Below are positions 1 to 39,293 of a stretch of DNA of 39,293 nucleotides, piece after piece (the first letter of the stretch is position 1; each line of letters opens with the position of its first letter). The stretch is from a virus. The translations under genes were made by a program, and so were the position numbers. The notes under the pieces were generated by a model. It worked only from the letters and a program-made list of their open reading frames with translations. It was not told the origin of the DNA and made no database searches. The DNA lies in IMG/VR virus record IMGVR_UViG_3300006086_000002, one strand, 5' to 3'.

Positions 1-110
1 TACCAACTGGCGCGTGTCGGCACCTAACACGATTGCTGTTACCTGGGTGAACACGACGGCTGGCGCTCTTACCCCGCAATCCGGTCCTTGGAATATCGAG
101 GTGATGCGCC
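1..110. repeat. Terminal direct repeat, exact copy of 39184..39293 (circular closure or assembly overlap)
   Basis: The first 110 nt (taccaactggcgcgtgtcgg...gtgatgcgcc) are identical to the last 110 nt. A CDS reads through the junction in frame. Confidence 0.97.
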
Positions 111-148
111 CGGAGAATCCTTCCAATATTCCTGCTAATTTGGGATAA
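1..148 (+). CDS. 3' end of the CDS that starts at 38996 and wraps over the circular junction; small virion-module protein, paralog of 151..513
   Basis: The frame continues from 38996 (...GLSYTNWRVSAPNTIAVTWVNTTAGALTPQSGPWNIEVMRPENPSNIPANLG*), with stop TAA at 146-148. It is similar throughout to the next ORF. Confidence 0.6.
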   Translation, partial: TNWRVSAPNTIAVTWVNTTAGALTPQSGPWNIEVMRPENPSNIPANLG

Positions 149-150
149 AC

Positions 151-513
151 ATGCCTCAAACTACCATCGGACGTGGAAATGAGCTTTATGACTGGCTTGT
201 CCAGCCAGCAACGCTTACATGGTCGGGAACTGTAGGCGCTACGAGCGCGGCAGAACTGACCGCGACTCTTCAGGGAGTCAATGCGGGCGACTGCCTAGCG
301 TCATTTGACTACAACCCTCCCTCTGGCACCGCGATTACTACGGCGCTTCCTTACGGGCTGTCGGCTAATAACTTTCGCATTGTCTCTGCCAACACGATTT
401 CCGTTCTCTGGACGAACACGACGGCTGGTGCGCTGACCCCGCCTGCTGGTCCGTGGTACATCAACATCGTGCGCCCTGAGAACCCGAACAACCTTCCTGT
501 GACGGCGGCGTAA
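151..513 (+). CDS. Hypothetical small virion-module protein (tandem paralog of 38996..148)
   Basis: 120-aa ORF. It shares MP.TTI.RGN.L.D.L..P..TWSG.VGATS.AELTAT and ...W.NTTAGALTP..GPW.I...RPENP.N.P with the preceding gene. Confidence 0.65.
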   Translation: MPQTTIGRGNELYDWLVQPATLTWSGTVGATSAAELTATLQGVNAGDCLASFDYNPPSGTAITTALPYGLSANNFRIVSANTISVLWTNTTAGALTPPAGPWYINIVRPENPNNLPVTAA

Positions 514-911
514 TGGGCTATTTCCGTCCTACTGGCGGGCAGCTTCATCTGGCATGCACTGCCACGCCCAGCACACCTGCGCAGCTTGCCGTTTCTGGTA
601 GCTGGCAGAACCCGACGCAGGAGCAGGCGGTCCGCATCTTTATCTTCAATGCGTCGGGATCTACGGAAGTCCATATCGCTTATGGGCCGACTGCCGCGAT
701 TGTGACTGCGATTGCAGGTGCGGGGGGGGACACGACAGCCGGGGTTCAGGATGCTGGGGTCATCAGTTTCGGCGGAACGGTGCCTACTGCCAGCCCTGGG
801 TCAGTTGATTACATTTCCCTTCCTGCGAATAGCTTCATCAGCGCGTGGTGTGCTGTAGCGGCTCAGACAGCGGATGTGTATATCTGTCCCGGCGAAGAGA
901 CTACGCACTGA
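513..911 (+). CDS. Hypothetical structural-module protein
   Basis: 132-aa ORF. Its start overlaps the upstream stop (TAATG), and it lies in the head/tail module. Confidence 0.6.
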   Translation: MGYFRPTGGQLHLACTATPSTPAQLAVSGSWQNPTQEQAVRIFIFNASGSTEVHIAYGPTAAIVTAIAGAGGDTTAGVQDAGVISFGGTVPTASPGSVDYISLPANSFISAWCAVAAQTADVYICPGEETTH

Positions 912-1081
912 TGTTCAGGATTGACAGGAATGGAATGATTACCAGAATCTCCGATGGAGTATCCATTCCCAGGGACGTGACGAATACGGCTTATCAACTG
1001 TTCCTATACGTGCAGGCGTTCCACCAAGACCCATCCACGCACCAAGCGGCAAACGTCTCGGGCCAGAACGACAAAAACTAA
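911..1081 (+). CDS. Hypothetical small protein (56 aa)
   Basis: ATG at 911 overlaps the upstream TGA (TGATG). It ends directly before the next ATG at 1082. The longer 845 start would overlap 513..911. Confidence 0.45.
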   Translation: MFRIDRNGMITRISDGVSIPRDVTNTAYQLFLYVQAFHQDPSTHQAANVSGQNDKN

Positions 1082-2050
1082 ATGTCCTATCAGCCCCTAA
1101 ATACCGTGACCAGTGCCTTGCGGTCCATCGGGGCATTGGCCTCGGGGGAGGCGCCTGACTCCGCCACGGCCACCGACTGTTTCAACCTGCTCAATGAAAT
1201 GCTCGATATGTGGAGCAATGACCGGACGCTGATCTACACGCAGCAGGAGGTCATTATCGAGTTGCAGGGTGGCAAGTACCAGTACACGATTGGTCTTGCC
1301 GGGACGGATGCTTCCACCACTTTTACGGGGTCATTTGCTAGCACGCTGATGACGGTATCGGCTATTTCTTCGGGGGCTGTGTGTCAAGGTCAAATCATCG
1401 ACACGACGACTGGAACGGGAACATTGGTAAGCGGGACCGCGATCACATCATTTGGAAGCGGGAACGGCGGGAACGCCAGCGGGGCGTTAGGGACCTACGG
1501 GATCAATATCCCGAACACTATAACGAGCGGGACAGTGACGGCACATTCCGCCCGCCCCCTTCGGGTAAATTCCGCAATCGTGAGGATCGTTAACAGCGCG
1601 ACGGGAACCCTGGACTATCCCTGCGCGGTCCTCTCATATGAGGAATACCAGGATATCGGCATCAAGACTCTGCCAGGCCCATGGCCGCGAGCGGTCTACT
1701 ACCAGCCGACCATGCCCGTGGGAACGTTCAGCTTCTGGCCGAACCCTAGCCAGGGGGAAATGCACCTTTACTGCGATACGGTGCTAAATAACTTTGTAAC
1801 GCTATACGATACGGTGACGCTCCCGCAGGGGTATCAATCGCTCATGCACTGGGGGCTCGCGGATCTGCTCATGCCGGAGTTTGGCAAGAAAGACCCCGAG
1901 CAGATCCAGATGGTCCGCATGAACCTTGCCCGGGCTCGAAGGGTCGTGGAGCGCACCAATATGCATCCGCAGCAACCGGCTAGGTTTGATCCGGCGTTGC
2001 AGCAAAAGGCCACGCGCGATGCTGGCTGGATCCTGTCGGGGGGTCAATGA
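1082..2050 (+). CDS. Head-to-tail adaptor (P22 gp4 / T7 gp11 tail tubular protein A-like N-terminus)
   Basis: The N-terminus SALRSIGALASGEAPDSATATDCFNLLNEMLDMW matches the adaptor signature (P22 gp4 [36 protein letters not shown]; T7 gp11 NDILASIGEPPVS...). It lies downstream of the coat module. Confidence 0.6.
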   Translation: MSYQPLNTVTSALRSIGALASGEAPDSATATDCFNLLNEMLDMWSNDRTLIYTQQEVIIELQGGKYQYTIGLAGTDASTTFTGSFASTLMTVSAISSGAVCQGQIIDTTTGTGTLVSGTAITSFGSGNGGNASGALGTYGINIPNTITSGTVTAHSARPLRVNSAIVRIVNSATGTLDYPCAVLSYEEYQDIGIKTLPGPWPRAVYYQPTMPVGTFSFWPNPSQGEMHLYCDTVLNNFVTLYDTVTLPQGYQSLMHWGLADLLMPEFGKKDPEQIQMVRMNLARARRVVERTNMHPQQPARFDPALQQKATRDAGWILSGGQ

Positions 2051-3618
2051 GCTACATTGACCCGATCACCGGGGCCACGATTGGCAATATCGCCACGAAA
2101 GGGACTTCTGCTGATTCCTTCCGGGTGATGATGGCATGGCAGCCTTCTACGCTGTCATATATCGCTCTCTCTGCCGATGTATCCGGTAACCTGAACGTCA
2201 CGGGTGGTGGTGGAGGTGGCGGGAATCCTGCTGCTGGATTGACCGGGGCTGCCGTCCCGACATATGGCGATTACCTTGCGTTTAGCGGTGCTGGGGGCCT
2301 TCTAACGGGTGTCAGTGCCGCGAATCCGCTTCCATGTACCTTTACGGGTTCCGCAGGAAACGCTGCTGCTGGGGCCACGGGCGTGGCTCCTCCTGGGTAT
2401 GCGGATTACACCGGCTGGGTGAGTGGCGGCAACCTTATCGGCACTTCCCTGACTACGGGTTTGCCGGTTCAGCCTGGCACCGGAACGACCTGGACGGTTG
2501 CTGGAAGCGGGACGTTTACTGTCGCAGGGACGGTTACCGCGAATCAAGGGGGTGCGCCATGGACAATGAAACCCGATGGGACTGTGTGGACTCTCACAGG
2601 GACATCGGCGAATGTGAATGTTACGAATGCGAGCTTGCCCGTTACTGGAACGTTCTGGCAAGCCACGCAACCTGTATCCGGCACAGTTACTGCGAACCAG
2701 GGGGGTGCGAATGCGACCCCATGGAATGAGAACGTCGCCCAATTTGGTGGCTCTGCTGTTGTTACCGGTACTGGTGTTGGCGGCGCTGGTATACCTCGCG
2801 TCACTGTTTCCAGTGATTCTTTCCCGGCTACGCAGGCGGTTTCAGGGACCGTCACTGCGACGCAAGGAACGCCTCCATGGACGGTAAAGCCTGATGGCAC
2901 GGCATGGAGCCTTACGGGGACTAGCGCCAATGTCAATGTCACGAACACGAGCATTGCTGTTACAGGTAGCGGCTCATTTACTGTGGCTGGCACTGTTACT
3001 TCCAATCAAGGCAGCGCGGGAGCTACTCCGTGGCTGTCAAACGTCACCCATTTTGGCAGCAATAACGTTGTTACTGGTACTGGTGTTTCCGGCGTTGGCA
3101 TTCCTCGGGTTACTGTTTCCTCAGATAGTTTTCCTGCTTCTCAAGCCGTAACCGGTACTTTCTGGCAGGCGACGCAACCCGTCAGCATTGCTGCAACGGT
3201 TCCGGTTCAAGGCACAACGACTCCCGCAAACGGTAGCGCGATCCCGACGACTGCTGTCCCTGCTGCCGCTGTCCTCATGGTCACGAACCAGGCGACGGGC
3301 CTTCTGGATCTGGTAGAGGAGGGCGATAACACGGCGGACGGGGATATCCCGGGGAATACCGGCCTTCTAGGTGCCGAGGTTTATCCCAAGATGTATGACG
3401 ATGCTGCCGGGGCTTTCCAGCGGCAGAGGGGAACGATCCGCGATGGCCTGAAGGTACAGAATACGGCGGATCAGAACCTGATTCTTCCGGTGCTACAGGC
3501 GATTCTTACAGAGCTTCGGGTAATGAATGTGATGTTGCAGCAGGGATTGAATGTGAAGGATGACCCGGAAGATTTCCGCCAAGATCCGTTTTACAACGCG
3601 AACGTAACCGTACAGTAA
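2047..3618 (+). CDS. Gly/Thr-rich virion structural protein with internal tandem duplication
   Basis: 523-aa ORF with an ATGA overlap to the upstream gene. It has a G7 run and two ~107-aa repeat units. Confidence 0.75.
   Translation: MSYIDPITGATIGNIATKGTSADSFRVMMAWQPSTLSYIALSADVSGNLNVTGGGGGGGNPAAGLTGAAVPTYGDYLAFSGAGGLLTGVSAANPLPCTFTGSAGNAAAGATGVAPPGYADYTGWVSGGNLIGTSLTTGLPVQPGTGTTWTVAGSGTFTVAGTVTANQGGAPWTMKPDGTVWTLTGTSANVNVTNASLPVTGTFWQATQPVSGTVTANQGGANATPWNENVAQFGGSAVVTGTGVGGAGIPRVTVSSDSFPATQAVSGTVTATQGTPPWTVKPDGTAWSLTGTSANVNVTNTSIAVTGSGSFTVAGTVTSNQGSAGATPWLSNVTHFGSNNVVTGTGVSGVGIPRVTVSSDSFPASQAVTGTFWQATQPVSIAATVPVQGTTTPANGSAIPTTAVPAAAVLMVTNQATGLLDLVEEGDNTADGDIPGNTGLLGAEVYPKMYDDAAGAFQRQRGTIRDGLKVQNTADQNLILPVLQAILTELRVMNVMLQQGLNVKDDPEDFRQDPFYNANVTVQ
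2515..3165 (+). repeat. Intragenic tandem duplication (2 x ~107 aa) inside 2047..3618
   Basis: Unit 1 is TVAGTVTANQGGAPWTMKPDGTVWTLTGTSANVNVTN...GGSAVVTGTGVGGAGIPRVTVSSDSFPATQAVSG. Unit 2 is TVTATQGTPPWTVKPDGTAWSLTGTSANVNVTN...GSNNVVTGTGVSGVGIPRVTVSSDSFPASQAVTG. Boundaries are approximate. Confidence 0.7.
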
Positions 3619-3627
3619 GGAAACATC

Positions 3628-4236
3628 ATGCCAGCAATCCAAGGCGCAGTAGGCATCCAGAACAACCCCGATTCAAGCAATCTAGTAACTACTCGCATGG
3701 GGAAGCAGGGGGATTTGCTTGCCAGTGAACTCCATGCAAGGTATTACGAGCAGACCTATCGGGGAAATATGTTTTCCCTTTGCACTCAAGGCACGGCAGT
3801 AACTACGACTGCTGCCCTTGCGACAACCTGGACAGGTTTGGGTTTTGCGAATCCAGTTGGTTCTGGCGTTAATGCCGTTCTTAATAAATTCGGTTGCACG
3901 CAATTTGCAGTGGGGGCCGCAGCAACTATCGGCGTGATGGGCGGTGTTGGAACATTTACTTCCAGCCTGACGCCGCAAAATCGCGTTATCGGTGGCGGAC
4001 AGGCATCGAAGATGAATGGCTCTGCGAGCGCAACCATTTCGACTCCATTGCTTATCGCGTCTTTTGGTTCCGTGGGCTCCGCCGCGACTACGGCATACGC
4101 ATTGGAAAACGGAATCTACGTTGATTTGGAGGGAACGATAATTATCCCTCCCGGATCATTCATTGTTAGTTATACCTCTATTGCCACTACTACTGCATTG
4201 CAATTCCATTTTGTTTGGGAAGAGGTTCCCGTCTAA
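3628..4236 (+). CDS. Hypothetical virion structural protein
   Basis: 202-aa ORF with RBS AAGGAAAC upstream. It sits in the tail module. No motif could be assigned with confidence. Confidence 0.7.
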   Translation: MPAIQGAVGIQNNPDSSNLVTTRMGKQGDLLASELHARYYEQTYRGNMFSLCTQGTAVTTTAALATTWTGLGFANPVGSGVNAVLNKFGCTQFAVGAAATIGVMGGVGTFTSSLTPQNRVIGGGQASKMNGSASATISTPLLIASFGSVGSAATTAYALENGIYVDLEGTIIIPPGSFIVSYTSIATTTALQFHFVWEEVPV

Positions 4237-4496
4237 TGTGGGATAGCGGACAAAAGCAGGGGGCGCGGCAAAAGGTTGTCATCAGCCGTCACTGGCATTC
4301 GCCTGAAATCTCCGTCACGGTATCTGCGGAGAAGATCGAGCTTACCTGTGACCTGGAAGACTTCGTTGCCGCGCTGGTGACGGAGATGCCACATCCTCTG
4401 AAGATGTGGAGCAGGAAAAAGCACAGCAACGAAGCCAATGCAGCGATGCTTCGGGCTATTGAGAAAATCAAGGAATCTTCCAGCAAGGTGATGTGA
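4236..4496 (+). CDS. Hypothetical protein (86 aa)
   Basis: ATG at 4236 overlaps the upstream TAA (TAATG). The 4215 start in the ORF track would overlap the previous gene. Confidence 0.55.
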   Translation: MWDSGQKQGARQKVVISRHWHSPEISVTVSAEKIELTCDLEDFVAALVTEMPHPLKMWSRKKHSNEANAAMLRAIEKIKESSSKVM

Positions 4497-6844
4497 TGTC
4501 GCAGATCAATCCAGGGCCTAGTGTCCAGCAGAGTGCGAACACCACGGCGCAGATGGCGGTTCCTGCTGGCGCTGGATCTCCTACATCGGCCGCTGTTTAT
4601 GCCACAGATACTTCTGGCAATCCCACTGCTTTGGTTGGACAGAACGGGGCATCTGTAAATATCCAAGTCCTAGGCAATCCGTCTCTTTCTAATGCGCAAG
4701 CGACGGTGATTTATCCTGCATTCCAGCAGAGCGGCCTGCGCAACACGAATGCGATCCCCTGGCAGTACGATCCCAGCGATCCGCAGTGCATTCTTGCTAG
4801 AACCTTCCTAACCGCTCCGACGCAGAACCCTGTTGGCAACGAGGTTGGAGTGCTGAACGGAGCCCCCAGCAACACCAATGCGCAGTTTGACGGCACGTAC
4901 GGGCTTAACTTTTCCAGCGCTGGCGCAGCGGTACAAAACGCTGTTCTGACGCTGGATGTGTCGAACTTCACGCAGCTTCAGAACGGCACTCCTTACATGA
5001 TTTACTTCGAGATAGAGAAGTCCTATCTCGCGCCATTGCCTGCCACGAGCGGCTTATCTTCCGCGTCTACCGACTACGGTGGTGGCATCGCTTGGAGCCA
5101 GGCAACATCTGACGTTTTTTGTCTATGGCCTTCCACTGAGGGAGGCGTCAACGGGCAACTCCTGACGATGTTTAATACATACACGTCAGGGAGCGGGGCG
5201 AAGGGATGGAACATCTATTCTAGCGGCAGCAATACGGCTATTGGATTCAATCCCACGGACGTTCATAAGCTCGACGGGGAGCAATACATTCCGCTGGTGT
5301 TCGCATTCGATAGCGGAACGGTGTGCGGATACACGGATGGAGCTTGCGGCAACGCATCAGGTCCTTTTGCTCTTCCTGTTGCGGTGCAGAACATGGTTCT
5401 AAAGACGATTACGTTTGGGCGTAGAAACAGCGGCACGACGGACTATTCGATATTTGACGGCCATATCCGCAACTTGATGATTATTGCGGGCCGTACTCCA
5501 TACAGCACCAAAACCTACGGCTTGCAGGTTCTTACGCCCGCAAATGTATTTACTAATACCCTGAACTTCGGAGATAGCTACGCGCAGATCAACACGAACG
5601 CATACATCCCTACGGGGTTGGATGCTGTAGTCAAGTCATATCTTGGCAAGTTCGGTCTTTGCCTGCCTAATAACAACGAGACGGTAACGACGTTCGGAAC
5701 GACGACCAATACTTCATTCCCTGGCCGGAGGTTTGTGGGATGGAGTTCTGCAACGGACGGAAGCGGGCAGACCGGTACAGCACCTGTTAATGCCGCGCTG
5801 CCAGATCAGAACACATTCCCCGTTGCCAGCGGTCAGTCTTATCTTTGGAACAACATCGGGACGTTCCTTGCGAACAATCCGACATGTGTTGTATTCCAGA
5901 TGCCGGTTAACGACCGGGGGGCCAGCTTTAACGAAGCCGCATACGCCAGATGGCTGAAGTATTACCTGGAGAGGTTCTTTGGTCTTAATGGGAATCTGGC
6001 TACTACGGTGCAGGCGGTTGTTTTGGTGAGTTCTGGATACCCGCCATTCCTGAGCGACGGATCGAGCAAGTGGCGCAAGATGTCTGCAAGGATGGAATAC
6101 AACGCGATTGTCTCGACGATTGCATGGTTCCAGCGTACATACCCCGCCCTGGCTAGCAAGATCGCTTTTGGTGACTGGTACAACGCCATCGGCGGGGACA
6201 CTCCATTCCAGCAATGCTGGTTGCCACTCATGCGTGGTGATATCCACCCCAGCACGTTCGGTAAATACACGCAGGGACTGGTTTGGGCGCAAAGCCTGAT
6301 GAACCTATCTCATCAGCTGAATGGCAATGGCGTGGTTCTGGATGCGGTTGGGCCGGTAAAACAGCTATTGCGGACCTACCAAGCGCCTCCGCTGAACGCC
6401 AATCGCTTGATCGGACAACTGCGAGGAGCGAACTTCAACGTCACGACGGACCAGGCTATCTACTTGGATGCGCCAGGGAGTTCTCCTGCCTCGACGCGAT
6501 TTGTAATCGACCAGATCATCGTTACGAACCCGAACACCAACCCGACGGCGGCAAGCGGTGGACAGACTCCTATCTCGCTGACGACCGCGCAGGGCGGCTT
6601 CTACACGGGCGCGGGGAAGACGGGGACCACGCTGGTTGCCTCAACCCAGGCATACACGACATTGACCGGGGCTGGTATTCCTCTGTCCGTAACGCTGGCC
6701 GCTGGTGGTACTGGAACGGTCCTGGACAGTAAGCAGACGAGCGTAACCGTTCCTCTGAATCAGCCGATCTACTTCTCTCTGACGACCGGCCAGGGCGCTA
6801 CGGCCTACGCAGATATCTACGTATTTGGCCGGGACCTAACATAA
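4496..6844 (+). CDS. Large tail-associated protein: possible LamG-like lectin region, SGNH/GDSL-like hydrolase motifs, and a C-terminal module homologous to ORF 38511..38948
   Basis: 782 aa from ATG 4496 (TGATG overlap; GTG 4493 is also possible). It carries FDGHIRNLMIIAGRTPYS (LamG-type strand), LNFGDSYAQ (GDS block I, nt 5570-5578), MPVNDRG (block III-like) and RGDIHPSTFG (block V-like, nt 6239-6247; D-x-H rather than the canonical D-x-x-H). Confidence 0.6.
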   Translation: MSQINPGPSVQQSANTTAQMAVPAGAGSPTSAAVYATDTSGNPTALVGQNGASVNIQVLGNPSLSNAQATVIYPAFQQSGLRNTNAIPWQYDPSDPQCILARTFLTAPTQNPVGNEVGVLNGAPSNTNAQFDGTYGLNFSSAGAAVQNAVLTLDVSNFTQLQNGTPYMIYFEIEKSYLAPLPATSGLSSASTDYGGGIAWSQATSDVFCLWPSTEGGVNGQLLTMFNTYTSGSGAKGWNIYSSGSNTAIGFNPTDVHKLDGEQYIPLVFAFDSGTVCGYTDGACGNASGPFALPVAVQNMVLKTITFGRRNSGTTDYSIFDGHIRNLMIIAGRTPYSTKTYGLQVLTPANVFTNTLNFGDSYAQINTNAYIPTGLDAVVKSYLGKFGLCLPNNNETVTTFGTTTNTSFPGRRFVGWSSATDGSGQTGTAPVNAALPDQNTFPVASGQSYLWNNIGTFLANNPTCVVFQMPVNDRGASFNEAAYARWLKYYLERFFGLNGNLATTVQAVVLVSSGYPPFLSDGSSKWRKMSARMEYNAIVSTIAWFQRTYPALASKIAFGDWYNAIGGDTPFQQCWLPLMRGDIHPSTFGKYTQGLVWAQSLMNLSHQLNGNGVVLDAVGPVKQLLRTYQAPPLNANRLIGQLRGANFNVTTDQAIYLDAPGSSPASTRFVIDQIIVTNPNTNPTAASGGQTPISLTTAQGGFYTGAGKTGTTLVASTQAYTTLTGAGIPLSVTLAAGGTGTVLDSKQTSVTVPLNQPIYFSLTTGQGATAYADIYVFGRDLT

Positions 6845-8557
6845 ATGCCTGACTTTGGTTTCTGCGGCCCCTCATACACCGCGCGCTCTATCTACCAGAA
6901 CGCGGATGAGTGTATAAATTGGTTCCCCGAGGTCTCGGAGGAACCAAGGCCCGATGATCGCGGCAAGGTGACGCTTTATCCCGTCCCTGGAAAGCCAACA
7001 CTATTCCAGTTTGCCGATCAGGCCGAGGTAAGGGCTTTGCAACCGCTATCCGGTAGCACGATCATGCTTGCTGTTTGCGGATCCAGTGTCTACGCGGTAA
7101 GCACAGGCTTTGTTCCTACGTTCGTCGGTAGCTTGACGACTAGCTCCGGACCTGTCTCTATTGCCGATAACGGGACATGGGCGATGCTGGCGGATGGGGT
7201 GTCGCGCTATGTCTATCTCTTCGGGTCTGCTGCTGGAATCACCACGGGATATTTCACGAACCTAGCGACGAACAGTTTCATGGGATACATCGTCCCTTCT
7301 GGCGGTGGCGGTCTGCTAACTATCACCAGCGTTACCAGTGGGCTAGTCGGGCTATTCCAGGTTGTATCCGGTGCCGGGGTAAGCGCAGGACAGACGATCA
7401 CTGCATTCGGCACCGGGACGGGCGGGGTCGGGACGTACAGTGTTTCTGTATCGCAAACGCTTGGAAGCGCCGGTGTTCCCGTAGCCATGACGGTTGCGGA
7501 CGGGGCTTTTACGGCATCCAACTTCGTGCAGGAAGTCGATACGTTCTTTGTCTATACGAATCCGAACAGCAATGAATGGGGATCCAGCAACAGCGGTGCA
7601 CCGGGGACGCCTACCTATGGATCGCCATCAAGCCAACCGCTCTCGTTCAGTTTCAAGGATGGTTCAGCGGACTTTTGTGTGGCACTCAAAATCGTCAACC
7701 GAGAGGTATGTCTACTCGGGGAACGAACGTACGAGTGGTGGGTTGATCAGGGCTCCTTCCCTTTTCCTTTCGTGCGTCTGCCTGGCACTAGTGGTCAGCA
7801 CGGCTGCGCTGCTCCTTATTCTGTTTCTCGCCTGGGTGAATCCTTCGCATGGCTAGTCAAGGATGATCGCGGACAGTGCCAGATCATGCAGTTTCGCGGA
7901 TATATCCCGGAGCGTATCAGCACGTTTGCCGTCGAGGACGCAATCAGCGGATACGCGATCATCACGGATGCGCGGGCCTATACCTACAAGGCTGATGGGC
8001 ATGAGTTCTACGTTATCAACTTCCCTTCCGCCGATGTGACATGGGTATATGACGAGATGACCCATATGTGGCACAAGCGCGCTTGGAGGGATAACTTCAA
8101 CGTCTTGCATCGGGATCGCGGGAACTGTGCTTGCAACTTTGCGAACCAGATCGTTGTCGGGGACTGGCAGAACGGCAATGTGTATGCATTGCAAGACAAT
8201 GTGTATACCGATGCTGGCGGCGTTCCGATGTATCGGCTACGGCAAGCTCCTCACCTGACCAAAGACCTGCAACGCCTGAGCCATCATGAACTCCAACTCC
8301 AATTTCAGCCCGGCGTTGGTCTTGCGACTGGACAGGGATCGAACCCTACCGCCATGCTCCAATGGAGCGATGATGGCGGATCTACGTTCGGGAACGAACA
8401 TTGGACGAGCATCGGAGTTCAGGGAGCCTACAAGAATCGCGCCATCTGGCGGCGTCTTGGTGTTGCCCGGGACCGCATCTATCGAGTCGTGGTGACGGAC
8501 CCGATTAACGCGGTCATCGTCTCGGCGGAACTCAAGGGCACAGAGGACGCGCACTGA
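6845..8557 (+). CDS. Tail nozzle / tail tubular protein B-like (P22 gp10-like)
   Basis: 570 aa. The C-terminus NRAIWRRLGVARDRIYRVVVTDPINAVIVSAELK parallels the P22 gp10 C-terminus KRVLWKRVGRIRRLIGFKLRVITKSPVTLSGCQIRLE. Size and position fit. Confidence 0.7.
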   Translation: MPDFGFCGPSYTARSIYQNADECINWFPEVSEEPRPDDRGKVTLYPVPGKPTLFQFADQAEVRALQPLSGSTIMLAVCGSSVYAVSTGFVPTFVGSLTTSSGPVSIADNGTWAMLADGVSRYVYLFGSAAGITTGYFTNLATNSFMGYIVPSGGGGLLTITSVTSGLVGLFQVVSGAGVSAGQTITAFGTGTGGVGTYSVSVSQTLGSAGVPVAMTVADGAFTASNFVQEVDTFFVYTNPNSNEWGSSNSGAPGTPTYGSPSSQPLSFSFKDGSADFCVALKIVNREVCLLGERTYEWWVDQGSFPFPFVRLPGTSGQHGCAAPYSVSRLGESFAWLVKDDRGQCQIMQFRGYIPERISTFAVEDAISGYAIITDARAYTYKADGHEFYVINFPSADVTWVYDEMTHMWHKRAWRDNFNVLHRDRGNCACNFANQIVVGDWQNGNVYALQDNVYTDAGGVPMYRLRQAPHLTKDLQRLSHHELQLQFQPGVGLATGQGSNPTAMLQWSDDGGSTFGNEHWTSIGVQGAYKNRAIWRRLGVARDRIYRVVVTDPINAVIVSAELKGTEDAH

Positions 8558-8928
8558 TGGCCTATCAGGGGAATAGCTATATCTCGGTATCCGGCCAAGG
8601 TCAGAACTTCGCCGGGATGCCCAAGCCTATTGCCAAGCCACTGAAGGAAGATGGGACGTTTACACAAGACACTTGGCGTTACCTCGCATCGTTCAGCGGG
8701 CCCCCACCGCAGGAAATGCCGATCACTTTGGGGCCGAGTCCTGCTACGTTTCAGGCGATTTCCAATGGTTCCGTATTAGTGTCTGGCGGGACTGTCTCTT
8801 TGGTGTCATTAAAGAGGAATAAGACATATAATCTCAGTGGGTCGTCAGGGTTATTTCCTCTTTCCATTGGCGATGTTTTAACGATTACTTACACGGTTGC
8901 ACCGACATGCGTGTGGTTTCCTCGGTAG
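8557..8928 (+). CDS. Hypothetical tail-module protein
   Basis: 123-aa ORF with a TGATG overlap to the nozzle gene. Confidence 0.6.
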   Translation: MAYQGNSYISVSGQGQNFAGMPKPIAKPLKEDGTFTQDTWRYLASFSGPPPQEMPITLGPSPATFQAISNGSVLVSGGTVSLVSLKRNKTYNLSGSSGLFPLSIGDVLTITYTVAPTCVWFPR

Positions 8929-9740
8929 ATCATCTTCCTGCGCTTGCGGAAACGCAGAGCAAATTGCTTGCGATGCCACAGGCAAGGATTGATGTTGTCC
9001 ATAAGTTTTATCCTGGGCATTACATCCGTGAAATGCGAGCTCCTGCGGGGACCATCGTTCTAGGGGCGATCCACAAGTTTGCGACGCTCAATATCTGCCT
9101 GCAAGGGGCTGGACAGTTCCGTAACGCGGATGGATCTGTCGGGGAAGTGAGGGCTCCGTTTACCTTTGTCAGTCCTCCGGGGCGCAAGGCGATCTTTGTG
9201 ACGCAGGATTTGGTATGGCAGAACGTATGGCAGACGGATCTTATCGACCTTGAGGTAATCGAAGCGTATCTCTTCGAGAAGGACGAGGAACAAAAGCGGG
9301 TGGAGTTCGAGCGGTACGAGCTTGCTTGGGAATCGCATGAGAAGGACCGGCAGGATTACCGGCCCATGCTGGAGAACATCGGGTTATCTGCTGAACGGGT
9401 AACTGAATTGACGGTGAATACCAATGACCAGGTGGGATTGCCTTACGGGGATTACAAATTCCGCTTTGGCGTCTCTCCTATACACGGTGTGGGTACTTTG
9501 GCTACTGCGGATATCGAAGAGGGGGAGATGATCGGGATTGCGCGGATCGGCGTCATGCGCACTCCGCTGGGTCGGTACATGAATCATTCTGTCGCCCCTA
9601 ACGCCATTGGGCGGATGATCGGTTCCAATATCGGGGTTTTTGCGACACGTCGCATTAAAGGCGACGGAAGCACGATTGGAGGGGGAGAAGAGATAACCAT
9701 AGATTACAGGGACGCGGTAAAGCTGTCCCGGGAGCATTGA
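8907..9740 (+). CDS. SET-domain protein lysine methyltransferase fused to an N-terminal domain of unknown function (possibly cupin-like)
   Basis: The C-terminal half has the SET signatures IHGVGTLATADIEEGEMIG (GxG..A), RYMNHSVAPN (NHSxxPN, nt 9581-9589) and GEEITIDY (ELxxDY, Tyr codon 9705-9707). The start is uncertain (8907 or 8973). Confidence 0.8.
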   Translation: MRVVSSVDHLPALAETQSKLLAMPQARIDVVHKFYPGHYIREMRAPAGTIVLGAIHKFATLNICLQGAGQFRNADGSVGEVRAPFTFVSPPGRKAIFVTQDLVWQNVWQTDLIDLEVIEAYLFEKDEEQKRVEFERYELAWESHEKDRQDYRPMLENIGLSAERVTELTVNTNDQVGLPYGDYKFRFGVSPIHGVGTLATADIEEGEMIGIARIGVMRTPLGRYMNHSVAPNAIGRMIGSNIGVFATRRIKGDGSTIGGGEEITIDYRDAVKLSREH

Positions 9741-9741
9741 T

Positions 9742-10533
9742 ATGTCTGCATGGGTAGCTGGTGCTGTAATTGTTGGTGGTGTTGCGGGGGCTGCGATTAG
9801 TTCGGACGCCTCTCGCTCTGCATCGAATAAGCAGGCGGACGCAGCCAAGAATGCGACCAATACGCAACAAGGGATGTTCAATAGCATCCAAGGGAACATG
9901 CAGCCTTTTGTCTCTGGCGGGCAACAGGACTTTAGCCAGCTTCAGCAGTACATGAATGCGGACCAGACCGGAGGCCCTGGTGGAGCCCCGGGACTTCTCC
10001 ATACCTTCGGGCCGCAGGATCTGCAAGCCAACCTTGCCCCGAACTACCAATTCCAGCTTGGGCAGGGAATGGGGATGCTCCAGAACCAGAATGCCGCTAC
10101 GGGCGGGGCTGGGGGCGGGAACGCTTTTGCTGGGGAGCAAGCCTTTGCGCAGAACACGGCTGCGAGCGCGTACCAGAACGCTTATAACAACTACCAGAAC
10201 AACCAGAACGCCATTTATAGCCGACTTGGCAACCTCGCCCAGCTTGGACAGGCATCGGGCACGAACACGGCTCTGGGGGGCTCTGCGTTCGGCCAGGGGA
10301 TATCCAATACGATGGTCGGGCTTGGGAATGCGCAGGCTGCGGGGATCATGGGGCAGGCGAACGCCTATGGGCAGGGTCTGAACTCGATTACCTCGGGATT
10401 CATGTACGGGAATATGTCTCCTAGCGCCAACAGCCTGAATTACAACGGCGCTACGCCATATGGGATTCAGACCAGCGCCAGCGGCACGCTTCCCTCGCAG
10501 GATATTTACGCCAACATGGGAGCAATCGGATGA
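9742..10533 (+). CDS. Putative internal virion/ejection protein (P22 gp7 position), N-terminal TM, Q/N/G-rich
   Basis: 263 aa. The N-terminus WVAGAVIVGGVAGAAI is hydrophobic and the composition is low-complexity Q/N/G. The call rests on synteny with the P22 gp7-gp20-gp16 trio. Confidence 0.6.
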   Translation: MSAWVAGAVIVGGVAGAAISSDASRSASNKQADAAKNATNTQQGMFNSIQGNMQPFVSGGQQDFSQLQQYMNADQTGGPGGAPGLLHTFGPQDLQANLAPNYQFQLGQGMGMLQNQNAATGGAGGGNAFAGEQAFAQNTAASAYQNAYNNYQNNQNAIYSRLGNLAQLGQASGTNTALGGSAFGQGISNTMVGLGNAQAAGIMGQANAYGQGLNSITSGFMYGNMSPSANSLNYNGATPYGIQTSASGTLPSQDIYANMGAIG

Positions 10534-12002
10534 CCGTCTCCAATGTCGCAGTAGGCAATGCCCCGGTTCCATTTACCACGCAACTGGGGAACATGGTTTC
10601 CTTGCAACAGGGAATGCAGGATCTACAAAAGGGATCCATTTCGCTCCAGGCGCAGCAACAGGCCAACCAAGAGCGGCAGAACGTCATCCAGTTGACGCAG
10701 AACGATCCGGACTTCAAGCCGGGGCCGGATGGCATCGTGGATATGTCCAAGGTCATGCCAAAGCTCATGCAGGCCGCTCCGCAGACCTATGCCCAATATG
10801 CGCAGAACTTGAATACGGTCAACAACGGGGCGGCGAATACCAATGGCACGCTGATTGCGCTCGGTGGCGACCGGCTCAATGCAATGAGCGATGTAGCCAC
10901 ATCCGTCAATCATCCGGGAGTAACTGCGTCTGAAGTAATCGATACGATGACGGATTACAAGAAAGCAAACCCGCAGTCTGCTGGCGTGATCGATCAGTTC
11001 CTCGCAAGGGTTCCCGGCATGAACGAGGAGCAATTGCGCGGCGCTCTTTCTCATATTTCGCTACGCTCTAAGACCCTGGCAGAGCAGCAAGCGGCGCAGA
11101 ATGCTGGCGCTACGCCAGTCAATAGCGGAGGGCAAACGCAATTTGTCGCAACGCCCGGGAATATCAATGGGACTGCGCCAGGCACAAAGCTCGGCGTCCC
11201 GATTACGAACACGATTACTCCGGGAGAGCGCGAGAAACTTGTAACTGACCCCGTGTCTGGGCAGACAGTCATTGCTCACCTTGATGACAATGGGAACATT
11301 GTTTCCTCTCGCGCAGCAGCCGGAGGACAAGGAAACGGCACCGGGAGGCCAAACACAGGATTCCAAGCTATTCCTCCCGGGGAATCTGTTGCTTCTGGGC
11401 AACAGTTTCAATCAATCCGGGAGCAATCAAATGCTGCGGTGCAGCCAGCGCGCACGGCATCTTTCAATAACAAGCAGATTCTCGGGCTTCTCAATTCCGG
11501 CACCACTACGGGGCAGGGAGCGGAAACGGCCAAAAAGGTCTTTGGTTCGCTTGGTCTTGAATGGAGCAATGACGAGGGCAAGAATCTTGCCACGATGCAG
11601 CATTATCTAGCTCAGAACCAGATCGCGGCAGAGCAAACCATGGGGGTTCGCCATACTGATGCTGGGGGGCAGGAGGCTGGCGCTGTAACTGGGAATATCT
11701 CGATCCCGACCGAGGCTCTAAAAGGCATCGTAAAGACAAATGATGCCTTCTCTACGGCAATTCCTCTTTACAATCAAGGGATGGAGGCGGCAATCAAAAA
11801 GGGCGGATCTGTCTATGCCATTCGGCAATTTCGCAATGAATGGTCGCAAAACTTTGATCCGAACGTTTTCCGCTATCAGAACGCAATCCGCAATGGAGAC
11901 GCAGCAGAAAAGGCTGCAATCGAGCGCAGGTCGGACTTTCCGCAGATCATGCAACATGCTGCGGTGCTGCATAACCTGATTACGAATGGCGCTGCACAAT
12001 GA
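10530..12002 (+). CDS. Putative internal virion/ejection protein (P22 gp20 position)
   Basis: 490 aa with ATGA overlaps on both sides. Size and order match the P22 ejection protein set. Confidence 0.6.
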   Translation: MTVSNVAVGNAPVPFTTQLGNMVSLQQGMQDLQKGSISLQAQQQANQERQNVIQLTQNDPDFKPGPDGIVDMSKVMPKLMQAAPQTYAQYAQNLNTVNNGAANTNGTLIALGGDRLNAMSDVATSVNHPGVTASEVIDTMTDYKKANPQSAGVIDQFLARVPGMNEEQLRGALSHISLRSKTLAEQQAAQNAGATPVNSGGQTQFVATPGNINGTAPGTKLGVPITNTITPGEREKLVTDPVSGQTVIAHLDDNGNIVSSRAAAGGQGNGTGRPNTGFQAIPPGESVASGQQFQSIREQSNAAVQPARTASFNNKQILGLLNSGTTTGQGAETAKKVFGSLGLEWSNDEGKNLATMQHYLAQNQIAAEQTMGVRHTDAGGQEAGAVTGNISIPTEALKGIVKTNDAFSTAIPLYNQGMEAAIKKGGSVYAIRQFRNEWSQNFDPNVFRYQNAIRNGDAAEKAAIERRSDFPQIMQHAAVLHNLITNGAAQ

Positions 12003-13981
12003 GCGGACTGGATGACGTTCTAGCCGCTGGAAGTACGGCCCTAAAGGGCGCGCCGCCTTCGCCGCCGCAAGATGGGCTGGCGGATGTTTTGGCGGCTGGA
12101 AGCGTTGCAAAGCCTACACCTGAATCGCCTGTAACAAATAATGCAAGTCCCTCCTGGTTCAATTCCAATACAATCGAAGGGCGGGCAGCGAGAGGATTTA
12201 CAGGGCTTGCGGAAGGCGCTGCGAATTATGCAACCGGCCTTTATGGAACAATCGCAGGAGGCATTAGTGGCGCTGCCGATCTTGCTATCCAAAGAGTTCG
12301 CACCGGAGAATGGCATCCTGATTGGGCGGCAAAAACATCAGAGGACGTAAGAAATGCGCTCACCTATGTCCCACGCACCGATGTTGGAGCGGCTGGCGCT
12401 GCTCTTCCTAATCGCGCTCTTGAGGCCGCTACGAATGTTGAGAAATCCGCGTTTCCTAGCGAAGCTCCGATTGTTACCCATCCTGGCGAAGTCTTGGGCG
12501 AATGGGGCAACGAGCGCGCTGGCCCTCTTGCTGGCGCTTTGTTATCCGCCGCTCCTTCTGCCCTTGGTGTTGCGCTGGGCGCAAGGAAACCAACCGAAGG
12601 GACTGCGCCAATTGAGCGACCGGGAGTATCTAATCCTGCTCCAGAAGTCGCACGGCCTGTACCAAACGGGCCTGACATGGGGGGACGAGTTACACCAGCC
12701 CCTTCCCTGGCACAAACGACTCCTGAAACGCAAGCCGCAGTAGCGCAGGTTGCGCAATCTGGTGGCATCCAGAATCCCGCTGCTCTAGGTCGCATCACCG
12801 AGGCAGATTCTCTTCCGGTTCCCATCAAGTTGACTACGGGGCAGGCGACGCAGGACGTTCGCCTCATGTCGCATGAGTTAAACACTCGCGGCGCGATCCC
12901 CGGAATGGCGGAACGGTTCAATGACCAGAATACGCAACTTGTCCAGAACTTAGGCGCGATCAGGAATAACGCCGCAGAAGGCGTAACGGCTACTTCAGCC
13001 CCCGATGTAGGGCAGGGGATTATCGACTCCTACCTGCGCAAAGATGCCCCCATTGCAGCGGATATCCGCGCTAAATACAAGGCGCTTGAAGATGCCAATG
13101 GCGGGGCGATGCCAGTTGCCGGAACGGACTTCGTTTCTGCTGCCGACGCAGCCCTAGCAAAGAACATGAAAACTCGCTATGTCCCGCCAGAGATTCGCGG
13201 GGTAATGGACGACGTTAAGTCCTCTGAGAATATGACCTTCGAACAATTCGAGACTTTGCGCACAGACCTGGCCGCTGCGCAGCGAAAAGCTAATCGCGCC
13301 GGTGACGGTAATGCTTCCATGGCGATAGGCACCGTCCGAGACTCACTAGAAAGCCTTCCAATGACCGGGGGCACGGCGGAACTAAAGGCTCTGGCAGACC
13401 AGGCGCGGAGCGCAGCCAAGGCTCGCTTTGACGCCATGCGGGCGGATCCTGCATATGACGCAGCGGTAAACGGCACCGTGGACCCTGACAAGTTTGTGCA
13501 GAAATTCGTCATCGGCGGGAGCCGTAGCGATGTTGCCGCGATGCGCGCAAATCTTGATTCCCTGGGACAGCAACATATGGCGGCTGGAGCCATGGATTAC
13601 CTATCACAACGCGCTGGCGTTCTAAATGGACAAGGGAACTTCTCGCAAGCGGGATTCAATAGAGCTATCTACGGACAGAATGGGCTTGCACCGAAGCTGA
13701 CGCAAATATTTGATCCGCAGACGGCGCAGCATGTTGAATCGCTGGCGAATGTCTCCCGCTACACGCAGGCGCAGCCTAGAGGTTCGTTCGTGAATAACTC
13801 AAATACACTTGTCGGCCACCTTGCCGAAAATGCCAAAAACAGCGCGGAAGGGGCAGCAAACGTCTTCGCTGGCGGCGTTCCCGTTGGAACATGGGCTCGC
13901 AAGGCGATAGAGAAAATACAAGTCAATAGGCAGGCAAAGAAATCCCTTAATCTTGCCGAAGCCTTGAAGATGAAGCAATGA
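11999..13981 (+). CDS. Putative internal virion/ejection protein (P22 gp16 position)
   Basis: 660 aa, translationally coupled. Size and order match the P22 ejection protein set. Confidence 0.6.
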   Translation: MSGLDDVLAAGSTALKGAPPSPPQDGLADVLAAGSVAKPTPESPVTNNASPSWFNSNTIEGRAARGFTGLAEGAANYATGLYGTIAGGISGAADLAIQRVRTGEWHPDWAAKTSEDVRNALTYVPRTDVGAAGAALPNRALEAATNVEKSAFPSEAPIVTHPGEVLGEWGNERAGPLAGALLSAAPSALGVALGARKPTEGTAPIERPGVSNPAPEVARPVPNGPDMGGRVTPAPSLAQTTPETQAAVAQVAQSGGIQNPAALGRITEADSLPVPIKLTTGQATQDVRLMSHELNTRGAIPGMAERFNDQNTQLVQNLGAIRNNAAEGVTATSAPDVGQGIIDSYLRKDAPIAADIRAKYKALEDANGGAMPVAGTDFVSAADAALAKNMKTRYVPPEIRGVMDDVKSSENMTFEQFETLRTDLAAAQRKANRAGDGNASMAIGTVRDSLESLPMTGGTAELKALADQARSAAKARFDAMRADPAYDAAVNGTVDPDKFVQKFVIGGSRSDVAAMRANLDSLGQQHMAAGAMDYLSQRAGVLNGQGNFSQAGFNRAIYGQNGLAPKLTQIFDPQTAQHVESLANVSRYTQAQPRGSFVNNSNTLVGHLAENAKNSAEGAANVFAGGVPVGTWARKAIEKIQVNRQAKKSLNLAEALKMKQ

Positions 13982-15144
13982 GCGCCTACAACCTCGCTCC
14001 CATTGCTAATTTCTTCAGCATCTTTGGCGGCAATACCGCTGGATCTGCTTCGAACGTTCCCCTTGCTGGCGGCACGATTAGCACCTTTGCTGCTGGATCC
14101 TCAACGCCGCTTCAGACCTACAAGGATAACCTAGGAGTCACCGGCTGGGGAACCGTCATCACCCTGGATTCTACCGGTCGGGTTCCAGGTGAAATCTGGT
14201 TCCCGGCTGGGCAGGGATACAAGTTTACGCTCAAGGATGCGAGTGGGAACGTCATTTCGACCAGTGACAATCTGGTTGGTGTCAATGATATTCAAACTGT
14301 TGCTTCAGCAGAATGGATTGCTAGCGGCTCCGTTCCGACTTACGGAGGCGCATCGCAATTCTCTACCACTGGAAATTCTACATCCACATTCAAGCAAGGT
14401 CGCAGGATCCAGGCGACGGTTACTGCCGGGACTGTATACGGAACGGTGGTAAGCAGCACGTTTGGAACAGCCACTACGGTTGTTCTCGATATGGATGTGG
14501 GGCAGGCGCTTGATAGCGGGCTTACTGCTGTCAACGTTGGATTGCTTGGAACTACTGGCATTGGCGTCAGTGTTCCGATGTATTGGCAGAACGACCTAAC
14601 ATTAAGGAACCTTACTGCTAATGGAGTAACAGTAGGGCCTGGTGGCGCTACTTTCAGCGGAGGAATAATTGTATCTGCCGGAAGCATTTCAGCGCCTTCC
14701 GCTTCAATTCCAATTATCAGCGCAGCTACGCAGGTTTCCACGGCGGCGCTTCTTGCCACATCTGCCGCAGTCAGCGGTCCTGTGTCTGGAACTACAGGAA
14801 CATTTACCGGGGCGGTAACCGCTGCCAACGGAGCAACTGGGACGCAGGTTGTAAATATCTCGCAGTTTATTCCTACTGGAACCACGTCGGGATATGTGAC
14901 GCTGCCAGGAGGATTGATGTTCCAATGGGGATCTGGAACGGCGACGAACAACTCAGGATCTACAATCACGTTTCCAACGTCCTTTCCGACCGCATGTTGG
15001 CACGTTTATGTAACCGCTACAAACACCGGCATTCCGGGAACGAATGAAGTATTCGAGGTCGGTTCATTGACCACAACACAATTTACCTGCTGGGCATCGA
15101 ACGCCGCGACCCGGACGGTGGGTTTCTTCGCAATTGGCAACTAA
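13978..15144 (+). CDS. Tail fibre protein 1 (shared N-terminal anchor domain; C-terminal gp53-like tail-fibre domain)
   Basis: The N-terminus FGGNTAGSASNVPLAGGTISTFAAGSSTPLQTYKD...ITLDSTGRVPGEIW...YKFTLKDASGNVI is a typical phage fibre/spike N-terminal domain. The C-terminus GYVTLPGGLMFQWGSG...TFPTSFPTACWHV is typical of a fibre C-terminal domain. Confidence 0.8.
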   Translation: MSAYNLAPIANFFSIFGGNTAGSASNVPLAGGTISTFAAGSSTPLQTYKDNLGVTGWGTVITLDSTGRVPGEIWFPAGQGYKFTLKDASGNVISTSDNLVGVNDIQTVASAEWIASGSVPTYGGASQFSTTGNSTSTFKQGRRIQATVTAGTVYGTVVSSTFGTATTVVLDMDVGQALDSGLTAVNVGLLGTTGIGVSVPMYWQNDLTLRNLTANGVTVGPGGATFSGGIIVSAGSISAPSASIPIISAATQVSTAALLATSAAVSGPVSGTTGTFTGAVTAANGATGTQVVNISQFIPTGTTSGYVTLPGGLMFQWGSGTATNNSGSTITFPTSFPTACWHVYVTATNTGIPGTNEVFEVGSLTTTQFTCWASNAATRTVGFFAIGN

Positions 15145-16944
15145 ATGTCCCTCGTCCTAGCCCCTCTCGTTGAGCATCAATTCTTTGGTGGCAATACCGC
15201 CAACTCTGCCTCCAACGTCCCGCTTGCTGGCGGCCTGCTGGCGATCTATGCGGCTGGAACTTCAACGCCAGTTACCACATGGACGACATCAGCAGGATCT
15301 GTAGCCAATTCCAATCCGCTGACGCTGGATTCCACTGGAAGGCTTCCTAACGAGGTTTGGTGGACTGCTGGCTCATCCTACAAGCTCGTATTGATGGATG
15401 CGCTATCCAATCCCATCCCTGGAGCGTCGTGGGATAACGTTCCCGGATTGAGCGACCCTGTTGCCGCAGGACTCACCGCCTCCACCATCCCCTACACCCC
15501 TCCTGGCACGGGAGCGGTTGCGACTACGGTTGCGGCGGAACTCTCCCATGGATGGGTTTCTGTTTTTGATTGGTTTACTCCAGCACAAATATCAGATGTT
15601 CAGGCGCGAACGTTGACTCAAGACGTAACGTCGGCAGTACAGGCTGCAATAAATTCATTTACCCTGTTTTCATATCCCCTTGGGGGGTGGACGCTTTATT
15701 TTCCCCCAGGAACTTACAAGATAACATCTTCTCTTGTGATCAGCATCAACGCTTTCCAATGGAGACTCACTGGATCATGGGGGGCAAGATTGCAGATGAG
15801 CGGATCGTCTTTCGATCTTCTAACATTTGGGGCGCAGACACCTAGTTCTATCGTTACAGTATATAACGGAGTCGTTGACAATCTTGGGTTTGATGGTGGC
15901 TCGATAATCGGCACTGGCAACCTAATAAATACACAATATGCAAGTTCAACGCAATTCCGTGACCTGCTATTGACTAATCTTTGCACAAACGGGGATGGCA
16001 TTCATATTATCGGAAACGGATCTGTTTATACGCACGACATTCTTTGTAGCAATATTTATTACAACTCTACTACTGGCAATAGAGTAATTTATGCTGGACC
16101 AACTTGTTCAGATAGTGTGTTTGACAGGGTCAAGGGGAATGGTCAATTCGGATGCAAATATGGAATTTATTTTGATGCCGGATCGGCCCATTGCCACGTA
16201 TCAAATTCCCACCCCTACGGGCACTCACTGAACGCATGTTATGTGGGGGCAAATTCTTCAGCGCACTGGTTTATAGATTGCAGATTTGAAAATGGAACGC
16301 AAGATTCCGTTCAACTTAACGGAGCGACGAACTGTAGTTTCTCCGGGTGCATGTTTACTTATGCTCCAGCTACATATTCTGATCTTTTGTTGACCAATTC
16401 AGTTGGCAACAGGTTTGTAAATTCCACTTTTACTGCCACCCCATCAGTAACTCAAAACGCAATTAAAGAAACTGGGACATCAAACAATAATGCGTTTAAT
16501 GGGTTTTTAACCGAGGGATCTTTTGTTGGATCTCCTCCGTTTGTCCTTGTCGGATCAACTTCCGCTATTAGGTCAAGCGGAACAGACCTTACTGTAAGCG
16601 GATCATATTCTATTACCGCTGGATCTACGGCATATATCGGAAACGGGCCAGGAAATTCTACCGAAGCCTCAGCGCAAGTTCCATGTATTCTCGGTGGATA
16701 TGTAACACAAATGATCGTGCAATGTTCTGCTGCTCCAGGAGCGGGACAAAGTTTTACTGCAACCGTTCGAGTCAATGGCGTTAGTACCGGAATGGTCGCC
16801 ACGATTTCTGGGGCGTCTTCTTTTTCCACGCAAGTCATTGGCGTGATATTTGTTGCCGCGCAACAGGTGGTTGATGTGCAAATTGTGGCTTCCGCTGGAG
16901 CAGCCGCCTCTACGATAAGAACGACAATGATCGTTAATCAATAA
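15145..16944 (+). CDS. Tailspike protein 2 (same N-terminal anchor; probable right-handed beta-helix/pectate-lyase-like depolymerase body)
   Basis: The N-terminus FGGNTANSASNVPLAGGLLAIYAAGTSTPVTTW...LTLDSTGRLPNEVW...YKLVLMDALSNPI is paralogous to 13978..15144. It continues with VFDWFTPAQISDVQARTLTQDVTSAVQAAINSF...LYFPPGTYKITSSLVI and repetitive N/G/S/T-rich strands. Confidence 0.8.
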   Translation: MSLVLAPLVEHQFFGGNTANSASNVPLAGGLLAIYAAGTSTPVTTWTTSAGSVANSNPLTLDSTGRLPNEVWWTAGSSYKLVLMDALSNPIPGASWDNVPGLSDPVAAGLTASTIPYTPPGTGAVATTVAAELSHGWVSVFDWFTPAQISDVQARTLTQDVTSAVQAAINSFTLFSYPLGGWTLYFPPGTYKITSSLVISINAFQWRLTGSWGARLQMSGSSFDLLTFGAQTPSSIVTVYNGVVDNLGFDGGSIIGTGNLINTQYASSTQFRDLLLTNLCTNGDGIHIIGNGSVYTHDILCSNIYYNSTTGNRVIYAGPTCSDSVFDRVKGNGQFGCKYGIYFDAGSAHCHVSNSHPYGHSLNACYVGANSSAHWFIDCRFENGTQDSVQLNGATNCSFSGCMFTYAPATYSDLLLTNSVGNRFVNSTFTATPSVTQNAIKETGTSNNNAFNGFLTEGSFVGSPPFVLVGSTSAIRSSGTDLTVSGSYSITAGSTAYIGNGPGNSTEASAQVPCILGGYVTQMIVQCSAAPGAGQSFTATVRVNGVSTGMVATISGASSFSTQVIGVIFVAAQQVVDVQIVASAGAAASTIRTTMIVNQ

Positions 16945-16958
16945 CGGAGAGGGGAAAC

Positions 16959-17060
16959 ATGATTATTTATGAAAACGGCTTTGCTGTAGCTATCGAGGAA
17001 AACGGGATTGTCATTCCATTGACAATTCCCATCAAACAGGAATTTGTTCCAGAGGAATAG
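16959..17060 (+). CDS. Possible small ORF (33 aa)
   Basis: RBS GGAGAGGGG lies 5 nt upstream of the ATG. The product is MIIYENGFAVAIEENGIVIPLTIPIKQEFVPEE and the ORF fills the gap before 17063. It is too short to verify. Confidence 0.3.
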   Translation: MIIYENGFAVAIEENGIVIPLTIPIKQEFVPEE

Positions 17061-17062
17061 AC

Positions 17063-17308
17063 ATGAGCGATTCATCGGATTTCATTGTTGGCGAGGTCAG
17101 GGGCCAGCTTGTCGGTATCAAAGAGTCCGTTGATCGCATCGAACGACGCTTCGAGTCCATGTCGGAGAAGGTGGACGAGGTTGAGAAAAAGGTCGAGTCC
17201 ATGGAAACGAACGTAAAACTTGGCTGGAAGGTCCTGTCCGTCATTGGCCTGGCTGCTGGTGCTGGCGGGGCTGGGGCCAAGCATCTCTTAGAGCAGTTCT
17301 ACAAATGA
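17063..17308 (+). CDS. XhlA-like / holin-associated membrane protein (coiled coil + C-terminal TM)
   Basis: 81 aa. A charged heptad region (ESVDRIERRFESMSEKVDEVEKKVESMETN) is followed by the TM segment WKVLSVIGLAAGAGGAGA. There is an ATGA overlap with the endolysin gene. Confidence 0.5.
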   Translation: MSDSSDFIVGEVRGQLVGIKESVDRIERRFESMSEKVDEVEKKVESMETNVKLGWKVLSVIGLAAGAGGAGAKHLLEQFYK

Positions 17309-17733
17309 ACCTCGAAGACCAGCTTCGCCGGGACGAGGGCGTGCGGTATGACGCCTACAAGGACACGCTCGGCAACTGGACTACCGGCGTAGGCCACCTG
17401 ATCCAATCCAACGAACAATGGATGATTGCCGCGCACCTGACGGACGATCAGGTAAACCAAATCCTCGACGCAGATATCGCCATTGCTCAAGCCGGGTGCC
17501 TGCGGTATCCCTGGCATGACAAGCTGGACCCGGTTCGTCAGGCAGCGGTAACCAATATCGTATTTAATATGGGGATCGGCAACTTCGCGGAGTTCCACAA
17601 TACGATTGCCTGCCTCTCATCAGGGGATTGGAAGGGCGCCCACGACGGGCTGTTAAAATCGCTATGGGCATCCCAGGTGGGACAAAGGGCGATCCGGCTG
17701 GCGACGCAGATCCTTACGGGCGAGTGGCAGTAA
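17305..17733 (+). CDS. Endolysin, T4-type lysozyme (GH24)
   Basis: LRRDEGVRYDAYKDTLGNWTTGVGHLI matches the T4 lysozyme catalytic region [27 protein letters not shown] (E, D and T triad positions). Confidence 0.9.
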   Translation: MNLEDQLRRDEGVRYDAYKDTLGNWTTGVGHLIQSNEQWMIAAHLTDDQVNQILDADIAIAQAGCLRYPWHDKLDPVRQAAVTNIVFNMGIGNFAEFHNTIACLSSGDWKGAHDGLLKSLWASQVGQRAIRLATQILTGEWQ

Positions 17734-17755
17734 CATATTCCTTGCGAGGAACGCT

Positions 17756-17992
17756 ATGGCAATAAAGGATACGTTACGTGCGACCTTCACCGATAAGGAC
17801 GGAGCGTTCAGCATCCCTGAATTATCCGCGACTGGCGCTGCTTTGCTTGGTCTTGTTACTTCTGGTTGGGATTACTTTTATCGCGGTCATTCTCTCGATC
17901 TTCAGGCTCTTGGGATCGGCACTGGTGCGCTTGTCGCGGCTTTGGGAGTAGCCCAAAGGATACGCGACGGATTATTCCGGGAGGACCATTGA
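17756..17992 (+). CDS. Putative holin (two TM segments)
   Basis: 78 aa with two hydrophobic segments (ATGAALLGLVTSGW and LGIGTGALVAALGVA) and a charged C-terminus. It lies between the endolysin and the spanins. Confidence 0.6.
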   Translation: MAIKDTLRATFTDKDGAFSIPELSATGAALLGLVTSGWDYFYRGHSLDLQALGIGTGALVAALGVAQRIRDGLFREDH

Positions 17993-18471
17993 ACATCTAC
18001 TGGGTCATCGGCAAATATGTGGCTGTTGCTCTTATCGGCGCTGCTGGGTGTTATTGGGCCTACGCTATTCCTCGGGTTGCCGCTCTTAAGGAAGCATCGG
18101 CAAAGGCGGAAGCGGCTGCGGCTAAAGAGCGATCAACATTCCTAGAGGGAGCGAGAAATGAACAGGTCAGACTTCAAGGGCTGGTGGATGCGGCGAACCG
18201 GGCCGCTGACGACGCAAGAATGGCTCGTGATCGTGCTGCTTTCGATCTTGCTGCCGCTAATGCCAGGTTGCGCAACGCAAACAGCACCCTCTCAAATTAC
18301 CTTACAAGACTGCCCGAAGCCGCCAGTTGTCCAGTCTGTGAATCCTCCGCCGCAACCCTCGGGGACGTGGAGCAAAGAATGGCAGACTTTGGTGGACGAT
18401 GCAGCGCAGAGGTTGAAAGGCTTGGAGATTCCGTCCGATACTACGAAGAAGCCTTCGGAGTGAAGAAATGA
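17989..18471 (+). CDS. i-spanin (Rz-like)
   Basis: N-terminal TM (IYWVIGKYVAVALIGAAGCYWAYAI) followed by an Ala/Arg-rich coiled coil. The proposed TTG start at 17989 lies after GGAGGA; GTG at 18019 is an alternative. The upstream part of track ORF 17866.. overlaps the holin. Confidence 0.7.
   Translation: MNIYWVIGKYVAVALIGAAGCYWAYAIPRVAALKEASAKAEAAAAKERSTFLEGARNEQVRLQGLVDAANRAADDARMARDRAAFDLAAANARLRNANSTLSNYLTRLPEAASCPVCESSAATLGDVEQRMADFGGRCSAEVERLGDSVRYYEEAFGVKK
18158..18463 (+). CDS. o-spanin (Rz1-like lipoprotein), fully embedded in the +1 frame of the i-spanin gene
   Basis: RBS GAGGGAG upstream. The signal peptide ends in LLPLMPG|C (a lipobox-like cysteine) and the mature part is proline-rich (CPKPPVVQSVNPPPQPSG). 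Confidence 0.7.
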   Translation: MNRSDFKGWWMRRTGPLTTQEWLVIVLLSILLPLMPGCATQTAPSQITLQDCPKPPVVQSVNPPPQPSGTWSKEWQTLVDDAAQRLKGLEIPSDTTKKPSE

Positions 18472-18923
18472 ATGGTAATCGCCCGCCGAGACCATGGAAA
18501 AAAGAAACTAGGATTAGACATTTATTGCTAGGAAAAATTATCACAGAAAATGGATGTTGGATAAATCATCGCAAACCTCGTGAAGATGGGTATGTATCTA
18601 GAAATGGCTCTTATCAGCATAGGATTTCATATGAACTTTTAGTTGGAGAAATTCCACATGGAAAGCATATAGACCATCTATGTAGAAATAGGGCCTGTTT
18701 CAATCCAGAACATCTTGAGCCTGTTGAGCCTGCGGAGAATCTTCGAAGGGGGTTATCTTCACAATCTTCAAGGATCCGCGCTACGTATAGAACGCATTGT
18801 CCAAACGGACATGAATACACTGATAGTAATAAAGGAGTATGGACTGGCGGTACAAAAAGATGCAAAACATGCCAAAGATACAGGCAGATAAAATATAGGG
18901 CTTCCTTAAGGGCTGCATCATGA
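18468..18923 (+). CDS. HNH homing endonuclease
   Basis: HIDHLCRNRACFNPEHLEPVEPAENLRR is the DHxCxNxxCxNPxHL HNH signature. The segment is visibly more A/T-rich than its flanks. Confidence 0.85.
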   Translation: MNGNRPPRPWKKETRIRHLLLGKIITENGCWINHRKPREDGYVSRNGSYQHRISYELLVGEIPHGKHIDHLCRNRACFNPEHLEPVEPAENLRRGLSSQSSRIRATYRTHCPNGHEYTDSNKGVWTGGTKRCKTCQRYRQIKYRASLRAAS

Positions 18924-19192
18924 GTTTTAATACTGGATTTGTTCATGGGTTCGCTATCGCATTGGACTACTGTCTAGATCTCTTACTATTTTGGCGGCGC
19001 GCCATCCCCATGACGGTATCTAGCCAAGCGGGGTTAGCCCTGCTTCGTGGGGAGAGGACGACGGCTTTAGCTCTCCTTGGTCGGGCGTTAAATACCATCA
19101 GTCCGGGACATACTGACGCAGCAATTGAAGCGGATAAGATGCGACTGGATAATGCCCTTCTCGAACTGGAACACCCACAGGAGAGCCACTAA
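18920..19192 (+). CDS. Hypothetical protein
   Basis: 90-aa ORF with an ATGA overlap to the upstream gene. Confidence 0.5.
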   Translation: MSFNTGFVHGFAIALDYCLDLLLFWRRAIPMTVSSQAGLALLRGERTTALALLGRALNTISPGHTDAAIEADKMRLDNALLELEHPQESH

Positions 19193-19617
19193 TGGATGCA
19201 AACAATGACGTTGTTAAGGCCCATGCGCAGATCATCGAGAACGCCGGGAAGGCGATTGCCGACCATGCGGATGAGGCAAGGCACGATTCCAAGCCGGTAA
19301 GCACGGAAGCCGTCCAGGCGCATGTAGACGCCGCCAAGAAGGCCGCATCGGATCTACAGGCCCATGTTGATTCCACCAAGCCCCCGCCCGTTGCACAACC
19401 CGTTGAACAGCCCAAGATCGTTGAACATCCCGCAGAGCAGCCCAAGGAAGCCCCCAAGGCGGTCGCTCCGGCAAAGCCTGCCGTCACCAAGCCGGTCCCC
19501 GTGAGCATTGCGGGGCAAGCGGCGGCTAGTCATGCCTCGGATACCATCAAGATTGCTGTTGGCGTGGCGCTTGGTGGGGCGGCTCTTTTTGCGGCTTACT
19601 GGTTCGGTATCAAGTGA
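19192..19617 (+). CDS. Hypothetical tail-anchored membrane protein with Pro/Ala/Lys-rich linker
   Basis: 141 aa with a C-terminal TM (IAVGVALGGAALFAAYWFGI) and a PPPVAQPVEQPKIVEHPAEQPKEAPKAVAPAKPAVTKPVP linker. Confidence 0.6.
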   Translation: MDANNDVVKAHAQIIENAGKAIADHADEARHDSKPVSTEAVQAHVDAAKKAASDLQAHVDSTKPPPVAQPVEQPKIVEHPAEQPKEAPKAVAPAKPAVTKPVPVSIAGQAAASHASDTIKIAVGVALGGAALFAAYWFGIK

Positions 19618-19860
19618 GTGGACAAAAAGGCGATTGCGCCTGATTTATGGATGATGACGGCCCGGCAGCTTGCGGAAAGCGCGGCTGCCGAGATCGTCAA
19701 GAGGTCATCCCGTATTGTAGGGAAAGGGCCTTTCACATATGATCGCAGGATTGACCTTTACCGGGAAATGGTGGTTAAGGATCCGATCATGAAGATGGAT
19801 GCGAAGGTCCGGGTGCGCGTCCGGTTCACCGTGGAGACCCCGCCATATTCGGAGAGCTAG
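19618..19860 (+). CDS. Hypothetical protein (GTG start)
   Basis: 80-aa ORF starting directly after the upstream TGA. Confidence 0.5.
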   Translation: MDKKAIAPDLWMMTARQLAESAAAEIVKRSSRIVGKGPFTYDRRIDLYREMVVKDPIMKMDAKVRVRVRFTVETPPYSES

Positions 19861-19862
19861 CC

Positions 19863-20255
19863 GTGCATCTGACTGCCGGTATTTTGCGCGCTACGTATGA
19901 CCGGCTAAGGATGTTCAAGCCATTTAACAGGTGGGATCTCCCGCCGGGCTCCAATATCAAGTTCACCATGGTCGAGTCCGTGGACTTCATCGCTAGGGCT
20001 TCCGACAAACCGCTGACCATCGAGTTTTCCAAGCCTAGATCATGGACGCTTGCAACGCTGGATAGGACTATGGCCCATGAAATGATCCATATCCGCCAGC
20101 TTGTTAAGGGGACGCTGGGAAAGTCGGAGGACAGCCACCACAACCGGGAGTTCCACAGGATGAGCCAGCCGATATGTAAAGAGCTAGAGTTCGCAGATAT
20201 CAAGCCCAGAAAAGAAAAGCCATTCCAATTTGGTTCGACAAGCAGAAAGAGATAG
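19863..20255 (+). CDS. SprT-like zinc metallopeptidase domain protein
   Basis: The HExxH motif in LDRTMAHEMIHIRQL is followed by SHHNREFHRM, as in the SprT family. GTG start. Confidence 0.65.
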   Translation: MHLTAGILRATYDRLRMFKPFNRWDLPPGSNIKFTMVESVDFIARASDKPLTIEFSKPRSWTLATLDRTMAHEMIHIRQLVKGTLGKSEDSHHNREFHRMSQPICKELEFADIKPRKEKPFQFGSTSRKR

Positions 20256-20434
20256 AGGTTTACGCTTTGGCGGACAGGCTAACCAAGGAAACTGGGGTAC
20301 AGCATGAGGTAGATCATATCGTCCCATTGATTAGCGATAAGGTCTGCGGTCTTCATTGGCACGGAAACCTTCGTGCCATTCCACGGAAAGAAAACAGGAA
20401 AAAAACCAATAGGCATTGGCCGGATATGCCGTGA
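20180..20434 (+). pseudogene. HNH endonuclease core ORF with no ATG/GTG start, in the -1 frame relative to the SprT-like gene (pseudogene or frameshift-expressed extension)
   Basis: The frame is open from 20180 and reads RRYQAQKRKAIPIWFDKQKEIEVYALADRLTKETGVQHEVDHIVPLISDKVCGLHWHGNLRAIPRKENRKKTNRHWPDMP*. This is the HVDHIxPL...GLH...NL...N..K.N HNH pattern. The only in-frame start-like codon is TTG at 20267. The stop overlaps the next ATG (TGATG at 20432-20436). Confidence 0.5.
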
Positions 20435-20688
20435 TGATCTACTTTCTGGCATGGGGAGCCTCGGTCGGCTTGGTGTTCCTCAAAAGTTTCCAGCAGCAAT
20501 CAGTGACCTATGAGCGATTCCGCTGGATTCCCCCGGCATCCTACGGTCTGGCAGCTTTCGAGCTATACCTATGGTCCCGTGCCCCTACCGCTAACTGGAA
20601 GATATGGGCGGCGATAGGAACCGGGGCGTGGATGGGGAGTATAGGGGCGATTTTGCTGCATAAGCGGCTCAGGACTTCAACTCCCTGA
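20434..20688 (+). CDS. Hypothetical small membrane protein (3 predicted TM)
   Basis: MIYFLAWGASVGLVFL..., ...SYGLAAFELYLW... and ...IWAAIGTGAWMGSIGAILL. This is the last gene of the rightward block. Confidence 0.6.
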   Translation: MIYFLAWGASVGLVFLKSFQQQSVTYERFRWIPPASYGLAAFELYLWSRAPTANWKIWAAIGTGAWMGSIGAILLHKRLRTSTP

Positions 20689-20821
20689 TCGCCTTAGCGA
20701 ACTCATCCCGCGTGCTGCCGATGTCCTTTTCGGTCTGCTCGATGAGGCGAGCGGCGGCTTCGAGGCCGTCGTTATGTGCCCACACGATTTCTTGCTGGAA
20801 CTCGTCATAGGTCATCTGCAT
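20669..20821 (-). CDS. Hypothetical small protein (50 aa); last gene of the leftward block
   Basis: Product MQMTYDEFQQEIVWAHNDGLEAAARLIEQTEKDIGSTRDEFAKAIRELKS. The ATG overlaps the upstream TAA (TAATG). It is below the ORF-track size cutoff. Confidence 0.5.
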   Translation of the reverse strand: MQMTYDEFQQEIVWAHNDGLEAAARLIEQTEKDIGSTRDEFAKAIRELKS

Positions 20822-21243
20822 TACGATCCCTCCTTGCTCTTCAGTGCGCCGACAACTTCCTCGATTGCGGCCTCTAGCTCGTGGACTTGCGGCACAGGAC
20901 AGGTTCCAATATCAACCAAAGCTCCGGATAGCCGCGACGCGAAGATGTGGATATCGTCAACCAGCTTCCTCGCCATCGCCTTCTCGTATTCGACTGCCTT
21001 CGCCTGTAGCACCGCGTTATGCTGCTCTTGCGCGAGCTCGAGAGAGGCGATGCGGGAGCGGAGGGAGGCATTCTCTTGCTCTAGGCGCGCGTAGTTCGCT
21101 TCCACCAACTCGCGTCCGCTCATCATGGATGCTGTTTTGAGCGGTGGCTTCGGGCACGGCCCGCTGTAGCCGTGGAACTTGAACATTTCCTCCCCGAGCG
21201 GCATCGGCTCGCCGCAGAGGTCGCACTTTCCGTATTCGCTCAC
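20821..21243 (-). CDS. Hypothetical protein, N-terminal Cys-pair (zinc-ribbon-like) + coiled coil
   Basis: 140 aa with CDLCGEPMPLGEEMFKFHGYSGPCP followed by heptad-rich LEQENASLRSRIASLELAQEQ. Confidence 0.65.
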   Translation of the reverse strand: MSEYGKCDLCGEPMPLGEEMFKFHGYSGPCPKPPLKTASMMSGRELVEANYARLEQENASLRSRIASLELAQEQHNAVLQAKAVEYEKAMARKLVDDIHIFASRLSGALVDIGTCPVPQVHELEAAIEEVVGALKSKEGS

Positions 21244-22199
21244 TTCGGCGTCTCCTTCGCGGCAAGGGCGGCGCGGGCGATGTCCGCGTTGCTCATTAGG
21301 TTGTCTGCTGGTTGTCGTAGTCCGGCTACGATTTCCAGCGCATATCGAAGCCTGTCCCGCTCGGCCTCTAGCTCACGGCAGCGGGATTCTGCGGCTTCGG
21401 TGCGCTCCAACCATCGGGAAAAGTTGAACTTCTTCTCCAACTCCTCAATCCGCTCCGCCTCGGGGGAGGGGTGGGCTTCTTTGACGGCTTCAAGCGCTTC
21501 CTCAAATTCATCCCAGTAGTCCTGCGGCGCACCTCGCCCCATGCCGTCGGGGAAGTCGTACTCCTCGGCTTCAGAAGAAAGGCGTTCGCAAGCGGCGATT
21601 AACTTCGCCACCGGAGCAGCCTTCGCCTCGGGCTGCGCTGCGGGGACAACACCGGCGCATCCTGAGAACGGAGCGACTCCTGCCGTAGCCATGAACGCAA
21701 CCGATTCTCCGATTGCAGATTGCGAGTTGGGTGGAATGACCGGGCACGAACAGGTGAGAATGTGGCACCCGCTCATTATTCCTGCTTGGCACCGCTTCCA
21801 AACCGCCTCCCCCTGCGCTGCGGGTGGGGGAGGGACGCTGAGTTCTCGGACTTCTCTCCAAGCAGCGCACGAAGCACAGGCAGACTTCGGCTTCATCCCG
21901 CCATAGCAGCAGATCCCAACCGCCTCCCCCTGCACCGCAGGCGCTTCCTCGGCCATCATTGCTCGTATCCTCGTGCGTGCCTGCGCAATATGCTCTCTCA
22001 TCGCCGGGTCCTTCTCAAGTTCTGCCACAAACTCGTCGATCCCGATGGTGTTCGGCAACTCCGCAGGCGCTTCCTCCGGGGTGGAGAGAAACTTCCTCGT
22101 GCCTTCAATCATGGCCTTCCAGTTGGTGCCCCACGTTTCATGCGTGGACTCTTCTGCCGCCACGCACCATGCTTCCAGCAACCTCCGAGCTTCGTTCAT
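21240..22199 (-). CDS. Hypothetical Cys-rich early protein (319 aa)
   Basis: The start is placed at MNEARRLLEAW, after RBS AAGGAG. The longer track ORF (to 22265) overlaps the upstream gene. QGEAV is repeated and there are Cys clusters. Confidence 0.65.
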   Translation of the reverse strand: MNEARRLLEAWCVAAEESTHETWGTNWKAMIEGTRKFLSTPEEAPAELPNTIGIDEFVAELEKDPAMREHIAQARTRIRAMMAEEAPAVQGEAVGICCYGGMKPKSACASCAAWREVRELSVPPPPAAQGEAVWKRCQAGIMSGCHILTCSCPVIPPNSQSAIGESVAFMATAGVAPFSGCAGVVPAAQPEAKAAPVAKLIAACERLSSEAEEYDFPDGMGRGAPQDYWDEFEEALEAVKEAHPSPEAERIEELEKKFNFSRWLERTEAAESRCRELEAERDRLRYALEIVAGLRQPADNLMSNADIARAALAAKETPK

Positions 22200-22495
22200 T
22201 GCGGCTCCTTTCCTGCGATTTCCTCTGCGCGGCGGATGATCGCGGCGGCGCACTGATCCACCCACCCGCGAGCGAACGCAGCGGCGATGCTTTCATTGCC
22301 AGCCGTTTGCTCGTTCTGTGCCTCGCACACCTTAGCCGCCTCACGCATCCCGGCCACGAACGCAGCGCGGCGGATGTCGCAGACCAACTTGTTTACGCCT
22401 GCATCCAGCATCCAGCCTTCCGGCAGCGGCACAATCTCTTCTAGGTTCATTCCTTGCTCCTCATGGATCTCGCAGACGCGCCACGCACGCCTCAT
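22196..22495 (-). CDS. Hypothetical early protein
   Basis: 99 aa from ATG 22495 (ATGA overlap, RBS AAGGAG). ATG 22450 (RBS GAGGAG) is an alternative start. Confidence 0.55.
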   Translation of the reverse strand: MRRAWRVCEIHEEQGMNLEEIVPLPEGWMLDAGVNKLVCDIRRAAFVAGMREAAKVCEAQNEQTAGNESIAAAFARGWVDQCAAAIIRRAEEIAGKEPQ

Positions 22496-22668
22496 TCCTT
22501 ACTCCTTGCGATCTCTTCGCGGATGATCTGGCGGATTCGGTCCTCGGTGAGCGCGGAAGGCATGTGCAGCCACGCATGCTCTGTCCATTGCCTACCGGGG
22601 ATCGGCTCCTGACACTTCTCGCAGTACATATACCAATTGCTCGCGCTACCCCCATGCTCGACTGTCAT
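22492..22668 (-). CDS. Hypothetical small protein (58 aa)
   Basis: Product MTVEHGGSASNWYMYCEKCQEPIPGRQWTEHAWLHMPSALTEDRIRQIIREEIARSKE, with an ATGA overlap to the methyltransferase stop. I prefer it to the Arg-rich track ORF 22461..22655. Confidence 0.55.
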   Translation of the reverse strand: MTVEHGGSASNWYMYCEKCQEPIPGRQWTEHAWLHMPSALTEDRIRQIIREEIARSKE

Positions 22669-23318
22669 GCGAACATCCTTTGCTGGCGTTGCGCGCGCTC
22701 GATCCGTTCGTAAGCGATGTCAAAATACTTCGGCTCGATTTCGATACCGATGAATTTGCGGCCAAGGTTCATGCAGGCGACTCCCACCGACCCGCTACCC
22801 ATGTACGGATCGAGGATCGTTTGCGACTCCGGCAAATACTTGACGCACCATTCGTATAGGGCAACAGGTCTTTCGCACGGATGATCGGACTCCGCTTGAT
22901 GGGTTACTGTGAAGTTCGTCCACGGAATCCTGACAATCTCTGTTTTCTGGAAGTGCGTGCAGCTGGCAATGTCCGCCTTGCTGAAATTCGGCATTGATTG
23001 AGCCTTGTCCCACACAATTGCCCCCCCGCGATCCTCAAAGCAATTGAAGAAGTTTGCTCCCCATACGATCCGGTGCTTGGAAATTTGCTGGATCAATCGG
23101 AAGAACTCAGGCGGCGGGGGATGGTCATTCCATTCAACCTTCTTCCCTTTGGCCGCTCCGCGCCCCATCAACCTGCCGGTTGACTGGACAAAGTTCCCGA
23201 CCCCAAATGGAGGATCAGTAATCACCGCATCCACGTTAGGAAGCATCGGCAGAATCTCCATGCAATCGCCCAGGTACAGCGTCGCATTGCCGATGACCTC
23301 CCGACGCTCGACTGTCAT
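22665..23318 (-). CDS. DNA methyltransferase (N6-adenine/N4-cytosine, beta-class, N6_N4_Mtase family)
   Basis: The catalytic motif IV (ITDPPFGVG) precedes the AdoMet motif I (ILDPYMGSGSVGVACMNLGRKFIGIEI). This order is typical of beta-class amino-methyltransferases. Confidence 0.9.
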   Translation of the reverse strand: MTVERREVIGNATLYLGDCMEILPMLPNVDAVITDPPFGVGNFVQSTGRLMGRGAAKGKKVEWNDHPPPPEFFRLIQQISKHRIVWGANFFNCFEDRGGAIVWDKAQSMPNFSKADIASCTHFQKTEIVRIPWTNFTVTHQAESDHPCERPVALYEWCVKYLPESQTILDPYMGSGSVGVACMNLGRKFIGIEIEPKYFDIAYERIERAQRQQRMFA

Positions 23319-23390
23319 TCACGGCCTCCAATATGCTGCGGGTTCATTCTGCGGAGCGCAGGGGGCGGTGCACCTCGAACAGGTCGGGGG

Positions 23391-23714
23391 TCATGTCTGC
23401 GGCCCGTCCGCCTTGGACTTGCGCATCATTTCTTCGCCTGCATCGCCTAATTTGCAGGCCTCCACGTTGTACATGTACTCGGTGCCGTCCGACCACCGAA
23501 CGTGAAGCTTGCCATAGGCAAAATCCCAACACCCGCGCAATACCTGTCCCTCATTGCTGGTTGTATAAAAGAGACGGCTATTGACTGCGCATTCCGGGAC
23601 CTTTTCGTCCGTTGCCACCATCAGGGTATTCATCTTGTTGGCGCACAGTAGGATCTGTCCTGCCTGGGCAGAACCAAAAGCGAGGGCAAGTGTCATAGCT
23701 AGAGCGCGTTTCAT
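23391..23714 (-). CDS. Hypothetical secreted/periplasmic protein
   Basis: 107 aa with a signal-peptide-like N-terminus (MKRALAMTLALAFGSAQA|GQ) and four Cys residues. Confidence 0.65.
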   Translation of the reverse strand: MKRALAMTLALAFGSAQAGQILLCANKMNTLMVATDEKVPECAVNSRLFYTTSNEGQVLRGCWDFAYGKLHVRWSDGTEYMYNVEACKLGDAGEEMMRKSKADGPQT

Positions 23715-23932
23715 CGTCCTGGTCCTTTCCAGCAGGAAACCGTTCCGTCCTGAAGATCCATGTAGGCTACCGATCCCTTATCCCTGCACTCGGCAGCCAT
23801 CTTTTCATTATGGGCAAATACGATAGCGATTCCATCGTTCTTGCCGACCCAGTTACCCCACGCAAACCCTATGCATAGGGTAATTAAGCCGACAATGAAG
23901 CCCATGGTGATGATCCCGGTTTCCTCTTTCAT
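23711..23932 (-). CDS. Hypothetical single-pass membrane protein
   Basis: 73 aa with TM segment IITMGFIVGLITLCIGFAWGNWV. ATGA overlaps on both sides. Confidence 0.6.
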   Translation of the reverse strand: MKEETGIITMGFIVGLITLCIGFAWGNWVGKNDGIAIVFAHNEKMAAECRDKGSVAYMDLQDGTVSCWKGPGR

Positions 23933-24093
23933 CGCCAGTCTGCCGGTTCTAGCCTGCGGGCGGCGGCCTGGATCTGCTTATTTTGCTGCGCCAGGACGAC
24001 GTGCAGGCGGTTATCCATGAACTCCAGCATCTGCTCCATCCGAGCGAGACGTTGGGCCATGGCAGAGAAAAGCTCCAGTTCATGCGCGGTCAT
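23929..24093 (-). CDS. Hypothetical small protein (54 aa)
   Basis: Product MTAHELELFSAMAQRLARMEQMLEFMDNRLHVVLAQQNKQIQAAARRLEPADWR, with ATGA overlaps to both neighbours. It is below the ORF-track cutoff. Confidence 0.5.
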   Translation of the reverse strand: MTAHELELFSAMAQRLARMEQMLEFMDNRLHVVLAQQNKQIQAAARRLEPADWR

Positions 24094-24281
24094 GACACCA
24101 CCTCAAGCTTCTTCTGCTCCGGGTCCGTGGTGAAGCTCACGGAGATGCCATCATAGGTGGTATGGCGGAAGTTGGTGATCCGCGTACCTTCCGGGAGAAT
24201 GTCCATGATCGCTCCGAGGAGGATGCTTTCCACCACGGAATGCGAGAGCGTCATTGTGTTGGTGCCGGGGAACTTGTCCAT
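24090..24281 (-). CDS. Hypothetical small protein (63 aa)
   Basis: The start is placed at MDKFPG, after GAGGA. The longer track ORF would overlap the upstream gene. Confidence 0.5.
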   Translation of the reverse strand: MDKFPGTNTMTLSHSVVESILLGAIMDILPEGTRITNFRHTTYDGISVSFTTDPEQKKLEVVS

Positions 24282-24288
24282 GTTGTCC

Positions 24289-24531
24289 TCAGAAAGGGAT
24301 GTCCGAGTCGTCGTAATCGGCTTTTGCCGGGGCTGCTGGCTTCGCTGATGCATCCTTCGGGCGGAAAGACAGGGAGATGAACTTGCTGCCGTCCTTCCCC
24401 GTTTTCGTCCAACCGGATAGCCAGTATTCGACCCCGGCTACCTCGCACTTGCCGGATAGGTTAGGGTCGGAATCCTTCTGCTTGCGGTCATTCTTTCCAA
24501 GTGTCCCGGAATTGGGATATTTGCTTGCCAT
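24289..24531 (-). CDS. Small protein with SSB-type acidic C-terminal tip (..DYDDSDIPF)
   Basis: 80 aa ending in DDSDIPF, compared with bacterial SSB ..DFDDDIPF. The N-terminal ~55 aa are too short for a canonical OB-fold SSB. It lies two genes downstream of erf. Confidence 0.65.
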   Translation of the reverse strand: MASKYPNSGTLGKNDRKQKDSDPNLSGKCEVAGVEYWLSGWTKTGKDGSKFISLSFRPKDASAKPAAPAKADYDDSDIPF

Positions 24532-24860
24532 TACGTCACCTTTTCCATTGCTCTAGCGTTTGCATTCTGGCTCTGCCAGACCCTGATCTTTGCCTCTGCC
24601 GTCACCATCAACCACCGGAACTTCTCATCCGCTTCCACCGCTTCCCGCAACGCCTCCAGGTGCATCTTGTAATCCGGGTGGGCGTATGCCTCGACTTCCT
24701 GTGCGTTGACGCTGGTAGCTGCGGATTTCTTCATCAGGAGAGCCTTCAGCGTCTTGCGGTATTCCTCGATGTAGACCCGCTCTGCCCTGGCCTTGGCCGC
24801 TGGTACGGCAGACTTGGCTAGCCATTCCAGAACCTTGTCCAGGGAATCCTCGGTAATCAA
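24531..24860 (-). CDS. Hypothetical protein (109 aa, proposed TTG start overlapping the erf stop)
   Basis: Only the part of track ORF 24531..25295 downstream of the erf stop looks protein-like (ITEDSLDKVLEWLAKSAVPAAKARAERVYIEEYRKTLKALLMKK...). The upstream part is an Arg/Gly-rich alternate frame of erf. A TTGA overlap lies at 24857-24860. Confidence 0.45.
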   Translation of the reverse strand: MITEDSLDKVLEWLAKSAVPAAKARAERVYIEEYRKTLKALLMKKSAATSVNAQEVEAYAHPDYKMHLEALREAVEADEKFRWLMVTAEAKIRVWQSQNANARAMEKVT

Positions 24861-25519
24861 GCCTGCCTCGCTGCTTTGAGTGCCGCGCGGACCTTGCTGT
24901 GAGGCCCTAGAAGGCCCCATAGAGCGACTTTCTGGTCGGAGTCGAGGTTCTGTGCGTCCATGAACTTCAGAGCGTCCTGGATCTTCCCTTCCTCGCACAG
25001 AGCCACGATATCGGCAGCCATGGCGCGCAGGAACTCCATTTCCTCGGCAGGGACTTCTGCGGCAGCGGCGCGGACCGGGGTAATCGTCGGAACAACCTCG
25101 TGCGTCTGGTTTTCCGTGTCGTTGTCTCCCTCGGTCGGGATAACGAAGGTCTGGAAGGCGAAATTCTTGTAGGCCGAGGACATGGCCTTGTTGATAGCCT
25201 TGTCTCCCCGGTCCATCGCCTCGCCCATGACCGTCACGACTGCATGAGAATCGTCCTCGATGCAGTGAAGGTGATACCGCATGGAGATTCGGCAATAGAA
25301 CACCGCGCCGCCCTTCGCGGTTTGCCGTTCGCTGATCTCCTGTCCGAATAATTCCGGCAGGATTACCAGGCCATTCTTGGCAATGATCGGGGCCAGGGCG
25401 TTGTACACGTCATCGATGCCCCGGAACTTGTAGTTGTCGAACTTGTTTTCTTGCGCCTTGCTGATGCCAATTTTGGCGATATCAGCCTGGACCGCATTGA
25501 TAGCCTTGAATACTTTCAT
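24857..25519 (-). CDS. erf: ERF-family single-strand annealing recombinase
   Basis: QENKFDNYKFRGIDDVYNALAPIIAKNGL parallels P22 Erf NSFGKYKYRSCEDILEGVKPLLKGL. DKAINKAMSSAYKNFAFQTFVIPTEGDNDTE parallels SQVTGATSSYARKYCLNGLFGIDDAKDADTE. Confidence 0.8.
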   Translation of the reverse strand: MKVFKAINAVQADIAKIGISKAQENKFDNYKFRGIDDVYNALAPIIAKNGLVILPELFGQEISERQTAKGGAVFYCRISMRYHLHCIEDDSHAVVTVMGEAMDRGDKAINKAMSSAYKNFAFQTFVIPTEGDNDTENQTHEVVPTITPVRAAAAEVPAEEMEFLRAMAADIVALCEEGKIQDALKFMDAQNLDSDQKVALWGLLGPHSKVRAALKAARQA

Positions 25520-25770
25520 AGTCCCATGTCCTCGATCATTCGTTCGATGGAATCGTCATCCCACTTCTTGATATCCGTGGGCATCCAGTCTGTGTATCCC
25601 TTGGGACGGATCATCACTTCCCGGACCTCGACCTCGTTCGGGTCTGCGGGAGCCCAGCCATCGGGAGGGCCGCCAGTGATCGCGGGGGATCCGGGAGTGA
25701 AATCGAACGTCACCTGAAGCTCGATGTCATCCCAGAGGAAGGTTTCGACGCAGCCGTATTCCGTCCTCAT
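25516..25770 (-). CDS. Hypothetical early protein
   Basis: 84-aa acidic ORF with ATGA overlaps on both sides. Confidence 0.6.
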   Translation of the reverse strand: MRTEYGCVETFLWDDIELQVTFDFTPGSPAITGGPPDGWAPADPNEVEVREVMIRPKGYTDWMPTDIKKWDDDSIERMIEDMGL

Positions 25771-26009
25771 TGCTGCACCTTGGCGAGAGCGGCATTCGCC
25801 ATCGAAACGGCTGCGGCAGCATCAGCGCGAAGCAGGTAGCAGGCCATGGGATTTTCCGATCCGGTGAATTGAACCGGTTGAGTAAGGGCCGCAGTCATAG
25901 CCTTGATGGCTACAAGAAGTTCGTTGCGGTCCTGCTTTGCTTTCTCAAAATCAAATGCGATGCCCGGGTATCCTTCGCAACCGCATTGCGGGGTGTGCTG
26001 AGTGGTCAT
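25767..26009 (-). CDS. Hypothetical early protein (80 aa)
   Basis: The start is placed at MTTQHTPQCG, after RBS AGGAGAA. The longer track ORF would run into the rsr stop and the internal promoter. Confidence 0.55.
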   Translation of the reverse strand: MTTQHTPQCGCEGYPGIAFDFEKAKQDRNELLVAIKAMTAALTQPVQFTGSENPMACYLLRADAAAAVSMANAALAKVQQ

Positions 26010-26052
26010 TTCGTTCTCCTGTCTATGTTGCATGAGGGGTGGTACGGGACGA

Positions 26053-26081
26053 ACAGTAGCCCGTCTATTGACAGTTGTCAA
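26053..26081 (-). promoter_or_regulatory. Sigma70-type promoter with palindromic -35/operator (TTGACAACTGTCAA-N9-TACTGT), leftward, overlapping the last codons of rsr
   Basis: The minus strand reads TTGACA (26081-26076), a 17-nt spacer, TACTGT (26058-26053), then TCGTCC. These are the same core elements as the 27571 promoter. Confidence 0.55.
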
Positions 26082-27381
26082 GCTCTAATTGCCGGATATA
26101 TTCCACCACCGATTCCGACCATCCGTCGATCTTGTTCCATGCTCCGTATCCGACTCCGTTCTCGTAAGCTGCGACATTGATGATGTAGCCTTTCCCCTTG
26201 GGGTTCGGGATCCGGTCTGCGCTTTGTTCGTCGGTAATGACGATCAGGCGCTCGCAGCCTGGATAGACAGAGTAGACGGCATGGATGGCATTCCCGAGGC
26301 GAGTCCCGCCAAATGGCATGCATTGTTCCAGAAGGTGCTTGAGTCCAAATCCCCTGCGGGGCGCAAGCTCTCCGCATTGTTCGCTGAAAGCAAAAACTCG
26401 CACCTTTTCTGCCGTTTCTCGCAGGATCATCGCAAGACCGCAGGCAGCATCGAAACGGGTGATTTCGCTCCTGCCGCTTACGCCACTATTCATGCTGCCG
26501 CTGTGATCCACCAGAAGCGCGGTTTTCCCCGGAAGCTTGGGCAGTTCCTGCATGCACTTGAACATGGTTTGTTCCAGCGCGTCTTCAAGGCGAGGCGCAT
26601 GGCGAGCAGCGGAAATGAACCGGAAAGGCAGTACGCGCTCCACGTTCACAGTCGCCAAAGCTTCGCGGATCTTATCCTCCGAAACACCGGATTCAATCAT
26701 GTTTCGCAGGTTGCGAAGCAATGCCAAAGCGCCAAGCTTCTTTTCGTCTAGCAGGCGCTCGAAAGTCTCCTTTTTGTCCGCGCCACCAGAAAGCGCAACC
26801 TCCCAGGTGTCGGGAGTCTGCAAGGTGTTCTCTGCAAGTTTCTTGAACAATGTCGCCTGTTCCTCGTTTGCGGGCTTTGCGTGGGATAAAAACAACACAT
26901 CCCGAAGCTTTACCGCTCCATCCCGGTTGTACTTGGCAAGGGAATATTCGTTGAATTTCTTCAGGGCGCGAGCAAGACCAATCTTCAATTGCGCAGGCAA
27001 AGGCGCGTCCTTCTTCTCCTTCCAGTAAAGTGAAAGGAGTTCCCCGAGTTCGTCCGGGCGCTGGATAACTTCGGCAATCAAATCGCCCATCTGACGGCCC
27101 TTATGGGTCCGTAGAGCCTCCCGAACCAGCAGGAGGGGCACATGCCGCATATTCCCCTTGCCGCGAGCTTCTAGGGCGATTTGAGCGATCTTCGGAAAAG
27201 GAACTTGGCGGCACAGATCGGCAATACGCTTGCCGATTTCCTGTCCATCTTCGTAGAAGGAGTCTTCCCACAGCATGCAGCACATGACGCTGCGGCGAAG
27301 AGCCTGTTCCGCGTTCATGCGGGACGCGGTAGCTCCTTCGTGGGTTTTTTCGGTGAATTTGATTGCGGTGTTGGTGCGCAC
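26065..27381 (-). CDS. rsr: Ro60/Rsr ortholog (TROVE domain + vWA/MIDAS domain RNA-binding protein)
   Basis: Collinear matches to human Ro60: [23 protein letters not shown] vs [34 protein letters not shown] vs [19 protein letters not shown] vs [19 protein letters not shown] vs LLAVDVSASMN; FGGTRLG vs [16 protein letters not shown] vs FIVFTDNET. The start is placed at GTG 27381 after GGAGG. The track start TTG 27414 has no RBS and lies inside the structured leader. Confidence 0.9.
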   Translation of the reverse strand: [438 protein letters not shown]

Positions 27382-27400
27382 ATTACCTCCGTTGGTTGAG

Positions 27401-27547
27401 GCTTGGTGCGGCAATGGGGGAACGTACGCTTAACAGGGATTCTTCTCCCAATGAGGAACCTGTCAGCTACACCACCCACGAAGACTTGCCGGAACAAACG
27501 GTTAAGGGCTGTTCATTTAGCAGATGAAACCCTTACCTTCACCAAGC
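27401..27547 (-). ncRNA. Highly structured 5' leader of rsr; candidate Y-RNA-like / Ro60-binding element
   Basis: A hand fold pairs 20 consecutive nt (27401-27420) with three collinear segments. The pairs are 27401-08/27540-47 (8 bp), 27409-14/27486-91 (6 bp) and 27415-20/27472-78 (6 bp with one bulge). Next come 27424-37/27459-70 (12 bp, two 1-nt bulges), an apical stem 27440-47/27453-58 with a 5-nt loop, and a side hairpin 27503-35. Two pairs are G.U only on the minus-strand RNA. Confidence 0.5.
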
Positions 27548-27555
27548 ACAGGCGA

Positions 27556-27584
27556 AGAGTAACTAGAGAATTGACAACTGTCAA
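27556..27584 (-). promoter_or_regulatory. Leftward early promoter (drives the rsr leader): TTGACA-17-TACTCT
   Basis: The minus strand reads TTGACA (27584-27579), spacer gttgtcaattctctagt and TACTCT (27561-27556). The predicted +1 near 27549 coincides with the 5' strand of the leader's closing helix. Confidence 0.55.
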
Positions 27585-27599
27585 GAACTATTTTACTAT
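27571..27599 (+). promoter_or_regulatory. Rightward early promoter: TTGACA-17-TACTAT, with the -35 inside the palindrome TTGACAACTGTCAA
   Basis: Consensus -35 at 27571-27576, an exact 17-nt spacer and -10 TACTAT at 27594-27599. The ATG at 27606 sits at the expected +1, implying a leaderless mRNA. Confidence 0.6.
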
Positions 27600-27605
27600 T
27601 CGTCC

Positions 27606-27761
27606 ATGGAAAAATCAGCCGTTGTACGCAAGCGACAGATGACCCGGTTACGCAAGGTGGGCGTGTCGGATGCTTTCATCGCCCGCAAGTTCGGAATCAG
27701 CCGGGAGCGGGTGGGGCAGATATTGGGGCGCAGAGGGAAGGGGAAAGAATGTTGCTCATAG
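27606..27761 (+). CDS. Small helix-turn-helix protein (51 aa), candidate early regulator
   Basis: Product MEKSAVVRKRQMTRLRKVGVSDAFIARKFGISRERVGQILGRRGKGKECCS. FGISRERVGQIL resembles HTH recognition helices such as sigma region 4.2 (GVSRERVRQI). It is below the ORF-track cutoff. Confidence 0.55.
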   Translation: MEKSAVVRKRQMTRLRKVGVSDAFIARKFGISRERVGQILGRRGKGKECCS

Positions 27762-27922
27762 ACAAGCTTATCGTTACTTGGGCTGTGTTGTTTTTCGTCA
27801 TTTGTGGATGCGGCATGGCATTTTCCGATCAACCAAAATATTCCAGGATCATTGTCAGGACGGCAGCTCTTTGGGTTGCGGTGTTTTTGTTTTTTATTCT
27901 TTTTGATGTTTGGAGCAAATGA
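27749..27922 (+). CDS. Small membrane protein (57 aa, 2 TM)
   Basis: RBS AAGGGGA upstream. Product MLLIDKLIVTWAVLFFVICGCGMAFSDQPKYSRIIVRTAALWVAVFLFFILFDVWSK. There is an ATGA overlap with the next gene. Confidence 0.5.
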   Translation: MLLIDKLIVTWAVLFFVICGCGMAFSDQPKYSRIIVRTAALWVAVFLFFILFDVWSK

Positions 27923-28110
27923 GCAGAGAGATTCCAGCAGCCGTTAGGACGCGTCTACAGGCCGTCCAAGCCTCGCCAGGCTATGCGGGTGGGGATGCAT
28001 GGGCTAGGAGGCTGCAAGAGGCCCACAGGGCCGGTAAACCGCTCTACGCCATCCAGATCGAGCTATACCGCAAGGCTTTGGGGATTTCGTCCGATAGATG
28101 GGAGTACTAG
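27919..28110 (+). CDS. Hypothetical early protein (63 aa)
   Basis: The ATG at 27919 is coupled (ATGA) to the upstream ORF. The track start at 27910 is TTG. Confidence 0.55.
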   Translation: MSREIPAAVRTRLQAVQASPGYAGGDAWARRLQEAHRAGKPLYAIQIELYRKALGISSDRWEY

Positions 28111-28284
28111 CCATGTTGTATTTTTACATCATCTACTTGCATGTGTTTTACCAGCCTGCATACCATGAGCAGGTGGTTCCTGCTGTGAATAATTACAGAG
28201 CGGTAGCGCACAGACCGAGCCATGGGATGTTGTTACTGTCACGCTGACCCTGGCATCCGTCCGGGGCATTTGACGGAGGTTGTG

Positions 28285-28452
28285 ATGGCTAACCTGAAGA
28301 CTGCAACACCTATGCGCATGCGCTTTCACTGGAAACGGGCTAACGAGTGCATCAAGGACTTGCAGGACAAGCGCGCCAGGATCGATGATGCGCTGCGGCA
28401 GTTGATTCCACTAGTGGCGGATAAGAACAACGGAAAAGGCTTGACAGGGTAA
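28285..28452 (+). CDS. Hypothetical early protein (55 aa)
   Basis: RBS GGAGG lies 6 nt upstream of ATG 28285. The upstream part of track ORF 28222.. has no RBS. Confidence 0.55.
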   Translation: MANLKTATPMRMRFHWKRANECIKDLQDKRARIDDALRQLIPLVADKNNGKGLTG

Positions 28453-28469
28453 ATAAGGGAGATAAAATC

Positions 28470-28559
28470 ATGGGGCAGGCTTTGGCGAGCTTGTGGACGT
28501 TAACTGGAGAGTTTGCGGATGTATTATTGTTTTTACGCATGCGGGATAGGATCGGGTAA
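28470..28559 (+). CDS. Possible micro-ORF (29 aa)
   Basis: RBS AAGGGAG lies upstream of the ATG. Product MGQALASLWTLTGEFADVLLFLRMRDRIG. The stop sits in the loop of a hairpin. It may instead be part of a noncoding RNA. Confidence 0.25.
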   Translation: MGQALASLWTLTGEFADVLLFLRMRDRIG

Positions 28560-28620
28560 CCGATCTGCCTCCCTCTCCAGGCAGCGCCACCTGCCCGCAG
28601 TCGTAAGCACGATGAGATAG

Positions 28621-28655
28621 CCCCGGGGGTCGAAAGATCCTCGGGGTATTTTTTT
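28621..28655 (+). terminator. Rho-independent terminator (11-bp stem, GAAA tetraloop, T7 tract)
   Basis: CCCCGGGGGTC-GAAA-GATCCTCGGGG (9 Watson-Crick + 2 G.U pairs) is followed by TATTTTTTT at 28647-28655. It is unidirectional, with no T tract on the other strand. Confidence 0.8.
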
Positions 28656-28656
28656 G

Positions 28657-28907
28657 CCTGCCGGACTCCGCTCGTTAGCAAGGGCACAATCGGCCGCGCG
28701 GAAGAACAGAGCTGGCACCGTCCTAGGCCAGTAAATATCGGGATTGCGCTTCTCACGCGGCGCACGCTCTTAAAGCCTACCAGGGCACGGGCGGCAAAAC
28801 AGGTATCGAAAGCTCCAATGGTCGGGCATTCTCCCGGACAGCGTCTCATCCCACGATACGGGGTACCTGACAATCTAGAGTTCTGGGTTTTGCTAGCACC
28901 GGGCAGG
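28657..28907 (+). other. ORF-free region with long-range closing helices; candidate structured RNA of unknown function
   Basis: cctgccgg (28657-64) pairs with ccgGgcagg (28899-907, one bulged G). gttagcaa(gg) (28674-83) pairs with (tt)ttgctagc (28888-97). Internal helices include 28693-98/28756-61, 28803-08/28854-59 and hairpin 28821-39. There is no plausible ORF on either strand. Confidence 0.3.
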
Positions 28908-28924
28908 AGCACGTGGCGTGATCT

Positions 28925-29134
28925 ATGGAGAGAAAAATGAAGAAAATGACTTCTGAGCAATGGTGGAGCATCTATGGAAAGCGCAGGGAAGAGGACGAAG
29001 CTGCAAGGAAAGCAAGTCTCTCGGCAGAATGCAGGATCGCTAAAGACGACGACCCGAGATGGACAAAATGGGAATGGCAAGGTACAAAGTGGTCACGTCG
29101 AAACATTGCACCAGAAGAAAATACGGCTTTCTAG
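28925..29134 (+). CDS. Hypothetical protein (Trp/Lys/Glu-rich)
   Basis: 69-aa ORF. The alternative start ATG 28937 has a better RBS (GGAGA). The segment is A/T-rich. Confidence 0.55.
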   Translation: MERKMKKMTSEQWWSIYGKRREEDEAARKASLSAECRIAKDDDPRWTKWEWQGTKWSRRNIAPEENTAF

Positions 29135-29176
29135 TCTGCAAAAAGTAGCAAGCAAACCCTACTGGCAAAAACTAAA

Positions 29177-29548
29177 ATGGAATCATTCCAAGAATATCAA
29201 TCTCGAAATATCCCTCCTGCAAAACGAAATAAATACGGCAATGTCCCGACAGACGGATACCACAGCAAGCGAGAAGCCGCCAGGGCAGCAGAACTGAAAC
29301 TGCTACTCAAAGCCGGGAAGATCAAGGATCTGAAGGAGCAGGTAAAGCACGAACTGATACCTGCGCAATACGACGAGAACGGACGATGTGTAGAAAGGAG
29401 CGTTTCATACATATCGGACTTCGAGTACTTGGACGATAAGGGCGTGAAACACTGGGAAGATGTGAAAGGTTTTAAGGAAAGCAAGACTTGGATTTTGAAG
29501 CGCAAATTGATGCTCTGGATCCACGGGATTAGAGTCAAAGAAGTATGA
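29177..29548 (+). CDS. DUF1064-family protein (PD-(D/E)XK-type nuclease / resolvase-like)
   Basis: AKRNKYGNVPTDGYHSKREAARAAELKLLLKAGKIKDLKEQVKHEL...YISDFEYLDDKGVKHWEDVKGFKESKTWILKRKL fits the DUF1064 pattern (NKY.N..v..dG..fdSk.Ea....L......G.I.dl..Q..f.L...Y.aDF...d....EDvKG......K.kl). Confidence 0.7.
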   Translation: MESFQEYQSRNIPPAKRNKYGNVPTDGYHSKREAARAAELKLLLKAGKIKDLKEQVKHELIPAQYDENGRCVERSVSYISDFEYLDDKGVKHWEDVKGFKESKTWILKRKLMLWIHGIRVKEV

Positions 29549-29838
29549 GCAACTTCCGAGACAAGAAGATTCTAGAGAATGCCAGGCTGCTTCCATGCCA
29601 AATATGCGGAAAGCAAGACGGTACTGTTTGCGCGGCTCATAGCAACCAACAGAGGGATGGCAAAGGAATGGGAATAAAGGCCCACGACTATCGCATTGCT
29701 TCCCTGTGTTTTGAGTGCCATTCATCTATAGATCAAGGCTCTCAGCACCTTAAAAAGAAGCGTCAGGAAATGTGGGACGAGGCGCATAGAAAAACGATTG
29801 GGGAAATGATTGAGAGAGGGCTACTTAGTGCTGTTTGA
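29545..29838 (+). CDS. YbcO-like (DUF1364) putative nuclease
   Basis: 97 aa. PCQICGKQDGTVCAAHSN....GKGMGIKAHDYRIASLCFECHSSIDQG has the same Cys/His architecture and length as prophage YbcO (CQVRIPGVCNGNPETSVLAH...GTGTKPPDLIATIACSACHDEID). Confidence 0.6.
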   Translation: MSNFRDKKILENARLLPCQICGKQDGTVCAAHSNQQRDGKGMGIKAHDYRIASLCFECHSSIDQGSQHLKKKRQEMWDEAHRKTIGEMIERGLLSAV

Positions 29839-29864
29839 CAAATCAGTTTTAGTAGCGTATATGT
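29835..29864 (+). promoter_or_regulatory. Candidate promoter (TTGACA-17/18-TATATG/ATATGT)
   Basis: A consensus -35 lies at 29835-29840, at the start of a 170-nt intergenic region before 30010. The -10 is imperfect. Confidence 0.3.
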
Positions 29865-30009
29865 GCATCCATGTGGGAATGCACAAAAGCGTATTGGGAT
29901 AGGCTCTACGCTTCGAAGGCGTGCGGCGAGCTATTGTTTCCTGAGGACTTGCCAAGTGCGGTGACCGAGTTTAGTATGGATTCGTGGGATAACACCGAAA
30001 GGAACGGAT

Positions 30010-30297
30010 ATGGGCATGGCGGACAAGAAGTTTGACAGCAAGGGCGGCAGCAATGCCATGCGCCAGTCTGGCACGGACAAGGGCGAGAAGGGCGAGACTG
30101 GGGAGCGTATCCCTGCGAAGGCTTCGAGCATCGACAAGACGCGCTCTGCTGGCATTACTGGCGGGGTGGGGATGGGGAACCAGGACCGTCCTCGCAACCA
30201 GTCGGAAGTCATGGAGAGTATCCATACGGATACTGGTGCCAAGGGTGATGGTCATGCGTACCATCATGTCCGCGAGTATGGCAAAGAGCGGTATTGA
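30010..30297 (+). CDS. Hypothetical hydrophilic low-complexity protein (Gly/Lys/Asp-rich)
   Basis: 95-aa ORF with RBS AAGGAA upstream. Confidence 0.5.
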   Translation: MGMADKKFDSKGGSNAMRQSGTDKGEKGETGERIPAKASSIDKTRSAGITGGVGMGNQDRPRNQSEVMESIHTDTGAKGDGHAYHHVREYGKERY

Positions 30298-30298
30298 G

Positions 30299-30505
30299 AT
30301 GAAGATTCCTCGCCAGGTTGCCACGAATGCGGATAAGGATCGCCGGTTCATCAACCAGGGATCCGAGATGGCGAATCTCAATATGTACAACCGGTATAAC
30401 GCTGGCAGCTCTTATTTGCCGAGCATGTCTGCGGTGGATATGAAGAAGGCCGAAGCGATCACGAAGTGCACGGAAGTCCCTGCGGTCTACACGAAGGTCT
30501 ATTGA
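30299..30505 (+). CDS. Hypothetical protein (68 aa)
   Basis: This is the C-terminal part of track ORF 30032..30505. The first ~89 codons are an Arg-rich alternate frame of 30010..30297. The start could also be ATG 30278. Confidence 0.45.
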   Translation: MKIPRQVATNADKDRRFINQGSEMANLNMYNRYNAGSSYLPSMSAVDMKKAEAITKCTEVPAVYTKVY

Positions 30506-30810
30506 TGCTGGTTCCCACTGGGGATAGGCTTCTGGTGAGGCCGGATGAGAACATCGAACACGCCAGCGATTTGATTGTGATTGCCCCGAGGGATGGGGAG
30601 ATTGTGGAAAGTCAGAGACAGTTCGGCAGGCGAGGGACCGTGATTGCTACCGGTCCCGGCAAGCGTCTGAAGGACGGTTCCCGCGCTCCGATGAGTACCA
30701 ATGTAGGAGATACGGTGTATTTCGGGGAATTTATCAACCGGGAATACGAGGAAAACGGGGAACGGTTCTTTGTTATCTCTGAAGCAGACGTTACCGGCAT
30801 TGCTATCTGA
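30505..30810 (+). CDS. GroES/Cpn10-family co-chaperonin homolog
   Basis: MLVPTGDRLLVRP....RRGTVIATGPGKRLKDGSRAPMSTNVGDTVYFGE...ENGERFFVISEADVTGI parallels E. coli GroES IRPLHDRVIVKR...[34 protein letters not shown]...DNEEVLIMSESDILAI. There is a TGATG overlap at the start. Confidence 0.8.
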   Translation: MLVPTGDRLLVRPDENIEHASDLIVIAPRDGEIVESQRQFGRRGTVIATGPGKRLKDGSRAPMSTNVGDTVYFGEFINREYEENGERFFVISEADVTGIAI

Positions 30811-30833
30811 CGCGGAAAAGCAAAGGATCGTTT

Positions 30834-30929
30834 ATGACTATTTTCAGTGGTCTATCCTCATGGCTGGCGGCGGCGAAGACGAACTTGATCACCTGGTTCG
30901 CCAGTTTCAAGCAGAAATGGCTCAAGTAA
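30834..30929 (+). CDS. Possible small ORF (31 aa)
   Basis: RBS AAGGA lies 6 nt upstream. Product MTIFSGLSSWLAAAKTNLITWFASFKQKWLK (amphipathic). Confidence 0.3.
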   Translation: MTIFSGLSSWLAAAKTNLITWFASFKQKWLK

Positions 30930-30942
30930 GCACCGCACAATA

Positions 30943-31077
30943 ATGCCTCTCACCAAATCCAAGAGCGAAAAAGCCTTCAAAGGCAATATCCGCAAAGAGG
31001 TCAAAGCGGGTAAGCCTGTGAAACAAGCTGTCGCCATCGCCTACAGCGTCAAGCGCAAGGCTGGACGTAGTAAATAA
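30943..31077 (+). CDS. Small basic protein (44 aa)
   Basis: Product MPLTKSKSEKAFKGNIRKEVKAGKPVKQAVAIAYSVKRKAGRSK. The ..F..NI..E...GKP.KQAVAIAYS..R pattern recurs in small phage and bacterial proteins (recalled from memory, not checked). Confidence 0.5.
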   Translation: MPLTKSKSEKAFKGNIRKEVKAGKPVKQAVAIAYSVKRKAGRSK

Positions 31078-31114
31078 ACAACAGAATCAAATATTTACAA
31101 AACTCAAATAATCC

Positions 31115-31372
31115 ATGGCTACCCGGGGCAGACAGTTAGGTTCGCGCAACAAAACCAGGGCTTTGACCCTTGCGAGGGTGCCTAACGGCATCATGCCAAT
31201 CGAGTTCATGCTGGATGTCCTCAGAAACGAGGATGCCCCGATGGAGGAGCGCAAGTGGGCGGCTAATGCTGCTGCGCCCTATGTGCATCCCAGGCTATCT
31301 GCGGTTGAGGCGAAGGTGGATGTAGACGCGAAGGTAACGGAGATCCGCCGCACGATTGTGGACAATGTGTGA
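31115..31372 (+). CDS. terS: Terminase small subunit (probable)
   Basis: 85 aa directly upstream of and overlapping terL. PIEFMLDVLRNEDAPMEERKWAANAAAPYVHPRLSAVE matches the common small-terminase motif (..R..AA..AAPY.HP+L). Confidence 0.6.
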   Translation: MATRGRQLGSRNKTRALTLARVPNGIMPIEFMLDVLRNEDAPMEERKWAANAAAPYVHPRLSAVEAKVDVDAKVTEIRRTIVDNV

Positions 31373-32586
31373 TCCTCGATATCCCGACTCCGAGGGTATT
31401 CAAGCCGCTGCTCAATCCTGCCCGTTACAAGGGAGCTTATGGCGGGCGTGGTTCGGGAAAGTCTCATTTCTTTGCCCAGCTTGCAATCGAAGAGTCCATC
31501 CGCAGGAAGACGGACATTGTGTGTGTCCGGGAGAATCAGAAGTCTCTGGATCAGTCCGTCAAAAAGCTGCTGGAAAGCAAGATATCCGACATGAACGTCG
31601 GGGCGCACTTCGAGGTGCAGGACGCCAAGATAAAGAGCAAGAACGGGGGGATCATCATCTTCCAGGGGATGCAGAACCACACGGCCGAGTCAATCAAGTC
31701 GCTGGAAGGCTATAACGTGGCCTGGGTCGAGGAAGCTCAATCCCTGACGCAAAAGAGCCTGGACCTGCTCAGACCAACGATCCGCATGCCGGAATCCGAG
31801 TTGTGGTTTAGCTGGAATCCCAATTTCGCAACAGATCCAATAGACGTATTGCTGCGCAGCGAAATAACTCCTACTGGCGCCGTGGTGGTTGAGGTCAATT
31901 ACCGGGACAACCCGTGGTTCCCTGATGTGCTGCAAAAGGAGATGGAATATGACCGCTCCCGAGACCCGGACAAGTATGCCCACGTATGGCTGGGCGAGTA
32001 TCAGAGGAACAGCGAGAGTCGGGTATTCCGCAACTGGAAGGTTGAAGAGTTCGATGCAAAGCCCGGAACTGTCTTTAGGCTCGGGGCTGACTGGGGATTC
32101 TCGGTTGATCCCTCTGTGCTGGTTCGATGCTATATCGATGGCAACAGGCTTTACGTCGATTGGGAAGCCTATCAGGTAGGCTGCGAGATCGTGAACCTGC
32201 CGGACCTATTCATGAGCATCCCGGAGGCCGAGAAGTGGCCGATTACCGCAGATTCAGCCAGACCCGAGACGATCAGCCACATGAAAAAGCACGGGTTTCC
32301 TAGGATTTTACCGGCTATCAAGGGCGCAAAGAGCTTAGAGGATGGAATAGAGTTCCTAAAGTCCTATGACATCATCGTGCATCCACGCTGCCAGCATGTG
32401 ATTGACGAACTGACGATGTACAGTTACAAGACGGATCCCCTCACCAACCAGGTACTGCCGCAGCTAGCCGATAAGGACAATCATTGCATTGATGCGCTGC
32501 GGTATGCATGTGAGGGAGCCAGGAGGGGGATTGTTAAGCGTCCGATCGCGCCACGACCGGTTTCTCATGCTGTATGGGCTGGATGA
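31369..32586 (+). CDS. terL: Terminase large subunit (PBSX/Terminase_3-like)
   Basis: Walker A (YGGRGSGKSHFFA), Walker B-like (NVAWVEEAQSL), and nuclease-domain motifs GADWGFSVDPS and DKDNHCIDALRY. GTG start overlaps the terS stop. Confidence 0.92.
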   Translation: MILDIPTPRVFKPLLNPARYKGAYGGRGSGKSHFFAQLAIEESIRRKTDIVCVRENQKSLDQSVKKLLESKISDMNVGAHFEVQDAKIKSKNGGIIIFQGMQNHTAESIKSLEGYNVAWVEEAQSLTQKSLDLLRPTIRMPESELWFSWNPNFATDPIDVLLRSEITPTGAVVVEVNYRDNPWFPDVLQKEMEYDRSRDPDKYAHVWLGEYQRNSESRVFRNWKVEEFDAKPGTVFRLGADWGFSVDPSVLVRCYIDGNRLYVDWEAYQVGCEIVNLPDLFMSIPEAEKWPITADSARPETISHMKKHGFPRILPAIKGAKSLEDGIEFLKSYDIIVHPRCQHVIDELTMYSYKTDPLTNQVLPQLADKDNHCIDALRYACEGARRGIVKRPIAPRPVSHAVWAG

Positions 32587-32813
32587 TGAAACTAAAATTC
32601 ATGGACATGCCAATCATTTCCCTTACCGCTACATCTAATGGGGTGCTTGTTTCGATTGGGAACTATGGTTGTGCCGCTGGGAAAGTGCCTACGACATTAG
32701 TTTTCAACGATATTGGCTATGGATCTATTGGTGGGGATGACGGGCACGAAACGCTGGTGAGTTGGCTAATGCGGTATTACCAGGACAACGAGGACAAAGA
32801 TGCTAAAGCTTGA
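32583..32813 (+). CDS. Hypothetical protein
   Basis: The ATG at 32583 overlaps the terL stop (ATGA). The track start 32574 is in frame upstream. Confidence 0.5.
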   Translation: MMKLKFMDMPIISLTATSNGVLVSIGNYGCAAGKVPTTLVFNDIGYGSIGGDDGHETLVSWLMRYYQDNEDKDAKA

Positions 32814-33267
32814 AGAGGTAGTGATTGACGAGTTCTTTGCCAACCAGCGCATGCCGCACGGGGTTCGCATCCGGCACATTGCGACGGGCATCCAGATCGA
32901 GGGGAACTGTGCCAGCGAGGCGAGCAAAGGCCAGCTGATTGATACGCTGATGACGAAGCTCTCTCAATTTGTCCCCGCAACGAGCCAGGAAGAGCATGGC
33001 AGGCCGACAGCGGATAACACCGACTTGCAGCGCCAAGTATGGGAGTTGCAGGCGCAGTTAGCCGCGTTGACTGGAAAGCAGGTAACTCCGAAGAAGCGTG
33101 GAAGGCCCGCGAAGGCCAAGACCGTTGAAGTCCTGTCGCCTGCGGGATACAGCGTGCTGGACCCGAGCAAAGTGCAGCCTCCTGCGGCTACGTTTGTCCA
33201 GGAGACGCGCAGTTTCAAGCCGCCGCAGACGGTTGCGGTTAGCCATGTGAAGGATATTGCCGCGTGA
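32800..33267 (+). CDS. Hypothetical protein
   Basis: 155-aa ORF between the terminase and portal genes. Confidence 0.55.
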   Translation: MLKLEEVVIDEFFANQRMPHGVRIRHIATGIQIEGNCASEASKGQLIDTLMTKLSQFVPATSQEEHGRPTADNTDLQRQVWELQAQLAALTGKQVTPKKRGRPAKAKTVEVLSPAGYSVLDPSKVQPPAATFVQETRSFKPPQTVAVSHVKDIAA

Positions 33268-33551
33268 GTTGGATATCCGGCCTGGAGCATGAGGCGATCT
33301 GCACGCAGCTACGCGATGAGATTGCCCGGCTCCGCACCGGACTCGATTACGAGATCCATGCGCATAGGGACGATATTGAAGCGGTTAAGAGATCGTTAAT
33401 TGACCGGTTCCAAGCGGCACAGAACGAGATCGAGCACTGGAAGCAAAAGGAAGCGCAGCAGAACCGCAGGCGCATCTTGGCAGAGGAAGAGGCTGCGGCT
33501 TATCTGGAACAGTTGCACTCGCTAAAGGCAAAGCATGAGCGTCGCGCGTGA
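33264..33551 (+). CDS. Hypothetical coiled-coil protein
   Basis: 95-aa ORF rich in charged heptads, with a GTGA overlap. Confidence 0.55.
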   Translation: MSWISGLEHEAICTQLRDEIARLRTGLDYEIHAHRDDIEAVKRSLIDRFQAAQNEIEHWKQKEAQQNRRRILAEEEAAAYLEQLHSLKAKHERRA

Positions 33552-33711
33552 GGTTGATTTGCTGGGCGAGTTCTACGATGCATGGGTCAAGCTGCATCGG
33601 CGTCGGCATGAGAAGGCTGAACGCGAGGAATTGGAAGGGCTGGCACAGGACTTGCTAGAGGCGCATACTGCGGTGGAAACTTATAGGAAGCGAAATGCCA
33701 GAAAGCACTGA
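33535..33711 (+). CDS. Possible small protein (58 aa)
   Basis: Product MSVAREVDLLGEFYDAWVKLHRRRHEKAEREELEGLAQDLLEAHTAVETYRKRNARKH. It fills the gap between 33551 and 33695 and is below the track cutoff. Confidence 0.4.
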   Translation: MSVAREVDLLGEFYDAWVKLHRRRHEKAEREELEGLAQDLLEAHTAVETYRKRNARKH

Positions 33712-34180
33712 TATCCCGCAGGCGTTAATTGAAATGCTGGACTATGACTCAATCACTGGCGATTTCACATGGAAGAGTGATGGAGCGGTGGCTGGCTCTA
33801 ACGCTGGTCGTGGGTATCTGAAAATTGGTCATCGGGGCAGGAAATACTATTGCCATCGCCTTGCATGGGAGATGACCTACGGCGCGATTCCTGACGGCAT
33901 GTTAATCGACCATATCGACGGGAATAAATCAGACAACAGCATCGCCAATCTGAGGCTTGCTACAAAATCTCAGAATGGATGCAATAGCAAACTGAACAGT
34001 AAGAATAAATGCGGCCTCAAGGGAGTGTCATGGTTTCCTCCAATGAAGGCATGGGCAGTAGAAATTAGGATTGGGGATAAGAGGCTTCGCTTGGGATATT
34101 ATCCGAGCAAATATATGGCCCACAACGCATACCGTTTTGCTGCGGGCATAGTTCATAAGGAATTTGCCCGCCATGTCTGA
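33695..34180 (+). CDS. HNH homing endonuclease with AP2-type DNA-binding domain
   Basis: CHRLAWEMTYGAIPDGMLIDHIDGNKSDNSIANLRLATKSQN is an HNH motif. GLKGVSWFPPMKAWAVEIRIGDKRLRLGYYPSKYMAHNAYRFAA is AP2-like. The segment is A/T-rich and lies between terL and the portal gene. Confidence 0.85.
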   Translation: MPESTDIPQALIEMLDYDSITGDFTWKSDGAVAGSNAGRGYLKIGHRGRKYYCHRLAWEMTYGAIPDGMLIDHIDGNKSDNSIANLRLATKSQNGCNSKLNSKNKCGLKGVSWFPPMKAWAVEIRIGDKRLRLGYYPSKYMAHNAYRFAAGIVHKEFARHV

Positions 34181-36269
34181 TTCTTCCGATGTTGTTCTAG
34201 AAGCGGTTGAATTTCTCCGCAAGTCTAGTGATGCTGACTCCACCAACAGGTCCGAAGAGATGGAGGATCTGCGTTTTTCATATGGTGACCAGTGGAGTCA
34301 AACCATGCAAAATCAGAGGATATTAGAAAAACGTCCATTCTTCGTCATCAACGAGACGGAAACTTATATCCGCCAGATCACCAACCAGATCCGCCAGCAG
34401 CGTCCTCGGATCAAGGTTCACGGCATCAACAACTCGGCGGATGCCAAGATCGCGGAGATTATTACCGGGGTCACGAGGCATATCGAGCAGATCAGCGATG
34501 CGGATACCGCCTATGACACGGCCATGGAGTTCGCTGTCCGTATTGGTCGCGGGTATCTAAGGCTGACAGCGGATTACACGAACGATAAGAGCATGGATCA
34601 GGACATCCTCATCCAGCCGGTATTTAACCCGTTCACGGTCTATTTCGATCCCAATTCCATGCTGCCCGATGGCTCGGATGCCGAGGCTGCGCTAATCACG
34701 GATCTCGTGCCTAAAAAGGACTTTGAGCGGCTGTATCCCGATCAGGACATGACGGCATTCAATGCTCGGGCGACGGGTGATGTAACGGCGGAGTGGATCA
34801 CCAAAGACACCATCCGGGTGGCCGAGTTTTACAAGATCAACCAGCAAAAGCGCAAACTCATTCAGTTGACGGGCGGAGCGATCTACTGGGATGACGAGGT
34901 TCCAGACCTTGGCCTGATGGCGAAACACGGAATCAAGGTGAAAGGGGAAAGACCTTCCTGGCGCAAGCAGGTGTGCTGGTACAAGGTGACCGGCGTTAGC
35001 GTCCTCGAAGAGAGAGTGTTGCCTGGAAGATACATCCCTATCGTGCCGTTTTATGGCGCGCACATGATTGTTGATGGACGAACCTACCGATTTGGCGTGG
35101 TTCGAGCGGCCAAAGACCCTCAGCGGATGCTCAACTTCTGGCAGACGGCTGTGACGGAGCTAATCGCCCTGGCCCCGAAAGCGAAGACTGCCCTTGCAAT
35201 GGGCATGGATACCGGGTTTGAGGATGAGTGGGCGCAGGCAAACGTCAAATCCCTGCCAGTGTTGCATTACAACCACAAAGATGACGCTGGCGAGCCATAT
35301 CCGGCCCCCATGCCGATTGGGCAGTCTCCCGTACCGGAAGGGGCGATGGCTGCTGCGGAGGCCGCGCACAACAACCTACAGCGCGTGCTAGGCATGTTTG
35401 ACCCGGCGATGAATGCTCCAGGGAACCAGAGCGGGAAAGCCCTCAATTCCATGCAGCAGCAATCGGATATGAGCAATTTCCACTTCTATGACAATGGAAC
35501 GCGCTCGATCAAGCATGTGGGGAGAATCATTCTTAGCTGGCTGCCGACCTATTACGGCGAGAAGCGCGTCCTGCGGATCATTGGCGAGGATGGCAAGCCT
35601 GACACGATCACGATCAACGACACGGACGCTATTGGCAAGATCGAGAACGACCTGACCGTTGGCGAGTATGACGTGGTGATGGAAACCGGGCCGGGATACA
35701 ACTCCAAGCGCGAAGAGGGCGCGGAGATGATCGCGGCGATGGTGAAAGCTGACCCACAACTCATGCAGATTGCCGGGGATTTGCTGTTCCGCAACATGGA
35801 CTGGCCTGGGGCTGACATTATTGCCGACCGCCTGGCTGCTGCCAACCCGCTGGCGCAGATCGACGATAAGAGCGACATCCCCCCGCGTGCGCAGATGATG
35901 ATCAAGCAGCTTCAAACGCAGTTGCAGCAGGCTGGACAGCAGTTGCAGACGATGGGCCTTGCGCAGAAGTTCCAAGCGCATGTCGTGGCTGAGAAGGAGA
36001 TTGCCGAGACGCATCGTCAGGAACTCAAAGAGGATCGAGAAGACAAGCGCCGGGCCATGGAGAACGAGAGCTATGCCCACGAGATCCATACCAAAGCCCT
36101 TACGAGCCTTGGGGTCGCAGAGATCAACGGGATTATCCAGATCCTTACGAAGCACCTAGAGGCCGGAGAGAACGCCAAGGATCACGAGCGAGCGAAGGAG
36201 TTGGCAACGATTGAGCATGCGGCGGCCATGGAACAGGCTACTGCGGTTAATAACACCCCGGAGGATTAA
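34173..36269 (+). CDS. Portal protein (P22 gp1-like)
   Basis: [20 protein letters not shown] vs P22 [56 protein letters not shown] vs [36 protein letters not shown]. Like P22 gp1, it has a long helical Q/A-rich C-terminal barrel. I prefer ATG 34173 to TTG 34164. Confidence 0.92.
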   Translation: [698 protein letters not shown]

Positions 36270-37073
36270 ATGGCTGTTGTTCTAGTTTCCAACGAGAAGA
36301 CGGAAGAGCCCAAAGTTGAAGAAGTCGCCGCTCCCGAGCCCGAAAAGAAGGACAAGCACGCTCCCAGCGAAAGAATCTCGACCCTTGCCGCCCAGCGCCG
36401 CGAAGCTCTTGCTGAGGCTGCCGAGGCCAAAAAGGAGCGAGATGAACTAAAGAAGAGACTCGATGCGATTGAGAACAAGGCGTCAGAGGACGAGCCGAAG
36501 CCCGATAAATTCACCGACGCTGTGGAGTTTGGTAAGGCTTATGGCAAATGGCTTGCAGCCAAAGAGCGAAAAGAGGATCAGGCCCGGAACGCTGCGGAAA
36601 GAGAACAGGCTGAGCAAAAGAAGCTGATTGACTCCTGGAACAAGCGTTACACGAAGGTTGCACGGGAATATGAGGATTTCGAGGAAGTCATGGCGGATAA
36701 ACTCGAAATCGCCCATGGCACGGTCATTGACGCGATCATGGAAAGTGATATCGGGCCGCACATCAATTATTATCTATCGAAGAATCGAGAGGAAGCCGAG
36801 AAAATCAACGAAATGGGCGTTAAAGCAGCCCTGAAGTACCTGGGCAGGATCGAGGCGAGGATTGAATCCGAACTTGAATCGAAGGCTGAGGCAAGAAAGG
36901 CGGCTAAGGATGAGGATGGAACGCCGCGCCGCCGCCTACCGGAGCCTCCTGCGCCGATTAATCCTGTTCGCGGCATTGGCGCTACTGGCCTTGGCAACGT
37001 GGATTCATCGGGAAATGTGACTAATGCCAGGGCATTTAAGCAGGAAATGCGCAAAAAGATGTATGGCTACTAG
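36270..37073 (+). CDS. Scaffolding protein (probable)
   Basis: 267 aa, highly charged Glu/Lys/Ala-rich helical sequence located between the portal and coat genes. RBS GGAGGA upstream. Confidence 0.75.
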   Translation: MAVVLVSNEKTEEPKVEEVAAPEPEKKDKHAPSERISTLAAQRREALAEAAEAKKERDELKKRLDAIENKASEDEPKPDKFTDAVEFGKAYGKWLAAKERKEDQARNAAEREQAEQKKLIDSWNKRYTKVAREYEDFEEVMADKLEIAHGTVIDAIMESDIGPHINYYLSKNREEAEKINEMGVKAALKYLGRIEARIESELESKAEARKAAKDEDGTPRRRLPEPPAPINPVRGIGATGLGNVDSSGNVTNARAFKQEMRKKMYGY

Positions 37074-37235
37074 ACATGTAAGAAATACAGTGGTATTTTA
37101 GCCACTAATGCAATTCCCGCCGCCTGGAGTGTTATCCAGGACGATTAGCCCCCGCTAGGGGCGCATACCGCGTGAATCCTCCATGAGAGTTAGAGGGCTG
37201 TTGGTTGGCCTTCTTTCAACTTTTGTGGAGATGAC

Positions 37236-38501
37236 ATGAGCAACAATCTGCTTACCATCTCCAAGATCACCAACCTGGCGTTGATGGTCTTGGAGAACGA
37301 GCTTACCTTCGCCAGCGAAGTCAATCGAGACTATGACGACCAGTTTGCGGTTTCTGGAGCGAAGATCGGTAACACGGTCAACGTCCGCCGTCCTGGCCGC
37401 TTCATCGGCACGACCGGCCCGGCGCTCAACGTTGAGGACTTCAACGAGACGAGCATCCCGGTTGTCCTGACGACCCAATTCCACGTTGATTGCCAGTTCA
37501 TCACGCAGGACATGGCCCTTAGCATGGATCTCTTCGGGGACCGTGTTCTCAAGCCCGCCATCGCTGCGGTTGCGAACCGCGTGGACCGTGACGGCCTCCT
37601 GATGGCTAAGAACAACACGGCGAATATCGTCGGTGTTCCCGGCACCCGTCCGACTGGTCTTCTGACCTACCTCACCGCTGCTGCCTACGTTGATTCGGAA
37701 GGTGGCCCGCGTGACGGTCGGCGTGCGGTGGTGATCGAGCCCTTTACGTCTGCGGTCATCGTTGACTCGATCAAGGGTCTGTTTGTCCCGCAGGAAGCCA
37801 TTGGCGAGCAGTATCGCAAGGGCCTGATGGGGCGTGACTCTGGCGGGATGAACTGGAAGATGGACCAGAACGTGATTGCTCATACCTTCGGGTCCTGGGC
37901 TACCACGGCTGGCACGCTGACGGCCAACACCTCGGGCGCTTTCACGGGCTCGCTGGCGACTGGATGGGCTGCTACCTCGACCATCACCCTGACCAACTCG
38001 CAGACTCTGACGCTCAACCAGGGCGACACGATCCAGATTGCGGGTGTGTTTGCGGCGAACCCGCAGAACCGTCAGACTTACGGCGGCAACATCCTGCGTT
38101 CATTTGTCGTGACGCAAACCGTTACGGCTACGGCTGGTACGTTCTCGGTCACCGTTACCCCGGCGATCATCACGGGCGGCCAGTTCCAGAACGTCGTGGT
38201 GGGATCGACTTCGGCTACGGCTACGGTTACCCCGCTCTCGATTGCTGGTACGACTGCAACGGCGGTTGTTTCTCCGCAGAACGTTCTTTTCCATCGGAAT
38301 GCGTACACCCTTGCGGTGGCCGATCTTCCGGTGCCTGAGGGCGTTGACTTTGCGGGCCGGGCAAGTGACGAGGAGACTGGGCTTTCGCTGCGGATCGTGC
38401 GTCAATACACGATCAACAACGACGCGCTGCCGACTCGTATTGAAATCCTCTACGGCTGGGCGCCGCTCTATCAAGAGCTTGCCTGCCGCATCGCCGCTTA
38501 A
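37236..38501 (+). CDS. Major capsid (coat) protein, P22 gp5-like family
   Basis: The N-terminus ITNLALMVLENELTFASEVNRDYDDQFAVSGAKIGNTVNVRRPGRF fits the P22-coat family signature (..AL..LEN.L.....V.RDY...F....G.T..IR.P.+F). RBS GGAGA upstream and the position follows the scaffold gene. Confidence 0.9.
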   Translation: MSNNLLTISKITNLALMVLENELTFASEVNRDYDDQFAVSGAKIGNTVNVRRPGRFIGTTGPALNVEDFNETSIPVVLTTQFHVDCQFITQDMALSMDLFGDRVLKPAIAAVANRVDRDGLLMAKNNTANIVGVPGTRPTGLLTYLTAAAYVDSEGGPRDGRRAVVIEPFTSAVIVDSIKGLFVPQEAIGEQYRKGLMGRDSGGMNWKMDQNVIAHTFGSWATTAGTLTANTSGAFTGSLATGWAATSTITLTNSQTLTLNQGDTIQIAGVFAANPQNRQTYGGNILRSFVVTQTVTATAGTFSVTVTPAIITGGQFQNVVVGSTSATATVTPLSIAGTTATAVVSPQNVLFHRNAYTLAVADLPVPEGVDFAGRASDEETGLSLRIVRQYTINNDALPTRIEILYGWAPLYQELACRIAA

Positions 38502-38510
38502 GGAGAAATC

Positions 38511-38948
38511 ATGGCGAATCCCGGACCTGCTTCTTCGAGTTTTGGCAATTTCGTAATTGACCAGCAAAACGCCTATCGTCTGATGGCGTTTGCCAAGGGT
38601 GTGAACCTCTCGGCTGCTGGCGATACCCTGATGAACGTCGTCACCACTGGGAACTGGGCTCCTGCGACAGTCGTTACCTGCAACAGCAACAGCTCTGTCC
38701 CGAACGTCGCCGCTGCCACCGTGGGGGTATATTCCGCCCCCGCGCAAGGCGGCACGACGGTCCTGACCACGGCTGCGCTGACGGGTCAGACGACCAGCGC
38801 ATTTACCTATATCCGTGCGGCCACGAACCCCGCAACTGGAATCTCCACGCCTCAGCTTTATGTGAACGTGGGCACTACGGTCGCTGCGGTTGGTGGCGTC
38901 AATGCGACGACGGATATTCTGGTGTACGGCTACGATCTCCAGTCCTAA
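38511..38948 (+). CDS. Hypothetical head-module protein (possible decoration protein); homologous to the C-terminal module of 4496..6844
   Basis: 145 aa with RBS AAGGAG upstream. AYRLMAFAKGVNLSAAGDT...VGVYSAPAQGGTTVL...LTGQ...QLYVNVGTT...TDILVYGYDL aligns with ANRLIGQLRGANFNVTTDQ...GGFYTGAGKTGTTLV...LTGAG...QPIYFSLTTG...ADIYVFGRDL. Confidence 0.65.
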   Translation: MANPGPASSSFGNFVIDQQNAYRLMAFAKGVNLSAAGDTLMNVVTTGNWAPATVVTCNSNSSVPNVAAATVGVYSAPAQGGTTVLTTAALTGQTTSAFTYIRAATNPATGISTPQLYVNVGTTVAAVGGVNATTDILVYGYDLQS

Positions 38949-38960
38949 TACCTCCCCTTC

Positions 38961-38985
38961 CCCCCGGTCATCCGGGGGATTTTTT
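38961..38985 (+). terminator. Rho-independent terminator after the coat operon segment
   Basis: CCCCCGG-tcat-CCGGGGG (7 bp) is followed by ATTTTTT. Confidence 0.8.
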
Positions 38986-38995
38986 GGAGATATAA

Positions 38996-39293
38996 ATGCC
39001 TAGCACCACCATACAAAGAGGGAACGCGCTGTTTGACACGCTCATCGCCCCTACTATCACTTGGTCTGGTTCGGTGGGCGCTACGTCTACCGCTGAACTG
39101 ACTGCGACCATCCCTGGATTTCAGGTGGGCGATGTTATCTCTGGAACGTCTATTGGTGCTGCGCTGACGACTGGGCTTTCGTATACCAACTGGCGCGTGT
39201 CGGCACCTAACACGATTGCTGTTACCTGGGTGAACACGACGGCTGGCGCTCTTACCCCGCAATCCGGTCCTTGGAATATCGAGGTGATGCGCC
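38996..39293 (+). CDS. 5' part of a small virion-module protein; continues at 1..148 across the circular junction (111 aa in total)
   Basis: ATG at 38996 after the terminator. The product begins MPSTTIQRGNALFDTLIAPTITWSGSVGATSTAELTATIPGFQVGD... and is a tandem paralog of 151..513. Confidence 0.6.
   Translation, partial: MPSTTIQRGNALFDTLIAPTITWSGSVGATSTAELTATIPGFQVGDVISGTSIGAALTTGLSYTNWRVSAPNTIAVTWVNTTAGALTPQSGPWNIEVMR
39184..39293. repeat. Terminal direct repeat, exact copy of 1..110
   Basis: It is identical to 1..110 over 110 nt. Confidence 0.97.

What the first reader, a model, noticed from the sequence alone, without database searches (positions are those of the whole stretch)
8907..9740. 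SET-domain methyltransferase fused to an unknown N-terminal domain, embedded in the virion/ejection-protein module
The C-terminal ~90 aa carry all three SET hallmarks in the correct order: GxG..A (IHGVGTLATADIEEGEMIG), NHSxxPN (RYMNHSVAPN) and the C-terminal ELxxDY (GEEITIDY).

SET lysine methyltransferases are eukaryotic chromatin enzymes. They are known in a few giant viruses and in intracellular bacterial pathogens as effectors, and are rarely discussed in tailed phages.

This gene sits between the nozzle gene and the three putative ejection proteins and is translationally coupled to its neighbours. Two possibilities follow. It may methylate virion proteins during assembly, or it may be packaged and injected to modify host proteins such as nucleoid or ribosomal proteins. 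The N-terminal ~170 aa (HKFYPGHYIREMRAPAGTIVLGAIHKF...) look like a separate, possibly cupin-like, domain.
Basis: partly seen in the sequence, partly recalled or inferred. Interest (0 to 1): 0.7.

Follow-up and report, generated by a model that had tools for sequence, protein, structure and literature searches.

The report
Phage cupin–SET lysine methyltransferase fusion
A short-tailed phage encodes a very small but apparently active SET-type protein methyltransferase fused to a cupin domain, in the gene slot just before its DNA-ejection proteins; hundreds of environmental phages carry the same unstudied protein, and its target is unknown.

Summary
It passes Pfam SET's gathering score, its family profile matches MLL1 SET at 8e-11, and a high-confidence AlphaFold model (pLDDT 94, pTM 0.90) superposes on MLL1 SET and on RmlC-like cupins.

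The SET domain is unusually small, shorter than PBCV-1 vSET, with the SET-I insert nearly deleted.

The protein is not a one-off. There are 506 representatives at 50% identity with E<=1e-30, at least 488 IMG/VR contigs, prophages of cultured Burkholderiales, and two cultured phages. The gene always lies between the P22 gp10-like hub and the gp7-like first ejection protein.

The cupin is the constant occupant of that slot. SET has been inserted, lost and once permuted, and the same SET subtype occurs alone on plasmid-like and P4-like elements. 134 of 138 representatives keep the catalytic Asn-His-Tyr.

My best reading (about 0.4) is an accessory lysine methyltransferase delivered with the ejection proteins to modify a host protein. 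Methylation of the phage's own virion proteins is nearly as likely. I found no functional study. I rate it a new variant of a known kind, interest 0.6.

The parts
8907..9740 (+). Whole gene: 277-aa cupin-linker-SET protein (PHROG 34170, annotated 'unknown function')
   Evidence: ORF. Full-length PHROG 34170 match at E 4.3e-54. AlphaFold model with pLDDT 94.4 and pTM 0.90.
8976..9281 (+). N-terminal RmlC-like cupin (double-stranded beta-helix) domain, residues ~24-125; no HxH metal motif
   Evidence: Foldseek to cupins 3lag, 2fqp, 3d82: TM (target) 0.62-0.69, rmsd 2.8-2.9 A. Homologous to standalone phage cupins, PHROG 12032/24280. Conserved residues H32, Y39, R41, K94, W104.
9285..9416 (+). 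Helical linker (three helices, residues ~127-170); its C-terminal part travels with the SET module
   Evidence: DSSP helices 127-143, 145-157 and 162-170. The 'DRxDY...L...G' helix precedes SET in the permuted and standalone forms.
9447..9722 (+). Minimal SET domain, residues ~181-272 (SET-N plus SET-C, with SET-I reduced to ~8 residues)
   Evidence: Pfam SET above the gathering score. The profile matches MLL1 SET in two stretches, 181-211 and 220-270, and vSET at 185-272. Foldseek to MLL1 SET: rmsd 2.8-3.1 A, 25-27% identity.
9486..9494 (+). GxG motif (G194-V-G196), AdoMet-binding loop of SET-N
   Evidence: G194 is conserved in 134/138 and G196 in 137/138 representatives.
9582..9602 (+). NHSVAPN motif (N226-N232)
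   Evidence: N226 135/138, H227 135/138, P231 131/138, N232 134/138.
9690..9707 (+). EITIDY motif (E262-Y267) with the conserved C-terminal tyrosine
   Evidence: E262 136/138 and Y267 136/138. Aligns with EELTYDY of MLL1.
6845..8557 (+). Context: P22 gp10-like tail hub ('head closure Hc3' / Phage_stabilise)
   Evidence: PHROG 578 at E 8e-94. PF11134 is recorded for this gene on the source contig.
8557..8928 (+). Context: 123-aa ORF in the position of the P22 gp26 needle; overlaps the SET gene start by 22 nt
   Evidence: ORF. Only a weak PHROG hit. Position judged by comparison with P22.
9742..10533 (+). Context: first ejection protein (P22 gp7-like), 263 aa; hydrophobic N-terminus, Q/N/G/A-rich, only 2 Lys
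   Evidence: PHROG 598 'DNA ejection' at E 1.4e-18. Composition.
10530..12002 (+). Context: second ejection protein (gp20-sized, 490 aa)
   Evidence: Assigned from size and order compared with P22 gp20, 471 aa. No family hit.
11999..13981 (+). Context: third ejection protein (gp16-sized, 660 aa)
   Evidence: Assigned from size and order compared with P22 gp16, 609 aa. Conserved downstream of SET-cupin in several related loci.

Best explanation
The gene encodes one compact protein with three parts: a non-metal cupin domain, a three-helix linker and a minimal SET domain.

Shown here:
- The SET part keeps every residue class that SET enzymes use to bind S-adenosylmethionine and methylate a lysine (GxG, NHSxxPN, ExTxDY).
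- These residues are conserved across a large phage family.
- The gene always sits just upstream of the gp7-like first ejection protein, inside a P22-type morphogenesis operon.
- The cupin is the ancestral, constant occupant of that slot. The linker+SET module is an accessory that has been inserted, lost and once attached in the opposite order.

Inferred:
- The protein is an active protein-lysine methyltransferase, with the cupin acting as its anchor or targeting module.
- It is made late, together with the ejection proteins.
- The cupin associates it with the ejection-protein complex, so it is carried in the particle.
- It is released into the next host cell with those proteins, where it methylates a cellular protein, such as a defence, nucleoid or envelope-associated protein, to the phage's benefit.

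I put 'active SET methyltransferase fused to a cupin' at about 0.85-0.9. I put the full delivery-and-host-target story at about 0.4.
For: Enzyme identity:
- Pfam SET is above the gathering score.
- The family profile matches MLL1 SET at 8e-11 and vSET at 7.6e-7.
- The fold matches MLL1 SET at rmsd 2.8-3.1 A.
- N226-H227-Y267 are intact in 134 of 138 representatives that are each <50% identical to one another.

Single functional unit:
- pTM 0.90 for the two-domain model.
- SET is the only fusion partner seen for this cupin among the best 120 of 1328 cupin-family hits.
- Two proteins carry the domains in reverse order.

Slot:
- The gp10-like gene upstream was found by tblastn in 47 of 80 viral loci.
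- In two divergent loci, in prophages, in cupin-only phages and in PH1, the order gp10-like -> cupin(-SET) -> gp7-like 'DNA ejection' holds.

Accessory nature:
- SET+ proteins are scattered among cupin-only clades.
- P0211 (SET+) is 79% identical to a cupin-only Vibrio phage protein over 160 aa, and both end in GDLCQ.

Host target rather than virion target:
- The same linker+mini-SET subtype occurs alone in a P4-like integrase/AlpA/primase island, next to a primase/SSB cluster, and on ParA/RepA plasmid-like contigs. None of these contexts shows virion genes.

The module carries delivered enzymes in relatives:
- A DarB-like or LPD38 giant polyvalent protein occupies the third ejection slot in Vibrio-type relatives.

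Precedent:
- PBCV-1 'encodes and packages' vSET (PMC7019647).
Against: - There are no proteomic data showing that the fusion or the standalone cupin is in virions.
- The genes in the same position in model phages give no support. P22 gp14 is not among the four ejected proteins.
- Neither P22 gp14 nor T7 gp13 is detectably homologous to the cupin, so nothing can be transferred from them.
- The SET-I region, which helps form the substrate groove in canonical SET enzymes, is almost absent, so activity is not guaranteed.
- Only a handful of standalone homologs on other mobile elements were found.
- Late co-expression with virion proteins fits methylation of those proteins equally well.
Confidence: 0.4

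Rival explanations
1. Assembly-time modifier. The cupin acts as a morphogenetic factor or chaperone for the ejection proteins or tail hub, as suspected for the genes in the same slot in other podophages. The fused SET methylates lysines of the phage's own ejection or virion proteins before or during packaging. The purpose could be to tune their solubility or stability, or to shield lysines from host proteases or from conjugation-type defences. The enzyme itself need not be in the particle.
For: - The gene is translationally coupled to the ejection genes in a late operon.
- The cupin is strictly linked to the first ejection gene in both P22-like and T7-like phages.
- The domains are rigidly fused, consistent with the cupin presenting a bound client to the SET active site.
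- P22 gp14, in the same slot, is not an ejected protein and is annotated 'head morphogenesis'.
Against: - Very similar phages manage without SET: the cupins are 79% identical.
- The obvious candidate, the adjacent gp7-like protein, shows no lysine pattern that tracks with SET. The Lys-rich post-TM segment occurs in SET- phages too, and some SET+ phages have no Lys there.
- The same SET subtype occurs on elements with no virion genes in view.
Confidence: 0.3
2. Late intracellular effector that is not packaged. The enzyme methylates a host protein in the producing cell during late infection, for example to block an abortive-infection or assembly-sensing defence or to adjust lysis. Its place in the structural operon only provides late timing.
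For: - Standalone homologs on plasmid-like and satellite-like elements imply a cellular substrate.
- SET is an accessory that is gained and lost.
Against: - This does not explain the exclusive and repeated fusion to the slot-specific cupin, including the permuted order.
- It does not explain the invariant position next to the ejection genes across very divergent phages.
Confidence: 0.12
3. Pseudoenzyme. The SET-like fold has lost catalysis because SET-I is deleted, and it serves only as a structural or binding module of a virion-associated cupin protein.
For: - SET-I is reduced to about 8 residues.
- Four of 138 representatives have degenerate motifs.
- The Pfam model matches only its C-terminal part.
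Against: - 134 of 138 highly diverged representatives keep Asn-His-Tyr, and the GxG glycines are conserved in 134-137 of 138. That is not expected without selection for cofactor binding and catalysis.
- vSET shows that very small SET domains can be active.
Confidence: 0.07

Closest known systems
PBCV-1 vSET (A612L), the minimal viral SET H3K27 methyltransferase (PDB 1N3J/3KMA)
   Same: Both are virus-encoded minimal SET domains without pre- or post-SET zinc clusters. They share the same catalytic motifs. Profile match E 7.6e-7 over residues 185-272; Foldseek TM (target) 0.63. vSET is packaged in virions and acts on the host after entry, which is the model for the favoured mechanism.
   Different: vSET is a standalone 119-aa protein of a giant eukaryotic virus, and its substrate is a histone. 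The phage domain is shorter still: 88 profile positions align to 105 vSET residues. It is fused to a cupin, it infects bacteria that have no histones, and neither packaging nor substrate is known.
MLL1/KMT2A SET domain (e.g. PDB 2W5Y, 6U9M, 7U5V)
   Same: This is the best sequence and structure match: E 8e-11, 25-27% identity, rmsd 2.8-3.1 A. The SPIHGxG, RFxNHSxxPN and GEELTYDY segments align.
   Different: MLL1 has a ~42-residue SET-I between the two matched stretches, where the phage protein has ~8. MLL1 also has a post-SET region and needs the WRAD partners. The phage protein ends 10 residues after the DY tyrosine.
Standalone phage cupin of the same slot (PHROG 12032/24280; e.g. Ralstonia phage phiAp1 gp43, RSK1 gp13, Vibrio phage VvAW1 gp04, Shewanella phage X14 gp38), mislabelled 'short tail fiber' or 'tail fiber adhesin'
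   Same: Its cupin domain is homologous, with the shared HxFxxGxYxRE...G...AP...G...T.ETD motifs. It occupies the same position, directly upstream of the first ejection or internal virion protein.
   Different: It has no SET module (132-192 aa). Its function is also unknown, and the 'tail fibre' names are unsupported annotation transfers.
P22 gene 14 and T7 gene 13 (genes in the same slot in the model podophages)
   Same: They hold the same place in the gene order: hub/nozzle (then the needle in P22) -> this gene -> three ejection or internal core proteins. They are small proteins of the late operon.
   Different: There is no detectable homology: hhalign probability 0.2% and 3.5%. Neither appeared among the 49 significant BFVD fold matches. 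Neither has a SET domain.
Bacterial SET effectors and injected phage modification enzymes (Chlamydia NUE; from memory: Legionella RomA, T4 Alt, P1 DarB)
   Same: The concept is the same: a parasite delivers a protein-modifying enzyme into the host cell at entry. NUE is a secreted SET enzyme (PMC2904774, listed). A DarB-like polyvalent protein sits in the same module of relatives.
   Different: Those SET effectors act on eukaryotic histones. Here the host is a bacterium, and delivery has not been demonstrated.

Membership tests
SET domain protein-lysine methyltransferases (Pfam PF00856) | Match to the family HMM above the curated gathering score | tested here: met
   26.4 bits for the whole protein and 31.4 bits for the C-terminal 107 aa, against a cut-off of 22.4. 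Only model positions 62-104 align.
SET domain protein-lysine methyltransferases (Pfam PF00856) | GxG AdoMet-binding loop in SET-N | tested here: met
   G194-V-G196. Conserved in 134/138 and 137/138 representatives. Aligns with SPIHGRG of MLL1.
SET domain protein-lysine methyltransferases (Pfam PF00856) | NHSxxPN motif (Asn and His contact the cofactor) | tested here: met
   N226-H-S-V-A-P-N232. N and H are each conserved in 135/138.
SET domain protein-lysine methyltransferases (Pfam PF00856) | C-terminal ELxF/YDY motif with the conserved tyrosine | tested here: met
   E262-I-T-I-D-Y267. Y is conserved in 136/138.
SET domain protein-lysine methyltransferases (Pfam PF00856) | SET beta-fold | tested here: met
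   Model pLDDT is 94-98 across the domain. Foldseek to MLL1 SET: rmsd 2.8-3.1 A over ~122 columns, probability 1.00. vSET: TM (target) 0.63.
SET domain protein-lysine methyltransferases (Pfam PF00856) | Pseudoknot topology (C-terminal segment threaded through the NHS loop) | not testable with these tools
   Model coordinates could not be inspected. Both segments that form the knot are present and were modelled with high confidence.
SET domain protein-lysine methyltransferases (Pfam PF00856) | SET-I insert between SET-N and SET-C (variable in length across the family, so not strictly defining) | tested here: inconclusive
   About 8 profile positions here against ~42 residues in MLL1. The whole domain is 88 positions against 105 residues in vSET. 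The GxG-to-NHS spacing is a constant 32 residues in four family members. Whether the linker or cupin substitutes for SET-I is unknown.
SET domain protein-lysine methyltransferases (Pfam PF00856) | SAM-dependent methyl transfer to a protein lysine | not testable with these tools
   Needs a biochemical assay.
RmlC-like cupin superfamily | Double-stranded beta-helix (jelly-roll) fold | tested here: met
   Foldseek to 3lag, 2fqp, 3d82, 2q30 and others: E 5e-5 to 3e-4, TM (target) 0.6-0.69, rmsd 2.8-2.9 A.
Metallo-cupins (classical two-motif cupins) | G(X)5HXH(X)3-4E(X)6G metal-binding motif | tested here: not met
   The family consensus at this place is PGxYIRE, with Y39-x-R41-E42 instead of HxH. 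Position H56 is H or Q about equally. No Pfam cupin family hit. It is a cupin by fold but not a canonical metal enzyme.
PHROG 34170 (phage protein family of unknown function) | Full-length match to the family profile | tested here: met
   E 4.3e-54; residues 18-272 align to profile positions 25-280 of 296.
P22 gp14 / T7 gp13 families | Detectable sequence homology | tested here: not met
   hhalign probability 0.2% (P22 gp14) and 3.5% (T7 gp13). Only gene position is shared.
Virion-packaged, ejected phage effector proteins | Presence in purified virions and release on infection | not testable with these tools
   No proteome was found for any phage carrying the fusion or the standalone cupin.

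The most novel reading that the evidence does not exclude
Tailed phages of bacteria carry a dedicated protein-lysine methyltransferase in their ejection apparatus. The cupin docks a minimal SET enzyme onto the ejection-protein complex. The enzyme then does one of two things. It may be injected ahead of the DNA and methylate a bacterial protein, such as a nucleoid-associated, envelope or defence protein, making it a prokaryotic counterpart of chlorovirus vSET. Or it may pre-methylate lysines of the ejected or virion proteins to make them invisible to lysine-directed host defences such as ubiquitin-like conjugation or proteolysis. Either way, lysine methylation would be a new layer of phage-host conflict. 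The cupin of this slot, present in more than a thousand podophage proteins, would become a newly recognised component of the podophage ejection machinery.
Probability: 0.35. Interest if true: 0.8.

Novelty: new variant of a known kind. Interest (0 to 1): 0.6.

Why it matters
Protein-lysine methylation by SET enzymes is a hallmark of eukaryotic chromatin. Its roles in bacteria are poorly understood and, as far as the searchable literature shows, unstudied in tailed phages.

This family is large and strongly conserved, and it has a fixed place beside the DNA-ejection genes. That gives a concrete, testable entry point:
- two cultured phages (Rhodoferax P26218, Pseudoalteromonas PH1);
- prophages in cultured Cupriavidus, Paraburkholderia and Hydrogenophaga;
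- natural SET+/SET- pairs among Vibrio-type podophages.

If the enzyme is delivered on infection, it would add lysine methylation to the known repertoire of injected phage enzymes (ADP-ribosylation, DNA methylation, RNA polymerase). If it modifies virion proteins, it would reveal a new maturation step in podophage assembly.

The work also corrects a widespread mis-annotation, in which the standalone cupin is called 'short tail fiber' or 'tail fiber adhesin'. And it describes what may be the most compact SET catalytic domain seen so far.

Tried and rejected
1. Homology of the cupin to the genes in the same slot, P22 gp14 and T7 gp13. hhalign gave probabilities of 0.2% and 3.5%. A local 'FVTxDxVW' resemblance to T7 gp13 is not significant, and neither protein was among the significant BFVD fold hits. 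Rejected as homologs and kept only as positional analogs.

2. The adjacent gp7-like ejection protein as substrate. It has only 2 Lys in the window phage. I compared 46 SET+ and 9 SET- homologs. The Lys/Ala/Ser-rich segment after the hydrophobic N-terminus occurs in both groups, and several SET+ phages have no Lys there. There is no discriminating signal, so the idea is neither supported nor excluded.

3. The cupin as a generic carrier of variable cargo domains. Among the best 120 of 1328 cupin-family hits, the only fused domain is SET. P0022 has an extra 270-aa N-terminal region with no Pfam match. The generic-carrier idea is rejected.

4. Literature. Nine searches found no functional study of a SET protein in a tailed phage. 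There are only table entries, such as phage Ps15 ORF62, and the P26218 genome paper does not mention the domain. No virion proteome covers the fusion or the standalone cupin.

5. NCBIfam and PADLOC gave no hits.

6. Megablast of the first 20 kb of the window against GenBank phages found no match, so this is not a known phage.

7. Lysine content of the structural proteins showed nothing decisive.
Full report
**1. The observation**

The window has an ORF from ATG 8907 to TGA 9738-9740 on the + strand, encoding 277 aa.

The upstream 123-aa ORF (8557-8928) overlaps the start codon by 22 nt. The next gene's ATG (9742) lies one base after the stop. The gene is therefore tightly coupled to its neighbours.

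The 123-aa ORF lies in between.

**2. Is it a SET domain?**

Pfam SET (PF00856) is hit above its gathering score: 26.4 bits against 22.4, and 31.4 bits on the C-terminal 107 aa. Only the C-terminal part of the model aligns. The single sequence gives only marginal PDB hits, with MLL1 at E 0.008.

A 138-member family profile does much better. It hits MLL1 SET at 8e-11 in two stretches, SET-N 181-211 and SET-C 220-270, and PBCV-1 vSET at 7.6e-7.

AlphaFold with 9 homologs gave pLDDT 79.7 and pTM 0.49. With 138 homologs it gave pLDDT 94.4 and pTM 0.90. Foldseek places the C-terminal half on MLL1 SET (rmsd 2.8-3.1 A, 25-27% identity) and on vSET (TM 0.63).

Across 138 representatives that are each under 50% identical to one another, conservation of the key residues is:

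| Residue | Conserved in |
|---|---|
| G194 | 134/138 |
| G196 | 137/138 |
| N226 | 135/138 |
| H227 | 135/138 |
| E262 | 136/138 |
| Y267 | 136/138 |

In 134 of 138, Asn-His-Tyr are all present together. I take this as strong evidence for a catalytically constrained SET domain.

Its peculiarity is its size. The ~42-residue SET-I insert of MLL1 corresponds to about 8 positions here. The domain as a whole aligns as 88 positions to 105 residues of vSET, which a review calls the smallest histone methyltransferase. The GxG-to-NHS spacing is a constant 32 residues in four members. There are only 10 residues after the DY tyrosine, so there is no post-SET region.

**3. The N-terminal half**

No Pfam cupin family is hit. 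The classical HxH metal motif is replaced by Y39-x-R41-E42. The most conserved residues are H32, R41, K94, W104 and N106. It is a cupin by fold but probably not a metalloenzyme.

Three helices (127-170) connect it to SET. The pTM of 0.90 indicates a fixed mutual arrangement of the domains. No PDB entry covers both domains.

**4. Context in the window**

The window is a P22-type podophage genome. Its genes include:

- P22-like coat, PF11651, at 37236-38501
- portal at 34164-36269
- gp10-like hub, PHROG 578, at 6845-8557
- a gp7-like 'DNA ejection' protein, PHROG 598, at 9742-10533
- two further proteins of gp20 and gp16 size
- tail-fibre or depolymerase-like proteins, and a lysis cassette

. 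The order is collinear with P22 gp10-gp26-gp14-gp7-gp20-gp16, so the SET gene occupies the gene-14 slot. In T7-like phages the equivalent slot is gene 13.

The genome has no close DNA relative among GenBank phages. The same 39.3-kb contig exists in an ENA metagenome.

**5. The family**

- The fused architecture has 506 cluster representatives at E<=1e-30 in a 1.84-billion-protein library.
- At least 488 IMG/VR viral contigs encode it.
- It corresponds to PHROG 34170, 'unknown function'.
- Among 50,697 GenBank phage records it occurs in only two cultured phages, Rhodoferax P26218 gp30 and Pseudoalteromonas PH1 gp49, plus a few metagenomic genomes. One of these was auto-annotated as 'pbcV-1 histone H3-lys 27 methyltransferase structure'.
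- UniProt already names one uncultured-phage member 'SET domain containing protein'.
- Copies in the chromosomes of cultured Cupriavidus, Paraburkholderia and Hydrogenophaga lie in the same prophage module.

The gp10-like gene upstream was recovered by tblastn in 47 of 80 viral loci. In two loci too divergent for tblastn, profile searches still gave gp10-like -> small ORFs -> SET-cupin -> PHROG 598 ejection protein -> large DNA-transfer protein.

**6. The cupin is the constant part and SET is the accessory**

A cupin-only profile finds 1328 proteins. The best 120 are either 132-192 aa with the cupin alone, or ~285 aa with SET. No other fusion partner appears.

Cupin-only genes lie directly upstream of the first ejection or internal virion protein. 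This holds in P22-like phages (Vibrio, Shewanella X14, Ralstonia RSK1) and in T7-like phages (Ralstonia phiAp1, Sphaerotilus R1). They align well with the N-domain. Their 'short tail fiber' and 'tail fiber adhesin' names have no visible basis.

In an NJ tree of the cupin domain there is one large SET-fused clade. Other SET+ proteins are scattered among cupin-only clades.

The clearest case is P0211, P0193 and P0267. These are 79% identical to the cupin-only protein of Vibrio phage 1.184.A over the first 160 residues, and they share its C-terminal GDLCQ tail. The linker+SET module is inserted between those two parts.

Two proteins, P0124 and P0136, have SET first and the cupin last. Their cupin is of the standalone ('GAKR') type. 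Repeated, order-independent fusion of the same two modules argues that they work together.

**7. The same SET subtype outside virion modules**

A 185-aa linker+mini-SET protein with the same motifs and spacing lies next to a primase/helicase-like gene and an SSB-like gene in a Rhodocyclales genome. Its relatives lie in:

- a P4-like island with integrase, AlpA and a PriCT_2 primase;
- a position next to an SLT-domain protein;
- ParA/RepA_C/resolvase plasmid-like contigs

. These elements show no virion genes in the stretches recovered. That suggests a cellular substrate for this SET subtype. The sample is small.

**8. Mechanism**

Shown:

- a conserved, apparently catalytic SET domain rigidly joined to a slot-specific cupin
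- a late-operon position coupled to the ejection genes
- accessory gain and loss of SET

Inferred: SAM-dependent lysine methylation of a protein substrate, with the cupin providing localisation or substrate presentation.

I favour, at about 0.4, that the cupin ties the enzyme to the ejection-protein complex, so that it is packaged and released into the next host to methylate a host protein. The reasons are:

- the standalone homologs on non-virion elements
- the dispensability of SET among near-identical phages
- delivered anti-defence enzymes in the same module of relatives: DarB-like in VvAW1, and a 2428-aa LPD38 polyvalent protein in L094
- the vSET precedent

Nearly as likely, at about 0.3, is methylation of the phage's own ejection or virion proteins during assembly. 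A non-packaged late effector (0.12) and a pseudoenzyme (0.07) are less likely.

A test of the most obvious substrate, the adjacent gp7-like protein, gave no signal.

**9. Comparison with the known, and novelty**

By sequence motifs and predicted fold this is a member of the SET superfamily. It is closest to MLL-type and vSET-type domains, and it is a cupin by fold. It is not detectably related to P22 gp14 or T7 gp13.

Automated annotation had recognised the SET domain in a few records. Nine literature searches found no study or discussion of this family, of the fusion, or of the slot-specific cupin (also 45 and 77).

I classify it as a new variant of a known kind: a SET methyltransferase with SET-I nearly deleted, rigidly fused to a non-metal cupin, and resident in the podophage ejection module. 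Interest is 0.6. The family is large, well conserved and experimentally accessible, but the substrate and the packaging status are unknown.

Noticed in passing
P0124 and P0136 (from; sequences): Two family members carry the domains in reverse order: linker+SET at the N-terminus and the cupin at the C-terminus. Their cupin is of the standalone 'GAKR' type, which suggests an independent fusion event.
   Followed up: partly
L129:4950-5507; L175:8001-8618; L176:3055-3672; L177:7183-7743; L178:4214-4774: Standalone linker+mini-SET proteins (185-205 aa) of the same subtype occur on other mobile elements: next to a primase/SSB cluster, in a P4-like integrase/AlpA/PriCT_2 island, next to an SLT-domain protein, and on ParA/RepA_C/resolvase/SNase plasmid-like contigs.
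   Followed up: partly
L094:8469-12861 and L091:5974-8309 (Vibrio phage VvAW1 gp01): In Vibrio-type relatives the third ejection-protein slot holds a giant polyvalent protein (more than 2400 aa, with an LPD38 domain; annotated 'DarB-like antirestriction' in VvAW1). This suggests the module is used to deliver enzymes.
   Followed up: no
window 9742-10533: The gp7-like first ejection protein is strikingly low in charged residues: 2 Lys and 2 Arg in 263 aa. It is Q/N/G/A-rich after a hydrophobic N-terminus.
   Followed up: partly
window 1082-2050 and 6845-8557: The 322-aa ORF and the gp10-like hub both match PHROG 21413, at residues 30-165 and 149-221. The hub also matches a tail-fibre family (PHROG 38233) in the same segment. 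This looks like a shared inserted domain, which makes the hub about 100 aa longer than P22 gp10.
   Followed up: no
window 17305-18923: A lysis cassette (endolysin 17305-17733, Rz-like spanin 17866-18471) is followed directly by an HNH endonuclease gene (18468-18923, PHROG 826) that overlaps the spanin stop.
   Followed up: no
window 1-39293: The window looks like a complete, circularly permuted phage genome. The portal, scaffold and coat genes are at 34-38.5 kb, and the rest of the morphogenesis module continues from position ~150. An ENA metagenome contig of 39,324 bp carries the same gene. No tRNA genes were found, and GC content is 54.7%.
   Followed up: partly
P0022 (545 aa): One family member has an extra ~270-aa N-terminal region with no Pfam match, in front of a normal cupin-SET. 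It could be a real fusion or a gene-calling artefact.
   Followed up: partly
L003:6950-7402, L086:3842-4357, L089:3755-4423, L090:3944-4504, L091:3920-4414: The standalone cupin proteins of this slot are annotated 'short tail fiber protein' or 'tail fiber adhesin' in RefSeq and PHROGs. Nothing in their sequence or fold supports a fibre, so the label appears to be a propagated mis-annotation.
   Followed up: partly
P0126, P0127, P0129, P0153: Four of 138 fused representatives have lost the Asn-His and/or Tyr catalytic residues but keep the domain. They may be lineages in which the SET has become non-catalytic.
   Followed up: no

What the first reader, a model, noticed from the sequence alone, without database searches (positions are those of the whole stretch)
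26065..27381. Phage-encoded Ro60/Rsr (TROVE + vWA) ortholog as the promoter-proximal gene of the leftward early operon
The 438-449 aa product aligns collinearly by eye with the hallmark blocks of Ro60. These are [40 protein letters not shown], the MIDAS motif [13 protein letters not shown] and IVITDEQS.

Ro60 is a ring-shaped RNA quality-control protein that acts with Y RNAs. In bacteria, Rsr plus Y RNA tethers PNPase and is linked to the RtcB RNA-repair operon. Ro60 genes in phages have been noted only sporadically and have no known function.

Here the gene is the first one transcribed from a consensus early promoter. It sits in a P22-like podovirus with no other RNA-metabolism genes. This placement suggests a role during takeover, for example handling host-cleaved or misfolded RNAs or countering RNA-targeting defences.
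Basis: partly seen in the sequence, partly recalled or inferred. Interest (0 to 1): 0.85.

Follow-up and report, generated by a model that had tools for sequence, protein, structure and literature searches.

The report
Phage Ro60 gene with Y RNAs

Summary
Window 26065..27381 (-) encodes a 438-aa TROVE + vWA protein: Pfam TROVE 55.6 bits, phrog_850 5e-47, and a full-length match to the crystal structure of Thermus phage phiLo Ro60 (E 2e-22). An AlphaFold model (pLDDT 85) matches only Ro60 rings (TM 0.60-0.72).

The novelty claim does not hold.
- The family has at least 4,170 clusters at 50% identity.
- It occurs in 93 GenBank phage records and has its own PHROG.
- One phage member has a 2025 structure/function paper covering Y-RNA binding and attenuation of host PNPase.

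The 5' leader holds two tandem Y-RNA-like hairpins, 27549..27486 and 27479..27414 (-). A covariance model built without them finds exactly these two in the window (47.5 and 37.2 bits; next best 13.5). Similar units lie near the homologous gene in 32 of 36 metagenomic relatives, always on its strand, with strong covariation.

Unlike most relatives, the window has no tRNA-like (YrlA-type) unit.

The leftward promoter has a consensus -35 but a poor -10. It would start transcription at the first Y unit, so Ro60 is the first protein gene but not the first product.

This is a new member of a known kind. Its role in infection is inferred, not shown.

The parts
26065..27381 (-). Ro60-family protein gene. 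It encodes 438 aa from a GTG start; the stop codon is included in the coordinates.
   Evidence: The ORF was found. The protein is identical to P0001. It hits Pfam TROVE, phrog_850 and PDB phiRo60. The AF2 model and Foldseek search agree.
26551..27381 (-). All-helical HEAT-repeat/TROVE part of the ring, about residues 1-277.
   Evidence: DSSP on the model gives helices H24-277. The best Pfam TROVE stretch covers residues 198-282 of the 449-aa form.
26122..26535 (-). vWA domain, about residues 283-420. Its MIDAS ligands are D292, S294, S296, T360 and D384.
   Evidence: The model shows an alternating beta/alpha pattern over E283-E419. VWA_2 and vWA_Ro60 hit this region. The ligands are invariant in 38 homologues. 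They align with the Ca2+ ligands D322, S324, T391 and D416 of phiRo60.
26071..26112 (-). C-terminal helix (residues 424-437). In phiRo60 the equivalent helix packs back on the N-terminal helix and closes the ring.
   Evidence: The model has helix H424-437. The alignment to phiRo60 runs to residue 445 of the 449-aa form. The role of the helix is described in PMC12135203.
27386..27390 (-). Shine-Dalgarno sequence GGAGG, 4 nt before the GTG start.
   Evidence: Seen in the sequence. GGAGG and the TCAAC just before it are conserved in the alignment with L036 and L038.
27414..27479 (-). Y-RNA-like unit B (66 nt). It has a lower stem GUGGG/CCCAU with a bulged U and a GG:CC pair, the 5' motif GGUGUAG, the 3' motif CGUACGUUCC, an upper stem, and an apical loop UUCCUC...GAAUC.
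   Evidence: It scores 52.8 bits with model R1. The leave-out model R2 gives 37.2 bits, E 2e-8. On its own it folds into the family architecture. The window leader is 76% identical over 85 nt to the leader of L036 and L037.
27486..27549 (-). Y-RNA-like unit A (64 nt). It has the same core (5' motif GGUGAAG, 3' motif CGUUUGUUCC). Its apical hairpin UUCAU/AUGAA carries the 7-nt loop CUGCUAA. It has no tRNA-like domain.
   Evidence: It scores 58.2 bits with model R1. The leave-out model R2 gives 47.5 bits, E 3e-11. Its fold is shown.
27556..27584 (-). Candidate leftward promoter: -35 TTGACA (27584-27579), 17-nt spacer, weak -10 TACTCT (27561-27556). The predicted transcription start is about 27549, the first base of unit A.
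   Evidence: Read from the sequence. It was not reported by the scan because the -10 matches only 3 of 6. The geometry (-35, 17 nt, -10, 6-7 nt, unit start) is the same as in L036, TTGACA-17-TATTGT.
27571..27599 (+). Divergent rightward promoter, TTGACA-17-TACTAT. The two -35 hexamers form the palindrome TTGACAACTGTCAA (27571-27584).
   Evidence: (10 of 12 matches).

Best explanation
The locus is a self-contained phage Ro60-Y RNA module.

One leftward transcript would start at about 27549. It first carries two tandem Y-RNA-like hairpins, unit A (27549..27486) and unit B (27479..27414), and then the mRNA for a 438-aa Ro60-family protein (27381..26065).

Shown here:
- The protein has the Ro60 sequence signature, an intact MIDAS motif, and a predicted closed HEAT-repeat ring capped by a vWA domain.
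- The two RNA units belong to a structurally conserved, strongly covarying RNA family that accompanies this gene, on its strand, across phages and bacteria.
- The long members of that family are diverged YrlA Y RNAs.
- The 5' strand motif GG(C/U)G(A/U)AG corresponds to the published Ro60-recognition motif GNCGAA(N)G.

Inferred, by analogy with M. smegmatis YrlA/YrlB (processed from one precursor upstream of rsr) and with Thermus phage phiLo Ro60-Yrl1/Yrl2:
- The units are cut out of the leader.
- Each is bound by the Ro60 ring on its conserved bulged stem.
- The resulting RNP engages a host 3'-5' exoribonuclease, most likely PNPase, early in infection. This changes which structured RNAs are degraded or spared.

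Both window units lack the tRNA-like effector domain, so the RNP would resemble the phiLo Yrl or YrlB type rather than the YrlA type.
For: Protein:
- TROVE 55.6 bits; phrog_850 5e-47; phiRo60 crystal structure E 2e-22 over the full length.
- AF2 pLDDT 85. Foldseek's top 13 hits are all Ro60/Rsr, TM 0.60-0.72.
- The MIDAS ligands and basic residues K133, R138, K142, K150 and R160 are invariant in 38 homologues.

RNA:
- Every one of 23 seed units folds on its own into the same architecture.
- In the seed alignment 81% of cells pair, with a covariation score of 0.565. Shuffles give 0.169 (0 of 500 reach the observed value) and slid registers give 0.154 or less.
- Over 78 distinct units, 89.5% of cells pair and all 15 pairs show compensatory changes. 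The score is 0.715 against 0.207 for shuffles.
- All 79 matches in 435 kb are on the gene's strand. Of the 70 tallied, 65 lie upstream of the gene and 5 downstream.
- All 49 further matches in 38 bacterial genome loci are on the gene's strand and upstream.
- The leave-out model finds only the two window units in the whole window, with filters off.
- Rfam YrlA matches the long units of relatives at 31-52 bits, E 1e-4 to 4e-9.

Other:
- The promoter geometry is shared with L036.
- No neighbouring protein is conserved with the gene in 80 related loci, so RNA plus gene form the unit.
- Literature: PMC4201824 gives the motif, Y RNAs upstream of rsr processed from one precursor, and 22 phages. PMC12135203 covers phiRo60 binding Yrl1/2 and host PNPase. 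PMC8375218 shows the crAss001 TROVE gene is transcribed 0-10 min after infection.
Against: - There are no expression, processing or binding data for this phage. The host is unknown.
- The -10 element is poor (3 of 6).
- In the context of the whole leader, the minimum-energy fold does not form the lower stem of unit A.
- The window units carry U where the published motif has C (GGUGAAG, GGUGUAG).
- They do not match Rfam YrlA at any threshold.
- The PNPase link rests on in-vitro work with one distant homologue (26% identity). That work used short Yrl RNAs defined by eye, and the window's RNAs lack the tRNA-like domain.
- Only 3 of 8 basic residues mutated in phiRo60 align with basic residues here (K133, R160, K169).
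Confidence: 0.75

Rival explanations
1. The two upstream hairpins are cis-acting leader elements, not released Y RNAs. Newly made Ro60 would bind its own 5' leader and autoregulate translation or mRNA stability. Unit B ends 23 nt before the Shine-Dalgarno sequence.
For: The units lie inside the 5' UTR, immediately before the ribosome-binding site. In most relatives the last unit ends 11-90 nt before the start codon. The window has no terminator or tRNA-like processing signal between the units and the gene.
Against: The same units occur downstream of the gene in 5 cases. They also occur 1-5 kb upstream in L016, L023, L025 and L029, and in arrays of up to six. The long versions are YrlA-like RNAs. 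YrlA RNAs are known to be stable and bound in trans, and in M. smegmatis they are processed from a precursor upstream of rsr (PMC4201824). The two readings do not exclude each other.
Confidence: 0.12
2. The RNP works without PNPase, as a counter-defence or RNA-salvage device. The ring would capture the 3' ends of host-cleaved or misfolded RNAs (for example tRNA fragments made by anticodon nucleases, or rRNA/tRNA damaged during takeover), and the Y RNAs would gate access.
For: The ring with a central cavity is predicted. In animal Ro60 the cavity takes single-stranded 3' ends of misfolded RNAs (PDB 2i91 and 9nep are among the structural matches). The gene sits in an early position and the crAss001 homologue is expressed early. 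Several relatives place the module among tRNA genes.
Against: The window has no RtcB, RNA ligase, tRNA genes or any other repair partner. PADLOC gives no relevant hit. No conserved neighbour points to a specific defence. Nothing here tests it.
Confidence: 0.12
3. The gene is a passenger 'moron' with no role in this phage, or a vWA/MIDAS protein that acts on proteins rather than RNA.
For: The genomic context varies completely among relatives, which is typical of mobile accessory genes.
Against: The ORF is full-length, with about 140 invariant positions across 38 homologues at 63-73% identity, including MIDAS and basic residues. The co-inherited structured RNAs carry compensatory changes, which argues for selection on an RNA-protein unit.
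Confidence: 0.02

Closest known systems
Ro60 of Thermus phage phiLo with Yrl1/Yrl2 (PDB 9KOP, 9L5Y; PMC12135203)
   Same: It is phage-encoded and gives the best sequence match (E 2e-22, full length) and structure match (TM 0.70). The MIDAS ligands and the C-terminal closing helix are the same. Short Y-like hairpins without a tRNA-like domain lie directly upstream of the gene on the same strand.
   Different: Identity is only about 25%. The phiLo protein has 502 aa against 438 here, and phiLo is a 178-kb thermophilic phage against a 39-kb P22-like genome here. The phiLo Yrl RNAs were picked by a CGAA motif and RNAfold. My model gives only a weak hit in phiLo (15.9 bits, downstream of the gene), so the RNAs are not demonstrably homologous. 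PNPase binding is shown for phiLo and not tested here.
Bacterial Rsr with YrlA/YrlB (S. Typhimurium, M. smegmatis; Rfam RF02553; PMC4201824)
   Same: Y RNAs are encoded next to the Ro60 gene on the same strand, with two or more per locus. In M. smegmatis they lie upstream and are processed from one precursor. A 5' G-N-C-G-A-A-G-like motif sits in a bulged stem. A short hairpin type (YrlB) exists alongside YrlA.
   Different: The window protein fails the Rsr equivalog model (22.9 bits against 900). It is about 100 aa shorter than Rsr. The window has no tRNA-like YrlA unit, although the 2014 survey reported at least one per species. There is no rtcBA operon and no RtcR control; the promoter is sigma-70-type.
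D. radiodurans Rsr-Yrn1-PNPase (RYPER) machine
   Same: The fold is the same (2nvo, TM 0.60), and the logic of a Y RNA bound on the outer stem site is presumed to be the same.
   Different: In RYPER the distal, tRNA-like part of the Y RNA tethers PNPase. That part is missing in both window units, so the tethering mechanism cannot simply be transferred.
TROVE protein gp96 of Bacteroides phage crAss001, and PHROG 850 members (Caulobacter CcrColossus gp139, Xanthomonas MET23-P3 and others)
   Same: They belong to the same protein family (38-50% identity, more than 93% coverage). crAss001 gp96 is an early gene. Units of the same RNA family flank the gene in MET23-P3 (70.5 bits), CcrColossus (45 bits) and crAss001 (21 bits).
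   Different: Those phages also carry tRNA-like YrlA-type units or tRNAs nearby. None of their Y RNAs is annotated, and none of these proteins has been studied functionally.

Membership tests
Ro60 / TROVE family (Pfam PF05731 with vWA_Ro60 PF25045) | TROVE domain HMM match above the curated cut-off | tested here: met
   55.6 bits against a cut-off of 23, E 6.8e-15. The precomputed Pfam annotation of P0001 is the same.
Ro60 / TROVE family (Pfam PF05731 with vWA_Ro60 PF25045) | C-terminal vWA domain with the MIDAS motif DxSxS...T...D | tested here: met
   D292-H-S294-G-S296, T360 and D384 are invariant in 38 homologues. They align with the Ca2+ ligands of phiRo60. The HMM scores for VWA_2 (25.6 against 27) and vWA_Ro60 (24.6 against 27.7) are just below cut-off. 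The domain is clear in the model.
Ro60 / TROVE family (Pfam PF05731 with vWA_Ro60 PF25045) | Closed ring of HEAT-like helical repeats capped by the vWA domain | tested here: met
   This is a predicted structure only: pLDDT 85, pTM 0.78. The 13 best PDB matches are Ro60, Rsr and phiRo60 with TM 0.60-0.72 over the whole chain; the next best has TM 0.24 or less.
Ro60 / TROVE family (Pfam PF05731 with vWA_Ro60 PF25045) | Y RNA(s) encoded nearby on the same strand and bound by the protein | tested here: inconclusive
   Two Y-like units lie 33-168 nt upstream on the same strand. Binding itself cannot be tested with these tools.
Bacterial Rsr (NCBIfam NF041674, equivalog) | Full-length match above the equivalog cut-off | tested here: not met
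   22.9 bits against a cut-off of 900, and only residues 273-377 match. The protein is a homologue, not an Rsr equivalog.
PHROG 850 (phage 'RNA-binding protein') | Full-length profile match | tested here: met
   E 5.1e-47, residues 15-441 against profile positions 10-457 of 476.
YrlA Y RNA (Rfam RF02553) | Covariance-model match at or above the gathering score (69 bits) | tested here: not met
   There is no match in the window at any threshold, including a 301-nt sub-search. Relatives' long units reach only 31-52 bits.
YrlA Y RNA (Rfam RF02553) | tRNA-like domain (T arm, closed acceptor stem, D arm) | tested here: not met
   ARAGORN finds nothing. T-arm-like sequences are not in excess in the window, and no T-arm hairpin lies within 900 nt of the gene. 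27 of 31 relatives have one.
YrlA/YrlB-type Y RNA in general (PMC4201824) | 5' motif GNCGAA(N)G in a stem formed by the 5' and 3' ends, next to a Ro60 gene | tested here: inconclusive
   The family consensus is GGCG(A/U)AG, as in the seed alignment. The window units have the variants GGUGAAG and GGUGUAG. The stem, with an invariant bulged U and a GG:CC pair, is supported by covariation.
RYPER-type Ro60-Y RNA-PNPase complex | Physical tethering of PNPase by the Y RNA | not testable with these tools
   The host is unknown. The only support is analogy to phiRo60 and D. radiodurans.

The most novel reading that the evidence does not exclude
The window may represent a minority class of phage Ro60 modules that has dispensed with the tRNA-like YrlA effector domain altogether. 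L008, L009, L013 and L030 are like it. This goes against the 2014 generalisation that every Ro60-bearing genome keeps at least one tRNA-like Y RNA. Such a module would deliver a burst of two 'stem-only' Y RNAs plus Ro60 as the very first product of the early-left operon.

If these minimal RNPs act by a mechanism other than tethering PNPase through a tRNA mimic, they would define a new, compact mode of Y RNA action. One possibility is gating or blocking the ring so that it sequesters a host RNA or nuclease as an anti-defence decoy.

More broadly, the tandem arrays (up to six units) upstream of short Ro60 genes form a large Y RNA clade that Rfam's YrlA threshold does not capture.
Probability: 0.15. 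Interest if true: 0.6.

Novelty: new member of a known kind. Interest (0 to 1): 0.35.

Why it matters
The value is practical rather than conceptual.

A 39-kb P22-like genome carries a minimal, complete Ro60 module: one promoter, two Y-like RNAs of 64-66 nt, and one 438-aa protein. It has no tRNA-like domain, no rtc operon and no other RNA-metabolism genes. That makes it one of the simplest settings in which to ask what a Ro60-Y RNA particle does for a virus.

The covariance model built here shows that this RNA family accompanies the gene in most of the 80 or so related loci examined in phages and bacteria. It is unannotated in the five GenBank phage records inspected and scores below Rfam's YrlA threshold. 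Annotation pipelines therefore probably miss the RNA half of the module.

None of this overturns current understanding. Phage Ro60, adjacent Y RNAs and a PNPase connection are all published.

Tried and rejected
- The window has no Rfam match at gathering or E-value thresholds and no tRNA genes. The only hit, NsiR1-like, is a terminator hairpin.
- Megablast of 25000-29000 against phages found nothing. Distant blastn of 28430-28930 also found nothing. No sequenced phage is close at the DNA level.
- PADLOC gave only a meaningless JetB hit, E 0.006, so there is no link to a known defence system.
- I first suspected that the promoter-plus-terminator element at 28474-28656 (+) was the Y RNA. It folds well (z -5.6) but has none of the family's motifs. 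Neither covariance model hits it. I rejected it as a Y RNA and report it as a separate item.
- I looked for a hidden tRNA-like Y RNA elsewhere in the window with a T-arm pattern and a hairpin regex. There is no excess and nothing in non-coding DNA.
- I looked for conserved protein partners of the gene by tblastn of eight neighbouring small ORFs against 80 related loci. There were none.
- The 449-aa TTG-start form of the ORF is rejected, because its first 11 codons overlap unit B.
- A promoter-like site at 27466..27439 (-) (9 of 12) lies inside unit B and is set aside.
- PHROG searches left 21240-22265 (341 aa) and many small ORFs without a function. No integrase or repressor was recognised, so the phage's lifestyle is undetermined.
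Full report
**1. The observation**

The minus-strand ORF ending at 26065 is real. The mechanical ORF starts at a TTG (27414, 449 aa). The in-frame GTG at 27381 is preceded by GGAGG and gives the 438-aa product. That product is identical to a protein called on a 39,324-bp ENA metagenome contig (P0001).

- Pfam TROVE is significant: 55.6 bits against a cut-off of 23.
- VWA_2 and vWA_Ro60 fall just under their cut-offs.
- PHROG 850 ('RNA-binding protein') matches end to end at 5e-47.
- The best solved relative is the Ro60 of Thermus phage phiLo: 9KOP/9L5Y, E 2e-22, residues 7-445.

An AlphaFold2 model built from 38 homologues has pLDDT 85 and pTM 0.78. It shows about 17 helices, then an alternating beta/alpha vWA domain, then a C-terminal helix. 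Foldseek against the PDB returns Ro60, Rsr and phiRo60 as the 13 best hits (probability 1.00, TM 0.60-0.72). Nothing else exceeds TM 0.24.

The MIDAS ligands D292, S294, S296, T360 and D384 are invariant. They align with the Ca2+ ligands of phiRo60.

**2. How common the protein is**

- tblastn finds the protein in 93 GenBank phage records. These include Caulobacter and Brevundimonas jumbo phages and 43-kb Xanthomonas phages at about 50% identity, crAss001 and relatives at 38%, and Rhizobium, Streptomyces, Vibrio, Gordonia, Thermus and haloarchaeal viruses.
- The word-indexed search hit its ceiling of 8,000 clusters at E <= 1e-10. Dozens of proteins 64-74% identical sit on contigs of 30-60 kb.
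- An exhaustive phmmer scan of 1.84 billion representatives finds 4,170 clusters at 50% identity, 991 of them at E <= 1e-30. Most are 430-490 aa long.
- Copies at 54% identity or less also lie in alphaproteobacterial MAG chromosomes and in Chryseobacterium and Elizabethkingia genomes.
- The NCBIfam Rsr equivalog scores only 22.9 bits against a cut-off of 900. The protein is therefore a member of a distinct short branch of the Ro60 family, not an Rsr ortholog.

The literature already covers the essentials.
- Y RNAs were found next to Ro60 genes in 254 bacteria and 22 phages in 2014 (PMC4201824).
- crAss001's TROVE gene is transcribed 0-10 min after infection (PMC8375218).
- The phiLo protein was crystallised in 2025 and shown to bind two upstream Y-like RNAs. 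It forms complexes with host PNPase that attenuate the nuclease (PMC12135203).

**3.

The source contig's gene calls show nothing between the gene and 28285. blastn of that stretch against the fetched relatives gave one signal. Window 27416-27500 is 76% identical to the DNA just upstream of the TROVE gene in L036 and L037, contigs with an otherwise unrelated gene order.

Aligning the leaders revealed repeated units. One L036 unit matches Rfam YrlA (43.9 bits, E 8e-7). It has a permuted tRNA-like domain with a T arm, a closed acceptor stem and a D arm. Inspecting the 480 nt upstream of 17 further homologues showed the same tandem units everywhere.

Each unit has the following parts:
- a lower stem of 4-6 variable pairs;
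- an invariant bulged U;
- a GG:CC pair;
- an internal loop with 5' YG(A/U)A and 3' G(Y)UUGUU;
- an upper stem of about 8 pairs;
- an apical element, which is either a small hairpin or a whole tRNA-like domain.

The 5' strand reads GGCG(A/U)AG. This is the GNCGAA(N)G motif that Chen et al. proposed as the Rsr recognition site.

**4. Tests of the RNA family**

- All 23 hand-picked short units fold on their own into this architecture.
- On the seed alignment, 81% of cells pair. The covariation score is 0.565, against 0.169 for shuffles (0 of 500 reach it) and 0.154 or less for slid registers.
- A covariance model (R1) found 79 matches in 435 kb of window plus 36 loci, every one on the strand of the TROVE gene.
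- Of the 70 matches tallied (E below about 0.005), 65 lie upstream of the gene and 5 downstream. They fall in 32 of 36 loci.
- On the 78 distinct matches, 89.5% of cells pair and all 15 pairs show compensatory changes. The score is 0.715 against 0.207 for shuffles. That alignment was fitted to the model, so the seed figures are the more conservative.
- A second model (R2) was built without the window, L036 or L037 units. Run over the whole window with filters off, it finds exactly two matches: 27549..27486 (47.5 bits, E 3e-11) and 27479..27414 (37.2 bits, E 2e-8). The next best is 13.5 bits.
- R1 also finds units beside the gene in Xanthomonas phage MET23-P3 (70.5 bits), CcrColossus (45 bits) and crAss001 (21 bits, downstream).
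- R1 finds 49 more units in 38 bacterial genome loci, all upstream on the gene's strand.
- Rfam YrlA hits the long units of every relative tested but one, always below its gathering score (31-52 bits).
- None of these RNAs is annotated in the GenBank records examined.

**5. How the window differs from its relatives**

Both window units are of the short type. No tRNA-like element exists anywhere in the window. By contrast, 27 of 31 relatives have a T-arm hairpin within 900 nt of the gene. L008, L009, L013 and L030 resemble the window.

- Unit A carries an apical hairpin with the 7-nt loop CUGCUAA. This matches the small 'V'-type hairpin seen in other units.
- Unit B carries the loop UUCCUC...GAAUC, shared with L036, L020 and L022. 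Its upper stem ACAGG/CCUGU differs from ACGAG/CUCGU in L036 by two compensatory changes.

**6. Transcription**

The rightward promoter TTGACA-17-TACTAT (27571-27599) is a good match.

The leftward promoter shares the palindrome TTGACAACTGTCAA. It has a consensus -35 (27584-27579), but its -10, TACTCT, matches only 3 of 6. Its geometry is nevertheless identical to that of L036: -35, 17 nt, -10, then 6-7 nt to the first base of the first unit. Several other relatives have sigma-70-like promoters 7-15 nt before their first unit.

The predicted transcript therefore begins with unit A, then unit B, then the Ro60 mRNA. No terminator is predicted on the minus strand before the downstream genes, which include two small ORFs, erf, ssb and an N6/N4 methyltransferase. 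'First protein gene of an early-left operon' is thus reasonable, but 'consensus promoter' is not.

The structural genes are P22-like: portal PF16510, coat PF11651, scaffold and ejection proteins. No other recognisable RNA-metabolism gene is present.

**7. Mechanism**

Shown: a Ro60-fold protein and two members of a Y RNA family are inherited together as the only conserved unit. No neighbouring protein is shared with 80 related loci.

Inferred:
- The units are processed out of the leader, as YrlA and YrlB are in M. smegmatis.
- They are bound by the ring on the bulged stem. Basic residues K133, R160 and K169 align with phiRo60 K141, R169 and R178, whose mutation weakens binding.
- They modulate a host exoribonuclease early in infection, as phiRo60-Yrl does with PNPase in vitro.

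The tRNA-like domain is missing, and in D. radiodurans that domain makes the PNPase contact. The PNPase step is therefore the weakest link. I give the module identity about 0.9 and the PNPase-type mechanism about 0.4.

Rival readings are a cis-autoregulatory leader, a PNPase-independent capture of damaged RNAs as counter-defence, and a functionless passenger gene. They are weighed in the rival explanations section.

**8. Verdict**

The finding is a new member of a known kind, not a rarity. The added value is the pair of unannotated tRNA-less Y-like RNAs, a covariance model for a large Y RNA clade that Rfam does not capture at threshold, and a compact system in which to test what phage Ro60 does.

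Noticed in passing
window 28441-28656 (+): A candidate independent small RNA lies in a 470-nt gene-free gap. It has a near-consensus promoter TTGACA-16-TAAAAT (28441-28468, 11 of 12) and a strong terminator (12-bp stem with a GAAA loop and a U run, 28620-28655). The roughly 180-nt RNA folds with z = -5.6. Neither Y RNA model nor Rfam hits it, apart from a chance NsiR1-like hit on the terminator. It has no homologue in the phage collection or in the fetched loci.
   Followed up: partly
window 27571-27584: The -35 hexamers of the divergent leftward and rightward promoters are the two halves of a perfect 14-bp palindrome, TTGACAACTGTCAA. One dimeric regulator could occupy both. The first rightward ORF (27606-27761, 51 aa) looks like a small HTH protein, though no PHROG hit was found and no cI-like repressor gene was recognised.
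   Followed up: no
window 27382-29177: On the source contig only one 55-aa gene (28285-28452) was called in this 1.8-kb stretch. The small ORFs at 27606-27761, 27749-27922, 27910-28110 and 28925-29134 have no family match and no homologue in 80 related loci. Their coding status is uncertain.
   Followed up: partly
L040 (Caulobacter phage CcrColossus) 1269-2245, upstream of gp139: The 1.3-kb stretch upstream of the TROVE gene holds several Y-like units (R1 up to 45 bits) and two sub-threshold YrlA hits. One of these (1714-1810) overlaps the annotated 'tRNA-Gln' (1679-1746), which may be a tRNA-like Y RNA domain rather than a tRNA.
   Followed up: no
L041 (Bacteroides phage crAss001) 3851-4755, downstream of gp96: The 900-nt unannotated gap after the TROVE gene contains a weak Y-like unit (3949-4028, 21 bits). 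It also contains a 144-nt match to the Rfam tRNA model (4124-4267, 46.6 bits) that is not annotated as a tRNA. crAss001 may therefore keep its Y RNAs downstream of the gene.
   Followed up: no
L023 4469-5965; L038 991-1404; L022 5117-5940: Some relatives carry long tandem arrays of Y-like units upstream of the gene: six in L023 and four each in L038 and L022. Short and tRNA-like units are mixed.
   Followed up: partly
window 30466-30810 (+); 29545-29838, 33695-34180 and 18468-18923 (+): The phage encodes a GroES/Cpn10-like co-chaperonin (phrog_3188, PF00166). It also has three HNH endonuclease genes, one of them between the terminase and portal genes.
   Followed up: no
window 21240-22265 (-): The last large gene of the leftward block is 341 aa (319 aa as called on the contig). 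It has no PHROG hit and no precomputed Pfam hit. No integrase was recognised anywhere, so it is open whether the phage is temperate.
   Followed up: no

What the first reader, a model, noticed from the sequence alone, without database searches (positions are those of the whole stretch)
28453..28924. Largest ORF-free region (~470 nt): stacked hairpins, a strong intrinsic terminator, then a ~250-nt segment closed by long-range helices
This genome's genes mostly overlap, yet this stretch has no credible ORF on either strand apart from a doubtful 29-codon micro-ORF.

It contains several structural elements in order:
- back-to-back hairpins gatcgg-GTAA-ccgatc (28550-65) and ctgcct-N8-aggcag (28565-84);
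- a small stem at 28601-12;
- an 11-bp GAAA-tetraloop terminator with a T7 tract (28621-55);
- a segment whose ends pair, 28657-64 with 28899-907 (one bulged G) and 28674-83 with 28888-97, enclosing further helices (28693-98/28756-61, 28803-08/28854-59, hairpin 28821-39).

Downstream genes (28925 onward) have no obvious promoter of their own. Read-through or antitermination is therefore implied, and the tandem hairpins before the terminator recall put-type antiterminator RNAs.

Alternatively, the closed 250-nt element could be a trans-acting partner RNA for the phage Ro60 (bacterial rsr loci often carry two Y RNAs), an origin, or a recombination site. I could not find a tRNA-like T-arm in it.
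Basis: partly seen in the sequence, partly recalled or inferred. Interest (0 to 1): 0.65.

Follow-up and report, generated by a model that had tools for sequence, protein, structure and literature searches.

The report
Conserved phage small-RNA gene cassette
The gap holds a self-contained small-RNA gene (promoter, about 130 nt of tightly folded RNA, strong terminator) that recurs with the small protein gene after it in a few distant phages; its role is unknown, and the partner RNAs of the phage Ro60 protein lie elsewhere.

Summary

**First 215 nt: one unit.**
- It holds the genome's only 11/12 sigma-70 promoter match (28441-28468).
- A ~130-nt RNA (28474-28606) follows. Its ends pair into a rod tipped by a three-way junction.
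- The genome's strongest intrinsic terminator closes it (28620-28655).
- It is the most stably folded of 214 windows.

**Conservation.** The same layout precedes homologues of the next gene (28937-29134, 65 aa) in three other metagenomic phage lineages. A fourth, cut at its 5' end, keeps only the rod. Sequence has drifted past BLAST detection, yet promoter position, fold and terminator persist. Flanking genes differ, so RNA plus small gene form a cassette.

**What failed.**
- The "closed 250-nt segment" folds no better than shuffles, and its 3' arms sit in a window-specific insertion.
- The unit matches no Rfam family and is not put-like.
- It is not a Y RNA. Two short Y-RNA-like genes lie at 27410-27552 (-), directly upstream of Ro60.

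**Best reading (0.45).** A terminator-bounded small RNA whose terminator leak feeds the partner gene. An antitermination gate is the main rival.

The parts
28441..28468 (+). sigma-70-type promoter TTGACA-16 nt-TAAAAT. The -35 overlaps the last codons of the upstream 55-aa gene. The predicted start is about 28474-28476.
   Evidence: It is the only 11/12 match in the 39-kb window. TTGAC plus a -10-like hexamer 17 nt later sits at the same position in four relatives: L159, L160, L154 and L161. Transcription itself is not shown.
28474..28606 (+). Structured RNA domain. A rod is closed by the 5' and 3' ends and tipped by a three-way junction. One apical hairpin is 28514-17/28536-39 with an 18-nt AU-rich loop. 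The other is 28543-46/28570-73, holding 28549-55/28560-66 with a GUAA loop.
   Evidence: MFE equals the centroid at -57.1 kcal/mol, z = -3.8 on the + strand against -3.25 on the - strand. The same architecture is predicted independently in L159, L160, L154, L161 and L351, with rod-only z from -1.7 to -7.1. No Rfam family matches.
28600..28613 (+). Short linker hairpin GUCGU/ACGAU between the rod and the terminator.
   Evidence: it is unpaired in the fold. It is not conserved in the relatives.
28620..28655 (+). Intrinsic terminator: 11-12-bp G+C-rich stem, GAAA tetraloop, U7 tract.
   Evidence: It is the strongest terminator-like site of the window. The hairpin is -23.2 kcal/mol and forms under every constraint tried, so no antiterminator pairing exists. 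It is 80% identical over 40 nt to the L154 terminator, E = 1.5e-6. Analogous terminators are present in L159, L160 and L161.
28656..28936 (+). Spacer between the terminator and the small gene. It has no supported structure. It includes a boxA-like CGCTCTTAA at 28765-73 and short blocks shared with relatives (AAGGGC...CGGCCGCGCGGA at 28680-28703; GCTGGCACCGTCC at 28711-23).
   Evidence: z = +0.35 and +0.81. Sub-pieces are not significant. Alignment with the relatives' spacers shows shared blocks only in the first ~90 nt and a window-specific insertion at 28870-28930. The boxA match is not significant.
28937..29134 (+). Small W-rich protein gene (65 aa), the conserved partner of the RNA slot.
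   Evidence: An identical 65-aa product is on record. Homologues of 43-49% identity exist: P0124, P0125, P0126, P0132 and P0133. Every homologue with upstream DNA has a structured RNA in front of it. It has no Pfam, PHROG or PADLOC family.
28470..28559 (+). 29-codon micro-ORF with a good Shine-Dalgarno (AAGGGAG at 28454-61). Probably not a gene.
   Evidence: The reading frame is not conserved. L159 and L160 differ by indels of +3, +4 and -1 inside the homologous stretch, and L154 and L161 have no ATG there. Codon score is -0.13.

Best explanation
The first 215 nt of the gap (28441-28655) are an autonomous small-RNA gene.

How it most likely works:
1. A near-consensus sigma-70 promoter starts transcription at about 28475.
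2. The first ~130 nt fold into a stable rod whose 5' and 3' ends pair, with a three-way junction at the tip.
3. Most polymerases stop at the very strong terminator 28620-55, releasing a structured RNA of about 180 nt.
4. The same terminator also ends the early rightward operon that starts at 27606.
5. The minority of transcripts that leak through continue across the spacer into the 65-aa gene at 28937. In this phage they also reach the nin-like genes behind it.
6. The terminator therefore sets a high RNA-to-protein ratio.

RNA and small gene are inherited together as a cassette, so the RNA most likely acts with, or controls, that protein.

Shown here: the sequence signals, the fold stability, and the conservation of layout and linkage.
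Inferred: that the promoter fires, that the terminator leaks, and that RNA and protein are functional partners.
For: - The best promoter match and the best terminator of the genome lie 150 nt apart on the same strand, in the largest gap.
- The stretch between them is the most stably folded of 214 windows. It scores z = -5.6 with the terminator and -3.8 without.
- The + strand folds about 10 kcal/mol better than the - strand.
- Homologues of the 65-aa gene were found only after an exhaustive HMMER search.
- Upstream of them, in groups B (L152/L159, L160) and C (L154, L161), the order is the same. It runs: TTGAC, 17 nt, a -10-like hexamer, 110-135 nt of RNA, a terminator with a tetraloop (GCAA or CAAA), a 190-450-nt spacer, then the gene.
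- In group D (L351, cut at its 5' end) only a rod running into a U-run, a spacer and the gene are visible.
- BLAST sees only the terminator between the window and L154. Even so, each RNA independently folds into a rod plus a two-hairpin junction.
- Between L159 and L160, none of 51 predicted pairs is broken, 2 show compensatory changes and 5 show one-sided changes. One hairpin grew by 2 bp and swapped a GAAA loop for UUCG.
- Indels of +3, +4 and -1 rule out a conserved reading frame.
- Genes on both sides differ between lineages. In group C the small gene is followed by convergent genes.
- In L157/L158 the same slot holds another structured RNA, Rfam RF02932, at 92 bits.
- The terminator hairpin forms under every constraint tried, so control is not by an alternative pairing.
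Against: - There is no expression data of any kind.
- Only five or six sequences from four lineages exist, so covariation is thin: 2 compensatory pairs in one pair of sequences.
- For L154/L161 RNAalifold prefers a competing fold.
- Rod-only z is weak in L160 (-1.7) and L161 (-1.9).
- The window-derived covariance model scores L152 at only 9.2 bits (E = 0.18), though at the expected place, and misses L154.
- The -10 hexamers of the relatives are poor: TAGGCT, CATAGT, CATCGT.
- A partnership between the RNA and the 65-aa protein rests on linkage alone.
- The protein has no known family, and its predicted structure is poor (pLDDT 65).
- In this phage about 30 kb of essential genes lie behind the terminator with no visible promoter. 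That fits an active antitermination mechanism at least as well as passive leak.
Confidence: 0.45

Rival explanations
1. Antitermination gate of the lambda PR'-tR' type. The promoter is constitutive and its transcript is stopped at 28655, giving a short by-product RNA. A phage early protein, possibly the 55-aa ORFan just upstream, makes RNA polymerase terminator-resistant. That switches on everything downstream: the nin-like genes, GroES, terminase, structural and lysis genes.
For: - The layout is a strong promoter, a leader of about 180 nt and a strong terminator, with no sigma-70 promoter behind it.
- The downstream genes are DUF1064, a YbcO/HNH-like gene, GroES, small terminase and large terminase.
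- Phage PBR31 is related through its large terminase. It has an annotated Q gene followed at once by a terminator, and another GAAA-loop terminator before GroES.
- PR' is always active and is terminated just downstream, yielding the sRNA StxS (PMC7547250).
Against: - No early ORF matches a Q-family or any other antiterminator family.
- The upstream gene is an ORFan and is not conserved between lineages.
- In group C the unit precedes only the small gene and then convergent genes, so gating late genes cannot be the family-wide role.
- A by-product leader would not need a conserved fold.
- No clear -10-like pause element lies in the first 25 nt.
Confidence: 0.25
2. Cis-acting RNA antiterminator, a functional analogue of HK022 put. 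The folded nascent RNA binds the polymerase that made it and carries it through 28655 and later terminators. The terminator then blocks only polymerases arriving from the early promoter.
For: - The order promoter, structured RNA starting at +1, terminator is conserved, and the fold is kept while the sequence drifts.
- No antiterminator protein is recognisable.
- A short motif YUUGG at about +8 to +15 is kept in all five sequences.
Against: - The architecture differs from put, which has two stem-loops of ~70 nt in a V shape (PMC9378689).
- There is one copy per genome.
- In group C only one small gene lies downstream.
- In L351 the rod itself runs into the U-tract, which looks like termination rather than antitermination.
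- Late genes would then be constitutively on.
Confidence: 0.1
3. Nothing more than the terminator of the early operon. The promoter match is a by-product of a stop codon, an AT-rich ribosome-binding spacer and the 29-codon micro-ORF. The rod is a 3' stabilising structure or chance.
For: - About 0.4 matches of 11/12 are expected by chance in 39 kb (my own estimate).
- The -10 lies between a good Shine-Dalgarno and an ATG.
- The relatives have weak -10 hexamers.
Against: - TTGAC is invariant at the same distance from the RNA in five sequences whose surrounding bases differ.
- The micro-ORF is not conserved.
- The fold is an outlier in the genome and recurs in the relatives.
Confidence: 0.1
4. 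Partner (Y) RNA of the phage Ro60. Alternatively a replication origin, an attachment site or a missed protein gene.
For: - Ro60 (TROVE plus vWA domains) is encoded 1 kb away at 26065-27381 on the - strand.
- The rod with paired ends has a generic Y-RNA shape.
- GNCGAANG occurs at 28629-36.
Against: - The YrlA/YrlB covariance model finds nothing in the gap, but finds two Y-RNA-like elements at 27410-27552 (-), right next to Ro60 where the relatives have theirs.
- GNCGAANG sits in the terminator loop and is rarer in the window than chance predicts: 18 matches against 28 expected.
- The RNA family also occurs in loci where no Ro60 was seen: no TROVE hit among the genes called in L152-L158, and no ORF of Ro60 size in L161 beyond the small gene.
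- There are no repeats or iterons.
- No frame has coding-like usage, and the indels break any frame.
Confidence: 0.05

Closest known systems
Lambdoid late-promoter leader: PR'-tR' '6S' RNA, known as StxS in Stx phages (PMC7547250)
   Same: Both have a strong promoter followed within ~200 nt by a strong intrinsic terminator, which yields a short abundant RNA. Both sit at the border between the early or regulatory genes and the genes behind. Expression downstream needs read-through. The short RNA can have a role of its own.
   Different: No Q-family gene lies upstream and no pause element or Q-binding site is recognisable. The fold of the leader is conserved here. In some relatives only one small gene follows, so the unit is not tied to late genes.
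HK022 put RNAs (PMC9378689)
   Same: Both are structured RNAs that start at or near +1 of a phage promoter and lie upstream of a terminator. In neither case is a dedicated antiterminator protein recognisable.
   Different: put is about 70 nt with two stem-loops and a triplex, and it occurs as two related copies (putL and putR) behind PL and PR. The RNA here is about 130 nt, a rod with a three-way junction, in a single copy. Sequence similarity to put was not tested.
Type III toxin-antitoxin loci (ToxIN layout; from my own knowledge)
   Same: The gene order is promoter, non-coding RNA, intrinsic terminator, protein gene, with the terminator setting the RNA-to-protein ratio. RNA and protein gene travel together as a cassette.
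   Different: The RNA has no tandem repeats. The protein is 65-118 aa and matches no ToxN, CptN or TenpN family and no PADLOC model. A 190-450-nt spacer separates the terminator from the gene.
Rfam RF02932, Betaproteobacteria-1 RNA
   Same: It occupies the same slot, directly upstream of a homologue of the 65-aa gene, in L157/L158 (92 bits). Those phages share an ERF left arm and one early gene with the window.
   Different: The window's gap does not match RF02932 at E <= 10. No promoter or terminator pair is evident around the L157 copy.
Bacterial and phage Y RNAs (YrlA/YrlB; PMC4201824, PMC12135203)
   Same: The 5' and 3' ends pair into a long stem with a structured distal module, and a Ro60 gene is nearby.
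   Different: The element fails the family model, lies on the other strand 1 kb away, and has no T-arm. The real Y-RNA-like genes of this phage are at 27410-27552 (-).

Membership tests
Intrinsic (Rho-independent) terminator | A G+C-rich hairpin directly followed by a U-tract on the transcribed strand. | tested here: met
   At 28620-55 there are 12 pairs (8 G-C), a GAAA loop and a T7 run. It is the top site of the window. The hairpin is -23.2 kcal/mol and folds at z = -5.1. Its activity has not been measured.
HK022 put RNA | About 70 nt folded as two consecutive stem-loops. | tested here: not met
MFE and centroid give one 130-nt rod with a three-way junction.
HK022 put RNA | Two related copies per genome, behind the leftward and the rightward early promoters. 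| tested here: not met
   Model R1 finds only the element itself in the window. The left arm carries Y-RNA-like genes instead.
HK022 put RNA | Sequence or structure homology to putL or putR. | not tested
   No put model or sequence was compared. No Rfam family of any kind matched.
HK022 put RNA | Makes the transcribing polymerase terminator-resistant through the beta' zinc-binding domain. | not testable with these tools
   This needs transcription assays.
Lambdoid PR'-tR' late leader (Q-dependent) | A strong sigma-70 promoter with an intrinsic terminator within ~200 nt, giving a short RNA. | tested here: met
   An 11/12 promoter at 28441-68 and a terminator ending at 28655, for a predicted RNA of ~180 nt.
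Lambdoid PR'-tR' late leader (Q-dependent) | A Q-family antiterminator gene immediately upstream. | tested here: not met
   The upstream 55/76-aa ORF has no homologue among 5.8 billion proteins. It and four of the other five early ORFs were scanned (Pfam for three, PHROGs for five) and match no antiterminator family; the 57-aa ORF (27749-27922) was not scanned. A novel small antiterminator cannot be excluded.
Lambdoid PR'-tR' late leader (Q-dependent) | A -10-like pause-inducing element in the initially transcribed region, and a Q-binding site in the promoter. | tested here: inconclusive
   By eye there is only TTAACT at about +26 and TATTAT at about +48. Nothing lies within +1 to +25, and no Q-binding consensus exists for an unknown Q.
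Lambdoid PR'-tR' late leader (Q-dependent) | Stands in front of the late (lysis and structural) operon. | tested here: inconclusive
   This holds in the window, with nin-like genes, GroES and terminase downstream. It does not hold in group C, where one small gene and then convergent genes follow.
Y RNA (YrlA/YrlB type) | A match to the family's sequence and structure: 5' GGCG(U/A)AG, 3' CG..UGUUCCC stem, with or without the tRNA-like T and D arms. | tested here: not met
   Model R2 was built from 12 YrlA RNAs of Ro60 relatives, with 21 of 30 pairs compensatory. Run with filters off, it gives no hit at E <= 10 in 28453-28924. No T-loop motif is present.
Y RNA (YrlA/YrlB type) | Encoded next to Ro60 on the same strand. 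| tested here: not met
   The element is on the opposite strand, 1.06 kb from the Ro60 start. The adjacent same-strand slot is filled by two model hits at 27482-27552 and 27410-27481.
Type III toxin-antitoxin | The antitoxin RNA is an array of tandem repeats. | tested here: not met
   Tandem Repeats Finder reports none at a minimum score of 30. The repeat search finds none either.
Type III toxin-antitoxin | The gene order is promoter, RNA, terminator, protein gene. | tested here: met
   The spacer of 190-450 nt is atypical.
Type III toxin-antitoxin | The toxin belongs to the ToxN/AbiQ, CptN or TenpN endoribonuclease families. | tested here: not met
   The small protein and its homologues have no Pfam domain on record and no PHROG or PADLOC hit.
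Rfam RF02932 Betaproteobacteria-1 | Reaches the Rfam covariance-model threshold. | tested here: not met
   There is no hit at E <= 10 in the gap. L157/L158 score 92 bits in the homologous slot.
N-type nut site | boxA followed by a boxB hairpin, upstream of the terminators it overrides, together with an N-like protein. | tested here: not met
   CGCTCTTAA occurs at 28765-73 but downstream of the terminator. The match is not beyond chance (10 matches with at most one mismatch against 7.1 expected). Only a weak 4-bp hairpin follows. No N-like protein was found.

The most novel reading that the evidence does not exclude
The rod-and-junction RNA is a new class of phage regulatory RNA that acts on transcription or on its partner protein. 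One possibility is a cis-acting antiterminator unrelated to put, which licenses only polymerases started at its own promoter to pass the terminator. The other is the RNA half of a new RNA-protein pair, with type III-like logic, carried as a mobile cassette by lambdoid-like phages. Related phages would then fill the same slot with a different RNA (RF02932), which would give that orphan Rfam motif a context.
Probability: 0.2. Interest if true: 0.8.

Novelty: new variant of a known kind. Interest (0 to 1): 0.5.

Why it matters
- Terminator-bounded RNAs at phage operon borders are where lambdoid phages take their main transcriptional decisions, and very few RNA-based solutions are known (put is the classic one).
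- Here a fold is kept across lineages whose sequences no longer align, in a fixed layout and tied to one small gene of unknown function. That is the signature of a working RNA.
- The element is short and self-contained, so promoter and terminator read-through reporters could test it directly.
- The same slot holds the orphan Rfam motif Betaproteobacteria-1 in related phages. This links that motif to a defined gene family.
- As a by-product, the work locates the probable Y RNAs of this phage's Ro60. They are of the short type only, while all the relatives examined also carry a tRNA-like YrlA.

Tried and rejected
**Searches for homologues that found nothing**
- blastn and nhmmer of the gap against INPHARED phages and 149 loci of DUF1064, Ro60 and large-terminase relatives gave nothing.
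- The single-sequence covariance model R1 on the same loci hit only itself.
- Exact 20-22-mers in IMG/VR gave no match.
- Exact-protein look-up returned only identical contigs.
- DUF1064 homologues are at most 60% identical and have no gap upstream.
- The upstream 55-aa protein is an ORFan.
- The degenerate pattern AAGTRGTCGGCA-N-CCAACCG in genomes and IMG/VR gave only chance hits, as checked by blastn and nhmmer.
- The protein profile of the 65-aa family found nothing in viral or genome contigs.

**Readings rejected**
- Attenuation coupled to translation of the micro-ORF: the terminator forms under every ribosome-occupancy constraint.
- A trans target inside the phage: there is no complementarity of 12 nt or more elsewhere in the genome.
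- A sigma-54 promoter at CTGGCAC (28712-18): the GG-to-GC spacing is off by one, and off the other way in L152 (by eye).
- A tRNA-like element: ARAGORN finds none and no T-loop is present.
- Coding potential: no frame in the gap scores as coding, but the test is weak for early genes.

**Inconclusive attempts**
- AlphaFold of the 65-aa protein gave pLDDT 65 and pTM 0.32, so no fold search was made.
- A competing helix joins the 3' strand of the first apical hairpin to the 3' strand of the rod. It exists in all five RNAs and has one compensatory change. It is 2.6-15 kcal/mol less stable than the rod, and its meaning is open.
Full report
**Setting**

- The window is a complete phage genome of about 39.2 kb. 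Its first and last 110 nt are identical.
- It has no close relative among deposited phages. Only the large terminase resembles Xanthomonas phage PBR31, at 72.6% nucleotide identity.
- A leftward arm encodes a methyltransferase, an ERF recombinase and a Ro60 homologue at 26065-27381.
- A rightward arm starts at 27606 with five small genes.
- After the gap come a 65-aa gene, a DUF1064 gene, a YbcO/HNH-like gene, GroES, the small and large terminase and the structural genes.

**Checking the observation**

- All the hairpins and the terminator are at the stated coordinates.
- The terminator (28620-55; 12 pairs, GAAA loop, T7) is the strongest terminator-like site in the window.
- The gap is the largest in the gene chain. 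It ends at 28936, because the next gene starts at ATG 28937 and has real homologues.
TTGACA-16-TAAAAT at 28441-68 is the only 11/12 match in the genome.
- A 242-codon ORF on the other strand spans the gap but has non-coding-like codon usage.
- Promoter to terminator (28474-28656) folds at -83.9 kcal/mol, z = -5.6.
- The 133-nt domain without the terminator has z = -3.8, and its minimum-energy fold equals the centroid. The reverse strand is 10 kcal/mol weaker.
- Among 214 non-overlapping 183-nt windows of the + strand, this one has the lowest z and the lowest energy.
- The favoured fold is a rod closed by the 5' and 3' ends, with a three-way junction carrying two hairpins. It is not two tandem hairpins.
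- The 'closed 250-nt segment' fails every test. It scores z = +0.35 and +0.81, and its sub-pieces range from -1.0 to +0.9.
- Its 3' arms lie in an insertion that the relatives lack.

**Finding relatives**

- Direct searches failed. These were blastn, nhmmer and a single-sequence covariance model against 149 loci of DUF1064, Ro60 and terminase relatives, plus exact k-mers in IMG/VR.
- The flanking DUF1064 protein has no relative above 60% identity, and the upstream 55-aa protein has none at all.
- The key came from the ORF at 28925-29134, which the gene callers on the two identical contigs had skipped. An exhaustive HMMER search found the identical 65-aa product (start 28937) already on record, plus homologues of 45-52% identity. 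A profile search added two more.
- Their contigs show the same arrangement. It consists of a -35 TTGAC with a -10-like hexamer 17 nt on, 110-135 nt of RNA, an intrinsic terminator with a four-base GCAA or CAAA loop, a 190-450-nt spacer, and the gene.
- Four lineages are now known: the window; group B (L152/L159, L160); group C (L154, L161); and group D (L351, cut at its 5' end, where the rod runs straight into a U-tract).
- In a fifth context (L157/L158) the same slot holds Rfam RF02932, Betaproteobacteria-1 RNA, at 92 bits. Those phages have an ERF left arm and share one early gene with the window.

**Is the RNA conserved as a structure?**

- Between lineages BLAST detects only the terminator: window against L154, 80% over 40 nt, E = 1.5e-6.
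- A MAFFT alignment nonetheless lines up an invariant TTGAC, the -10 position, a YUUGG motif at about +8 to +15, and the terminators.
- Each RNA, folded on its own, gives a rod plus a two-hairpin junction.
- With the terminator, z is -5.5, -6.1 and -5.7 for the window, L152 and L154.
- The rod alone gives -3.6, -5.0, -1.7, -3.1, -1.9 and -7.1 for the window, L159, L160, L154, L161 and L351.
- L159 and L160 differ in 12% of columns. None of 51 consensus pairs is broken, 2 are compensatory and 5 change on one side. One junction hairpin gained 2 bp and swapped its GAAA loop for UUCG.
- Their indels (+3, +4, -1) exclude a conserved reading frame. The window's 29-codon micro-ORF, despite a good Shine-Dalgarno, has no counterpart.
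- Caveats apply. There are few sequences, and the window model scores L152 at only 9.2 bits (E = 0.18), though at the expected spot, and misses L154.
- RNAalifold prefers a competing fold for L154/L161. That competing helix exists in all five RNAs but costs 2.6-15 kcal/mol.

**What the unit is tied to**

- Genes on both sides differ between lineages.
- In group C the small gene is followed at once by convergent genes, including a fibre-like one.
- The conserved unit is therefore [promoter - RNA - terminator - spacer - small gene], a cassette, and not a gate in front of late genes as such.
- The small protein is W-rich with the motif RK.SLP..C...DDDP.WT.W. It has no Pfam domain on record and no PHROG or PADLOC match.
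- Its predicted structure is too poor to search with.

**How it most likely works**

- I commit, at 0.45, to a stand-alone small-RNA gene whose terminator does two jobs. It ends the early rightward operon, and it lets only a leak of transcripts reach the partner gene. In this phage the leak also reaches the nin-like genes.
- The RNA would thus be made in large excess over the protein. This is the logic of type III toxin-antitoxin loci.
- Membership of that family fails: there are no tandem repeats, no ToxN-type protein, and a long spacer.
- The terminator forms under every constraint tried, so control is not by alternative pairing.
- The main rival (0.25) is a PR'-tR'-like antitermination gate (PMC7547250). 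The 30 kb of genes without a visible promoter behind the terminator, and the Q-plus-terminator arrangement in PBR31, favour it. The lack of any Q-like gene and the group C context count against it.
- A put-like cis-acting RNA (0.1) fits the conserved order and fold but not the put architecture or copy number (PMC9378689).

**The Ro60 idea**

- Thirty-four Ro60 relatives were fetched.
- Nearly all carry a T-loop motif 100-350 nt upstream of Ro60 on the same strand.
- Twelve of these regions align as YrlA-type RNAs with 21 of 30 pairs compensatory.
- The model built from them finds nothing in the gap.
- It does find two tandem ~71-nt elements at 27482-27552 (27.4 bits, E = 9e-6) and 27410-27481 (16.2 bits, E = 0.01) on the - strand, just upstream of Ro60.
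- These keep the stem motifs and lack the tRNA-like domain. The relatives carry such short forms too.
- An alignment of 20 short forms shows 11 of 12 pairs with compensatory changes.
- The partner RNAs of Ro60 therefore lie outside the finding.

**Verdict**

- What is there is an undescribed, rare but conserved structured-RNA cassette of unknown function.

Noticed in passing
window 27410-27552 (- strand): Two tandem ~71-nt Y-RNA-like elements (short, YrlB-like) lie directly upstream of the Ro60 gene. They score 27.4 and 16.2 bits against a model built from the YrlA RNAs of Ro60 relatives. Unlike nearly all the relatives, this phage has no tRNA-like YrlA.
   Followed up: yes
window 1-110 and 39184-39293: The two ends of the window are identical over 110 nt. 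The window is therefore a complete circular or terminally redundant genome of about 39,183 bp.
   Followed up: partly
window 27555-27606: Two divergent early promoters share the palindrome TTGACAACTGTCAA (27571-84). The rightward one (TTGACA-17-TACTAT) ends 6 nt before the ATG of the 51-aa HTH gene, so that mRNA would be leaderless. The leftward one would start at the first Y-RNA-like element.
   Followed up: partly
L157 3744-3865 and L158 2826-2947: Rfam RF02932 (Betaproteobacteria-1 RNA, an orphan motif) scores 92 bits directly upstream of a homologue of the window's 65-aa gene. It sits in the slot that the new RNA occupies elsewhere. The L351 spacer shares GUGGGAUAGA and GGCGGC with it, by eye.
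   Followed up: partly
window 37066-37248, 33223-33405, 30112-30294 (+ strand): These are the other windows with unusually stable folds in the genome scan: z = -5.7, -5.1 and -4.2, from only 20 shuffles each. The first covers the 162-nt gap before the 421-aa gene at 37236 and holds a TG-extended promoter-like site at 37071-99.
   Followed up: no
L159 796-853 with 889-897; window 28540-45 with 28594-99: A helix competes with the rod by pairing the 3' strand of the first junction hairpin with the 3' strand of the rod. It is present in all five RNAs and has an A-U to G-C compensatory change between L159 and L160. It is 2.6-15 kcal/mol less stable than the rod. It could be a folding intermediate or a switch.
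   Followed up: partly
window 28765-28773: CGCTCTTAA, which from memory is identical to the lambda nutL boxA, lies downstream of the terminator and is followed only by a weak 4-bp hairpin. A second exact copy sits inside a gene at 18081. The match is not beyond chance.
   Followed up: partly
L159/L160 spacer (L159 1040-1200) and L161 1430-1610: The spacers of groups B and C (L161) share a G-rich conserved block just before the small gene, with at least one compensatory change (CUAUGG/CCAUGG against CUGUGG/CCACAG). This may be a second structured element. It is absent from the window.
   Followed up: no
window 21600-22100 (- strand ORF 21240-22265): The 341-aa ORF contains imperfect direct repeats with a 117-126-nt period (CCGCCTCCCCCTGCGCTGCGGG). 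No PHROG family matches.
   Followed up: no
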